64,000 nt of DNA. Source: Pseudogymnoascus verrucosus (lineage: Eukaryota). A model generated the notes under the pieces. The model had not been told where the DNA came from. It saw only the letters and a program-made list of their open reading frames with translations, and ran no database searches. Every line of letters starts with the position of its first letter. Position 1 is the first letter of the stretch. Positions 1-64,000 of this stretch are shown in pieces. Location: the NCBI GenBank assembly GCA_001662655.1, contig KV460219.1. The stretch is one strand, 5' to 3'. The translations under genes were made by a program, and so were the position numbers.

Positions 1-1914
1 TACGTAACGGTTGTATATAGAGCGCAAAGGCGTTTAAATTGATGTCAGAAGTAACCTTGCTATTTTAGAGTTTTAGGGCGGCTTGGTAGGACGCGGAATT
101 AAGAAACGGCCCGACGAAGAAGATTAACAAGTTGGCCTTCGTCTAGGGGGTCAGTTAGCCGTCGTAGATTCTTTAAGTGGGTTCCTGAAATACCTTAATA
201 TATAACATGACTGTGATATGGCTTAGTTATCAAACAAGTAGAGGCTCATGTGACTACATAATGGCCTTCCAAAATGATATTTCCTGACAGCATCTACATG
301 GGACAGCTTGCCATAACATTTCCTAAAATCTAATTTGACCGCATCTTTACTATCTAGCTCGTTGAAGATTATGTTTCTCAAATCACCGAGCCCGAGGGCA
401 GTAAACCAATTGTCTTAACGTTACCTGTAGGATGGTATATAGAGTGTGGTGTTCGCTCTCTATACCGTAGATTAGAATGTAACAGTTGTGGAACGTAACG
501 GTCGCATAGCGTCTAGTCAAGGTACGTAAAGTCTTGGAATGTGGGGAAATAAGATTAGCTTAAATTTGACGTGGGAGACATATGGCAGTTGGTTGGCTTA
601 AAAGATGGAAAGTAAGCATGTTTCGATTAGGTTACTGTAGGATCACAAACGTTGTAATATGGGAAAGACCGTGCCCAAGTATGAAACGTGGGGGTTCCTG
701 GTAGAGACCTTGTGGGTATGGGGTGCAGGCCTCATCGCAAACTTAGGAAGGTGAGTCTATCCATTTGGCAGGAGGGTAGACATGCAGATCTTTAAACTAC
801 TAATTAGTTGCAGCGTCCCCAAATCGTGGATTCGACTGTGGTTCAAAGCCCGTGTCTCGTTGGCGCCTCTGCCTATGAGACTTGACAGTGGTAATAAGCT
901 GATAGAGATAAATAGCCTACTGTTTTAGAAATGACGGCGTACCGATTGATCGCTACCCCATGATACCGGTAATGACAGTGGCGTCAACTTAATATTCTGC
1001 TCCAAAGAGCCACCGTGCGTAAGTAAACTTCCTACTGCCACGTAAATATAACACCCCGCCTTTGACCGGCTTCGCCGGCTTGGCGGCGCTTTCTCTGTCA
1101 CAGACCCCCCAATTTGTCGATGTATAAATCGCTCACATACTTTTTGTTCTGGCCCCAACCTTGAGCTGTGCCTATTCATGAGCTGGCGGGAAATTATATA
1201 TCTATTATACACAACATGTTGGCGATTTCGCGACTGTTTACGGCTCCATATAGCGTTTCCGTTTTGGTACCTACTCTATCTATTCTAACTTTTATCCAAC
1301 ATAGATTCAGCTTACTGTCTTAAAGACAACTGCAATCATAATTGCGAGACCCCGAAATGTAATGGCTTATTTCCAAGGTAGAAATAACTGGAAAATGTAA
1401 CTTATTTCGTAACCTCCTACAGCAGAAAATGGATATCATCCCTCCATTTCGCACTGCACTCATTACTCTCTTTGGGTGCCCTTATATTATTCGCTCTGTC
1501 CTCAACTCAGTACTTTCAAGCAATCTGTTGGCTTACTTCGCTTTACCGTCTTTTGTCAACTGCCTTTACCTTTCAGCCCAGTCGATATGTTGGCCTGCCA
1601 GTCGATCGGTCCTATCCCCATTCATCATCACCAAAAGTCGCAATGGGCTACTGCGCCAAGGAAGCCTTTGAAGAGGCTTCCTGTCGGGAGACCCACGAAC
1701 ATACGACACCATGTCAAAACATAACCCCTCTTCCCCCCTCGTTGGAAAGTATTCTTGAGTTACAATAGCATACAAATTTAGCGGTTTCAAAATCTTTCTG
1801 CTCAAGTCTTTAGGTGCTTCTAAGCCTCATCATTATGTTCCATTTCTCGTTATTTCTACACACTTCCTCTGCGTCCTCTTCGCCACACATACCTCGCTGT
1901 ATATCAGCACCTAT

Positions 1915-3096
1915 TTACCGAATATCAAAACTTAACCCACCCACACTTCTAAAGTAAGTATCGCTGGCAGTTGCTGGAGACAGATCAGGATGCTCGAATA
2001 TCCACACAGTTCCCGGATATACCGGGTCAAATGAATCTGTCGAACTTCGCCCAGTAGTTAGGAGAGTTGGCCGTCCAGTGCATTCTATCTTTCGCATCCG
2101 AGCCAATATGGAGTGACCAACTAATTCCTGGAGATAGTCTTGAGACTCCCAATATGTGAAGCGAGGATTAATACATAGGTGGAACTGCCTCAGCTTCTTC
2201 GCGAAAGCTAACAAGTTCCGAAAAGCCGTAACATCTTTTTGCTTTTCCAGGCTCGACTTAGAAATTCTGATAGTGAACCTCGTTAAGCGGCTAAATATGA
2301 CTGAAAGCTCGTCGAATCGTTCTTTAAATTTAAACGCACTTAGCGGAACGGTGATATAATCTTGCCAGAGGTCAAGCTCTTCAATATTTGCTCCGCTTTT
2401 AGTGATTGAATCCAAAAGTATTCCCATATGCTCCCCATTAATCGTAGCATCCCAAGGTTTCTTCTGTCGCCTAACCCACTCCACATCCGAGTACATCCTT
2501 AACGGGCTCATACGTTCTTCACGAGCCACTAACCACCCCTTCTGAAACGCAAATGCTAGTCGAACGGTCTTCACCGAAGGGAGTTTTCTCAGCCCCTCCG
2601 TCAACGCCCGACTCTCATCGAACGCGCTGGATTTCGCCTCTTTAACTACCTCTAGATACTGCCACAGTCCAGGGTGATTCTCAAGCCAGCCTTTACCCTT
2701 CTGATCACGAGTGCGAGGCTCTGCTTCGTACCTCCAAGGCCTAGGCCAAAGTCGGCACAACTCTTCGAAGGGGAATTCCCTGAACCGCGTGATGTCGTAT
2801 GTAAGAGCCGTTACGTGCTCACCGAGGAATGGATGGTCACACACACCCATGAAGGCTTTGCGATCTTCTAGGTAGGGGCCGAACCACAGCTGTCTAATGA
2901 GCGGGACCTCAGACGAGATGGCGTGAAACCTGCGTGAGACGAGTCGGAGGGCAAGGTGGGCGGGTGTGGATAGATTGGATATTATTTGCAGGACGACTTC
3001 TGTTGGAAGGAGATCCCAACTGTGCTTTTTTTTGTCCCTGCGAGGTCTAGGCTCTCGGTGATGGGAGATTTGCGGGCGCGGCGAGGGGTCATCCAT
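1915..3096 (-). CDS. F-box domain protein, 393 aa, intronless
   Basis: N-terminal F-box-like motif WDLLPTEVVLQIISNLSTPAHLALRLVSRRFHAIS followed by a leucine-rich, LRR-like body. Confidence 0.8.
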   Translation of the reverse strand: MDDPSPRPQISHHREPRPRRDKKKHSWDLLPTEVVLQIISNLSTPAHLALRLVSRRFHAISSEVPLIRQLWFGPYLEDRKAFMGVCDHPFLGEHVTALTYDITRFREFPFEELCRLWPRPWRYEAEPRTRDQKGKGWLENHPGLWQYLEVVKEAKSSAFDESRALTEGLRKLPSVKTVRLAFAFQKGWLVAREERMSPLRMYSDVEWVRRQKKPWDATINGEHMGILLDSITKSGANIEELDLWQDYITVPLSAFKFKERFDELSVIFSRLTRFTIRISKSSLEKQKDVTAFRNLLAFAKKLRQFHLCINPRFTYWESQDYLQELVGHSILARMRKIECTGRPTLLTTGRSSTDSFDPVYPGTVWIFEHPDLSPATASDTYFRSVGGLSFDIR

Positions 3097-3644
3097 TACG
3101 ATTTCACTGTTGGCTAATGTTGGCGTTTTTGTGACTGTTCTAGATAGTGCTGGGTTGAATATTTCTGTTGTAGAGCTCTAAGATATTTGTTCGTCAAATG
3201 TCAAAGAGTTTACATCTTCAACATTGACTGCATGAGTGTTAGTTGTATGACTCACTCGCAGCCTGCTTGGCAGGTTTATATACCGCGAGATTTTTAATTT
3301 GAATGGACCCCAAATTAAGCCAAAGTAGCAGTCCCAAGCTCTTCCCTATTCCAGACTCCCTAATTTCCGAGCACAGAGTCGCTAACATGTATATAGCCAC
3401 TATATACTACGTGTTGGTGATTTCGCGACTGCACCAGCTCCCACAGCGTTTCTATTTACAGTAACTTACAAAACATTCTCATAACGAGGCAGGCGTAGAT
3501 ACTTCTGGATTTACCGATGGCATTATAGGACAAGCACTTCTCTATGCAATGAGAAATATGAACCGAACCGCATTAATCCTATAGTTTGAAACCATTTAAT
3601 TCAAAGCGGCATTGCTCTAGTATCTAGAGCCGTTTCTAGTCCGA

Positions 3645-5417
3645 TCAAGTAGGCGGCCCCTCTCTCTTTCTCACATTGCGCTTCTTCGGGCGCAGCCACT
3701 CCTCCATCCCCGGCGGCCAGTACACCCTGCTGTCTTCTCCTCCCATCCCAATCTCGTCCTCAGACATCTCATCCATCTCTCTTATTATCTCTGACGATAC
3801 GTTGCTAACCTTCTTAGTATCCCTAGTAGCCTGCGCCTCCGCCTCTCTCAATTTCCTCCTCACTGTCCTCTTTTCATCTTTGCGCTCGTATGGGATTATA
3901 TCTGCGAAACAATCCCACCCTGGTAGCTTCAACGTGCGCATGAGTCCAAACACAGCCTGCTCCTTGTCTTTGGCCTCGATCATTAGATCCATATCGTTGG
4001 GGCACGGGGGGAGGCTTGACGGGCGGGGGTTGTGTCGTCGTCGTTGTCGTGCTGTGACGGCCTCGGGCCGTGGCTCGGAGTAGTGCATCTTTTGCCTTAT
4101 TCGCTTGCGGTCCCAAGTCGCTTTAATGCGTGGGAAAAGGGGTATAATGTCGTGAGTGCCCTCGCGGACCTGCGAGGCGTCGAATATAATGTTGTGGTGG
4201 TGGAAGTCAAGGACGAGTGGAATGTTTAACTCTTCGCAGACTGGTAAGAGGTCATGTACTGACCAGCTTACATCGTCATTTTCAAGCACCAGCCGCTTCT
4301 TAATCGACACCGACAACGCCTCATAGTTCGCCTTGAACCGCTCAATAGTCGCCGTCTTATCGCCAAAGGTTCCCCCTAGGTGCAACACCATCACCGCGTC
4401 TCTGTCCTGTTGTTCTGGCAGCTTCAGCAAAGATAGCATCTCATCGTGATACTCTAGGTCTCTAACTGCATTCTCTACGACCCCCTGCCGTGGACTTCCT
4501 AGCTGCGTGTATTGCCCCGGATGCATCGTGAGCCGATGCCCTAGCTTTGCCCCCAGCTTCCCTACCTCCGCGAGCGCCCTTGCAGCAAAAGGCGCGAGCC
4601 TGTACCCATACACCTCGTGGCTAGCAAACGGGAACATGTCGCTGCTCAGCCTCATAAAGCGGATCCCGTACTTGTCGTTCCACCGCAACATCCGTGGGAC
4701 ATCTCGCACGTTCGCAAGGCCAATCTCTTCGACGTATCGACAACCCCTCGCAACATCCGCCGGGGCCGCCTTGTTCGGTCGATTATGTATCGCATGTTCG
4801 GGTAACATCTCGTTATGGAGGGGGTGTCTGTGAGCGAGGATGCTCGCAATGCGACACGTCCGCGAGGAGAACACTGGCGGGGTCGAGGTACGGAGATAGG
4901 TGTTTATACAGGCGTAACCAAGTCTCCCTTTCCATGGAAGGGGGAGGTACTCGCTATTTACCGGCGGCGGCCGTGCAGCATCTCTTTTCACGGCTGCAAC
5001 ATCCTCGTCGATGTCTGCCCCTGATTCGGGGTCTATCTCTGTTCCGTCCTGATCTTCTATCTTGCTCGTGGTCTCGGCGTCAGGTTTGGGCGCCTGTCTC
5101 GCTTTGCTAGCGCGTGTCCTATCAATGTCTTCCTTATCCATGCGGATTCTCTTAGCAGGCTGCCTCGTCTTCCTGCTCATTTCTAGTGTAGGCTCCGAGA
5201 GATCGGACTGCTTGTCTTCATACGCCTCCTCTCCCACATCACGCTTCCGTACCAATGACCTGGTAGCTCGCATTGGCATCACTGTACTGATTGCAGATGC
5301 GCAGTACGCTCTCTTCACTAAGCTTGAAAGACGAGTCAAGTGGGAGTAGGAGGACGGAGGTTTTACAGGGAGAGAGGTGGAGATGCGTGAGCTAATACGC
5401 CAGGAGGCTACAACCAT
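3645..5417 (-). CDS. uve1: UV-damage endonuclease (UVDE/UvsE family)
   Basis: Motifs GRLGYACINT, IRFMRLSSDMFPFASH, HRLTMHPGQYTQLGSP, RLVLENDD, LVLDFHHH, KMHYSE, DLMIEAKDKE. The true start may be a downstream Met (MPMRATRS). Confidence 0.95.
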   Translation of the reverse strand: MVVASWRISSRISTSLPVKPPSSYSHLTRLSSLVKRAYCASAISTVMPMRATRSLVRKRDVGEEAYEDKQSDLSEPTLEMSRKTRQPAKRIRMDKEDIDRTRASKARQAPKPDAETTSKIEDQDGTEIDPESGADIDEDVAAVKRDAARPPPVNSEYLPLPWKGRLGYACINTYLRTSTPPVFSSRTCRIASILAHRHPLHNEMLPEHAIHNRPNKAAPADVARGCRYVEEIGLANVRDVPRMLRWNDKYGIRFMRLSSDMFPFASHEVYGYRLAPFAARALAEVGKLGAKLGHRLTMHPGQYTQLGSPRQGVVENAVRDLEYHDEMLSLLKLPEQQDRDAVMVLHLGGTFGDKTATIERFKANYEALSVSIKKRLVLENDDVSWSVHDLLPVCEELNIPLVLDFHHHNIIFDASQVREGTHDIIPLFPRIKATWDRKRIRQKMHYSEPRPEAVTARQRRRHNPRPSSLPPCPNDMDLMIEAKDKEQAVFGLMRTLKLPGWDCFADIIPYERKDEKRTVRRKLREAEAQATRDTKKVSNVSSEIIREMDEMSEDEIGMGGEDSRVYWPPGMEEWLRPKKRNVRKREGPPT

Positions 5418-6050
5418 GTAGCTACCGAACGAATTGAATCTGTGACGCGTATTATTCGTCCGCCTCTAAAGCTGTCGGTATAGCTGTTGTATAGCCATCT
5501 CAATTGCTATATGTATCCCAAAGTTGTTATCGCAGGCAAATGCGCGCCCTAGACGGAGGGATGACGTCTGTGACTGCTACGTCATCACCATATTCTCTAC
5601 CTCACGCGAGTACTTACTCACGCCCAACTACTAGCTGGGCGGGTATGTACCTGTAATGGAGCGGGTACCCGTAGCGGGAGGCGCCTGCTAATTGTCAGAT
5701 GACAGCCAAGTCCAGGATGTGTCGCCGAACATGCGAGCGATTCCGAGAAAGCGAAAACTATGTGGGCTCTCCCAGAAAAATTGACTGGCAAGACGTTTAA
5801 TTGGTAGTTACAGGCAAACGCAAGTGCACTATGGAACTGCTTTAAATGTGTTCTTATTATGGCTTTCAGATGTATTGACAGTATAAACAGACTAGTTATC
5901 CTTCAATGCTGCCAAGGTCGAGAAAATCTGCCCAGTCCCACCAAATCTAAGCCCCCTTCTCCCCCTTTCCCGTACAATCTAGAGTTGTATTGTTAGCCTC
6001 ATTTCTGCCTCAACCGAGAATTTTCAGAGTCCTCAATAAAACTAAGGGAT

Positions 6051-9000
6051 TTAGAAACGTACCAGCACATCCAAGTCATCCAGAACATCCTTATTCTCAT
6101 CCAACCTGAAATAAATCCTCCTCAGATCACTCAGCGCTGATAATACACCCCTTCCATCATTAACAGGCGCAAGCTCTTTCATGGCATCCAGTAGTATTAC
6201 CGCATACTCTTTTGCCTCGCCCCACCGGTTTTGTGCACTGCAAAGATCTTCCAGGCGCTTTATTGTTGTCAGAACATATGGATCAAGATGCGTGGTTGCA
6301 GCTTTTTTCTGTGACGCCAGGACGCCCAGATATAGCATTTCTGCGTTATCAAACTCCTTTTGCTTGACAAGAGTCTTTGCGAGGGATTCCATTGCATCTA
6401 GGGTCAGCGGATCATCATCGCCCAAAATTCGAATCCGCGACTCCATGATCGTCAGTTCGAGCGCCTCTGCTTCATCCAGTCGACCTTGGTACCAGTAAAT
6501 ATTCGCAAGCTTGACTTTGGTGTCAATGTAGTCCTCGCTGTCTTCACCCGCCATTTCGAGGTATATCTCTAGCATCTCCAATCTCAACTTTTCAGCCTCG
6601 CCGTACTTCTTAATCTCCACATAAGTATATGCTAGGTTGCTCATTGATTGCAACGTTTTTTCGTCCGCTGGACCCAAAGCTTGTCGCCTATATTCTAAAA
6701 TAGTGACGTCAAAAGGTTCACATTCCTTATACTTCTCTTGGCTGCTATATGCCTCGCAAAGGATATCCATAGATTCGATAGTGTCCGGATGGTCAGCCCC
6801 GAGAGTTCGTTTTGATATATCGACAACCTGCTTCTGGAGTTCTTCAACTTCTGGCCAGAGCTGTAAAAAGTGGTATGCAGTGACGAGTCCCTGCCTAGCT
6901 GCATTTGTCTTTGTATGCTCGGCGCCGTATTTCTCAAGTGTTCGTGCGTACATTTCATGGGCAAAGGGCTGTACATCTTCCCAGCGTTCCATGTCAGCGT
7001 ATACAATCGCAATGGTTTCGATGCTTTCTAGAGTATCCTCGTGCGAGTCTCCGAGTAGTTTTCGACGACCCTGGAGTGCCTGTTCATATAGTGTTGCCGC
7101 CTCTTGCAGATTTTCTAAACTATGGTGCAGAGACGCGAGATCAAATAGAGCCCCTAAAACATCCTTGTTCTCTTCATCGTACAAGTTCCGATATCCTTCT
7201 AAAACTTCTTTCTGCAAAACCATAGCTTTGTCAGCTTTCCCGATGGCAGTATAGTCATATGCCAGACATTGCATCAGATGCAACGCGTCGTGTTTATCCG
7301 ACCCTCTGACTTTACGTTCAATTTCTAGCGCCTTTTCATGATAGTCGCAGGAATCCTGTCGATTTCCCGCATTTATGGCAGCTGTTGCGAGGAATTGGAG
7401 GCATGTTCCAACTTCGAGACTCTCGGCGCCAAGGAGTTCTTCATAGATAGCAAGCGCTCTTTTCACCGTAACCACGCCATCTTCAGTTCGACCAGCTCGT
7501 AAATACATTCCCCCTAGATTTACTAATGCCCTGGCCACATCACCATCCACCTTCCCATGGGTAGCTTCGAATGATTGCAGGGCTTTCTCCTGTAACACAA
7601 TTGCTTCTTCGCTTTTGTTCGTTTTATTGATCAAGACAGCGAGCTCGGTCTCCGCCGACAGCGTTTTTGGATCGTCATCGCCGAGAGTAGTTTTATATGC
7701 GGACGCTATCTCTCGACTTACCTGTACGGCTTTCTCGAAGAGCTCCTGCTTGTGGAAGTTTTGGAGCAACGAACGTTTGGTTTTCAGTGTCATATCATCT
7801 GTTGGACCAAGCGCCTCTTGTAGTAGATCAACGGCCTGCTGCCAAAGAATATTGGCTTCCAGCAACCGGCCTTGGTTCTCGTACGTTTCAGCAAGCCCCG
7901 TGAGATTAGTTTGTGTTTCGAGGTGTTGAAGTCCATGTTTGGCTTTCAAGTTCTCCAACAACTTAAGTTGAATGTCGGACGCCTCCTTAAACTTTGATAG
8001 TTTATTGTGGAGCTGTATAAGAACCGCCATTGCTCTCATAGTGTAATATGACTGCCCTCCCCTAGTCTTCATGGCATGCTCCATGAGGCTTTGATATATG
8101 AGCTGCGCATTGTCCCAACTGCTATGCCTTTCGTGGGTTTGGGCGAGATTGAGAAGGGAGATAAAATAGTCAGGATAAGCTTTCTTTTTGATGTACTCAA
8201 GAATTCCCAGCAAATATATGACATCTGCTTCGGCATCGTCCCAGCGTCCTAACCTACAATCTGTGTGCGCGATATTGAATTTTACCATTAACACATCGCG
8301 ATTGTGAAACCCGACACCATCTCTGGAACCCATCGTTCCGTGAAGCTCCTTCTGATATTCTAAAGCTTCTTCAGCTTTTCCTTCAGCTGCATCTACAAGA
8401 GACAGGTTAAGCCGTGCGATGTCCGTGTTAAGGTGATTTTCCCCTAGGCTCTTGAGGGCAAGCTCGAGCACTTCTTGTCCATAACTTCTTGCTTCTTCCA
8501 GGTTTCCCGCATGAAGTAAAATCCGGACGCGACTACTGCGTGACTCAAATAGATCTGCATCGTCGTCTTTCAGGTTCGCTTCCCGGTACTCATAAACAAT
8601 CCGTTCTAGAGCCACTGCCTCCTGGAATTTGTCTTCGAATAACTGATTAGCTTCCGCAAGTTCGGAAATGGCAAAAATTGTGTCGGGGTGGGCCTCTCCC
8701 AGATCTCTTTTGGAGTTCTCCATCAGCTGGGTGTTCATCACCAGAAGCTGTTCTGGGGAGTCATCTTCTTCGGGCATGGATCTGAAAAACACTTCTTTCG
8801 TTTCTTCCAACGACGTAGCTACACCTGCAACGCTAATCATCTTCATCTGGAGATACCCAAATATCTTCCTACTATTTTCGAAAAATACCGTGTGTTCTGG
8901 GTCCTCAATTACATAGTCTGGATCCATAGCATCAGGATGTAAATGTCCTACAGGTGTCCGATTTTCTGAATCTGCAGCCCACACGTCTGCACCATTCTCG

Positions 9001-12000
9001 ACGAGAGCAACAACTCGCTCATAGTTGCCAATCATGGCAGCTACATGGAGTGGAGTTCTTCGGTGTCCAGGTTCAACCTGATCGAGTAGCATCAGATAAG
9101 TTTTTTCTGCTTGCAGTCGATGTCTTGATATATCAAAATCTCTATTTTTCGCATTCGGACTTAGCTCTGGACAACGTCCTACTACTCGAACGAGTGACAC
9201 TACATCTAACTCGTCGATAGTGCAGATTTCTGCCCCTGCTTCAACTAGTGCCGCAATAGCTTCTATCTCTCCGCTAATGCAAGCCCAGTGTATTGGGGCA
9301 TAGGGGTTTTTGCGATCCATAGGGGTGTTAATTAACGCACGCACCCTATCGTGTCGAAGAAGGTGAAATAGTACATGAGATCCATTGACTTTAGAGGCTA
9401 GGCGAGCAGCGACGTGTAGGATGGTGGTCTCTGTTGGCGATGTCAACTCAGCACCGCGCTCGATTAAGAGATCAATAACATCGCCATCTCCAATGGGGGT
9501 CATGATGGCCAACTCAAGTGCATACCGCTCTTGGTATATTGCATTCATGTCTGCGCCATGATCTAGCAGAGTGCGAATAATCTGATAGCCTCCAGGAATC
9601 ATAACGGAAGAATGAAGTGCTCCGATAGCGCCATCTTCTTCAATATGCGGGGCATTCACGTCAATATCACCACTTTCTAGCACGGCTTTGAGAGTCTCCT
9701 CATCGCCGTAAAGACAGGTTTGATTGAGGAGCACGGGCGAAGCCTTTATCTTTCCGGAACTCAGCAGCAGCTTCATGATCCGACCGCCTCGTCCGTCATT
9801 CCTTTTGGCTAATATATTCACGACCCTTTCAGTAGAGATGTTGAGCTCAGCGCCACGGCCAATAAGGACTTCCAGCTGGTCTAAATTTATCTCGCAAGCG
9901 CAGTCGTTAATTGCATTGGCTAATGGTGTGTGACCAAAGTCATCAGGCACATTGATATCCGAGAAGGTTGACTTGAGTACCATATCGAGTGTAGATTCGA
10001 ACTGCGATCGAATTTGGTTCCCATGTTGCAGTAGTGACTGGACACCGTTCGATAGTCCTTGATGTAAAAGAGGACTTTGCATACCGCTAGATGGATGAGA
10101 TTGAAGGAAAAGTGTTGTCAATTCTGGGAAGCCAAGAGAGACGGCAAGATCTAGAGGTGTCAATACCCCGCCACGTGTGGCGGCACCTGCTTTAAGCAAT
10201 ACCTCAATCAATTTATAGTATCTGGCCTGTACAGCAAAGTGTATCGGCCTAAACACAAAGCGAATCGAATGCTCTCGTAGCTCTAGCACCTCTTTCGAGA
10301 ACAAGTCAATGTCCCCCGAGTGGTCTTGAAGAAGCTTGACCATTGGCTCAAGTTCGTCTTCCTCGAACATGATCATCCAATGAAGCGGCGCGGGCCCTTT
10401 ACCGCCCAGGCGCTGTGCAGTTGCACCGTTGCGAAGAAGGAACCGGACTATATCCGAATTGGCGCCTCGGCATGCAGCTGTCACAGGTGTCCCGCAGCCT
10501 TCGGAGTGAAGGTTAACATCAGAGCCGGCATTAACAAGAAGCTCTACAATTGGGAGGCATCCTAGTCGTGCGGCTAAGTGAAGCAAAGATCCAAACTGCG
10601 TAGAATCGAGGGATGAAACCCTCCCAACCAAGGATGAGATATTGATGCCCCCCCTTGTAATTATAGTCTGTAGCTCATCAATTCGTACGAAACTAAGATC
10701 CTTCGCAATCAGAACGTCGTCCGAGTAGAGATCAAACGGCATCTGTAGAATAGACTGTTGAAACAAGGACTCGTGCTTTCGAATACGTGCTGAAAAGTAC
10801 TTCTCGGCTGGAAGTCTAATCAACTGATCTTCCGCCTCGAGCATAGGGTGGCCATGTGATAACGTCTGGGGAAGCTCTCGTGAGTACGATTGATGTATTC
10901 TATGGCAAATTCCCACGGCCATAGGAAGTTTCAGCGACGCAGCTTCCCGTAGATATTCAAGCATCTTCTCCTGGTCGGCTTCGACTCCAAATCCATGGAG
11001 GTAGCACATGCTCAACTCGAACAAAGTTCTCCCGAGAATGGCTGGATCTGTATGGGTAGAGGCCATCGATTGCAATCTCGCGAATACTCGTTTCTGCAGA
11101 GGAAACGGGACTGTGTTTGCAAGTGACTGTCTCCTGTTAGCTACCTGGGTTGATGGCGGACTAGTTCCGTACTTACATCGGCCCTATACAACGACCATCT
11201 TTCGAGCGTTGAAAGTTGAGAAGTCCCAAAAGAGGATATTATTGTCATCTTCCTATAAAGCATATCTCATCAGTAAGCGTTTAAACCTTCCATACAGAAA
11301 CTCACTTTTCTTTTGCAACAAATTCTCGTTCCAAGTTGAAAAGCTTCATAACTTCCCCAATAGTTACTCGATCTGCTGCATCATCCCTCAAGGTAGACTC
11401 CAACACATTTTGCAGCAATGTAATTTTGGCTGCATCAGCCGGTAGAAGATCTTGAGTAGCCAGCAATGCAAGGCGCAGAAGATCATCTCTCGGCAACCCA
11501 TTAAGCCAGGTGATGGGATCGTCTCGATGTTGACGGTCAGCATATCTTTTTCCATCCTGCACAATCTCCCACACCATCAAGCCATAAGAAAAAATATCAC
11601 ATTTATAGTGATCTTCTCTCATCGTCGAAATCGACTTTCCCTGTCGCACCGCCGGCGGATTAAAGATAGTCGTCCCGATATACCTCGACTCATCATCAAG
11701 AATCGAGTGTCCAAAATCCGAAAGCTTCGCCACAATCTCCCCACCATCAGTCTCACAAACAAGCGTATTCTCCAGCTTCACATCTCCCTGCGCTATCCCA
11801 GACGCGTGCAACGCAGCCAACCCATTCGCAATTCCGCTGCAAAACCTGATCTTCTCCACAACCGACACCTTCTCGCCCGCCTCCCTCTTCTTCCCCAGAT
11901 ACCCCCTCAACGTGCCATGCGCCGCAAACTCCGCAACAAGATACAGCGATATATGCTCTCCCACAGTCCGCGACCCATACCCAAGGAGCTGAACAATATT

Positions 12001-12411
12001 CTCACACTCCCTAATCGGGTTATGGGTCAGCACCCTCAGTTCCCGGAGCACAGTCTCAATCGAACGCCTACTCTCCACATCATCCACCTTCCTCGACGGA
12101 TGCTCAGTAGTCTTAAGATACTTAATAGCCAAAACCTTCGCATCGCCTTCTCTATTCACCTCCCCCCTATCAACGCGATAGCAAGCACCCTCTCCAATCC
12201 CGAAGGCCGTGCCCGTCGGCATGAAACTGGTGGTTTTAAACCGATCCAAGTCGGGGCAATGAAGCACAAATTGCCAAACATCAGCGAGATCGAGACCCGG
12301 CGGGGTAGCTCCGGCGGAACTAGACCCGGATGTATCAGCTGCAGCTGGGTAGTCGTTGGAGTCGGAGAGCACGGTGCGCGCCGTCGCCTCGGTGAGGTCG
12401 TAGATGTCCAT
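6051..12411 (-). CDS. Protein kinase - Sel1-like repeat - ankyrin repeats - kinesin-light-chain-type TPR array, ~2085 aa, 3 exons (12411-11306, 11252-11177, 11126-6051)
   Basis: Introns 11305-11253 (GTGAGT..TTATAG) and 11176-11127 (GTAAGT..GCTAAC..ACAG) join the 455-aa and 1674-aa ORFs in frame. Kinase motifs GEGACYRV, LAIK, QGDVKLEN, DFG, DIFSYG; Sel1-like LSMCYLHGFGV; ankyrins LLHLAARLG, TPLHVAAMIG; TPRs LGxxHPDT. The first ATG in the frame is 12411. Confidence 0.85.
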
Positions 12412-12892
12412 CTTTATGATCCGAACCAACTTGGCAGTGTAGCGCCCACGCCTGGCAAAGGTTGATGATGAGGGGTACCCGTCATTATGAGGGTGAGAGC
12501 TGAGTATAGTGTGAGTGACTTGTTCGTGCGGCTGAAATATTGGCTGCGTGCTGGCCGCGTGGGGGACGGGACGGACCCTGTCAGCTGTCAGGTCTGGAGC
12601 GGCCCATGAGATGGTGGCGGACGCTTTGACTCCGCTGTCATTCGGCTGGTATCCGTAGTCGGGATTCAAGCTTCAAATACAGCACAAGCCGCCGAAATAT
12701 AAAAAACGTGGTAAATGCAGTGATGCGCTCCTATAATTCCAATATATCGTCCCCCGCTGGCTAGATCGCTCGCTATAAAATCAATCTATCAATCAGTATA
12801 CACTCTACGCTATCCCGCTCCAAAATGAACGAAACAAATGGGTATTATATCCCCCTCTTCCCAAAACCACACATCTTCCCTACGATTTTCCT

Positions 12893-12950
12893 CCCCTACG
12901 CTTTTCACATCCCCTACGCTTTTCACATCCCCTACGCATTTCACATCCCC
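12893..12950. repeat. Three tandem copies of an 18-bp unit (CCCCTACGCTTTTCACAT) overlapping the stop codon of the PhoD-like gene
   Basis: Read directly: cccctacgcttttcacat cccctacgcttttcacat cccctacgcatttcacat. Confidence 0.85.
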
Positions 12951-15900
12951 ACCCCCTCCCTCCCCATCCCAATCAACCTCTGCACAACACTCTTCTTCCT
13001 CTCCACCCCCTTCCCCACCCCCCCATCAAAGAAAAGCGCCGGAACCAACAACCGATACGGCGCCGTAATCCCCGCCGGATCCCGCTGATTAACCTCCACA
13101 TTCAACGTAATCTCCAGCCCCCCCTCAAGATCAATCGCATCCTCCTCCCTCGGCTCCCTCCCAGCCTTCGCCGCTTTCAAACTCAACCCCGTCGGCGTCC
13201 GATGGAACGCCCTCAGCGGCGGAACGCGCGGCGACCCGATCGCTTCCGCGGATTGCACGCGTTCGGATAGGGAGTTATTGCGGTGGCTTGGTGGCGGACG
13301 TTCGTGGGCCCGTGTGCGTGGTAGTGCCGCGGCGGTGGATAGAGGTGGAGATTCGTCGAAGCTGAAGCCGTCTGAGCTGCTCTGGTTGCGCACAGGTTGT
13401 TTACCCTTGTGTTTAGCGCTGAAGTAGTCGTCATCACCCGCACCGCCCCTGATGCGCGGGATTCGTACGTCTTCGCTGCTATACGGCGGCTCGGAGTCGG
13501 TCTCGGAGCCGTAGCCGTTGATGCCGCCACTGTTGCTGGTGCGCTTGCCTTGTCGGCCTGAGAGACGTCGGAAGAGCGCTGCGGGGCGGAAGTCTCGAGT
13601 GAGACTTCGCGTACGCTGGGGTGTCTCGGGTCTTCCCCCGGGGTAAGGCTCCGTCGGGCGTCCTCGGCTGGAAGATAGACGGCGTAGGAGACCGCTGCCG
13701 CCACGTGCAAGAGGCGGGCGGGACGGTTCATTCCGCATCGGTGCATCTGCGCGATATGTTGGGCGGCGCGTCATGGAGAGGCGGCGGAGAAGACCAGGGC
13801 GTTCGGGACTAGGGCTGCGCTCGTCGGATGGTGTTGAGGGGGGTGAGAGCTCCGGGTTGTATGGGCGGATAGAGCACCAGTTGCGGCGGGGGAGGAGGCA
13901 GTTGTTGTTGCGCTTCTTGCCGTCCACGTCGTGGGTGAAGATGGGGATCATGCTCTCGTCGGTCTCGTCGTCGAAGTGGTGGACTTTGTTGCGCTTGTTG
14001 AGGATGTCGGCCATCATGTCTGGTGGAGGGGTGTTTACGATGGCGGAGGATACGACGTTGGGCATGTACCTGTGGTCTTTGTCTTTGGGGATTCCTAGCT
14101 TGGGGTTGCTGTAGAACTGCCCGATGGCTGCGAGATGCACGTCACCGCCGAGAATGGTAATGCGAACTGACTTATCAGCTGCTAGGTCTTGAAGGTCTTC
14201 GATGAGGTATTGTCGCTCCTTTTTGTGGCTTTTAGCAGTCCAATGGTCATCAAGATCGTCGAGAATCTCAACACCACCATCAAATTGATTGAGAAAGCTG
14301 CCGAATAGCCCTGCCCGACCAAGAGCCTTTACAGGATCCATGACTTTCGAAGTAAGACTATCAATCGTTAGTAAGCGCCGTATCGGCTTCAGGGTTGCTG
14401 ACTTACATATTCTCAAGCCACACGAGTCTGGGGTATGCAATCGGAACACCCATCAACACAATAAGATGCTTAGTTTCACCCAAAACAATCTCATCGTGAC
14501 ATCGGTCCATAATCATGTGGTAAGTTTCTTCCGACAACACATCTTCGCGACCGCGCTCAGTCCGGCAATCCATCCCAAGAAAGGAGATGCCCGCTCCCAT
14601 AGACATGAAAACACTGCGGCTGTGCTCTTTGATATATGGCCCAGGGCTTTCACCGATAAGCCAGCTAGGTTCCGTATCTTCCCCCTCGTCGATGCTACTC
14701 TGGTGTTGAAAGAGCATGTAGTACTTGAATGCAACGTTGCCCAACCCCGAGAATACTGGCGATTCCATGAAGTGGTGCGGATACGATCCAAAGCCATCAA
14801 TGATATCGTGGTCATCGAAGATATTCACCATAGGAATCTGAGAGTTGGCGAGGCCAAACAAGCCCTGAGAAAACCACGTAGAATACCTGTTGAGATAGAA
14901 TTCCTCCAGTTCATCCTGCATCTCTGGCGTAAATGACGCATTGTGCTTATGGATCGGGTTTTTGGTAGAAAGCCAATCCGCGAAAAGCTCCGTCTGATTC
15001 ATGACACAATCATTGTAAATCTGATCTCCGCCTCCAATCATGACATGGAATGGCTGCGTTTGGTGGGTATTCATCACATCGCGCCACATCGGGTCGGGTC
15101 CGCTGAACTCATCCGAGTTAACACTGAGACTGAAGCCGTTGCAGCTGTGGAACATCATGTTCATGGACTGTCCCAGAGCTGGAACCCAGAAACCGGTTGC
15201 CGGACCATTGTTGATCTTGTATGCAATGCGTTGTTGCTTGTCAGTAAGCTCAACTTCAATATTGAAACGCCAAAATGTAACACCACGTTCAGCATGTAGA
15301 CGGAATCCCTTCACAGTAGCCACTTTTCCTGCCATCTCGCCATCCACCTGGCCAGCAGAGCCATCTGCATGAGCTGACGGACTGCGTTGTCCCTCAAAGA
15401 TGCCTTCATCGGACTCATTTCTCGACAGATCAATAGCCTCTTCTAATTCCTCCACCGGGCGAACATACAACGTCTTCCCATCGCGCCCAACCTTCGTCTG
15501 CCCAGCAAGAGGGTCAACATACTCTGGCGCAACATCAGCGCCGCTCTTAAAGTGACGCGGCGGTGGCGGGAACAGAGATTTCGGCTGGGCAAATAGACGT
15601 AGAGTCGGCACCGCCTCATCGTACTTGGAACGTGCATCCTCTGTGACTATCATCACACTGCCTCTCCAAATTTCTTTGGCTGGAGCTGCCGCACGACTCC
15701 CGGGTCGCTGAGACGCCTTCTCCTTCTTCATACCAGCGTAGCGGAGTAGAGGTCCACACTTTAAGAATAGTCGTGGGCTAAATCCAGTGGGACCATCCTT
15801 GACCACCTTGTGAGTCTCTGCATTCTCAGTTGCTTTCGCAACACTACGTCTTCGTCTCCCAGTGTTCCCAGCTTCCCACCATGCCTTATCCTTATCCGCT

Positions 15901-17933
15901 TCTGTTTGCTTCGGTAGAGGCTCCTTCACATCAAGCAACGTCCTGGTCAGAGATGCCACGCCAGCAGTCTTCCACTCAAACAGCCGTTCTGGAGGGGCGT
16001 ATAGGCCATATCCTGGCGTAAACGGATCTCGCTTGTTTCGGCCTGCATGGACAATCTTCGAGAAGTAATGGTGCCCATCCGGCCCTGTCGCTGCCTGCTC
16101 CTGGCCATAGTTTCCAGCAGCAGCCGCCGCGGGAACAGCATACCTCGGTCCATTTACAGTCGCCATATCCGTTGCTCCACCGTCGAGCTCACGCTCACGG
16201 TTGGCATTTAACTCCGGACCCAACTCCTCTGAGCGATCAAGCCTGTCCGCAAAGAGTTGCTGTTGCTGTGGAGACATTGTTCTTCGGATGTCTGTCCCGA
16301 GTTTATTTCCCATCAGTTGCTCAATCTTCCGCGTCGAGTTTCCTCGTATTGGCACGGCGTCTGAAGTATCATCATCAGACAGTCCTTCCGTATCCAAATT
16401 ATTTCTATCTTGGCGTTTTGAACCACCACTAGCCAGAACAGCAGAACCCAGGGCAGCAGCGCCCAGGACAGCAGCACCACGGCCTCTATGTCCAGCATTG
16501 GTCTGGGCGGAGTCCAAGGGCACCGCCGAGAATCCTCGCTGCGTCTGGCCATCATGACCTTGAGAGTTGTTTACCGCTGCAGCCGCATTACCCGCTTTCA
16601 GCTCGTCTGCCATAACACCCCAATTAGATTTTGGCTCTTTCTTTTTCAGCTTGTTACTATTACTCCGCTGCAAAAACGCTCCCGCGCGCTCTCGGAAGCT
16701 CCGTCCTCGCTGAACCCCAGGTTGCACATCGGGTTGAGGAGGCGCCGCAGTCTCACTCTGAGGCTCAGGATGTGGCTGGAGTTGAGGCTTCGGCTGATAA
16801 CTAACATCTTTTCCGATGGGAGCAGGAGGTCGCACAGGCACCGGTTTCATGCTTTCTTGCAGACTCGGAATCTGGCGGTCATCCTGTCCAACGATACCCA
16901 ATCCCCTTGTATCTCTCTCTCTCTCTCTTGGTATCTCTCTTTCCTCTGGCAAAGCCCGCGGCTCGCTTCTCGCATCTGCGGGTGCTCTGGCCCCGAAATG
17001 GACGGTGTTTTGGCCAGTGCGGCCTGTTTTTGCCTCTCTTGCGCGCCGTTCGGCTTCTTCCATGCGTGCACGCTTCTCTTCCTTGGTGATGAGAGTCCGT
17101 TCCAACTTCTGCAGCGGCGACCTCTCTGACGTGTACTGCTGCTGTGCCCCTGCCTCGGTAGCGCTTGATCGCCTTCGGTTTTGCGAATTAGCAACCGCGC
17201 TCCGGATTTCCGGCCTCTCCTTTCGCGCTTGTACGCTCCCTCGTCTTATATTTGATCTCTCGGCGTTGTCGTCGCGACTCGCGGGATTCCCAGAAGTATT
17301 TGCTCGACCGAGTTCCGTATCGACATTCAGTGGCCTACGCCCAGCCCCGCGATCTTTGTTCAATTGGGAAGCTTCGCGGTAATAATCTTCGGGGTTCTGT
17401 CTAGCGCGTTCGACGGGTTCGGATGGCCTCCGAGACCTGATGCCCTCCGACTCCAAGTATCGGTCGCCATTGGACTGCGGAGGCCTATAGCTCGATGGGG
17501 GACCCTGCCGAGGAACTTCTGGGGCTGCTGGTGGAGGGCCAGTGCTTTCTTCGAATAGCTGTTGGGCCTTTTCTCGACTGGCGCGTTTGCGCCGTCTCTC
17601 CAACGATTCCTTGTTGTAGGGGTCTCCGCCGTATTGGTATGAGGGAGGTCGAGGCGCAAGACCTTCGGCGCGGAATGTCGACTCGACTGGCGATGCGAAT
17701 GGGCTCAGCGTCGATTCCGTAGGCGCCTGGCTCTGGATCGAATAGCGGTCGGGCCTGGGCTGGGGCTGAGGCTGGGGGGCTCGAGGATATGGTTCAGTAG
17801 GGAGGGCTTTCTGCAGATTCGGGCCCGTAGATCCATTGCCTAGAGAGCCCTTTCGAAGAGAGCCCTGTCGTTGAGCGACAACTTCGGGCGGTGGGTTGAT
17901 AGCTCCCCAGTACGGCGCTGGCTTGCCGGCCAT
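12941..17933 (-). CDS. PhoD-like metallophosphatase domain protein with long disordered N- and C-termini, 2 exons (intron 14406-14358)
   Basis: A GTAAGT..TAG intron joins the 1176-aa and 502-aa ORFs in frame (WLENI|LTSKVMDP). Motifs FHSCNGFS, GGGDQIYND, FDDHDIIDGFGSY, DDLDDHW, GGDVHL. Confidence 0.85.
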
Positions 17934-19478
17934 GTCGATCGAAGCTATCTCCGACAGCTACAACGGGCAACAACAAGTGAAATTGACGCGATGTGGATAT
18001 GCTGATGCGAATGGAGATGGAAGTGTAAACTCGCGGTTGAAGATGCAGGGTGTAGCAGATCACAATGGGGTATTTCCAAGCAAGAGCAACTGTCACCGAC
18101 ACAATTTGACGAACGTTCGTCTCATAGGGCAGCAGTCGAGGCCATTGGAGCTGAAGTTGGGTTGGGGGTTCCAGGGTGTACCTTAGCTCACCGTCGCAAA
18201 CGAAACGCAGGGACCCTCTCACGGCACAACTTTGAGGGAGTGCCGCGCGCCTTTAGGGATGGATATAGCAGAGAGCAAGCGTTAATAAGAAGCAGGAAGC
18301 AAAAGATGAAGCCTGAACTGTATGTATCAATCACAGACAAATGTTTACATTCTATTAACAGCAAGTAGAGGAAGGGCCAAGGAAGTCCACGGTAACTAAC
18401 CTACATGGTACTCTATCATGAGTTGGCAGTTGGCATGCATATATTCCCAAAGTAGCGCAAGGCTGGGTATAACAAGGGTATAACAAGAGTATAATTATGT
18501 ATAATAGTGTATAATAGTGTATAATAGCATAATTATATAACAAAGAGTCAGCGTCTAAGATGCGTATAACAAGACACGACATAGAACAAAACAGCACAGC
18601 ACAGCACAACATAGATAGGCACAGCATTGTACAGCCAGCCAGCCAGCCAGCCAGCCATGGTCTAAGTGTACACATAGTATCCACAGTAAACATAAAATCC
18701 ACAGGTTATCCCAGGCTGCTGACTAAGCAGGGCGTTCAGCCTTCCAGAATAATACCCAGTAACTTGATCAGGAATGGCGCCGGTACTAGCCGTAACCTCA
18801 AGGGGAAAGTACGGGGTATATCTTATCCTATCTTATCCTATCTTATCCCTAGTAAGTAAGCCTAATAAAGACGGCGCATCAGTTATTCCGTTCCAGATGA
18901 CCTAATTGACCTAATAGGTAAGGCGTCAATCTGCCGTCCGAGACACTCTTGGCTTCAGTGGCTACATGGGCTACGTACCACTTACTCCGTACACTACGAA
19001 GTACCACACCAGACGGCACTTTTGTATGAGCTACGTACTGCAACTCCACCACTACCACTGTAACTACGGCTGACTTTCCCCAAGGAGACAGATCGCTCTG
19101 ATCAATAAAAGGCAACGACAACTGCAACTTCAACTGCTTCTGCATATCTCACGCTCTTCAATTATCTTCTATACCCTCTCTCATCAGATGTTTCTGTAAG
19201 AGGGCTTCGCTTTTATTATTCTTATACATGTATTTCCAGCGTGGCGACTAGGTTGCCTCTTTTATCCTTACAACTGTAATTTGGAATCCGCCCCCAGAAA
19301 CGATTAATCCGCCCATTCACACGACCCCCCTTACGAACACTCGACTTGCCTCGAAGACACGACTCCCGACGTCAATGGGACACCCGACACGCTCTTTATA
19401 CACATACACAATTGACCTGGGGAGGCGCCGACCGCTCCCACGCCCCCCACTCGACTCTTCCGCCCCGACAGACTCGCC

Positions 19479-22072
19479 ATGAGAGGCATATCCCTTGTGG
19501 GGCTCTTTGCGCTCACATGCTTCACCAGCGCCGCGAACCTCCTGCCACGAAATTACGAAGCCAGCGATTACTATGTCCTCCACCTCGACTCTGAGGCTGC
19601 GCCCGCAGAAATAGCAAAGCGCCTTGGCCTATCCCACGAGGGCCAGCTGGGCGAGCTCGAGGACCACCACATCTTCTCTGCAGCGAGACACGAGGACGAT
19701 CGGGTGCAAGATGCGATCACGGCGAGGAGGAAGCTGCGGAAACGAGGCGCGAGTCAGTCCGATGTGTTGGATAGCGTGAAGCTTGCGCAGAAGCAGAAGC
19801 TAAAGCCACGGATGGAGAAGAGGGGGATAATTCCTGTGACCAAGGACAGGCCATCAGGCGCATTCCCAGAGCGAGGAATTGAGGTCGAGGACCCGGTCGG
19901 TGTGGCCAGGCAAGCCGAAGTAAAAAAGATCCTCGGAATTCACGATCCGATATTCAACGATCAATGGCATTTATACAACAACAAACAGCTGGGACACGAT
20001 GTGAACGTCACGGATGTTTGGATTCAAGGAATCACTGGCCACAATGCTACGGTGGCTATCGTCGACGATGGGCTAGATATGTACAGTGAGGATCTGATGC
20101 AGAACTACTTTGCTGAAGGCTCCTACGACTTCAACGACCCCGGTCCAGAGCCAAAGCCGAAGTTGAGCGACGACAGACATGGCACGCGTTGCGCTGGGGA
20201 GGTTGGAGCTGCCAAGAACAACGTCTGTGGTGTTGGAGTAGCCTATAACTCCAGGATTGCCGGGATCAGGATTCTTTCGAAGCTCATCACCGATGCGGAC
20301 GAGGCCATCGCCTTGAATTACGCGTACCAACAGAACCAAATTTACTCCTGCTCGTGGGGCCCTCCAGATGACGGAAAATCAATGGATGCGCCAGGTATTT
20401 TGATCAAGAGGGCCATGCTTAATGCTGTACAAAGGGGCCGAGGAGGGCTGGGTTCTGTCTACGTCTTCGCGTCTGGAAACGGCGCTGCGTCGGAAGACAA
20501 CTGCAACTTCGACGGCTACACGAACAGTATCTACAGCATCACTGTTGGCGCAGTTGACCGTAGAGGCGATCATCCCTACTATTCCGAAAAGTGCTCAGCG
20601 CAACTCGTCGTTACGTACAGCAGCGGTGGTGGCGACCAGATTGTCACCACCGACGTTGGCGCAAACAACTGCGCCACAACTCACGGAGGAACCTCTGCAG
20701 CTGCACCTTTAGCTGCCGGCATCTTCGCACTGGTATTGTCCGTCCGACCTGATCTGACATGGAGAGACATGCAGTCTCTCGCAATGCAGACTGCCGTCAC
20801 TATTGATAGCGCAGACGACTGGCAAACCACGACCATCGGCAAGAAGTTCAGCCACACCTTCGGATATGGCAAGATTGACTCCTGGGCCATTGTCGAAGCC
20901 GCAAAGACCTTCAAGTCACTCAAGCCCCAGGCGTGGCTCTACTCCCCTTGGATCAAGGTCAATAAACCAATCCCGCAAGGAGACCAAGGCCTCGCAGTTA
21001 CGTACGAGGTGACAGCCGACATGCTCAAAGACGCCAACCTTGAGCGACTCGAACATGTGACCGTGACGATGAATGTCGAGCACGGCAGACGCGGAGATCT
21101 CAGCCTCGATCTAATCAGCCCCGACAACCTAGTCAGCCACCTCAGCGCAACCCGCAAGAACGACGATTCCCCCAACGGCTACGCAGACTGGACCTTCATG
21201 AGCGTCGTGCACTGGTAAGCACCTACCCCCCATCCCCCCTACTCCACCACCACTAACACACACACCCCAGGGGCGAATCCGGCATCGGCACCTGGAAACT
21301 CATCCTCCGCGACACAACCGTCAACGAGCACTCTGGCAACTTCACAGACTTCCACATCAAGCTCTGGGGCGAATCCATCGACGCCTCCAAAGCCACCCTC
21401 CTCCCCCTCCCCAACGCCAACGACGACGACAACCACGACGCCGACAAGCCCTCCTCCACCATCTCCGCCACCGTCTCCACCACCTCCCTAAACCCCGTCC
21501 CAACATCCACCACAACCCCCCTAACAACAGACCAACCCAACCGACCCGTCCCCCCGAAACCCACATCCACCCTCACCTCCTCCCCCACCCCCACCGCACC
21601 CAGCGACGACCTCGCCGCCTCCTCCACCGCCGCCCCGTCCTCGTGGCTTCCCGGCTGGCTACCGCGTTTCGGCTTCGGCCCAAAGACAACGATCTGGATG
21701 TACGCCGCCACTGTCCTCATCGTAGGTTTCTGCATCGGGTTAGCTATCTACTTCTACCTCGCGCGCCGCAAGAGGCTGCGCAATAGCGCGAGGGATAACT
21801 ATGAATTCGACCTCATCCGCGATGATGAGGAGACGGAGGGGTTGACGGGGGGGAGGCCGAAGAGGAGGGCCGGGGAGCTGTATGATGCGTTTGCTGCCGG
21901 GAGTGATGAGGAGGGATTGAGTGATGTGGAGGAGGAGGGGGAGGAGTATCGGGATGTTGCGAGGAGGGGGGGGATGGAGGCGGAACATCATGTTATTGGC
22001 GGGGATAGTGAGAGTGAGAGTGAGGATGGGGATGATGGGAGGGGGGAGAAGGATGCGTTGAGGGGGGAGTAG
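19479..22072 (+). CDS. KEX2: Kexin, subtilisin-like proprotein convertase, 2 exons (intron 21215-21270)
   Basis: Signal peptide; catalytic VDDG, HGTRCAGE, GNG and GTSAAAP; P-domain with RRGD; splice gives VHW|GESGIGTWK; Ser/Thr stalk, TM helix and acidic tail with YEFDLI. Confidence 0.96.
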
Positions 22073-22649
22073 ATGGTTTTTGTTGGATTATTGGTGTTGG
22101 AGGTGGTGTGTTGTATATATGGAATTGGGGAATGAATTATTTTCAAGGATTTGGTGTTTATGAGGGGCGTTTCGCAGTAGAATTCTTCGGGGATGCTTAC
22201 GACCTACGTAATTCGCAGGGTTCTCAATAGTGCTGGAGCGCAGCTCAGTGGCTGTGCATGAGATTCTGGTATGTCGCGTGGAAAGTCGACTTTGCACATA
22301 TGCAGTGACCAGAGAAGGATGCGATGATATACCCGTCCAAAGCCTACCAACCCGGCGATGGACGTCTAGCATGGCCTCCGCTGCTTCTAGAACTCTGACA
22401 TCTAGTCCCTTAGCGCTAGTCACTGTGATCTTCCCCGCCATCAACCAGCTTGGTACTAGAATGCTGCGTCTAACAGTCACCAAGTTGACATAGTAGCTTG
22501 CCTAGAGACTCATCTTTAGTAGGTAAGAAGAGTCTGACGTTTTAAAACTATGTCTTCAAATATCTAAATTTTTAGTAAATATTAAGGTTTAAAATCAGCA
22601 TTATTATTTTAGTTCTTTTTGAGAAATAAAATATTCTTCATTAAAAATG

Positions 22650-22950
22650 GTAAAAATAAACCTGCACGATGAAATCATTTTACCAATCCCATTATATAAG
22701 GAAGGAACGGCTAGTCAAATAGAGAAAGAACGACTGACTATAGAGGAAAAGAACGGCTAGCTAAGAATGGAAGGAACGATCCATTCTATGGGGAAAGAAC
22801 GACTTACTCCAGAGGGAAGGAATGACCGGCTTCAGAAGGAAGGAACGATTCCAACTACCGAGGGAAAGGGCGATCGTGAAGCTGTATTTTTTATTTTTCG
22901 TTCCTTCTTTATATGGATAAAGGTGTGGATTTATTTTACATAGTCCATAT
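22650..22950. repeat. Degenerate MITE-like element containing a 23-bp-period array of GAARGAACGR cores
   Basis: Cores at 22701, 22724, 22747, 22770, 22793, 22816, 22839 (exact 23-bp spacing) and 22864; an inverted core CGTTCCTTC at ~22899; flanks are loosely inverted. Confidence 0.6.
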
Positions 22951-23308
22951 CATATATCTTTGTTAGTAGCAAATTGTTTACTGATGAACTTTCCCTCCAA
23001 GAGCATTGACAACCCAACAGCTGTTTCCATGTAGCCCCTGATGGAGTTCCTACTCCTTAAACAATTCCGTTTCAATGCGATTGGATCCTTCAACGCAGTT
23101 TCTTCCAATCTTATGTCACCTCACAGTTTTATGGTACCCACAGTATCAATAAAAATGTATGAATTGATAGAGCTAAATAAAGAAGCTAATATGGCAAGTC
23201 TAAAGGAAACTCAAGATAAGAAAACTCGTTATATATAATAAACAGATCCCTAAGTTTTATCAAGAGACTGCTGGGGTAAATGATCGTTTTTGTCCAAGCA
23301 CCAATCTC

Positions 23309-23947
23309 TTACTCCTCTCCAAAGTAAGCATCGATATCCTCAACCACATCACCCTCCACATCCACAGGAAGGACATCAGGGATCACCTGGCCCTCAATAT
23401 CCTCATCCAATTCGATATCAAAGATGTTATCCTCCCTCTTAGAGAAAGCAACATCACCAATCTCATCACGCTTACCGAACTGGCGCACAAAGGCAACATA
23501 AATATCCGCAATGCGGCGGCACTCAACACCCTTCCAAGACGAGAGGCCCGAGAAGCCAGAGCAGTATCTGTAGAGGTCGTTCTTGAAGTTATCATCAACC
23601 CTATCCTTCATCGCCTTAGTAAAGCGGCTCTGCGCCTTGGTATTGCGGTAGCCGAAGTCGTGGCGGTGGCAGCTGGGGATGAAGTTGTATCCGTCGGGCT
23701 TGTCGGGCGACCAGGAGCAGCCGTCGCTCGACCAGTCGCAGTCGGGGTTCTTGGCATTGCGCGAAGCCTCGAAGGAGCCGATGGAGACGCTGAAGATGAG
23801 ACTGTCGGTGGCGGCGTTGGTGCAGGTTGCGCGGGATTCGAGAGCGGCGCGGGCGAGCATTGATGGGGACTGGGAGGCGGGGAGGGCGGTGACTGAGGTA
23901 GAGGCGGCCAGGATGGTAGCCACAGTGGTGAGAACGGAATACTTCAT
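23309..23947 (-). CDS. Secreted phospholipase A2, bacterial/fungal (group XIV) type
   Basis: Signal peptide, DWSSDGCS and CHRHDFGYRN catalytic His-Asp motif; acidic C-terminal extension after KR sites. Confidence 0.93.
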   Translation of the reverse strand: MKYSVLTTVATILAASTSVTALPASQSPSMLARAALESRATCTNAATDSLIFSVSIGSFEASRNAKNPDCDWSSDGCSWSPDKPDGYNFIPSCHRHDFGYRNTKAQSRFTKAMKDRVDDNFKNDLYRYCSGFSGLSSWKGVECRRIADIYVAFVRQFGKRDEIGDVAFSKREDNIFDIELDEDIEGQVIPDVLPVDVEGDVVEDIDAYFGEE

Positions 23948-25769
23948 TTTTGAAATGAGATTGAACCTCCGAGCAGATAAAGAGTGACGTTGGTATGGGA
24001 TGCAGGCTGGTGTGAGAAGAAGATTATTGTGAGTCGATGCTGAATTAAATCGGTTGAAGTCGAGGTTATGAGGTTCTTATATAGACATCTAGGTTACACC
24101 CCATCTGAGATTTCTCAAACCAAAGTCAGCCTCGTACCTGAACGAAGACGCCTTCCTATTACATCCGCATCATCCATGAGGGGCCACTGACAGACAGCTT
24201 TCGGACCAGTATCATCTTAGGCAAAGCTCATCGCCTTCAACTGGGCAGGGCTAAGCACTGGTTGCCGCATATTAAGCTACATCAAATAGGCAACTCGCAG
24301 TATGCGAGACTCCCAGCCATTAAACTTTCAAGCATGAATACAGGAACGAATCATCAGAGGGTATCATGACATCGTGCAATAGCTACGAAGGCCAAACTCT
24401 GTGATCAACACGGACAGCCTCGCCATGAGGGGTTAGTGGGGCGTGTCTGCCACTTTCCAAGACTATAACTAAGCCGACTAGCCAGATTTAAGGTCTTGTG
24501 TCGCCGATCCTGGCGGCCGTTGCCCTTGATCGCAAATAACACCGAACACAAAGCCACCATGACTTTATGACAGGCGCAACAATGCGCCGAGCGTTTCGGG
24601 CATTTTACTGTCATGAAGGCCAAAGGTTATCCCGCCAAGCGTAAGACCTTATTGTTAGTGCACCCGATCGCTCGCTATGCATAGCTAGCCCCATTGTTTT
24701 GACATCTTACCTTCCTATCCGGATACAGCATTGCGGCGTGGAGGCTATGCGGCGTCTAACTGGCAATCATGGGGAAGGTTATGTTGCCGATCGGAGGCAC
24801 TGCGCATTGCCAAGACCTGTTCTGCCCCGTCACATGGGCAGGCGGCATGAAACTGAGAAAGCGAGGACAGGGTCGCGATCGCAAGTGAACATCGTTGCCG
24901 AAGGTCAGTGCAGCAGCTTCAGCTCTTCTAGAATGTTTCGGTTGGTTGAAGTCATATGTGGGGTTTACGAATGTTGGTCCACCAACGGATGTGGCGGTGA
25001 TCTTAACTCTATCGCGTGCATTTACGATATGGCCAATTCGGGTTGGATATACGAAAACGTGTGCTTTGACACGCGCTTTCCATGAGAAATATCGAGAATA
25101 ATACTGTCAAAAATAAAGAGGTTTTCCCTTTTATCCGCAACATGCCGAGGGCGGTGCAGACCTCGTACCCCGTACCTCCTACTTGAGCGGGGAAGATACT
25201 GCAATACAAAAATGGAGATGATAGACAGTCTCGTAAATCACTGCCGCTGTCATTACCATGGAGCTTTGCCAAGTCTAGGTCAGCCTATTTGCGCCTCCCG
25301 CACCCTGGCTAGGAACATTAAGAATAAGCATATTCAAGGCATGACTTTACTAGCTCGGGCTTTTTTGTGCTTGGTCAAGGCTGATTCTTCTCCTTTTATT
25401 AATCTCGTTCTCATTCATGTCACATTTTCGCTCAATGCGGTGATTCAAGTTGAATCTATTTCCAATCTTGGGCTTCAGGTATGAAAATCATCGGCCATCA
25501 GGTTGGTTAACGGCATGGTTCAAACTGAACATCTTTTCAATTTCGGGCTTCATCTATAAAAATAGTTAGATGCCAAGTTTGTATGTAAGTTGGCATGGGA
25601 TCCAAGCTAGATGCTTCGTCCACGATGAAATCAAAATGTCTATAAACGACTGGCAAATTCTCTCAATTTTTTTTCTATCCATCATCCACAGCACCCTCGA
25701 CATTCTCACATCCAAAGTATCAAACACAAAAAAGCCACTCCAGCAATCCTCTTCCAGCAATATTTCAAA

Positions 25770-26381
25770 ATGAAGGTTGTCTCAGTTTTCACTGCTCTCA
25801 TCCTGGCGTTCTTCGCCAATGTTGTCTATTCTGCGGCAATTGACAGCTCTCTCAACTCTCGCGACGTAAATGTGACAGAGGCTGCCGAATTTGCCGGGTT
25901 CGGTGATGTCGTCGCCTACGCCCCTTCCTGATCGTCGCCGCAAGATCAATTTCTACAGCAATGGTGTTTTAGACAGTAGCGCTATTGAGACTGAAGATGG
26001 AGGTACGGTTTTGCATTCACCCGCGGCATAGTGGCTAACAATCTGATCATTAGCAACCTTTTTTGAGGCTGATGGCACTGAGGTCGACCTCAACGAGATT
26101 GATGAGATTCTATCCAAGAGGGTGTCTAAGTGGAGACTTGCCATCAAGTTCGCCAAGTTGATCGCCAAGTACGGCAAGAAGGCGTGGAACTACATCTACT
26201 GCGTCGGAACCAGCGCCATGCGGAAGTGCGGTGATGAGGTGGGCTCTTTAATTGGATTCTAGTGTTGAGGGACATATGCTAATATGCACAACAGTACCTC
26301 GGATGCTCCGCTTCTGGTATCCCACCGTGGAAATGCGTCGAGGGCATCGTCTGTGTTGGCGCTGCTGCCAAGGGGTGCTAA
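25770..26381 (+). CDS. Secreted prepro-peptide releasing a 67-aa cationic 6-Cys peptide after KR; pro-region interrupted by an apparent +1 frameshift near 25921 (or a cryptic intron)
   Basis: ATG 25770 gives signal peptide MKVVSVFTALILAFFANVVYSA; introns 26003-26053 and 26239-26294; mature VSKWRLAIKFAKLIAKYGKKAWNYIYCVGTSAMRKCGDEYLGCSASGIPPWKCVEGIVCVGAAAKGC*. The unspliced first frame stops at TGA 25929-25931. Confidence 0.7.
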
Positions 26382-26998
26382 ATAATCTTATTGTACCAGG
26401 GGATGATGGTAAGGAGGAGTTCCGGAAGCTGGAGAGTAACGAATCTAGTGTTTTATTTGTTTTAGCATAGGGAAACCGAACGTTCTAGCTGTTTAGAATA
26501 ATAGAAATGGCTTAAAATTCGGATTCCCTATGCAGTGAAACCTCGATATGAAGTTGCTTTTGGGAGCCTGATAGATCTTTACATCAAGAATTATGGGATA
26601 ACTGCTCTCTCATGCGAGTGAAGGATAATGTCCCAGGACCGAACAGCTATTATAGGCCATCGAACCGGCCGGACCATACAGTTAAGGAGCAGGCTGCCCG
26701 AAGAGATGAGGTGTGTGATACAAGGCTGTGTGTGGCTTTTGTTGGCACCTGTTATCAAAGGTGCTGCTGATGCAACACTCTGGATGAGCCAGATATGATT
26801 CGCATAATTTGGTAGAGTTGTAATATAAGACGCAGAAACAAGGCTCATCATGCACCGAGCTGAAACCGGTTCGTAAGGCTACGATGGTATTGCTTTCTTG
26901 CCTAATATACAAAGAGTCCTATCTGCTGTTTAATATTCATCATTCTTCAAGTTTCTTTAACTACCATTTTATTATTCGAAGTGACCAGACTACTCATC

Positions 26999-28736
26999 AT
27001 GTCTGATATCCTTCAGATCCCTGGCGCATGGAACAGCGCATGGGAGGCGCCCTCTACAACACCGTATGACATCGTCGATGCGCACCCTCCTGTACCTCCC
27101 CAGCCTTCCCCACCTATATCGCAAAGTCGTCGTCCTCCTCCACCACCCCCGCCTTCACAAAGTCGCCGACCTCCACCCCCCCCTCCTTCGCAAACCCGTC
27201 GTACACCTCCACCTCCTCCCTCGCAAAATCGTACAGTATCGCCATCTCATCCATCACAAAGCCGTTCAGAATCTCCACCTCCTCCCTTGCAAAGTCAGCG
27301 TACACATCCATCACCTCCTCCCTCGCAAAATCATCGAGCATCACCCCCGCGTCCCTCTCAAAGCCGCCCAGAATTTCCCCTGCCTCCTTTGCAAAGTCGT
27401 TTAGACGCTGCTCTGCCTCCCTGGCAAGGCCTTGTTGTACCTCTCTCGCCTCCCTCGCAGAGACGCCATGTATCTCTTCCTACCATACCGCAGAACCGTT
27501 CGGAATATCCCCCGCCACTCTGGCAGGGTCGCCTTGCAGAGAGACGTCGCGGATCTGTCCCCACTGCAACACAACCCGGTGTAGAGTTCGATTTTTTTGC
27601 CGATAGCTCCGAGGATGAAAATGATACTGCCATTGAAGACCAAAGAAAACCAATCGTCATCGCAGTCTTTGGGAAGACTGGCACCGGAAAGACATCCTTT
27701 ATCAACGCGGTGACAGGAAGGAGTCTCAAAGTTGGGCATGGTCTTACTTCCTGTAAGGTTGCCTATAACGCTATAGAAGTATTGAATAAAAGCTAACTCA
27801 AACATGAATAGGTACCGAGGACGTTCTCGCCGTTTCCTGCCGCATTGGAAGCGAAAATATAATTCTTGTTGATACCCCGGGGTTTAGTGACACGCATCTT
27901 ACTGATACAGAGATTCTGAGACGGATTGCTGGGTGGATGAAAGATTCATATGACGATGGATTTCTCTTGTCTGGGATAATCTATCTCCACAACATCAATG
28001 ATATCCGCATGGATGGTCCTAGTCTCAAGAACTTGCGCATGATGCAAAAACTCTGTGGAGCTAACTCTCTAAAAAACGTTGTTCTGGCTACTACAATGTG
28101 GGAGAAGGTGGATATGAGACAAGGAATGGAACGCGAATTGGAGCTACAGAAAAACTTTTGGAAAGATATGATCAATGAAGGCTCGACTGTTGCAAAGATA
28201 ATGACTGAAACTGGTGGTGAGGCTCGCGAACTAGTCGTATCACTGCTAAATAACCAGCCGCTATCAACCAAGTTGCAGGAAGAGCTTCAAAGCGGAACAG
28301 CACTTGTTCAAACGGAAGCCGGAACCGAGATCAGGGCAGAAATGATAAAACTGATCCTGAAGTTGAGGAATGCTCACGAGGCTGATATTGCTGACCTGAA
28401 GCTTGCCCAACAAGCACGTAAGAACTACCCTTTTATAATGTGGTTATTGATCGCATTGCTATAGACAGTGACGCGCAACTAATAAACATGACAGACGACC
28501 TGAAGCTTGCGAGACAAATCACAGCTGAAATCCAGGAGAGTCAACGCAGGATAAATCGATTGGAGGCCGAAAAGACAGAGTTGCAAAACCTAAACCTGAA
28601 ACCGTGGCCAAGGGTAAAAAGAAAAGGTATTTTCGGAATTGGCGGTTATCATTGCCGAGTGTGCAATCAAAAGACAAATCAAGTTGGAAGATGGACATGT
28701 AATGGTTGCAAGAATCAGCAGAGGAATATGTGGTAG
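26999..28736 (+). CDS. P-loop GTPase (AIG1/G-domain-like) with Pro/Ser-rich repetitive N-terminus, coiled coil and C-terminal CxxC..CxxC knuckle; introns 27753-27811 and 28418-28494
   Basis: G1 GKTGTGKT, G2 SCT across the splice, G3 LVDTPGF, GIIYLH, G4-like TTMWE; CRVC...CNGC at the end; N-terminal PPPPSQxR repeats. Confidence 0.85.
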
Positions 28737-29428
28737 GCCTATGTGGCAGTGAATTACGATGGCCCCAAACTAGGCTCCTACTTGCTTATCATTTCTATAT
28801 CACTTCTCAAATCTAATGAATCAAGTCTCATCATCTATTACGTCAGCTGATGTTACGCTTATAACATATTCTCGACGCAATAGGTAAAGTCCTCGTTTGA
28901 CAGGTCTCCAGAAAATGCAGGGAGGGCAACTTAATATCATACATTAGCCGAAAGCGGGAAGCTCAGCCAGTGAGAAGAATACAATTATATGAGAAGCCAG
29001 ATATTCATAGACTCATCCTAAATCGGAGACTATTTATTCAAAATTGGCCTTCACATATGAATGGAACCGTGATCGGCGACGACGCGGAAAGTATCTCGGC
29101 CTTAAAATTTGCCCGTCTTATGTATTAAACTATATTAGATGGTTTGTATTACCTCTGTATGACCTCGTTACTTCATTGTGTTACTTTCGCATTGTCGGGC
29201 TTTAAAATTCATTTGTTTGAGGCTGATATGCTTGAATATGACTCCATAGTATTCTATCCATCGCCGGAGGAGGAGATTAAGTTGCAGCATATATAGCCCC
29301 CCCTCCCATGAAAATTAAAAAGTAAAACACTCATCAACACCACAAACTACATTTCAGCTCAGCACATTTCAGTTTCCATACTCCGAACAGCTGTTCCAAC
29401 GCCATAAACACTGTCACCTTCTATCACA

Positions 29429-29650
29429 ATGCTCCTCAAACCCATTTTTGCGACTGTGGCCATGGGCTTCATTGCCCTCACCATTGCTCATCCCACCTCA
29501 AATCAGGAAAACACGCTGGAGGATTTAGCTGCTCGGGATACCTGCAGTGGAGCTCAATGCGGTGGTTTTGTTGGGATCCCTTGCGAGTCACCATGCACTA
29601 CTTGTGTTACTCCTAAGGGTTGCGCCGACTGCTTTGGATATTGTCGATAA
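29429..29650 (+). CDS. Small secreted cysteine-rich peptide, 73 aa, 8 Cys
   Basis: Signal peptide, short acidic pro-piece ending LAAR, then DTCSGAQCGGFVGIPCESPCTTCVTPKGCADCFGYCR; TATATA at ~29290. Confidence 0.8.
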   Translation: MLLKPIFATVAMGFIALTIAHPTSNQENTLEDLAARDTCSGAQCGGFVGIPCESPCTTCVTPKGCADCFGYCR

Positions 29651-31092
29651 ATGTGGGATACTATCCTCCTGCCAAAATGATGTTGACGGGAAGACGATCT
29701 GGTGGGCAGTAAAAAGATGACTTATCAAATTGGTTATGGGTCTCTGTGTTGGCCAGGAATGGAGCTTCATTCTTTGAATGTGGGGTTACGAATTTGTTTT
29801 TCTTCTTACTTTTTAGCTATGCAACACACAAAATAAAATAGTGTGCACAACAGGCCCAATAACCACACATAAGTATTTTAAAACCCATGCCATATTTATT
29901 TATCAGTCTTAGCCCAATAAAAAATGTGAAGTTATGTTATCCTTCCCGGAGCTTCCCGGTCCTGTTCCTCGAATGCTTACTGTACTCGCAATGAAGCGGC
30001 CTAATGTGACCCGACTGCAAAAATATGCTTATTTTTCTTAGCCAAGAATTGTCCCTTCATTCACAGTACCTGAAGTGGAACTTCTGTCTCATTCGACGGA
30101 GGAGTCGTTCCGGATGAATGGTCACAGGGATGTATTTTTGCGGGGTCTACCTCGGGGACTATGGGGCACAACGTAGCTTTACGGGCATGAGCACTGTATG
30201 AATTTGCAAATGAGAACGGATAAATACATATCACATGCTCATTTTTCCTTGAAATAAGCTATTTTGTAATCGTATCTGTAATTCCCCAATAATCCATGCT
30301 GGGTTCATTTCATTCTGTCTCACCATTCCACACGAAGGCCAAGGCTAGGCTTTATCTAACAATAACAACTTTACTAGCAACCCCGCAATGATAATTATGG
30401 CGCGCGGGTAGATAAAGTGTCAGTTCCATGGCATGGATGGTGCCGTCCAATTGTATCGATATATTTATCCGCCGGATGTTACACTACTGGTGGTTTAACA
30501 CGGTTAAACACCATGCTAGGACGCATCATGCATGCTTACTCTGTGCATCGCCCAGGGGGGTTTATATAGCCAAGCTATCTGCAAACTCTGTTTACATTGT
30601 CATTCGTTTATAAGAATGCAGATGATCAATAGAAGCAGGTAGATTCCTTGTTTGCAATATATCACAGACATATTCATGCTGTGATGGCGTTAAATGCCTA
30701 CCTATTCTGCATTACTCGGACTTCATGATATTCCGATCAGAGAGTTGCTTTCTTTCTGGGCTAAGTAATGCACCTATCAAAGAGCTACATTCTGGAAATT
30801 AACCACAGGCTATACGTATCTGACTATTGATGGCTTCTTTCGGCCCTCATGATGCGCCGACGAGTGAGCTGTTTCTGCCTTTCCAAAACTCCATTTGGCA
30901 TTCTCATAGGAATATCGGCCCGCTCTGTCTTCACCATGGCTGATAATTTTCGAAGACTAGATCTCCAAAAAGTATAAAGGGGCTGGCAGGAAGGATGTCG
31001 TATTGTAGTTTTTCCTCATCAGTTGAACAGTCAAGCCACGCCATAAAACAAATTCCCAAACAATTCTCCATATCAAACAACCCAAAGCCAAA

Positions 31093-31386
31093 ATGAAGAT
31101 CTCCGCACTCCTCGCTCTCGCCCTAGCGACTATCGCTCTTGCCTCCCCCGTCGCTGAACCGGAGCAGCTCGAGAAACGTAAGTAAATACTCGAATATGAA
31201 AAGAAAATCTGCACATGGACAATGTTCATATACTTACCGTCGACTTTTATAGGTTCATGCGCAACTGATTGCAGCAACTTAGCTTCGAGACAATGCAAGT
31301 CGTCGTGTTCTGGAGCAACGAGCCCGAGCTGCGAAGCACAGTGCTACCAAAGCTTGTACGCGAGCTGCAAGGCTCAATGGTGCTGA
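31093..31386 (+). CDS. Small secreted 8-Cys peptide with regular CX3C motifs (intron 31178-31252); absent from the ORF track
   Basis: TATAAA at ~30973; MKISALLALALATIALASPVAEPEQLEKR spliced via GTAAGT..TTATAG to SCATDCSNLASRQCKSSCSGATSPSCEAQCYQSLYASCKAQWC*. Confidence 0.85.
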
Positions 31387-31716
31387 TAGGCCATGGATAG
31401 TCCGTGATGCAAGTGGGAGCTTGGAAAAAGGCGCCTATGGCAAGCAGTACATCTCGTGAATACAAACCGGGGGGCAGATGGGGATGTGGCAGAAATAGGG
31501 AGATAGTCATTCACTCACAGAGGTATTTTTCAGGGGTCATTTGAGTTCTGCTGGTTACAGCGCGCACGACAAGCGTCCGAGAGAATGGAACTGTAACTAG
31601 CACCCCAAACTGATCAATGAATTAAGTTCCTATAGATGCTGGAGATCATGAAGGCCATATATATAATCTACTAAGTGCTAGGATTGTCTTTAAATGTTAC
31701 ACGTGAGGTGTCTAAA

Positions 31717-32841
31717 CTATTCATTGGCATCCCAGAATTCCCCTGCAACCTTTGCAGCTTGTGCAGCCTCCTTTGTGAACCTCACCCAATGTCCTGCCAA
31801 AATGATATCATGTACGCCTTCCGCAGTAACCTCCAGGCCCACCTTGTTGCCTTCCACAGCCTTGAATTCTTCATACAGCTGTACGTTATGATCGTACAAA
31901 ATTTCACTCGCCCCAGTTAGGAAAAGCAGCGGAGTTGGAGTAGCAAATGGATTCCCCAAAAATTTAATATTGGGATGTGCCAGCGTAATCCCACTTTCCT
32001 TGCTCGGCATCAGTGAACTCGCACCCCACACGCCAACCCGCTCATCGAGGTAGTCAGTCGGCGCATTGTGATGCATCTTCATCAACTCTGGGTCCAACGC
32101 CCCCTCCGGGTCCGCCCAGGGTGACCAGAGCCATGCGCACGCCGGAGACGCCAGTTTCGCATCCGGGTTGTCGGCAATGTAGCGTAAGAGCCCCATTGTT
32201 AGATGGCCACCAGCGCTATCACCCGAAACTGTGATTTTCTCGGCTGGGATGTCGAGCTCGTCCGTGAGATATAGATAGGACGTAATGGCATCCTGTAGGG
32301 GAGCAGGGAAACGGCATCCTGGGTTCGACGAGAGCCGATATTGCGGGGCAAACATATGAGTTGCGGCAGTGTTGGCAAGGAGCGTCTTCGCAGCAAATCC
32401 AGCGTCGCCGTCCCGTCCATCCCCGATCGTGTAAGCGCCGCCGTGGAAATGAAGAACAACCTTGCCGACAGCAGCGCCCGAAATTGGGCGGGCGGGGTAC
32501 CAGGTCCCTCCAATAGTCTCGGGCTTGACCTCAGCGTCCAGGTCAACCACTCCGATGTACTTGTCGGATGGTCCAGGCTTCATCACCACAAACCGATCGC
32601 CTTCTGAACCCGGCTTGAGGCTCAAGGGCGTTTTCAGCTCAATAACGGCAGTCCATGCGAGGAACGACTTCACGACGAAGACTCCCAGCGCCTGCTGATA
32701 GGTCCATTTAGGATTTGGGCGGCGGGAAGCGGAAAGGAAATAGAGCATCCAAAATGGGAATTGGACTACACCGACGCCGATTGCCCCCACAGTAGCAACG
32801 ATTTTGCCTGGATGGCGGGTATATGCAGATTTCGAGGCCAT
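31717..32841 (-). CDS. Alpha/beta hydrolase of the HSL-like esterase/lipase family with N-terminal membrane anchor
   Basis: HFHGGAY oxyanion motif, GDSAGG nucleophile elbow, late acid (E) and His (VHD). Confidence 0.9.
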   Translation of the reverse strand: MASKSAYTRHPGKIVATVGAIGVGVVQFPFWMLYFLSASRRPNPKWTYQQALGVFVVKSFLAWTAVIELKTPLSLKPGSEGDRFVVMKPGPSDKYIGVVDLDAEVKPETIGGTWYPARPISGAAVGKVVLHFHGGAYTIGDGRDGDAGFAAKTLLANTAATHMFAPQYRLSSNPGCRFPAPLQDAITSYLYLTDELDIPAEKITVSGDSAGGHLTMGLLRYIADNPDAKLASPACAWLWSPWADPEGALDPELMKMHHNAPTDYLDERVGVWGASSLMPSKESGITLAHPNIKFLGNPFATPTPLLFLTGASEILYDHNVQLYEEFKAVEGNKVGLEVTAEGVHDIILAGHWVRFTKEAAQAAKVAGEFWDANE

Positions 32842-33505
32842 CGTCAGGTCGTAGTCTGGCTATAGCTATAGCAAACAATTGAACATTATGACAGAAGAAC
32901 GAAGAGGAGAGGGGTGAAATATGCTCCGAGCCGCACCGCCTACGTAGTAGAATGTGTTGAGGTAGTTGTTTACCCCATGGGGAAAATGCGCAACATTGTT
33001 ACAAGGGAATTGCTTGTGAAAGACCGAGGAATGTTTGGTGGTGTCTAAGCTACTTTATAAATTATGTGGGGCGATACTGGTAGAATGACACTAGTGAGAA
33101 CTTGATAACAAGAGAGTTCCAGTAGTCGGACACCGCTGTCGGTGTCCGGATATTAGAACTCATAACAAGGGACTCTTACAACTCTACTATAGGGACGGCG
33201 AAATAACCTAGGCGAGTGAAATGGACAATAAATATAGTTTACGATTAATATACAGTATATATAGTTGGCTTTGCAGGACATAATAGTAGGTTTTTACCGT
33301 AGGGTGCGATTCTATTAGGTTCTGTGAATGCGACGACAAGGGCAAATCACAGATAGTCATGTAAATAGTTTCATTTTCTAGCACCTATTACGATATAAAC
33401 TACATACAAATTAGGTATAAAGTTTATCTTTTGCGGTGGAGGGTGCCTCTTCATTTCCCCCACCACTAGGTAGACGATTATAACCCTTTCTCAAGCGACA
33501 TGTCT

Positions 33506-36134
33506 TTAAGAACATCCACTGATCCCTAATGCCGCCGCTGTCGTGCTCCCCAACCCAACCCAAGCTCTCATCGCATTGATAATGGACAGATCGCGATGCG
33601 GCCTCGTGTACTTCCCTGAGACCATTGTATATCCGCATGCACTCGCCACATACGCGGTATCCAGCGGGACGCCCAGACATGCGCTCGCCGCCGCCGACCC
33701 GGTATAAAGGCTGCAATCGCTTAGTCCGTCTGGAAAGCCATTTCCGCCGGCATCGGTGAACATGTATGACGAAAGAATGAGCTTGATATGCCAGTCGTTG
33801 TCGGTGCGGCTGAAGAGATTGACTTCAAAGCCACGATGCTTGGCTACGTCCTTGTCCTTGATAAGGACAGAGCCGTAGCTTTGCATGTCGCGGGATGAGG
33901 AACCCTGCGTATGGCATTAGCTTTCAAAAATGCATTTTAGAGAGAAGGCTGTTATTTACTGGATTCTGCTGGTCATGGTCATCGTTCTGGATCGCAAATC
34001 TAGAGGGCGGAATGATCCAACTACCACAAATCGGCATCTCCTTCGGATAATCGGAGCTCCAAATCTTAATTTGTGAGATCTCTGAAGCGGTGAAGCCGTT
34101 ACTAGAAAGGACATTGTCGAAGTTAGTGTACCAACTACTCGCGCTCCCATCACAGGCTAGAGGCGCTGCCTCGCCACCGAGGATCACTTCGAGCCAGGTG
34201 ATCCAGTCCGCGGGCATGTTGCCGCCTAATTTCTTCTTGACGATGGCGAAGATGGCTGCCATAGATTGTGGGCCGATGTGCTTGGCCGCGTCGACGCGGA
34301 TACCGCTAAAGCCAATAGAGAGGAGGTCGACGATGTAAGTCGCGATACGGTCTTGCGTGTACGGTTTCTCGGTATTCAGGTCGAGGAGACCGACCAGGTA
34401 ACCTTTTGTGACCTGGTTCATATCGGTCCAGGAGCTGATGCTGCGCTCGCAGTGGAAATCGGTGGGGCCGTATGGGACGGCTGGAAACTCGTGCGTTGGT
34501 CGTGTTCCAGTTTGAGGGTTGATCAAGTAGGTGTTGCCTGAGGTATAGTAGGGTGAGCCTACAGTAGCGTTGTGACCACTGTATAGAGAACAATCGGTGT
34601 TTCTGTGGTTTTGGATATCTGTTCCTTGGCCTACCATGTGGTTGACAACTGCATCGGCGTAGACTCGAACACCAGCGGCTCGACAAGCTTGAATCATGGC
34701 TCTGAGCTCAGCGCGAGTGCCACTGCGAGAATAAAGTCTGTAACTAACTGGCTGATATACCAGATACCATGGACGGAACTGCTTGTCAGTCTCGTAGTAA
34801 TTACTGCCCCAAACGCTCTCAGAAGAAGGCCAAACTTTGACTCCCATATATCCAGCCTTTCCCAAAAACGCACACTCCTTGGCCACGTCATTGTATGGCC
34901 ATCCAAACAGTTCAACGATGCCACCTTTTTGGCCGTTGTTAAATGTGCTTTGAGCTGCCGTTAAAGCTGTATTCTGCCAGATGAAGTTGATTGGGTCTAG
35001 TGTCAGGGACTTGCCACTAGAAGTAGAGATCGTAATGGCGAGAGTAGAAGTGAACCCATTATTGAGCTGGAAGGTATTGCTCGCTGTTGCAGCAGCTCCA
35101 TTGAAGGAGTACGTCAATGCCTCCAAAGTCCTCGATGCAGCGTTAACAACAACAACGGCCTTGGTTCGATCAGAGTTGTACTGAATGTCTGCGTATCCAA
35201 CAAGGTCACGATAGTTTCCAAATGAGGCACTGTAGTCAGCTGCACCCTGTGGTGGGGTTTGCCAGCGTCTATTTTCGGCAGAAGCGGCAAAGGATGACTG
35301 AGCATCAGATGTGCAGCTGTCTCCTCCATTCCAGTTGCCGCAGCCAGTTGGAGCTATAGCAAGGCCTTCAGATGGAATTGAAATTGGAATAATAGGTGGC
35401 AGCGAGCTTGGCGAAACGGCCCCTGTGACGGTGCTTGGAGAAACGGACCCCGTCGCAGTGCTTACTGAAGTGGTAGTTGAGGCCTGTGAGACACTGGTAC
35501 TTGTAGATGTCGATGTGAGGGTGGTTGCCACAGTGGTAGTTGAGGCCCGTGAGACACTAGTAGTTGCAGATGTTGATGTTGAAACTTGCGTAGTACTGGT
35601 GGCAGCAGTCGTGGAAGTTGCGACGGAGGTGATTTGATAGTTAACATAGTTTCCTGGGTCAAAATATCTTCCTTTATTAGCCTTTTCCTGCCTCTAAACA
35701 CATGGGGGTTCTTACGACGAGCCACTAACATCATACTGGATGTAAAACTGGGTCGCTCCAGAAGCTGTCCCGGAGAAGACCCACGTCTCATAACCAGTGG
35801 TAGAAGCTGCAGAATAGCTTGCAGCTATTGGGGATGAGACCCATGTACTACCAACAGCCCAGTGGACGCCGACAACCTTTGTGTAGGCGATGTTCTGGAT
35901 CTGACAGTTTTGTAATTTTGATCAGTGATGCTAATATGAGAAGGGAAACTCGAAGGGACGAACATGTATAGATCCTGCAAGAACATTGTTTGAGAACGTA
36001 TAGCTATTCAACGAGACTTGTGTTGCTCGCTTCTCGAGCGGAGTAGCACTAACGGTGCCTGTCAGGAAGAGAGCGACAAAGAATAGGTACAGCCACCACA
36101 AACGTCGGCAAGGATTTACAACCATGCTGGGCAT
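33506..36134 (-). CDS. Secreted GH13 alpha-amylase with N-terminal CBM21-like starch-binding domain and Ser/Thr linker; introns 35963-35901, 35715-~35668, 33959-33905
   Basis: Signal peptide + LEKR; spliced IQNIAYTKVVGVHWA (CBM21-like); DAVVNH, GIRVDAAKH, WLEV, NDDHD supply the GH13 catalytic residues. Confidence 0.9.
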
Positions 36135-37694
36135 TCCTTAGTCTTCTGGCTACGACTGAAGAACGAATTAAAAAAAAAAAAAAAAAAAAGGAGATATTAA
36201 GCACTTCTTATCCTTTTCTATCATGTACTCCACCTCAACAGCTTGTCGAGTTTTTGAATTAAGCTCATGGAAGTCGTCCATTATGATCTAGGAGGTATTC
36301 CGGGGATACTATCACAATTCTCCATGAAGCATGAGACAATTGCGGGGTCCTCAAGCCACCTGTATACCGTGGTATGAAGTCTATAAAGGACCCCGCAATG
36401 TGGAATGAAGATCTTTGCTTCGTGAAGACAGGGCATGAGAGGTATATTGAGTGAGGAAGGAAGTTGTTCGCTAATCAAGAGTAGTTTACTTTCGTTGCCG
36501 TGACTGGGCGAATCGGACCGCTGAATCGGACCGACGTTGTTCCCCGCGGGGAATCCTTGCTGACCACCACCCCTGAAAAAGGTCCCGTGCCCAGACTCTC
36601 CTGTACCCTCACACCAGTTCTAACCCTGAGCGGTGCGCGACTTCTCGGCTGGCTCCGTGCCAAGCCTGAGCTGGCATGCCCAATTGCCCGCCTCAGTTGG
36701 GTGGGCCTCACCAGCATCGCACACCCAGCAAAGCAATTGACAGCTTCAGAGTTTCCGAAGGCAGGTCTCACCTCCGGCCTACGCCTGGGGCCTGGTTGGC
36801 CGCCTCTGTGGAATACAGGGCGGTGAGAAGACGCCACAGCTCAAAAAAGAGCCGAGCCCGTGGGGGGCGTATTTGCAATAAGTTTAAGCCGCAAATAGCG
36901 TTCTATGGGGTGCTGAGTAGATTAAAGTCTAGGTGGTGCTTCTACATCGGCCCGAGTTTGCTCTGTGTGGAAGACTGTGGATTCGGCTCTTGAGAGGTGT
37001 GGCTGGTATTTGTGTCGGCCACAACAGATCTTTTAGAGTTTTTGGTACCTTGCACTTCGCACGTGGTTATGTTCGGCACTAAGGTACGTCGTCAAGGAGC
37101 AGGGCGAACGGATGTGTGGCATGAGCACTATAATGTAAGTAACGAAATTTTGGGCGCGGGTTTCGGCACCCGGCGAAACTATGAGAACTGTATATTGTGC
37201 ATCGAATAGCGTCTGCCCAGGGCCTTTCCTAAGGTTGCATCCTCTCCGTTTTTCTATCGTTTTTCTATATTCGGTCTTGGCACCGTTAGAGGTGAAGGTG
37301 GGGGCAGAGCAAAAAAAGTCCAATTCGTGGATTCTTTATATTGCAAACACTTCCGTCGTGAACAGTGAGCTGCCTTAAGCTTTCCCAAGGGGGGTTACCG
37401 TTTCCCCTCGAGGTAGAGCAGGATGAAGATTTGTGGGCAACGACTCTACTGGCGATTGATACTGGGAGCGGCCGCTGTTGCAAGAAACAGCTGTGAGGAA
37501 ACACAGAAACGAAAGCTGTCCTTTTTAGCAGCCTTCTAGCCGTCACATCGTTAAATAGAGTAATTATTAAGCTTCGTTGATCTTGCTTTTAGATACCTCA
37601 ATACACAAACTTTTATAATAAGATTCTTTATCTAAAAAGCATCGTAGTGCATTATTTGTATTGTTACATACACCATGGCCTCTATTAGCACCCT

Positions 37695-38802
37695 CTAAAG
37701 TCCCACACAAGCATACGTATTAGCCCAGAGCCCCGTACAGCTCGCGCCAGCAGCCGGGTTCCACTTGATGAAGTTTGCAACGGTGATGCTGTACAAGCGC
37801 GTGATAGTATCGCAGCTCTCGCCCGTCTTCACGAGATGGAACTTTTTGCAGTTGGTGACCATGCCAGTTTGGATGGGCTGTGGTGTGGGATTAGGGGTGC
37901 TCCCAATGACGCCGGTGCAGATGTTGTAGTCAGCCCACATACCCGTACACGCGGTACCGCCGATCTGTGTGTTCCAGGTCGCAAGCTGGGCGACAGTGAC
38001 ACTTGCAGAGGACGCAATGGTCACGCATGTGTCTCCGGCCTTAACCTTGTAGAATTTGTTGCAGTTTGTGACCATGCCCGGCTGGACGGGCGTGGGCGTA
38101 GCAATGCCGTTGCCGGGACTGGTTGGGGTGCCGCCGATCACACCCGTGCAGATGTTATAGTCGGCCCAGATGCCCGTGCAGGCCGTGCCGCCGATCTGCG
38201 TGTTCCATGAAGCGAGCTGGGCGATGGTGACGCCCACTGAAGAAGCAATGGTGGTGCAGGTGTCGCCGTTCTTCACCTTGTAGAAGCGGTTGCAGTTGTC
38301 GACCATGCCGGGTTGGACCGGCTCGGGGGTCGTGACGCCGTTGCTCGGCTTGGTGGTCGTGGGCGGCACCGCAGTGCTGGTGGTTGCCGGCTTGGAGGTG
38401 GTCACCGGCTTGGAGGTTGTGGATGTCGTGGATGTAGTGGTCGGGATGCTGGGAGCGGGACCCTCGACGCAGTAAGAGTAGTCCGCCTTCCAGTCGGCGC
38501 AAGACTTAATCGACGGGTTCTGGTGAGGAGTCAGCACAAAATCTGAGAGTGTAGGGGGCCTCGGAGCAAGACTTTCGGGTTAGGCTTACCCATGCAGTCA
38601 ACTGGCCAACAGAGATCCCGACAATGAGGAGCACCGTGTCGCAGCTGATGCCATCATCGCTGTTCCACCACAGGGTGCAGGCCGCGGGCGTGTTTGGGTC
38701 GTAAGAGTAGAAGGGTGTTGAGCTGTCGAAGCGCTTCACGCCAAGAGCAACGCTATGGGCGGCGAGGACACCGATGGTGGCAAGGATGGAAAGATGGAGC
38801 AT
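37695..38802 (-). CDS. Secreted LysM effector with four fungal-type LysM modules (intron 38589-38520)
   Basis: Signal peptide; repeated CNxFYKVKxGDTC...WN...C...W..YxxCxG modules separated by Pro/Thr linkers; modules 2 and 3 are near-identical. Confidence 0.92.
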
Positions 38803-39844
38803 CGTGGTGATGGTGGGCTACTTAGATTATGACTGTGCCTGTGAAGATAAGGAGAGAGCTGGTTGTTCCCGATAGTCCAGATGTGAGTCTCTCTCTACCT
38901 GGGCAAGTGTCTGCTTTAATAGGCAATGATTGTTTATTGATACTCTAGCATCAACGAGCATCGTGTCACCCTGGGTAGCCCAGGGCATCTTCCGGTCCCG
39001 GAGTTGTTTACCTTCATGCTGAGCTCTATGTAATGCTAAGCCCTATATATTTGTTAATGAAGCTATATGCATGCCATCGATAAAACTCGCGGATATTACT
39101 TGAGCTGCTTTGAGTTGTTCATCCGATAAAGGCTCCACTGTTAGATCTAGATAGTAGTGGTAAGTGCTATGTATAGCTAGCTAGTGGAGAGTACAGTATC
39201 GGCTAATTAGAAGTTGTGGCCGTGGGGTGGGCGGCGATGTGACAGCGGGAGCTGGGGGCGGGAAGGTGGGGGCGAAAACGTCTTGGCTTAAATCCTTCTA
39301 AAGTCTCTTCAGTCTTGGCTCTTTTAGGCAACACCATCAGGACCAATAAGAGGTTCAAGTCAGACTGGCACTCTTAGTTAGGATTCGCTTGTTAAGATCC
39401 TCTACAATATCTCCGGGTCGAGATCCCGGTGTCTTTGGACAGTGAGAGACATGAAGTAATGGCCCCTTTACTTCTTTTTGCACTGTTTGTTTACTGGTTA
39501 GCGCTTAAGGATAGAGTTACAGTAGATGATGTAGGAACGTGTAGAAAGGCGTAGGTACGCTGGTGCCTAACTATGGACCTGCATTTTCCCTACATGCAGG
39601 CCAACACTAGTTATTAGCCCTATACATGTACTGTGTAGTTCAGTAGTTAGATTCAAGTCACGAGTGTGAATATTGTGAGATATGCTTATGGCCTTTAGAG
39701 TTAATGAATTGCGTGAAACGATCTTTATACCAATAGAGTTCAACATGAATTATAGTACAATTATTACAGTATAACAATAATAGTATATTATTCTATCAGT
39801 GGACCCTAGCTCAAAGAACATTCAAAGAACAATCGATATGGAAA

Positions 39845-40476
39845 TCAGAGATCGTTAGTGGGTGGCGCAGACCTTACCTCAGTAAAGCGAACTGCGGTCG
39901 AGTTGTTCTCATTACGCCCTGGGCACGAGCTCAGCGTAGCCTCAATGTGCGGAAGCTGAGCCACAGGCGCCGTGCTGAATTTGATATACCGCGATCCATA
40001 TCCGTTAAGCTCATCCAACCACGGAACCCCAACGTTGTTCCTCGACCGGGTTCGACTTACCAGCAAAGCACTCGCACGGAATGACCACATCCCACAATAT
40101 TTAGTACGTGTCTGTGGTCCTATTGGTCATGTTAACCGCGTTAAAATGAAGGGACTGCTTGCGAGGGTCCTTCATGAAGTCCTCACTGAGATCGGCGAAC
40201 CGAGGTCGGCGTACTGCGTTGCCCACAAGAGCCTGTTCTCCGAACTTAGCGGGATGCTAAGGGACTCCACCTGCGCACTGAGGCGGACATTTAGCGTCCA
40301 GGCACTGTCGAGATTGCTGATGTTGAGGACGATAGGGAAGTGCTATGTGAGCGAGTAAGTCTCATTATAGCGCGGTAAGATGAGTTCCACTTAGAAATTA
40401 GCGGCGAGCGTTCGCTCGGCGCACGCGATCTAGGCTAGGGGATAGAGGAGGGTGAGGAAGGAGAAGATAAGTGCAT
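39845..40476 (-). pseudogene. Degraded secreted-protein gene resembling the fungal family I recall as DUF7136
   Basis: Minus-strand translation FSFLTLLYPLA*IACAERTLAANF*VELILPRYNETYSLT*HFPIVLNISN...NMTNRTTDTY*ILWDV...IKFSTAPVAQLPHIEATLSSC, with frameshifts; these four stops are TAG/TAA, the expected product of CAG/CAA C-to-T changes. Confidence 0.65.
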
Positions 40477-41271
40477 TATCGCGGCAATTGTGAGTATAGA
40501 GAGAGCTGCAGCGGTGATCAGATAGAGAATGGAACAAGAGAATTGCGAGCCATACAACTTCGATAAGAGCTGACAAAGAAAGAAAGATTCCGAAAGTTGT
40601 AAAATGGGTACAAAGCAGGGGGCCTCGTCTGACATTTCAATAGGAATGGATTGCAATGGCTAAGATATGCCAAGCTCTTCGTGGGGGCTAAGCTCCCCCT
40701 GACAGTGCCAAGCAGATTGGAGAAATCCTCGAGCTCCACTGACCGCCAAGCATACGGAGCGGAAATCGAGCCTCCATTAAGAAGCCATTATTGACTTTTA
40801 TAGTCCTAATAGATTAAAATTCAATAGTCTCTCTATCTCGCCCCCATTAACTGTGCCGTTTAAACCGTTTAACTGCAGATGCTAAGTTGTTTGCTAATGC
40901 CAAGTTAGCTACGGATTCAGGCTGTGATGCCCAAATAAATATTCACACTTAGGGCTCTGTGGGCTTCGCGAAGTGCAGGATTACCATCCCTACAACATTA
41001 ACCAAGATTAACGAACTCAAGGTAATTAGGAAACAATGCTGACAAGACGACAGGATGCAGCCTTTCGCCCCCATACTATGCCGAGCAGCTTGCGGGCTGA
41101 CCGAGCTGCGAAGAAGTCCAATCCATATCCATATAATATAACAATGGTAGGAGACCTTGAGATTGTTCATCACCCACCCGCCTTTCTCATCTCTCTCTTC
41201 GCCTTTTCCCCTAGAGCCCTCCGCGCTCGTTGACCTTACTGAGCTCTCAAGCTCTTGTCTTGGCTCCCATC

Positions 41272-44200
41272 ATGGGCCGACTTAACTATAAGCTTCTGCC
41301 TTGGTTAGGGTGGGCACTGGCGGGTCTCGGTCTCAATGGTGTCGATGCCTTGACGCCACTGCGAGACCTATGCCCGGTAACCTGCCTGGAGGCCGGCCCT
41401 AATCCGTCCAACTGGTCTGTTGTCGCCGACATCTCCCAACTTCAGGCGTGTCAGAAACCAATGGTCTTAGACTTTTCAGTCAGGATTCCTCTTCAACGCA
41501 AGCAGCATATTCGAGTCTGTAACGTGTTTACCAACGACTTCGACAATCCAGCCGGATCCGATACGACCTCAGTCTTCGCCACGGCTGATGTTGAGACCAA
41601 GCAAGTCTTCCCCCAGCTAGCCTGGACGCCCGCCGCATCCGAGGACGAGATTGGCGGCCGGCTCGTGGGCCAGAGCATTGGGCACTTGAAGAGCTATCTC
41701 GCAAACAACCACCAGGCCTCGAAACCCGCGAGCCGGATCATGCTGTTCGGAACGGTATCTGACACCACCACAGGCGTCTACGTTGGCGCCAATCTGCTCG
41801 GCTCGAGCATCGCCGGGAATCTCTTTGACTCCTTCCTGAACAATGTGTACGGAAACGGTATTGCCGACTCTAAGGCCTCCCTAGTCCAGCTGTGCGAGGG
41901 TCGCAGCGGAGACGACATCTTCGGCCTCATCGCGGTCTCCAGCGCCAAATTCTCCACGGTCCACGACGCCGTCAGCAGCTGGTCAAACGGGACCTGCGTC
42001 GACACGACCTCGTACGCGAAGACACGCGAGCTTGGCGCCACAGCCATTGCCGTCATCAAGCCAGTGGTCGCGCCGACCCCTAGCAACAACACAGCAGCCA
42101 TTTTGGGACGGGCCGATGCCTGCCGCATCATCAGAGTCGACGACCAAGATGACTGCGGCAAGCTCGTCACCCGGTGCGGCGGCGGGCTGACTGCGGCGAA
42201 CTTCTACAAGTATAACCCCAGCTCCACTCTGTGCTCGAAGCTCATGCCGGGCCAGCCCGTCTGCTGCACTGCGGGCGAGCTACCTGATATCAAACCGAAA
42301 CAGAACGCGGACGGATCGTGCGTCGCATACCAGATTAAAAAGGACGATAACTGCAGTAAGGTCGCAGTTGCTAACGGCCTGGTGGTCACAGATCTCGAGG
42401 GCTTCAACAATGATACCTGGGGTGCGTTTTGTCCACCCCTCCTATCTCCTCTCCAAGGCCCTGCCCCACTGACTAACAACGCAATTTGACAGGCTGGAAC
42501 GGATGCGACTCGGGCTTCTGGACTGACAACTGGATCTGTCTCAGCAAAGGCACGCCACCCTTCCCCGCGCCAATCCCCAACGGCGTCTGCGGGCCTCAAA
42601 AACCCGGCACAACCAAGCCTAGCGGGTCAACCTCGAAGGACTGGCTGAAACTTAACCCGTGTCCTCTGAATGCGTGCTGCAACGTTGTAGGTCCACGCCT
42701 TTACTCTCGTCGTGCGGGCCCTTTTTTCGGTATCATGACAGATGCTAATGAAGATAACGCAGTGGGCACAATGCGGTACGACAGCCGACTTCTGTATTGA
42801 CACCAGCACAGGCCCACCAGGCACAGCTAAGAAGGATACCTATGGCTGTATCTCCAACTGCGGCATGAGTATCATTCAGAGCGGCCCGCCGGCGCAGTTC
42901 AGGAAGCTTGGTTATTTCGAGGGCTTCAACCTGGGTCGGGACTGCCTGAACATGGACGCCTCCCAGATTGATCCGTCATTCACCCATGTCCACTTCGCCT
43001 TCGGTATGATCACCCCCCAGTTCGAGATCTACCAGGAGAACCAATACGCCGAGTTCCAATTCCAGCAGTTTAAGAAAATCCGTGGTCCGAAGCGGATTAT
43101 TTCGTTTGGTGGCTGGGTCTTTTCTGCCGAGGCCCCTAACTACCCCATCCTCAGGGACTCCGTCAGCGACGCCACTAAACGCGAAAAGTTTGCTACTAAT
43201 CTTGTGAAGTATGTCGTCGATAACGGCCTCGATGGTCTTGACATTGACTGGGAGTATCCCGCGGTGAGTTGACAGCCGTTCCGTTCTCCTGCAAGGCTGG
43301 ATACTAATCTAAATCCCTTCACTAGGCGCCTGACCTGCCCGATATCGAGCCTGGGGACCTTGCGGAAGCCACAGGCTATTTACGCCTCCTCGCCCTTATC
43401 AGATCGAAGCTGCCTAAAGACAAATCGCTATCCATTGCAGCTCCCGCCTCCTACTGGTACCTGAAGCAGTTCCCTATGAAGGCCATATCAGAACTTCTCG
43501 ACTACATCGTCTACATGACCTACGATCTTCATGGCCAGTGGGATGCTGGCAACCAGTGGTCCAGCCCCGGCTGCCCAAGCGGAAACTGCTTGCGGAGTCA
43601 CATCAACCGGACAGAGACGCTGAACTCCTTATCAATGATCACCAAGGCCGGCGTGCCCTCAAACAAGATCCTCGTCGGCGTCACCAGCTACGGCAGAAGC
43701 TTCCAGATGGCCGATCCGTCTTGCACCGGCCCCAACTGTCTGTTCACCGGCGACAGAACGACATCATACGCTCGTAAGGGGCGGTGCACAAAGACAGGCG
43801 GCTATCTAGCCAATGCCGAGCTCAACGAGATCGGCGGCCGCACGTGGATGGACGTTGAAAGCGACTCCAAGATAATGGTCGACGGGGACCTCTGGGTGTC
43901 GTACATGGACAATGACCTCAAGAACAAGCGCACACAGCTCTACCAACGTTATAATCTCGGTGGCACGTCAGATTGGGCTGTGGACCTTGTCAGCTTTGTA
44001 GAGCCACCCAGTTCCCTCGGCGGACTCGGCTGGCCGAGGCTTAAGACGGATATTCGTGCTGGCATGTTTTTTGAACAGATCAGCTGCAATTCCGCGGAAA
44101 TTGCGCGCACTGGCACCTGGGTCGCTAAATCTTGCGACGTGGACGAGATTGGGAGCTGGACACACTACACGCCCAAGCAGCGGTGGGATGCCCTCGATTG

Positions 44201-45859
44201 CCCGCATGCCTGGGACGACGCGATCAAAGTGTGGCAGTCATGCCACGAAGGACAAGGTGATGGTATTAGGTTTACTAAGGCCATATCCGAATTCATACAC
44301 GGAATTCAGAATTCTGTAAGTAGAGCCTGGCATTAGACCAAATGGTCTAAATTCTAACGAAGACTTTGTGTAGAATTGCGACGACCTGTCGATAGAGACA
44401 AACTGTCCTGCTATGTTTTGTAAAGAGCATAACGCACCTGAGGTCCCGGAAAAAGAAAAGACAGGGGCCTGCACATACGAGATTTGGAACTCGATATCTG
44501 AGCTCTCCAGAGTGAGTTAAATAACCATAGCTCTCTAACTTGACTGTTGATTGCTAATCCTGTGTACCTCTTGGTAGATGATTAAAAACTACTACTATTC
44601 CTTAAGTAAAGCTGGAGATGATCTTGGAAGCACAAAGGAAGAATTCATCAGCATCTTTGCCCCAAAGTCGGACTCCGGGATAGAGTTTCTAATGCTCTTG
44701 CTAACCTTGATTCCAATTCCCCTCAATGCGGGGGCGGCACGTTTCTTTGGAGGTGGTAAGTAATTGTGCCTATGCCTATACTATGTGTAGTTCAGGTCAA
44801 CCCCAAACCCTAACAACTGAACCTCCAACTGCTAGAATAGGGCTAACACATTTTCACAGGGCTTGCAGGCAAACTCCTTGGGGGAAGTCCTAGTGCAGCC
44901 CAAAAATCCGTGTGGGAAGCCGCAACCTCCAACATCGTCAGTGCTGGTTCCTCCATCGCCAAAGACGCACTCGCCAAGGCCAAAGACGGTCGCTCAGAGA
45001 TCGCCTTTAACGCCATCTTTGATACCCTAATTACGAGCTGGATGTCTCAGACCGACTTGCTTATAAGGTCGATCTTCAATGGAGATAAAGACAGCATCAG
45101 GAGATTGAGCGAAATATTCAGCAACGGCAATTTGATCGACGGCAAATTAGACAACGGTATAACAGATTCTACCAATGGCCACACGGACAGCTGGAATCGG
45201 GAGAAGAGTATCCAGCGCGCCTTCTATGCCGCCGCGATTCCTGCCGCCTGGGCCGCCAACCGCCCGGCACCCATCGTCATCGACTTCGGCCCTAGCTGTG
45301 AGATCGATGCGCGTAACTACTTCAATGAGCCGCCAAACATCTACAACACAGGCTGGAGGTGCATCGACGGGCACTCCTACATCCTCGCCGGTGTCCGCGA
45401 TGGCCCTCAGGAGGCGTGCGGTCAGCAAACCCCTGGCAACACAAACCAGTGCCCACCTGTAAAAAAATGGACTTTCAACATGCTCAAGGGCATGGAAGTG
45501 ATCAGGACGGACGACAACAAGTGGGGGGGCGTTACAGTGGATGAACTTATCAAGGGGTTAGTATCAACTAAATCCACCAACTGAGAAACGAATGTGGACT
45601 AACTTTTTTTTTTTTTCCTCTTCGCAGCGCCATCAATACGTACAATATGAACGACAAGAAAAACATCATGGACGCCTCAAGAAATGTGCCGGACGCTACG
45701 AATAAGACTATTACCGAGGAGTACGCGTCAGATAAGCTGAACATTAAGAGGGCTGGCCTCATCCGCATCCCCATCTGCAGCCCTGAAGAAGCGACGGCAA
45801 ACCTCAACAAGGGCCGGAAATACTATGGTGACTCCCTTAACTACCCTTGCAACGCATAA
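41272..45859 (+). CDS. GH18 subgroup-C (killer-toxin alpha-like) chitinase with 2 LysM, a hevein-like CBM18 and a long C-terminal extension; introns 42422-42492, 42687-42762, 43264-43325, 44316-44373, 44512-44577, 44756-44859, 45557-45627
   Basis: All seven GT..AG introns keep frame; CPLNACCNVWAQCGTTADFC (CBM18), SFGGW, DGLDIDWEYP (DxxDxDxE), YMTYDLHG, GGTSDWAVDL. Confidence 0.92.
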
Positions 45860-47917
45860 TGGCTATATAAGTAGTATGTAGTAAATATATAGAAATAATA
45901 TACAAGTTTAATTATTTCATAATATAATATACCTTAACAAGTATAACTGTAATTGTTATGATGTCTATAATAGTTATCATCATGGGGTGTCCAACACGCA
46001 GAACCCGCTAAGCCCAATGTGCCGCGCTAGCTTTGTTTAGCCTAGCAGCATAGCAACAAGCACTTACGGGCCGTATAGCTGTGGTAGAACTTTAATGTAC
46101 TGTATTGTACATTATCGCCCTCTTCATCATAGCTTGCATTGAGACAAGCACAGCCAGCGCAACGCCAATGTGCGACATGTACTATAACCAGGGAATAACC
46201 CAGCTACAATACAGGGCCATATGGACGCCAAGACTGCATCTTACCTGGCTACTGCGGCGCAGCGAGTGGAACAGTTACCTAACCGGCGCGCCACATAATT
46301 GAAAAAGGGCCTCAGGACGGTCGTCCTGCCAGAATCGCTATTTAGTTACAGTCAGTCAGTCTGTGTGACCGTCTTGAATTAAGGGTGAAGCTTCAACTCA
46401 CAGGGTTGAAGCAATAGAATAGTAAATAGAAAATAAACCCAACTATAATCGTACTACAACAGAACTGTCTTTTTAGAACATAACTGCCTCTACCTCAATT
46501 ATGGTAGGGTACAGTACTCGACGTGCTTTTATAGGTCTGTAATTTATCACCATAATTAGATAATTATTAAATATAGTCGATTGAATAATGTTTACCTTGC
46601 TATATTTTTTATAACTCGCTATATAAATATACATAACAGATACATACGGAAGACCGTTTGTATTATAATAACTTTCTTATTTATAAAACTATAATCTAGA
46701 TCGTGGTGTTTGACCTGCGGGGTTTGGCGCCCGCCTAATCGGGCAAAGCGTGTGCACGGACCTATCGCCGCTTTCGAGCTGTATAAAAGTGCCACTCCCG
46801 CCCCCCGAGTGTCTCTATCCTATGGTTAAAGCTATAGAAGAAATCCGCATGCTAAATGACCAGTTATTTCTTGACATTTTACGAGTTAGGCTTTAGAAAC
46901 CTAGGGCCGGAAGATGACAGCAGTTAGCAAGGCGCTGCAGATGAGGCGCAAAAAGGTTGTATTAGACAGAGCTTTGAGCTGTACTAGACGCGTAGTGCTG
47001 TATGCCCTTCAGAGGAAGAGTACCTCGAGATAGTTGAAAAAAGTAAGGGAACCCCGCAGGTTTACTGCGAGAAGCGCATAAATCCCACCACGTCAGAAAC
47101 CAGAAGTCTGTTGGGTTATGAGATTACTCTACTACAAACGGGGAATATAGCTCTGCAACTACCCGCAGGAATGAAAAGATGTTCCGCGGGAAATCCGCGA
47201 CTGAGTAAGTTTGATGGCAGCCTAAGGCTTATTGATGAATCTACACGTCATGGCTCTCGAAAAATCCGGAGTGTAACAAAGACATGTGCAGAACAAAGGC
47301 GTCCAAGGCACGAACCTGTTTTCAAAATGGTTCGCAAATGGAAACCACACTAAATAGTTACCTCAAAACATCTCGGTGGGTGTTTGGCCGGGCCGAGATA
47401 CCAGTCTCCTGTGGATTAATGGTTTGGCTTTCATATAGATCAAAAGTTTCGAACAACGTGCCTGATGCACACAAAGCCCCACGCCGACCCCGCGCCGACC
47501 CCGCACCTCACATCGCTGACTAACCAACGCTTGGCACCACACCTTCGGAATAGGCTCGATGAGAAACCACTAAACCAAAGCAGCATTACGGCGAGAAATC
47601 TCAAATCCCCAGTCCGCTCTCCGTCGCTTTGCTTTCAGGCGCTTCCTGCAAACGGGAGGTATTCTACGCGCTTCCCGCAAACAGAATGGCGTTCTATGCC
47701 CACGACAAGTGTACACGCGCGTAGAACGTTATACGATTAGAGGGAACCATGACATTATGGCACTGGGAACAATCATGCGGAATCCGGCAGGAGCGTAAAA
47801 ATAGCAGTTATTAATATACATGCAATACATATATAGCTCCCAAGACCGTAATCGTCCAAGGCCAGACCGTGTATACCAACTGAGATATCACTTCCGACTC
47901 ATCGAATACTGGCTATC

Positions 47918-49790
47918 ATGGCGGTGTTAAGCAAAACTGGCACATTTGCTAGTTATTACCTACTTTGGACTTTTGTTGTGCTGAGTTAGTCGCTTGCCAG
48001 GCACTTCATACAGCATCTTTCGCTAACAACAGGTGCCCACAGGTCTTGCCTTTCCTGCCGAGCTCTCTTCATCGTCAAACGCTGCTGAGTTCTCGAATTT
48101 CCTTCCGCCTAACCCCTTCTCCAAGTCTGTGGAGACACGAGATCCTATCGCAAATGGTGCTACATTGAGAGTGCTCTGTTTGGGTGCCTCGATTATGGGT
48201 GGCTATTTGTCCACGGATAAAAACGGGATGAGGTATGCACTGCGCTCTGCTCTTGCTGCTCATGGAAACAAGGTGAGCTAAGCTCTTTGTCTCCTCTGCT
48301 CTTAGTCGTCTACTGGAAACTGCGAGATTTACTGCAGACGAGCTTAGACGTATTTGCTTATACAAAGTAGGTGAACATGATCGGAAGCATTAACCTCGGG
48401 ACCATGGATGATAATAAGGTTGAATCCTGGCCTGGTTACCGGATTGATCAAGTTGCTAAGAAGGCGGAGCTGTCCCTCTCAAAGCTGCCTAATGTCGTTG
48501 CAATTCTCGCAGGCACCAATGATGCTGGGCAGGGCTTTGACACTCGTACGTAAACCCCTGTAAACAATAATTACTTGCCAAGTGATTATCTGATCATTTT
48601 TCTTAGCCAACATGGCCAACAGAATGGCGACCCTTATCGATCGCATTTTTGCTGTGGCTACTGGAACAACCATTATTCTTGGAACATTGCCTCCTATGTA
48701 CGAACCTGCGGACGACATTGTCCGACAATACAACAGTGATCTTGCAGACTTGGTATCTAAGAGATCGGCTGCGGGGCAAAAAATATTCCTGGCGGATATG
48801 CACTCTCCAGTATGTATCTTTCTGTTTTCACCCGCTTCCGAAATAGAGCTAGCTTAAGTCTTCTACTATCACAATACTCGCCGCTTCGTGCGATTCTAAT
48901 ATAGACGCCAAATGTGAAATATATACTAATATATATAGTGGTGGAGTCTCGCTGATATCTCCGGCGACAACGTCCATCCAACTAACGCTGGGTATCTCAA
49001 AATGGCCCGTGTCTTCTATGATGGGATTATAGCAGCAAACGATTCCATCACGCCACCTAAAACACCCCCTGGCGGTATTAGTGACCCTATTCTTCCGTAT
49101 GTAGTTGGCCATGGACCCACTGCCAGCGACAAGACTTCTGGAAGCACAATAGGGCCAATCCAAACCCGGCAAGGATCGCCCCCAGCATCATCCTCAGCAT
49201 CTACCCTCTCAACAAATCAGGCAAAGTTCATTGCTAGCCAAGGCACTCCTTACCCTACTACCGTTACAGCGCGTCTAGCTTCATCGTCAGATTCGGGCAG
49301 TTCTTACCCCACTACTGTCACAACGCGTCCAGCTTCATCCTCAGAATCTTCTTCGTGCCAAGATTCGTTGAACGGCTGCCCCACCTCGCTAGGTGCCAAC
49401 CTCTCATCAAGTCTAGCAAGCTTCATTGCTAGCCAGGGCAGTTCTTACCCTACTACTGTCACAACGCCTCTATCGTCATCCTTAGAATCTGGCAGCTCTT
49501 ACCCTATTGCTGTCACAACGCGTCCAGCTTCATCCCCAGAATCTTCTTCGTGCCAAGATTCATTGAACGACTGCCTCACCTCGCCGGGTGCCAACCTCTC
49601 AACATGCCAGGCGAACTTCGCCGCATGCCAGGGCTCATTGGGTTTCACACAGCCAACAGTTGTTGGAACCAACAGCACAAGTGGTCTTCCCTCCGCCACC
49701 ACTTCTAAGACGGCTATTTTTACTGGCGCGGCTTCTTTTGCAAAACCTGCTGCTAGGTTTCTTGCTCTCGGTGCCTTAGCCTTCTTCTAG
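47918..49790 (+). CDS. Secreted SGNH/GDSL esterase (CE3-like) with internally duplicated Ser/Thr/Cys stalk and probable GPI signal; introns 47985-48042, 48273-48370, 48546-48606, 48810-48938
   Basis: Blocks LGASI, GYRIDQ, AGTND and DNVHP; hydrophobic C-terminus FTGAASFAKPAARFLALGALAFF. Confidence 0.85.
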
Positions 49791-50339
49791 GGACATTAAG
49801 GAGTAATAAGGGAGAACAAGGAGTAAAGTGGGGATCTTAACAAGTGTTAGAAATGCTGCTATAGTGGCCTTTTAAGCTGCTTAGAATGCGTCGAGAAATC
49901 TATTTCGGATGGGACTACATACATGGATTGCTTGCCAGCTTTCGGAAGTTGCAGCGTGTTTAATCTTCTACGAGTCCTCAGATGCCTTTTAAGATGCCTT
50001 TAATGCTCGTTCTTGAAGTACGCGCGATATTATTAGCAGAGCCTCCTATGATTTTTCAAGTTCCTAGATCCGCGTTGCTTCTGCTTCGCGAAGAGCTTTT
50101 ATGTTAGTTAGCAAAAGCAGGAGGTCGTCCACCCCTAAAACGGGCTTCGACTTCACTGTTCTGTCTAGCCCGAGCGTGTCTATAAACTACTAATATTATA
50201 GCATTCTAAACTGTGCTCTGTATTGTGAAATTGCACCCCTTCTTCACCTAGTCTTCATCGTACACATGTCCTGAATCACAGAACGCCAGTCCTCTAAATG
50301 CTAATCATGACAGAGCCTAATTAAGAGTTAGGACAGGTA

Positions 50340-50800
50340 GCTACTCCAACGTCTGAATTTAGGGCTATTGTTCCCTTGTCTTTTAAACTTGCCTCTAATA
50401 CCTCTAGGATTGTCTATAGTAGCAGGGGCATATTTATTTTTAATAACAGTAGTTAGGTCATTATGCTTGTCTTTAAAGCTTTTGTAGTATCTAACTAGGC
50501 GTTTAGTCTTTATTTTTAGTTGGAAACGCTCAACACAATTATAAAGGCGTTGAAGTAGACTAAATCGATAAATGCGTTCCTTCTAGGGAGTATAACGACG
50601 ACAAGCTTGTTCTGCTTCAAGAGGGTACGATTTTAGCCACACCGGGGTGACAGGTACAGAGGAGTAGAGTGCTGTGTTTGAAAGACGTGGCGGCTTGCAT
50701 GGGAGAGCTTGGGGACATATATTGACGGTAGGAGCTGAGCTCGAAGTGCTAGGTGGGTAGCTGCCATAGTGGGTAGATACTCGACTGTAACGTAGTCGAG
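50340..50800 (-). pseudogene. TpA-rich coding-like relic of unknown family
   Basis: Minus strand reads RTLLKQNKLVVVILP*KERIYRFSLLQRLYNCVERFQLKIKTKRLVRYYKSFKDKHNDL...; enrichment in K/R/N and TpA suggests RIP-type G-to-A drift. Confidence 0.3.
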
Positions 50801-51507
50801 GAGCTGAGGGTTTCAGCAATGCCTACAGTATTCCTATATAACTACGTAGGCCCATTAGATAGTTTGATAACTCAATCGATTTGCTCTAGACACTGTACGC
50901 TATATACTGTGCCCGTATTCTGAAGCCTCCGCTCCGCCTGCCAGGTGATAGTTTCGGTGACCGGGGTTTTGGCCACCGTACTACGGCAAAACCCTTCAAC
51001 AGTGGCCAATCGCCAAAGCTTCGACACGTGATGAACTTTTAGGTGTTCGGGGCTGCGCAGAGCAGCAACTAACGCCAGCTGAAAACAGCAGCTCTGACAC
51101 TACAGCCTTGCATAATCTTATAATATATTTACAGATGTTATAATACCTTTCCTTGCTCCATCCGTATTTTAGACGGTCTACGTGATTTATAGGTAGTTTA
51201 AACGATTTGAACAGGACCGTCTGAAGACCGTTTAAAATTTATGTGGCGCGGCGGCAAGGGTCCGGCGGCGCAGCAAATGCAACAGTAGGGTCACGAGGTG
51301 CCAACATCTGGAAACATATTCTCTGTTATAACACATAAGGGCTGCCTAATTCTGTCCCTTTGAGGCCATCATCTAAGTAAACGCTGAGTATATTTCCTGT
51401 CTCCGTCCATCGCACACATCCTTCATCAACATTCATCTTAAACCAAGTCCTCTGGCTCTAAACCCCCTCAAACCCCTCATTGCCAACTCCGTCACCCGAG
51501 TGCAACC

Positions 51508-52418
51508 ATGTTCGACGCCGACAAATGGCGGCAGCCTTACCATCCATCACGACGGCATCCACGCCGTGACCTAACGCTGCGATACTTCGAGATCATGTTC
51601 TCTATCGTGGTTGTCGTGCTCTCATTCCCTTATGTCTTCCGCGTGCCGCCCAACTTGGTCGCTAGCTCCAAGTACCATGGGCGGCCCGACGGAGTCACAA
51701 ATGCATATTTTGTGCTCTCGATGCTATTTGGATTTTTCATGGTATGGCTTGTTCTCTCTTCCCCTTCCCCAATTTCCTTAGTCCCCAGCCAAGCTTTAGA
51801 TCCCTCTTCCTCCCGCTTTCTTCAACGGACGGCAACCAATTCACCACCCACCCACCCTTCGATTTCCCAACTGACAAGCTCCCCAAAAAGACTGCCCTCA
51901 CAATAATCATCTGCGCTGTGCGCATCTGGCTGCTGCACTTCCGCCCTGGCCGTGCCACCAGTACCTCGACCTCCCTCAACCAATTCAATGCCAACCCCCA
52001 CGACTCGCGGAATGTTCGCTGGATCATTCACCGCTCGCGTACAAACCAGGATAGCGGGCTGCTGCTGTTCTGGATCTTGTCGCTCATATGGTGGAACGTT
52101 GCACGAGTGCTTCCTATTGGTGCCCAGTATCCCGTCGTCAGCGACCTGCTGCAGATTATTATTAGTATTATTGTTGCCCTTCAAATGTGAGTTGCTTTGT
52201 GTTTCCTTGTGGGCCTTTTGGTGCTCATCTTCTCGTGGCCTCTCCCACACCGACGAGCCCGTGGCAATGGGCGAGCTGGATGAGCTCATGCTGTAGCATA
52301 GTGGTCGATGGTTTGGCTCGATCATGCAATCGGTGCTAATACGTAATTCAGTATCCTGCTCATATTTAGCCTGCGAATTGGGATGGCAGATTCAAGGAAC
52401 GCTCGAGCCGGGCTCTAG
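51508..52418 (+). CDS. Hypothetical small multi-pass membrane protein; predicted introns 51742-51890 and 52187-52351
   Basis: About four hydrophobic segments joined in frame by GTATGG..AAG and GTGAGT..GCTAAT..CAG introns; no recognisable family. Confidence 0.5.
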
Positions 52419-52712
52419 TTTGATAGGAGAGATATATATGATCGAGGACAGTAAGGATGTATGGGATGAAGAGAAGATGATGAGGGGAGGAATGGGAGGC
52501 AAATCACGACTAACGGCTAATTGTTTTATTTGGTTTATGGTATAGCAGAGTTGTTTGGATAGTTTGATCATAGGGTATCGTAACGTATTTTTATTAATAT
52601 ATCTTTTAAATGATACTCCTTTGGTAGACCAAATAATCTGTAACGTGACTAACCACTTCCAAAGGAAATATATGAGAGTTATAAAATATCGCTATCTTTA
52701 AGGATGTTTAAC

Positions 52713-52948
52713 TAGCGTGCGTCACGGGGGACTGACCTCAGACCGGACCATGGGGCGGTGGTCCGGTTCCAAATCTTCGACCCAGACCGCGGTCCGGTCT
52801 GAAGCTGAAGCCAATAACTCACGGTCCCCCACCGGTCTGCCAAGAAACCAGTGGTCCCCCATAGCGGTCTGGGCGGTTTGCCGTGGTCCAGGTTGGAAAG
52901 TCTTCAAACTCGCGGGTTGGAACCGTCGGTCTCCCGTGACGCACGCTA
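52713..52948. mobile_element. 236-bp non-autonomous hAT-type MITE
   Basis: TIRs TAGCGTGCGTCACGGG perfect for 16 bp (22/24 extended); 8-bp flanks TGTTTAAC (52705-52712) and TGTGTAAC (52949-52956); GC-rich interior with many GGTCC/GACC motifs inside AT-rich DNA. Confidence 0.88.
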
Positions 52949-53497
52949 TGTGTAACTTACTCAATGCTGTATTTCTTATGTTAGCATTACTATAGTTTGA
53001 GGCTTATGGAGCCGTTACCTGGGAAATCTCAAACGACGTCATTCCCTCTTGGGGAATAAGATGCCTTGTGTTTGAAGCCGAAAAAGGCCTTGCATCCTGC
53101 ATAGTCGACTTTTAATAACTTTTATTTAGGCGGATAGAGCTTTTGACAGCAAACAAAGTTATATTCCTCCGTACTCCTCACTATATTGCGGGGTTCTAGC
53201 GGCCGATCAATTAATTAGCCTGTAACCGACGCTCCGGCTCTTCTAAATTCCATCTAATCAATTCGCGGGGTCTCTCAAGCCCCTGGCAATTCGAAGTCTT
53301 GGCATCTACAACTCCCCCCAAACATCGATCGCCGAGACGGGGGATTTAATTCCGTATGGTCGGGCGAAAGCTCTTTTGAACCAGCACTGCCTCGTCGAAA
53401 TGGAATATAATCAGTAGGTCGAGCTGTCTCCTTTCTGCTCCTCTCCCTCCCTTTCTTTCTCACCTTCGCCACGAGTACCGTTCTCTCCATCCCCAAA

Positions 53498-54696
53498 ATG
53501 TTCCTCACTCTCCCCACCGTGGCGGCGCTCGCCGCCATCCTTCAAACCACCTACGCCGCCAAACCATATTCCACGTGGATGTCCGACACCTTCATCACCA
53601 AAGCCATCCCCCTCCCTCGCAGCTACCCCCAAGCAGTGCTCTACCGCGGCATCGAAGCCGTCTACAACGTCACAGGCGACGCCAGCTACTTCAACTACCT
53701 CCAAACCCCCCTCGACGCCATAGTCGACTCCAAAGGTAATCTCGGCGACGGCTACACCTCCTCCAAGCTCTCCCTCGATGACCTCCGCGTCGGTCCCACC
53801 TTATTATATCTCTACCGCGAAACCGGCGACGAGCGCTACAAAACCGCCGCGTCGCAGCTGCGCGCCCAACTTGATATCCAACCCCGCACCCCCTCAGGCG
53901 GCTTCTGGCACCGCAAGCCCGCTTACCCTAACCAAATGTGGTTGGATGGGATATACATGGCCCAGCCCTTCTATGCGGAGTGGACGGGCATGTTCGATGC
54001 GTCGAATGAGGAGATTTGGGATGATATCGTGCTGCAGTTTGATTTGATCGAGCAGCATTGCAGGAATAAAACCAGTAACCTCCTAGCGCATGGGTATGAT
54101 GAGAGTAAGGTGGCTTCGTGGGCTGATCCGGTGACGGGCGCGGCGCCGCATGTGTGGGATCGTGCGGTGGGGTGGTATGCCATGGCGCTGGTGGATGTGT
54201 TGGACTACCTACCCAAGGAGCACGCGGGGCATGCGAAGCTTGTCGGCTACCTGGATACGCTTGCTGATGGCTTGAAGAGGGCACAGGATAAGAGTGGAGG
54301 GTGGTGGTTGGTTATGGATGAGCCGTATCCGGGGATGAAGGGGAATTATATTGAGACTAGTGGGACCGCTATGTTTGCGTATGCCCTACTGAAGGGGGGG
54401 AGGTTGGGATATATTGACAGTGCGAAGTATCAGAAAACGGCGACTAAGGCGTATGACCTGTTGAGGAAGAAGTATGTGATTGAGAATTCAAAGGGGGAGC
54501 TGGATTGGGAAGGAACGGTTTCAGTGGGCAGTTTGGGGGGTAATGGGAGCTATGAGGTGAGTCGATCTGTTTCTTGGGGCAGATTTGCGATTGCTAACAT
54601 TGCCGGTAGTATTACATATCCCAGGTACTTACTCAGAATGACCTGAAGGGTGTTGGGACGTTCATATTCTTGAGCGTCGAGAAGGAGGCATTGTAA
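53498..54696 (+). CDS. Secreted GH105 unsaturated rhamnogalacturonyl/glucuronyl hydrolase (intron 54557-54609)
   Basis: Signal peptide; SLDD, GGFWH, QMWLDGIYM, HGYDE, WDRAVGW, ETSGTAMF; last exon NDLKGVGTF. Confidence 0.92.
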
Positions 54697-54825
54697 GCTT
54701 GAGTTCGGTAGGCATATGACCCTGGCCGCTTGAGATCTCTGGAATAGGTATGTATGTAGCTAGGTCATAAAATATTGTCATTCTGTCTTTAAGTCTAAGG
54801 TAGGAACACATGGGCAGCTTTTAAT

Positions 54826-56530
54826 CTAAATAACTGATACCTCCTCCGCGTGTCCCGCACGCTCATCATCCTCCTTAAGATCCCGTCCCTTATCCACAAA
54901 TTCGCCATGCGACGAGTTGTTACCAATACGCGCATCCCTAGCCATCTCCCTCGCAATCCTCGGCGGATCAAAAATCGACTTAGACCTCGTAAACACCTCA
55001 TCGATCTCCTCCAACGTCCTCCCGCTCGTCTCCGGAAAGAGGAAAAACACAAGTGGCAGGATACAAAAGTTCGTCACCGCAAACACAATGTAATACCGGT
55101 TTTTGATCGAGCTGAACCCAATCGGCGTCACCTCCGCCAGCAGGAAATTCGTTATCCACACCATCGCCGTCGATACCGAGTTCACCGCCGCGCGCAGCTG
55201 CAGTGGTGCGATCTCAGCTGCATACACGAAGGTAACTCCCGCGAACCCAACCGTGAACATGAAGCTGAAGATGAACAAACAGATCACCGCCACGATCAGC
55301 GCAGCATCCCCCGCACCCTCCGACGTCGTCCCCGCAAGAATCGCCATCATAACCATCATAACCGCCGCGCCCGCAATCATCAGAACACGCCTTCCAAGAC
55401 GATCAATAGTCAATGACGCGATATACCCGCCCACCGGCTGCGTGAGCGGCATCGCCGCAGCCAGAATCCGGGATTTCGTCGGGTCGATCCCGAGGTTCTG
55501 CTCGAAGATCGTGGTGGCATAGAAGGTAATCGCGTTGATGCCGTTGATCTGCTGGAACATCTGCGCCGCGGACGCGAGCACAGCGCGGTGAAAGAGGCGC
55601 TGTGGGCCCATGGTGAACATGTCTTTGATGGAGCCGGTGCCGCATGCGTCGAGCGAGGCTTGGATCTCTGCGATGTTGGTATCGATCGCCTCTGAGTCCT
55701 CGGGGATATCCTCTAGCACAGCGAGGATACTCCTCGCCTCCTGCAGGCGACCGACTTTGATGAGCCAGCGCGGCGACTCGGGAAAGAGGAAGACAAAACA
55801 CAACACCATCAGCGACAGCACGATCTGGAATGCCAGCGGGAACCGCCACGCCACTGCCGTCCCCCCCGGAATGAAGTAAAAGCCCAGATCAATCCATAAA
55901 GCTATCGATATTCCCGTTCCGATAAACGTCCCCAGTGTCGCGACGTCGGATCCGCGCTTCGCGGCGCTGGATAACTCGGATTGCCAGACTGGCACTGTGG
56001 CGACGTAGCCGCCGGTGCCGAGACCGAGGATCACGCGGGCGACAATGAATTGGGCGAGGGAGAAGGATGAGGCCATGAGGACGGCGCCGAGCAGGGAGAC
56101 GAGGGTGGCGGCGAAGATGATGCGGCGGCGGCCGTGGACGTCGCCGAGGTGGATGCAGGCTAGAGAACCGAAGATACCGCCGACGGTGTAGAGTGCTACG
56201 ACGGTGCCTGCGGATGTCAGAATGTCTCTCCATGCCTTGCATTTCTCACTCGTCCTCCACATCCCACGATTTTTGGTTCAAATAGTCCTCATATGAGGAA
56301 GGGCAGAGTCAATTGGAAAACAAACCTTGAATATTCGAATTATACAACTGCGCCTCCCCCTTCGTATGCAACGTATCCATCTGCGGAAACGCCCTCACAA
56401 ACGCATCAAGCGTCAGCAACCCCCCCATAACACCCTGATTATACCCATAGCACAAGAACGCGGGACACGTTACTAGCCAAATAGCAGCAGTATTGAGGCG
56501 CGGCCCCTTCAGCCCAAAGTACGGCGCCAT
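54826..56530 (-). CDS. MFS sugar porter family transporter (intron 56325-56208)
   Basis: GYNQGVMGG, DVHGRR, VPVWQSE, WRFP, PESPRWL, QQINGIN, DRLGRR, PETSGRTLEEID. Confidence 0.93.
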
Positions 56531-57462
56531 AATGTGATTGCGAGCGGGCGACGTCAGGTATATCCACGTGTCGTGGGTATTGAGTTATGACGAGCTATTT
56601 GCGGATTGAGGGGGGGCATATGGGGGTGTATAAATGGGCTTGAATTGCACATGGAAGTCCAGCACCCGGATAGCGGCGTATTCCTAGCGTGGGTCCGAAA
56701 AGGGGGGCTATTCCAAGCTGGCCCGTCGGGTGCCCTGGGACCCCACAAAACAAGCCGGAAGGCGCATTCTTATCTTGCGCGCGCGGATCATAGCTCCTCT
56801 AAACGACGATGCCGCGGTTACAAGGCTAAGCTCCAAACGGTGGTGACGATGGTGCCTGGTGAACGTTTTTTGTTGCTCGGTTGGAGTGTCTGGCGGTTGG
56901 GGGGGAGTGGGGTTATTTGTGGAGAATGCGGGGGAGGAGTGCGGGGAAGTGGGGTTGGAGGCGAAGCCCGGTGCTGGCTGTGTCGGTAATGGCCGATAGG
57001 GTGGCGGTAGTTGGGGATGTGTCTTAGATGAGGATGTTGATGAGATTTGGGCTGTGTAGGGAAATGGGGATGTTGTTGGTGGCGTTGGGTGGGAATTGGA
57101 AGGTCGGATTTGCTACCCGAGGTTGGTTTTGATGGGAAACGCACACATATATAATTAAAAGCTTATATGACGTAGAAAAAGGCGCAGCAGGTTAACAATT
57201 GAAAACCTAGCTTATGAAAAACAAATATATGGCTTAGTCTGTCGCGTGGTCCGGTCCGTCCACCTCCCGTTCAATGGCATGGAGTAAAACAGTTTCGTTG
57301 AGGTCCGCAGTGGACTAGACCTCTAAACGTTATTTCGAAGCTCCCCATGGGGGTTTCTATTATTCACTCCGAAATGGGGCTATCAGTCAATTAAAACCTG
57401 GGGAATCGGAATCCCCGAATTCTCTAAAACGCTGGAATCGGGAAGCGAACGGTGCATAAAAG

Positions 57463-57905
57463 TTTCCGAGGAAGCTGCAACTGAGCTATTGCTTGGTAAT
57501 CGTTCCTTCAATATCCATAACGAGGTTGTGTAAATGGAAAGAACGATTACTAATAAAGCCTCAGTCGCAGCTTCCCTTATAACTTTAAAGATATAAATAC
57601 AGAAGGTATGATTATCAAGCAAGCCTCAAAATCGCAGCTTCCTCGGAATCTCCAAGTCGTAATACGGAAGGTATGATCATAAAGCAAACCTCTATCACAG
57701 CTTCCTCAAAAGCTTTCAGTCCCTATATATGGAAAGAACGATTACCAACCAAGTCTCCATCGCAACTTCCTCGAAGCCTTCAACTTATATATATGGAAGG
57801 AACGATTACGAAGCAGTGCCTCAGTCCCAGCTTCCTTAGAATCTTCAAGTTATAGATGAGGAAGGTATGACTATCAAGCAAACCTCTATCGCACCTTCCT
57901 TGGAA
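57463..57905. repeat. Degenerate ~65-bp tandem array (6 units) preceded by one inverted unit
   Basis: Units start ~57535, 57600, 57665, 57730, 57794, 57859 with consensus GGAAGGWAYGATTAYCAAGCAANCCTCNRTCGCAGCTTCCT; the reverse complement of a unit lies at ~57463-57515. Confidence 0.85.
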
Positions 57906-58274
57906 ACTACAGTAGAGTCAAGTTAAGTCAAACCAGGCCAAGTCAAACAGGCCAAGTCAAACAGGTCAAGTCGAATCACGTAAGTCACATCAAGTCAAAC
58001 CAAAAATCTACACGTCAAATCTCAATCAATTCAAGTTCTCAAGTTCTCAAACTATTACCCTACATCCCTAGTATATCCTCCCATCCCACCATATCCGAGC
58101 ATGTCCCAGCATGTCCCACCCAAACTCCCCTATCCCCCAATCCATCCGTGAACCCATCAATATCCATGCACCTTCCCCCCCAACCAATCCAGACGCCCCT
58201 TATAAAAAAGTCAAAACCGCCTCCCAATTCCCACCACTCATCTCACAAATCTCCCCATCCCTCTTAGATACAAC

Positions 58275-59594
58275 TCAAAACCCCCTCGGCGCCCTACCCC
58301 TAATCCTCGGCACCGCAGACGCAGTCTCAGACTCAGGCTTCGCTGTATAAATACTACCCATCTGCATAACCATCGTTCGCGTCTCTGTGACTGTCTCCTC
58401 GACTATCTCCGTCACTGTGCCCATTCTCTGTCCTGAGGCTGAAGTGGGTGTAGGTGTGGTGGCACTCAAGAATGGCGTGACGACTGGTCGCGATTGGGAG
58501 ATGCTGGATTGTTGCTGTTGTGCCGATGATGCGCGAGTCTGCGTGTTTTCCGGGGCGTTGGCGGTGACGGTGACGGTTATCATAGTTCCTGGCGCTGTGA
58601 CTGTGACTGTCACGCCGCCCACGGGTGCAGTGGCGCTTGGATTGCTTGGTGTAGCGGCAACTGATTTGGAATCCGACTCTCCACTGCTCGAACCCCCCGT
58701 GCTGCCATCGACAGGAACCATAAACTGCACATCCATCTCCCCCTCAATCGCGGCATTATTGATATCCTGCCCCTTGATATACTCCACACTCCCCTTCGAC
58801 GATGTCAATTTCGCCGACGCCCCGGTGGAGGCAGAAGAATCGATATCAACATCCATACAACTCGTATAAATCTCCGGCATCGCCGCAGCCCCATTGATCG
58901 CCGCCGTCGGCCAATCCCACACCCAGTACAACGTGTACCTCTCACTATCGATACTAGCCGGGAGCTTGACATCGCTCTGACACCACAGATTCACTCCCAT
59001 CTCCGCATCCGCTTCCTTGGGGAACTCCTTCTGTCGCTCCAACGAGATCGGGTGGCTGTTAACCTGGTAACACTGCCCGTCATCATAATTCCTCGTCGCC
59101 AAAAGTACACCGCGGCCATCACCCCCTTTACCATCCGCGGTCCAGACTTTATGGATATCCATGAATTTGTCAGTCACGAGCGGCTTCTCAGTGCCGTAAA
59201 TGTACACCGTCCCGCGATTCTTCGGCTTCCCCGGGTTCGTCTCGGGAATAGTCACATGTCCATTTTCCTGGTACCTCAGCGCGACATGATCCCCCGCCCC
59301 TGCTGTCAGACGCGGCAAGCCGGGTGTATTGAGGCCGGGAACAGATTGCGAGAGCATGCACATAGGGTCGGTAGCGAGGAGTTTATGAGGGGAACGCCCG
59401 TTGGGGGGAAGAAGGTGTGTGAGTGCTGTGTCGGAGAATAGGGGGGAGGAGCGGGCCACCATGCCGCGCGGGTAGCCGGGGGTGGGGGTGAATGTGCCGT
59501 TGGGGTTGATGAGGCGGAGTTGCTCGATCCAAGTATGTGCTGATGTGCCCGGGAGGAGGAGAGAGAGGAGCGCGAGAAGGGCGGTAGGATGCAT
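58275..59594 (-). CDS. Secreted protein with predicted N-terminal His, LPMO-like motifs and Ser/Thr tail (family recalled as DUF7492)
   Basis: Signal peptide ending TSA then HTWIEQ; LRYQENGHV; YTLYWVWDWP; EIYTSCMDVDI. Confidence 0.8.
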   Translation of the reverse strand: MHPTALLALLSLLLPGTSAHTWIEQLRLINPNGTFTPTPGYPRGMVARSSPLFSDTALTHLLPPNGRSPHKLLATDPMCMLSQSVPGLNTPGLPRLTAGAGDHVALRYQENGHVTIPETNPGKPKNRGTVYIYGTEKPLVTDKFMDIHKVWTADGKGGDGRGVLLATRNYDDGQCYQVNSHPISLERQKEFPKEADAEMGVNLWCQSDVKLPASIDSERYTLYWVWDWPTAAINGAAAMPEIYTSCMDVDIDSSASTGASAKLTSSKGSVEYIKGQDINNAAIEGEMDVQFMVPVDGSTGGSSSGESDSKSVAATPSNPSATAPVGGVTVTVTAPGTMITVTVTANAPENTQTRASSAQQQQSSISQSRPVVTPFLSATTPTPTSASGQRMGTVTEIVEETVTETRTMVMQMGSIYTAKPESETASAVPRIRGRAPRGF

Positions 59595-61931
59595 GGCTAG
59601 GTAGTAAGAGTGTCGTCCTGCGACTTTTTGGTGTGTGTGTGTGTTTGCGGGAGAGATGGCTCTCTATTTTTAGTTGTAGTATTTTGTTTGCGTAACTAGA
59701 ATGTGCTTTGAGTATTCTGCGATTATAAGATTTTCGAAGAAGTTGCCGAAGATTGAAAGGGCGAGCGATATATAGCGAAGAAATGAATAGCGCTTTCGAT
59801 GTGTGAATGAACAGCGCGGGCAGTCCAGCTGCTACTGTCCAGCAGGTGATAAAGAAGAGGAGTCAGAGAAGAAGAGGTCTGAATGGGAGTTGTTCGGGAC
59901 TAAAGCTTTCATCTTGGCATTGTCGCCGGTGGCGCAAATAAGATGGTTGGTTGATGTCCTGAATGATCAATATGAATATTGCTTGTTTGAGGGTGATTGA
60001 TGGTTTTTCTTTCTTATTGTCGATGATATTGAATTGATGGTACAGATGGCATTGGTGTTCCAGACAAAGGGAACAACAGAAAGCACAATGGGACGACAAT
60101 GATAGACAATAAGAGTGAATAGGCGGGTATGCCTGGGGCAGAGCGTCTTTATGAGTAGCGACAAAGGACGACGATGGGTGGGTTGGCGCGTGACCAAGCG
60201 CGCGCGCGTGTAGGTGTGACAATGAGAAGGGCGTTTGTTTGTTACTCATCAGAGAGGCGAAACACGTAATTATGGAGATTTGTCCCCATAATAGGAGAAT
60301 AAGCAAGGAAATAGAAGTGGGAATAGGGAAATGGAGAATAGAAGATCATTTTTGGCCGACCCTTAATGTCCAGCCGCCATGATGGGGACGGCGGCGGTCG
60401 CAACAACCCCACACCCCGCCGTGCCGCCAAGGGGATGGTCGTCAATCAAGCCCAGACCAAGGCCTGTCACCCAATCAGTTTCGGCGTCTCACAACCGTCT
60501 GAATCGCCCCTCAGTCAGGGATTAGGGGATAATTTAGCATCCATGTGGGTACTTGTGTTTAGTACGACATTGTAGTACGAAACACAAGTACCCGCGCGAA
60601 TTAAACAGCAACCACACCCCTAACAAAACCCCAACAAACCCTGTCAGCCAGCCATTGTCCCTGTCACTCCCGGCGTCTGAGGCGTCGAAGCCACAACTGC
60701 CAGCCACTAACAGCCACTGACTGTCCACTGACAGCCATCACCAACCATCACTAAATGGTCCCTCCGTCCACCCCCATCCACCCCCAGCCATCCCCAGCCA
60801 GTCACTCCCCCGGCACTCGTCTGGTACCTGACTTACACCCTTGTTGCACCCTACCTTATCCGTCTTATCCGTCATCGACGTCGCATGCACCACCCCACAA
60901 CCACACACGTCAGCGTCTACAGGCCTGCGAACGCATTTACCAGCGACAGGTCTGGGACAGCCTTGTGCTTCATGATGGGAGGGGTGGAAGGAGGGGTTGG
61001 AGGGGCGAGAGGGTGTTGTGGGAAGGGGGGTTCATCGCATTCTGGATGAGCAGCTGCCACGGAGGGAAGTGGACGGGAGATAGTCGGCGCACGACACGGG
61101 GTCAGGGCCAATCAAAGATGCTTGCGCGGCGACAAGGAGGTTGATCGCGAAACGGCGGGACTCGTACACGGAAAAGAGGAGAGAGGGATGGGATTTGATG
61201 GTTGGTGGAAACTGATCGTTCATGGCCGTAGGTTTGTTTAGGAGGGGCGGGTTTAGCGTATTCGTGCCACAGTAGGCGCGGACATGGTAAATGAAGGGAT
61301 GGGGATAGTTGAGGAGGGAGAGTTGGATGTTGGATGGTTGGTGAGAGGAGGACAGGCAATGGTCGCCGATCACGTGGTTGGGTGGTTTTTGTTGACAAGT
61401 GTTGGAAGTGTTGGTTTGTTGGCTATGAAGGCAACACGAGGGCTGAAACGACAAAGACCATCACCATGAAGATGGACACTGACGAGCTGAGCGTCTATAC
61501 CCAACACGCAAACACATCATATCACGTGTTGCGCTCTTTCTCATTCGTTGAAACGAGGAAGGTGCGACAACTAGGGAAGCGACGACCAGCCCAGTCGCCC
61601 CTTCCCAACCAAGCGCCTCATATTTCCTATGTTCCTTCCCTCTCTTCTCCTTCTCCCTCGTTCCTTTCCTCCTCTCCCACTTGTCCATCGTACCTTCCCT
61701 CCTTCCCTCGCTCCTTCATTTTCCCAGTTCCTCCCTTCCCTTGCTCTTTCCTTCTCCCAGTTCCTTCCTTCTCCTCGCTCGCTCTTTCTTCGCTGCTATG
61801 ATCTTACTAACAGAATCTCACCACTACCAATGACTTTGCAGGGACGGCAGATATCTCAGCACTATATATCCAGCCGCTCGATATAATATACAATTTGCAG
61901 GTCCAGTCTGGTGTTTCTCGTAAGGCTGAGT

Positions 61932-62044
61932 GATCCCGATCCTGAAGGAAGCTTGGTACTCTACACTGAGAGATCCCGATCATGAAGGAAGCTTGGTACT
62001 ATACGTGGCAAGCTACTCTGAGAGATCCCGATCACGAAGGAAGC
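61932..62044. repeat. Three copies of a ~40-bp unit starting GATCCCGATC...GAAGGAAGC
   Basis: Copies at 61932, 61972 and 62024, upstream of a TATAAAA box at ~62150. Confidence 0.85.
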
Positions 62045-62255
62045 GGGGTGCGTGGGATACGTGGGATGCCAAGCTCAACATACTGAGCATCCAATACTTC
62101 TCGTAATATACTGAATCCTACTGCTGCATGTCAAATTCAGCCCTACGTATATAAAAGCCGATCACCCGTGACCGATCACCCCCCTTTCAATTCTAGCTTT
62201 AGTATCGCCACTACCATCAACACCCTCACCCCCAATTCCACTCCCACCTACCAAA

Positions 62256-62600
62256 ATGAAACTTACCACCACCCCCCTCTTCCTCACCCTCCTCGCCCTA
62301 TCCATCCACCCCTCATCCGCAGCACCAGCAGCGGATTTCGAGTGGGAATGGGCCCTAGGCAACCCGTGCAAGACACCTGGTCAAGTGTGTTGCAGCGATT
62401 ACCACTCCAAACTGTGCGTAACTGACCACTTTCCCCATCTTACAGAGTTACAGAAGGCTGATTATCTCCGGCGGGATAGGCTGAATCAAGACATGTATGT
62501 TTGTGCTGGAAGCCCACCAAGATGGACGCTTCAGGCGACTTGTGGTCCGAAAACGTGGTGTTATGTCGATTATGGGAAGAATTGGGCTTGGTGTGGGTAG
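62256..62600 (+). CDS. Small secreted Cys-rich protein, tandem paralog 1 (probable in-frame intron 62414-62479)
   Basis: Signal peptide; C-terminal YVCAGSPPRWTLQATCGPKTWCYVDYGKNWAWCG; a GTGCGT..GATAG segment at the same position and phase as the paralog introns. Confidence 0.85.
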   Translation: MKLTTTPLFLTLLALSIHPSSAAPAADFEWEWALGNPCKTPGQVCCSDYHSKLCVTDHFPHLTELQKADYLRRDRLNQDMYVCAGSPPRWTLQATCGPKTWCYVDYGKNWAWCG

Positions 62601-62878
62601 ATGTTGAGATGATGGGAGGGGGGAGGTCTTGAAGGATGCGAAGGATGCGAGGTGCGTGGATGACAGGTTCAACAGAGATATAGTAATTCCAAAGCTTCCC
62701 GTCATTGTATCACGTCCTTCTGCTTCTCGTCAAACGCAGCCTTGGGTATAAAGATAGTCAGTCAACCGTAGTCAATTAGCACTTTTTGGATCATTCCTTT
62801 TTGGATTCCAGCTCTAAGACCACCATCACCATCATCGTCGATAACCTCACTCCTCCCTCCCTCCCTCACCTCCCAAAA

Positions 62879-63192
62879 ATGAAGCTCACCACCACCTCCC
62901 TCCTCCTAACCATCCTAACCATCTCCACTCCATCTGCCAGCCAATGGATAACCGAGGGCAGTCTCTGCTCCCCCGCTGCTAAAGTTGCATACAGCTACTT
63001 AAATGCGTGCGTAATCCCCTACCATGTTGTTTCTACCTCCTACAGCAGATGACTTATTCCTAGCTGGATAGACCTCAATCGCAGATATATGTTTGTGCTG
63101 GAAGTCCCACGGTGTGGCAGTTCCAGGCTGATTGCCCGGGTGGAAAGGAGTGTTATTTGGATGAGAGCAAGAACTGGGCTTGGTGTGCTTAA
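62879..63192 (+). CDS. Small secreted Cys-rich protein, tandem paralog 2 (intron 63007-63071)
   Basis: MKLTTTSLLLTILTISTPSAS...; exon 2 reads PQSQIYVCAGSPTVWQFQADCPGGKECYLDESKNWAWCA*; TATAAA at ~62747. Confidence 0.8.
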
Positions 63193-63606
63193 TGGTGAGG
63201 TGGTGGAGGGGGCGGGGGGGCGGGGAGGCTGAAAATGTAGGATAAGCGGTATGTGGTGTGGGGGCTTGAAAGATATGTCGTGAAATGAGGATGCCGGAAT
63301 GCCACTCGGGCTATAGTCATGCTGTATCTTCCGCTCTACTTCATTTTATTCTATGATACTACATTCTATCGTATTGCGCTCTACACTAATATATGTCTCA
63401 TATGATATGGTATTAGACTCTACTATAATACATATTATCTAACATGATCCTGTATTTGGGCTTCTCACATTCTGTCCGGAGCATAAATAATCAGTCATCT
63501 TCTCTCTAATTCCGAAGATCCCCATCATCACCATCAGCCTCTACTCGAATATAACATCAATCGTTCCATAAACCACTCATCACGTAAGTCCAATTCAACG
63601 AACAAA

Positions 63607-63918
63607 ATAAAGCCCATTGCCGCCTCCTTATTCCTCACCATAGCCAGTCTAGCTACCGCCGCACCAGGGCCATTAGCTCCACCAGCCATGGGCGAGCGAT
63701 GCCCCAAATATAAAGACGTTACATGCGGCGTTAGTAATGAGTCTGTATTCCTAGATCCTCTTGTGATGTGACAGGTGGCCAATTACAAGGTGTATAGTGG
63801 CTTCGACCAAGTATATGTCTGCTCTGGAAATCCCCGGGTATGGAAATTTAGGGAGCATTGCTATCGGGGCATGGTGTGCAAATATGATGCTAGTATGAAC
63901 CGTGCTTGGGGTGAGTAG
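63607..63918 (+). pseudogene. Tandem paralog 3 with start codon ATG changed to ATA (intron 63741-63797)
   Basis: caaaATAaag where the paralogs have aaaATGaa; intact signal-peptide-like frame KPIAASLFLTIASLATA; exon 2 GFDQVYVCSGNPRVWKFREHCYRGMVCKYDASMNRAWGE* lacks the last Cys. Confidence 0.7.
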
Positions 63919-64000
63919 TGTTGAGGTGAAAACGAAGGGGGGTTGATCTTGTGAGATGTAGCGTATCTGCAATAATTAGTTAGACGGAGTTATCATATCC

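Follow-up and report, generated by a model that had tools for sequence, protein, structure and literature searches.

Homology indicates that the locus at positions 25770–26381 of the window, the 64,000-nt stretch of Pseudogymnoascus verrucosus contig KV460219.1 that was analysed, is an allele, decayed by a frameshift, of a three-exon gene that filamentous ascomycetes conserve. The gene belongs to a new family of pro-peptide-masked, cysteine-rich secreted peptides with an unusual fold, a folded pro-domain and a spread across fungi and animals. Intact members are proposed to be Kex2-released, disulfide-held cationic antimicrobial peptides that are masked by an acidic pro-domain and would permeabilise microbial membranes, a reading to which we give a probability of roughly 55% on the sequence data. 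The features of the locus are as follows:

25770..26002 (+): exon 1, defined by homology (ortholog tblastn and alignment), with the signal peptide, the linker and the first strands of the beta-rich pro-domain; frameshifted
25770..25832 (+): signal peptide of ~21 aa, with the cleavage site placed by eye; the hydrophobic N-terminus is found in full-length members
25866..25944 (+): intron-like stretch (GTAAAT..AAG), coding in orthologs, which could serve at most for cryptic splicing that rescues the frame; run X4 lacks the donor
25922..25931 (+): frameshift within a short run of C, followed by an early stop (TGA, 25929–25931); ortholog frame change at residue 51/52, same letters in runs X1 and X2
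26003..26053 (+): intron 1, 51 nt, GT..AG, position common to homologous loci
26054..26238 (+): exon 2, with the end of the pro-domain, the KR site and mature residues 1–39
26116..26121 (+): Lys-Arg, predicted Kex2 cleavage site; Arg invariant in 25/25 close members, KR/RR in 41/49 fungal-type domains
26122..26199 (+): cationic amphipathic helix-Gly-helix, mature residues 1–26, containing eight residues identical to aureocin A53
26221..26223 (+): codon for mature residue 34, altered here; Trp in 25/25 intact close relatives
26239..26294 (+): intron 2, 56 nt, GT..AG, position common to homologous loci
26295..26381 (+): exon 3, with mature residues 40–67, including four Cys, and the stop codon

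The introns, Kex2 gene and secreted enzymes of the window are fungal in character. The ATG at 25770 starts a hydrophobic N-terminus, and both introns (26003–26053 and 26239–26294) have branch sites. The same two intron breaks were found by tblastn at all eight fetched homologous loci. The first-pass annotation had described a spliced gene. The orthologs have two introns rather than three, and the intron-like stretch at 25866–25944 is coding in them. The middle exon is matched by 23 of 34 candidates (best E-value 5e-33), a level of sequence similarity far beyond chance. It is also 100% identical in the NCBI model P0004 (VE01_03915, Pseudogymnoascus verrucosus), a 122-aa "hypothetical" protein without a signal peptide, so the gene, first described as hidden with no ORF showing the peptide, is not wholly hidden.

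Residues 1–51 of the ortholog P0008 align by tblastn to 25770–25922, and residue 52 onward aligns from 25924 in another frame with no intron between. The signal peptide and the acidic pro-region ending in KR that were originally noted are therefore both present, but not in one frame (frameshift near 25923). Exon 1 lies in one piece at seven of the eight fetched homologous loci, the eighth containing only the end of this exon (tblastn). Read from the ATG, this copy stays open for 53 codons versus 85–100 in all five homologous loci tested. The frame break is present in contigs of runs X1 (possibly the source) and X2, from two studies; the contigs of run X3 do not span it. In run X4, a relative, the frame and the Trp codon are kept. 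The first base of the last-intron donor (window 26239) is changed in that run, possibly representing a separate second loss in the genus. Two columns that are invariant in 25/25 intact relatives, a pro-domain Gly and the mature Trp, are altered in the P. verrucosus copy; such changes number 0–1 in intact congeners and 2–6 in four more distant members.

This copy is very probably non-functional. It could instead still be functional if 25866–25944 were spliced as a cryptic intron, which would skip the frameshift and give a 141-aa precursor with a shortened pro-domain. The stretch has GT..AG ends, carries a CTGAT branch-like site 16 nt before its acceptor and restores the frame, and the locus has kept its signal, its KR site, both genuine introns and every one of the six Cys. 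However, the same stretch is conserved coding sequence in the 164–167 aa precursors of other Pseudogymnoascus, its candidate donor is lost in run X4, and its splicing would remove the first pro-domain strands. The otherwise invariant mature Trp is altered too, and AAG acceptors are rare in ascomycetes, making rescue by splicing improbable. As a probably dead gene, this particular copy matters little.

In intact orthologs, the precursor is 163–182 aa long and consists of a signal peptide, a pro-region of ~80 aa containing an acidic beta pro-domain, KR and a 67–70 aa six-Cys peptide. The mature peptide of the locus is 67 aa long with 11 K/R, 3 D/E and 3 Trp, and has Cys at positions 27, 36, 43, 53, 59 and 67. 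Its hydrophobic moment peaks at 0.72 over mature residues 9–19, and the N-half is amphipathic. The counts initially reported for a 67-aa peptide with a Trp/Lys-rich amphipathic N-half and a six-Cys C-half were thus confirmed from exons 2 and 3. Among 25 intact close members, 23 columns are invariant, including all six Cys, which presumably form the disulfides suggested at first pass. Mean column identity is 0.58 in the signal, 0.41 in the linker, 0.71 in the beta pro-domain, 0.83 in the mature N-half and 0.71 in the mature C-half, and the cationic amphipathic helix segment is the most conserved part. The mature part is ~60–68% identical between Leotiomycetes and Aspergillus.

From 85 domain matches, 69 distinct mature domains were kept, 49 of them fungal-type and 20 short-pro. 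Short-pro members have the mature part only, following a signal and a short spacer. KR or RR precedes the mature part in the fungal-type proportion given above versus 0/20 short-pro domains. This proportion and the invariant Arg support the predicted Kex2-type processing, and the signal peptide and conserved dibasic site expected of a Kex2-processed secreted peptide are both found. In P0008 the net charge is −11 for the pro-region and +7 for the mature part. The mature net charge of fungal-type domains has a median of +6 (range 0 to +12, n=49), and that of short-pro domains a median of 0 (range −5 to +5, n=20).

A ten-sequence profile identified 55 proteins among 6993 candidates, and a 25-sequence profile searched against 1.84 billion representatives returned 108 cluster representatives at E≤0.001, 58 of them at 1e-10. 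Organism names were looked up for 20 of the 98 new representatives. The family covers six Pezizomycotina classes, mites and bdelloid rotifers, and so includes animals, a point missed at first pass. With class labels that we assign from general knowledge, the named members are from Leotiomycetes (Pseudogymnoascus, Cadophora including Cadophora gregata, Leptodontidium, Oculimacula, Hyaloscypha, Marssonina), Eurotiomycetes (Aspergillus section Fumigati, A. candidus, Penicillium), Dothideomycetes (Didymella, Pyrenochaeta, Sporormia, Bimuria, Paraphaeosphaeria, Curvularia, Coniosporium), Sordariomycetes (Verticillium longisporum, Drechmeria, Torrubiella), the lichen fungi Lignoscripta and Pleopsidium, and Tuber. 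Torrubiella has five near-identical tandem models on one contig. The named hosts mostly dwell in soil, litter, roots or lichens. Two unnamed proteins, P0156 and P0184, contain two or three tandem mature domains with Thr-rich spacers or tails.

The first-pass statement that no fungal family of this kind had been described agrees with our searches: neither Pfam nor NCBIfam has a family for it, sequence comparison gave no solved relative, and the open-access literature searched gave no description. The accessible part of 10.1101/2024.01.04.574150 has no mention of aureocin, bacteriocin, saposin or Kex2, and that of 10.64898/2026.09.03.749242 gave no term matches. The family may be present, unnamed, in orthogroup tables of fungal antimicrobial surveys. 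Its members are annotated as "hypothetical" or with names carried over from fused neighbours; P0016, P0058 and P0062 are mislabelled as rhamnosidase, the first of them being a fused model that takes in a rhamnosidase gene. The gene is fused to the next gene in five Pseudogymnoascus models and one Aspergillus model and is truncated in P. verrucosus, and this mis-modelling helps to explain why the family has no name. In the window, a P-loop GTPase with Pro-rich N-terminal repeats follows at 26999–28736 (+), and the GTPase is the fusion partner in the five Pseudogymnoascus models (P0006, P0011, P0014, P0047 and P0049), which reflects synteny and an annotation artefact. The Logan-derived proteins P0021 and P0091 continue across the intron positions, where other Logan calls enter the intron, a difference suggesting that Aspergillus makes spliced transcripts.

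AlphaFold2 analysis of P0008 predicts a small, acidic, four-to-five-stranded beta pro-domain (strands 47–91) and a helical mature part. A model focused on the mature part of P0091 has six short helices with a mean pLDDT of 80 (78–80 in five models), and helices 1 and 2 break at the conserved Gly. Neither model places a strand in the mature part. Fold searches against solved structures gave no clear match for the mature part, a result compatible with a new or saposin-like fold. Of the checks suggested with the first-pass annotation, profile and structural searches returned many fungal relatives and a helical mature part, but no prokaryotic relative and no clear solved match. Predicting the pro-domain and mature part as a complex gave a score of 0.36, with the best of three controls at 0.01, contact agreement between runs of at least 64% and partner pLDDT of at least 69. 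The partners are two halves of one chain, and in the benchmark scores of ≤0.60 occurred in 5/78 solved pairs and in all four passing mismatches of 180; the prediction thus gives weak support for docking of the pro-domain on the mature part. ESM Atlas provided weak leads at 0.81–0.87, one of them to a cluster with 12% PF12192 (calcium-binding protein), the lead to the CBP cluster being at 0.81. Sub-threshold look-alike clusters of ~80–90 aa were also seen in Nematoda, Streptophyta and Basidiomycota, and according to these the family may reach beyond the groups listed above.

Under the antimicrobial reading, the precursor of intact orthologs would enter the ER and form three disulfides, and the acidic pro-domain would shield the cationic face along the secretory path. 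Kex2 would then cut after KR, as the conservation of the site suggests, and the Lys/Arg/Trp-bearing helix-Gly-helix of the freed peptide could bind and permeabilise anionic microbial membranes, with the Cys-rich half acting as a protease-proof scaffold. The role would be in competition among soil, litter and root microbes. This reading is supported by the layout kept in the 25 intact close members, the strong conservation of the mature N-half, the opposed charges of pro-region and mature part in P0008, the cationic fungal-type median, the predicted split into a beta pro-domain and a helical mature part and, weakly, the complex prediction. A cationic amphipathic peptide with an acidic pro-domain is the usual layout of masked membrane-active peptides. 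The patchy spread, the Torrubiella tandem copies, the paralogs in the mite Oppia and the loss in this copy fit a gene involved in conflict, and the mainly soil, litter, root and lichen habitats of the named hosts favour the reading too. The main facts against it are the neutral animal forms and the high conservation. Short-pro domains are neutral in the median and lack KR/RR, so cationic membrane attack is not a family-wide property, and the mature part is unusually conserved for an antimicrobial in an arms race, a possible sign that it has a fixed partner, either a protein or a lipid.

These two facts are the strength of an alternative in which the compact disulfide domain would be a non-lytic secreted ligand (a signal, carrier or inhibitor) of a specific receptor, enzyme, lipid or metal and would contact it through the cationic helix. 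High conservation across classes, neutral or acidic animal members and the tandem-domain forms with Thr-rich tails all favour a ligand, as do, weakly, the Atlas leads including that to the PF12192-bearing cluster. The cationic, Trp-rich, amphipathic mature part of the fungal members and its acidic pro-domain speak against it, and we regard a non-lytic role as unlikely, though the strongest competitor to membrane attack. Still less probable is a role directed at a host, with the peptide as an effector or cytolysin against the cells of plants, invertebrates or animals, much like Kex2-processed pro-domain effectors or candidalysin. Aspergillus section Fumigati, Verticillium longisporum, Cadophora gregata, Oculimacula, Drechmeria and Torrubiella carry the family, but it is found equally in saprobes, lichen fungi, a truffle, dung and soil fungi, mites and rotifers, which have no common host.

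The 20 short-pro domains come from 18 proteins, six of them from named mites or rotifers. The Rotaria member is present on seven contigs (longest 777 kb), the Tyrophagus putrescentiae member on a 4.1 Mb contig and two Oppia nitens paralogs on a 15.6 Mb scaffold. The Oppiella nova member lies on a 4.3 kb contig, and bacterial contamination has reportedly been noted in that assembly. Fungal-type and short-pro profiles match each other at 99.5% (E 3e-22) over 66 columns with the six Cys in register. A tree of 59 of the 69 mature domains (10 near-copies dropped; 68 columns, long branches, unrooted) puts all four domains from named mites within one supported group of 13 short-pro domains (95/95), and the rotifer domain within another, three-member group (98/96). 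Each of these groups is distant from any named fungus, making simple fungal contamination unlikely. The gene has probably passed sideways among soil eukaryotes, for which the unrooted tree sets no direction. Transfer from fungi to animals is suggested by the patchy spread and by gene uptake in bdelloids, for which these rotifers are reportedly known.

The A53 family is the sole Pfam and NCBIfam match of the middle exon (E 0.018 and 0.016–0.047, respectively). The A53 and lacticin Q stretches quoted at first pass proved correct in alignments to PDB 2n8o and 2n8p: A53 Ile10–Ala17 is the same eight residues as here, and lacticin Q has a close variant. The AKYGKKA helix is conserved among homologs as a segment (0.83), but the exact 8-mer is limited to the close clade. 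The A53 profiles score 13–15 bits over 14–16 positions (best 15.3 for Pfam and 14.8 for NCBIfam), within profile positions 3–18; the curated cut-offs are 25 bits for PF11758 and 27 bits for NF033881, and true A53 members that were fetched score 40–70 bits. PF11758 matched 3/25 close members at E≤1 and 0/26 diverse members at E≤0.5, and the NCBIfam A53 model matched 0/50 members.

The A53 group is described in the accessible part of PMC6131525 as leaderless, Trp-rich and disulfide-free, 43–53 aa long, with a conserved Ala11–Leu29 core and a membrane-permeabilising activity. All nine fetched A53 sequences have 0–1 Cys. Four of the defining features are absent here, namely a score above cut-off, the leaderless state, the disulfide-free state (judged by the six invariant Cys) and the Ala11–Leu29 core, and a cationic, Trp-rich, amphipathic character is found in fungal-type members only. 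A53 has a four-helix saposin-like fold; the model here is all-helical with six short helices, and the fold searches gave no clear match. The peptide is not an A53 family member, and its likeness to A53 is short and weak. As a physicochemical analogy to a membrane-permeabilising peptide (PMC6131525, accessible part), the sole profile match favours the antimicrobial reading, although the near absence of matches among the diverse and close members counts against the analogy. By this analogy, the family may work like A53.

How the likeness arose is a question of origin, and an A53 ancestry would be compatible with the antimicrobial reading. In that scenario, the helix-Gly-helix of an A53-type gene entered an early ascomycete and gained a signal, a pro-domain and a Cys-rich half. 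Besides the eight identical residues, a profile-profile comparison with nine A53 genes gave 38% and a score of 21.3, exceeding the reversed profile (10.3) and all 60 column shuffles (maximum 15.1), but the nine sequences were partly gathered through the shared motif, which inflates the match, and column shuffles lose the helix periodicity. Without the exact motif, the comparison still gives 22% for 42 divergent domains and 24% for the 20 short-pro domains over 17–19 columns. The match is mainly one helix-turn-helix and ends ~7 residues into the 19-residue core Ala11–Leu29 (PMC6131525, accessible part), and the 8-mer is confined as stated. No short bacterial protein was evident by sequence among the 108 matches, none was confirmed in prokaryote genomes, and neither source yielded a Cys-free bacterial relative. 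The N- and C-halves occur together in every kingdom, so they constitute one domain. The proposal of a bacteriocin-derived chimera is accordingly not supported, given the sub-threshold A53 score, the absence of most of the A53 core and the lack of such a bacterial relative in those searches. Convergence is the strongly favoured source of the shared helix-aromatic-Gly-helix motif, and inheritance is correspondingly improbable. Separately, three tandem A53-family genes were seen in an uncultured Actinomycetota genome (G003; L013 1465–1865 and L032), and an A53-family bacteriocin gene on a 5.4 kb contig binned as Saccharibacteria (L027 1435–1563, −); the closeness of the latter to the Streptococcus ratti gene raises the possibility of mis-binning.

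Upstream of the peptide gene by 3.7 kb, the window encodes a kexin (Kex2) with Peptidase_S8 and P-domain (19416–22072, +), the type of protease that would process the peptide. A secreted prokaryotic-type phospholipase A2 (PF09056; 23309–23944, −) with a KR site and an acidic C-terminal tail is divergent from the peptide gene. Neither gene is kept beside the homologs at the homologous loci examined, so both are treated as chance neighbours. Further downstream, ORFs at 37695–45584 encode in a row a LysM repeat protein, a LysM and GH18 chitinase-like gene product and a further secreted protein, an arrangement that we take to resemble killer-toxin-like chitinase clusters. A small secreted Cys-rich protein with no Pfam match is encoded at 62256–62600 (+). 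By eye, an ankyrin-like and TPR-like ORF of 1710 aa adjoins a protein kinase ORF (6051–12672, −), and the two are perhaps one NLR-like gene.

If the antimicrobial reading is right, it adds a class of fungal peptides without a Pfam or NCBIfam profile or a clear solved fold, and provides a direct lead toward a stable antibacterial scaffold. Being conserved in a major human-associated mould as well as in fungi of roots and crops, the family would bear on how fungi shape their bacterial neighbours. The mite and rotifer members are a testable case of a defence peptide common to fungi and their grazers. A fuller version of this reading, possible but doubtful, would see an undescribed antimicrobial class that has a helical fold of its own, held by disulfides, and a beta-sheet pro-domain as dedicated inhibitor. 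It would be old in Pezizomycotina, unnamed in Aspergillus fumigatus and crop-associated fungi, and passed in at least two horizontal transfers to soil animals that eat these fungi and dwell among them (sarcoptiform mites and bdelloid rotifers), with a retuned neutral version. Its boldest form, which would have the killing helix hairpin come down in eukaryotes from A53-type bacteriocins, is very improbable.

Among known systems, A53 and lacticin Q (PF11758, NF033881; PDB 2n8o, 2n8p, 6sif) are likewise cationic, Trp-bearing and helical, with an amphipathic helix and an aromatic-Gly turn followed by K-A. They are leaderless and without disulfides, whereas the family has a signal, a pro-domain, KR, six Cys and introns, with most of the A53 core missing. 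Saposin-like pore formers (NK-lysin, amoebapore, caenopores) and Histoplasma Cbp1 (PF12192), to which the weak Atlas lead at 0.81 points, are small, all-helical, six-Cys proteins made as precursors, like the family here. Their Cys spacings differ from that of the family, which is C-x8-C-x6-C-x9-C-x5-C-x7-C and confined to the C-terminal 41 residues, the first 26 residues being Cys-free; SapB-type Pfam models and PF12192 matched none of the 25 close or 26 diverse members. As with SnTox3, SIX1 and candidalysin, the mature peptide of the family would be freed from its pro-protein by Kex2-type cleavage, but the searches gave no sequence or fold match to them, and the family is not tied to pathogens. 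Plectasin-type prepro-defensins and the AFP/PAF, bubble and NFAP2 types have mature folds that are beta-rich or CS-alpha-beta. They are, like the family, secreted, cationic, Cys-rich and patchy, and carry a pro-peptide (PMC13525654, accessible part). The mature part here is by contrast predicted to be strand-free, without the beta-sheet core of CS-alpha-beta defensins and AFP/BP/NFAP2, and its pro-region is a folded, conserved domain.
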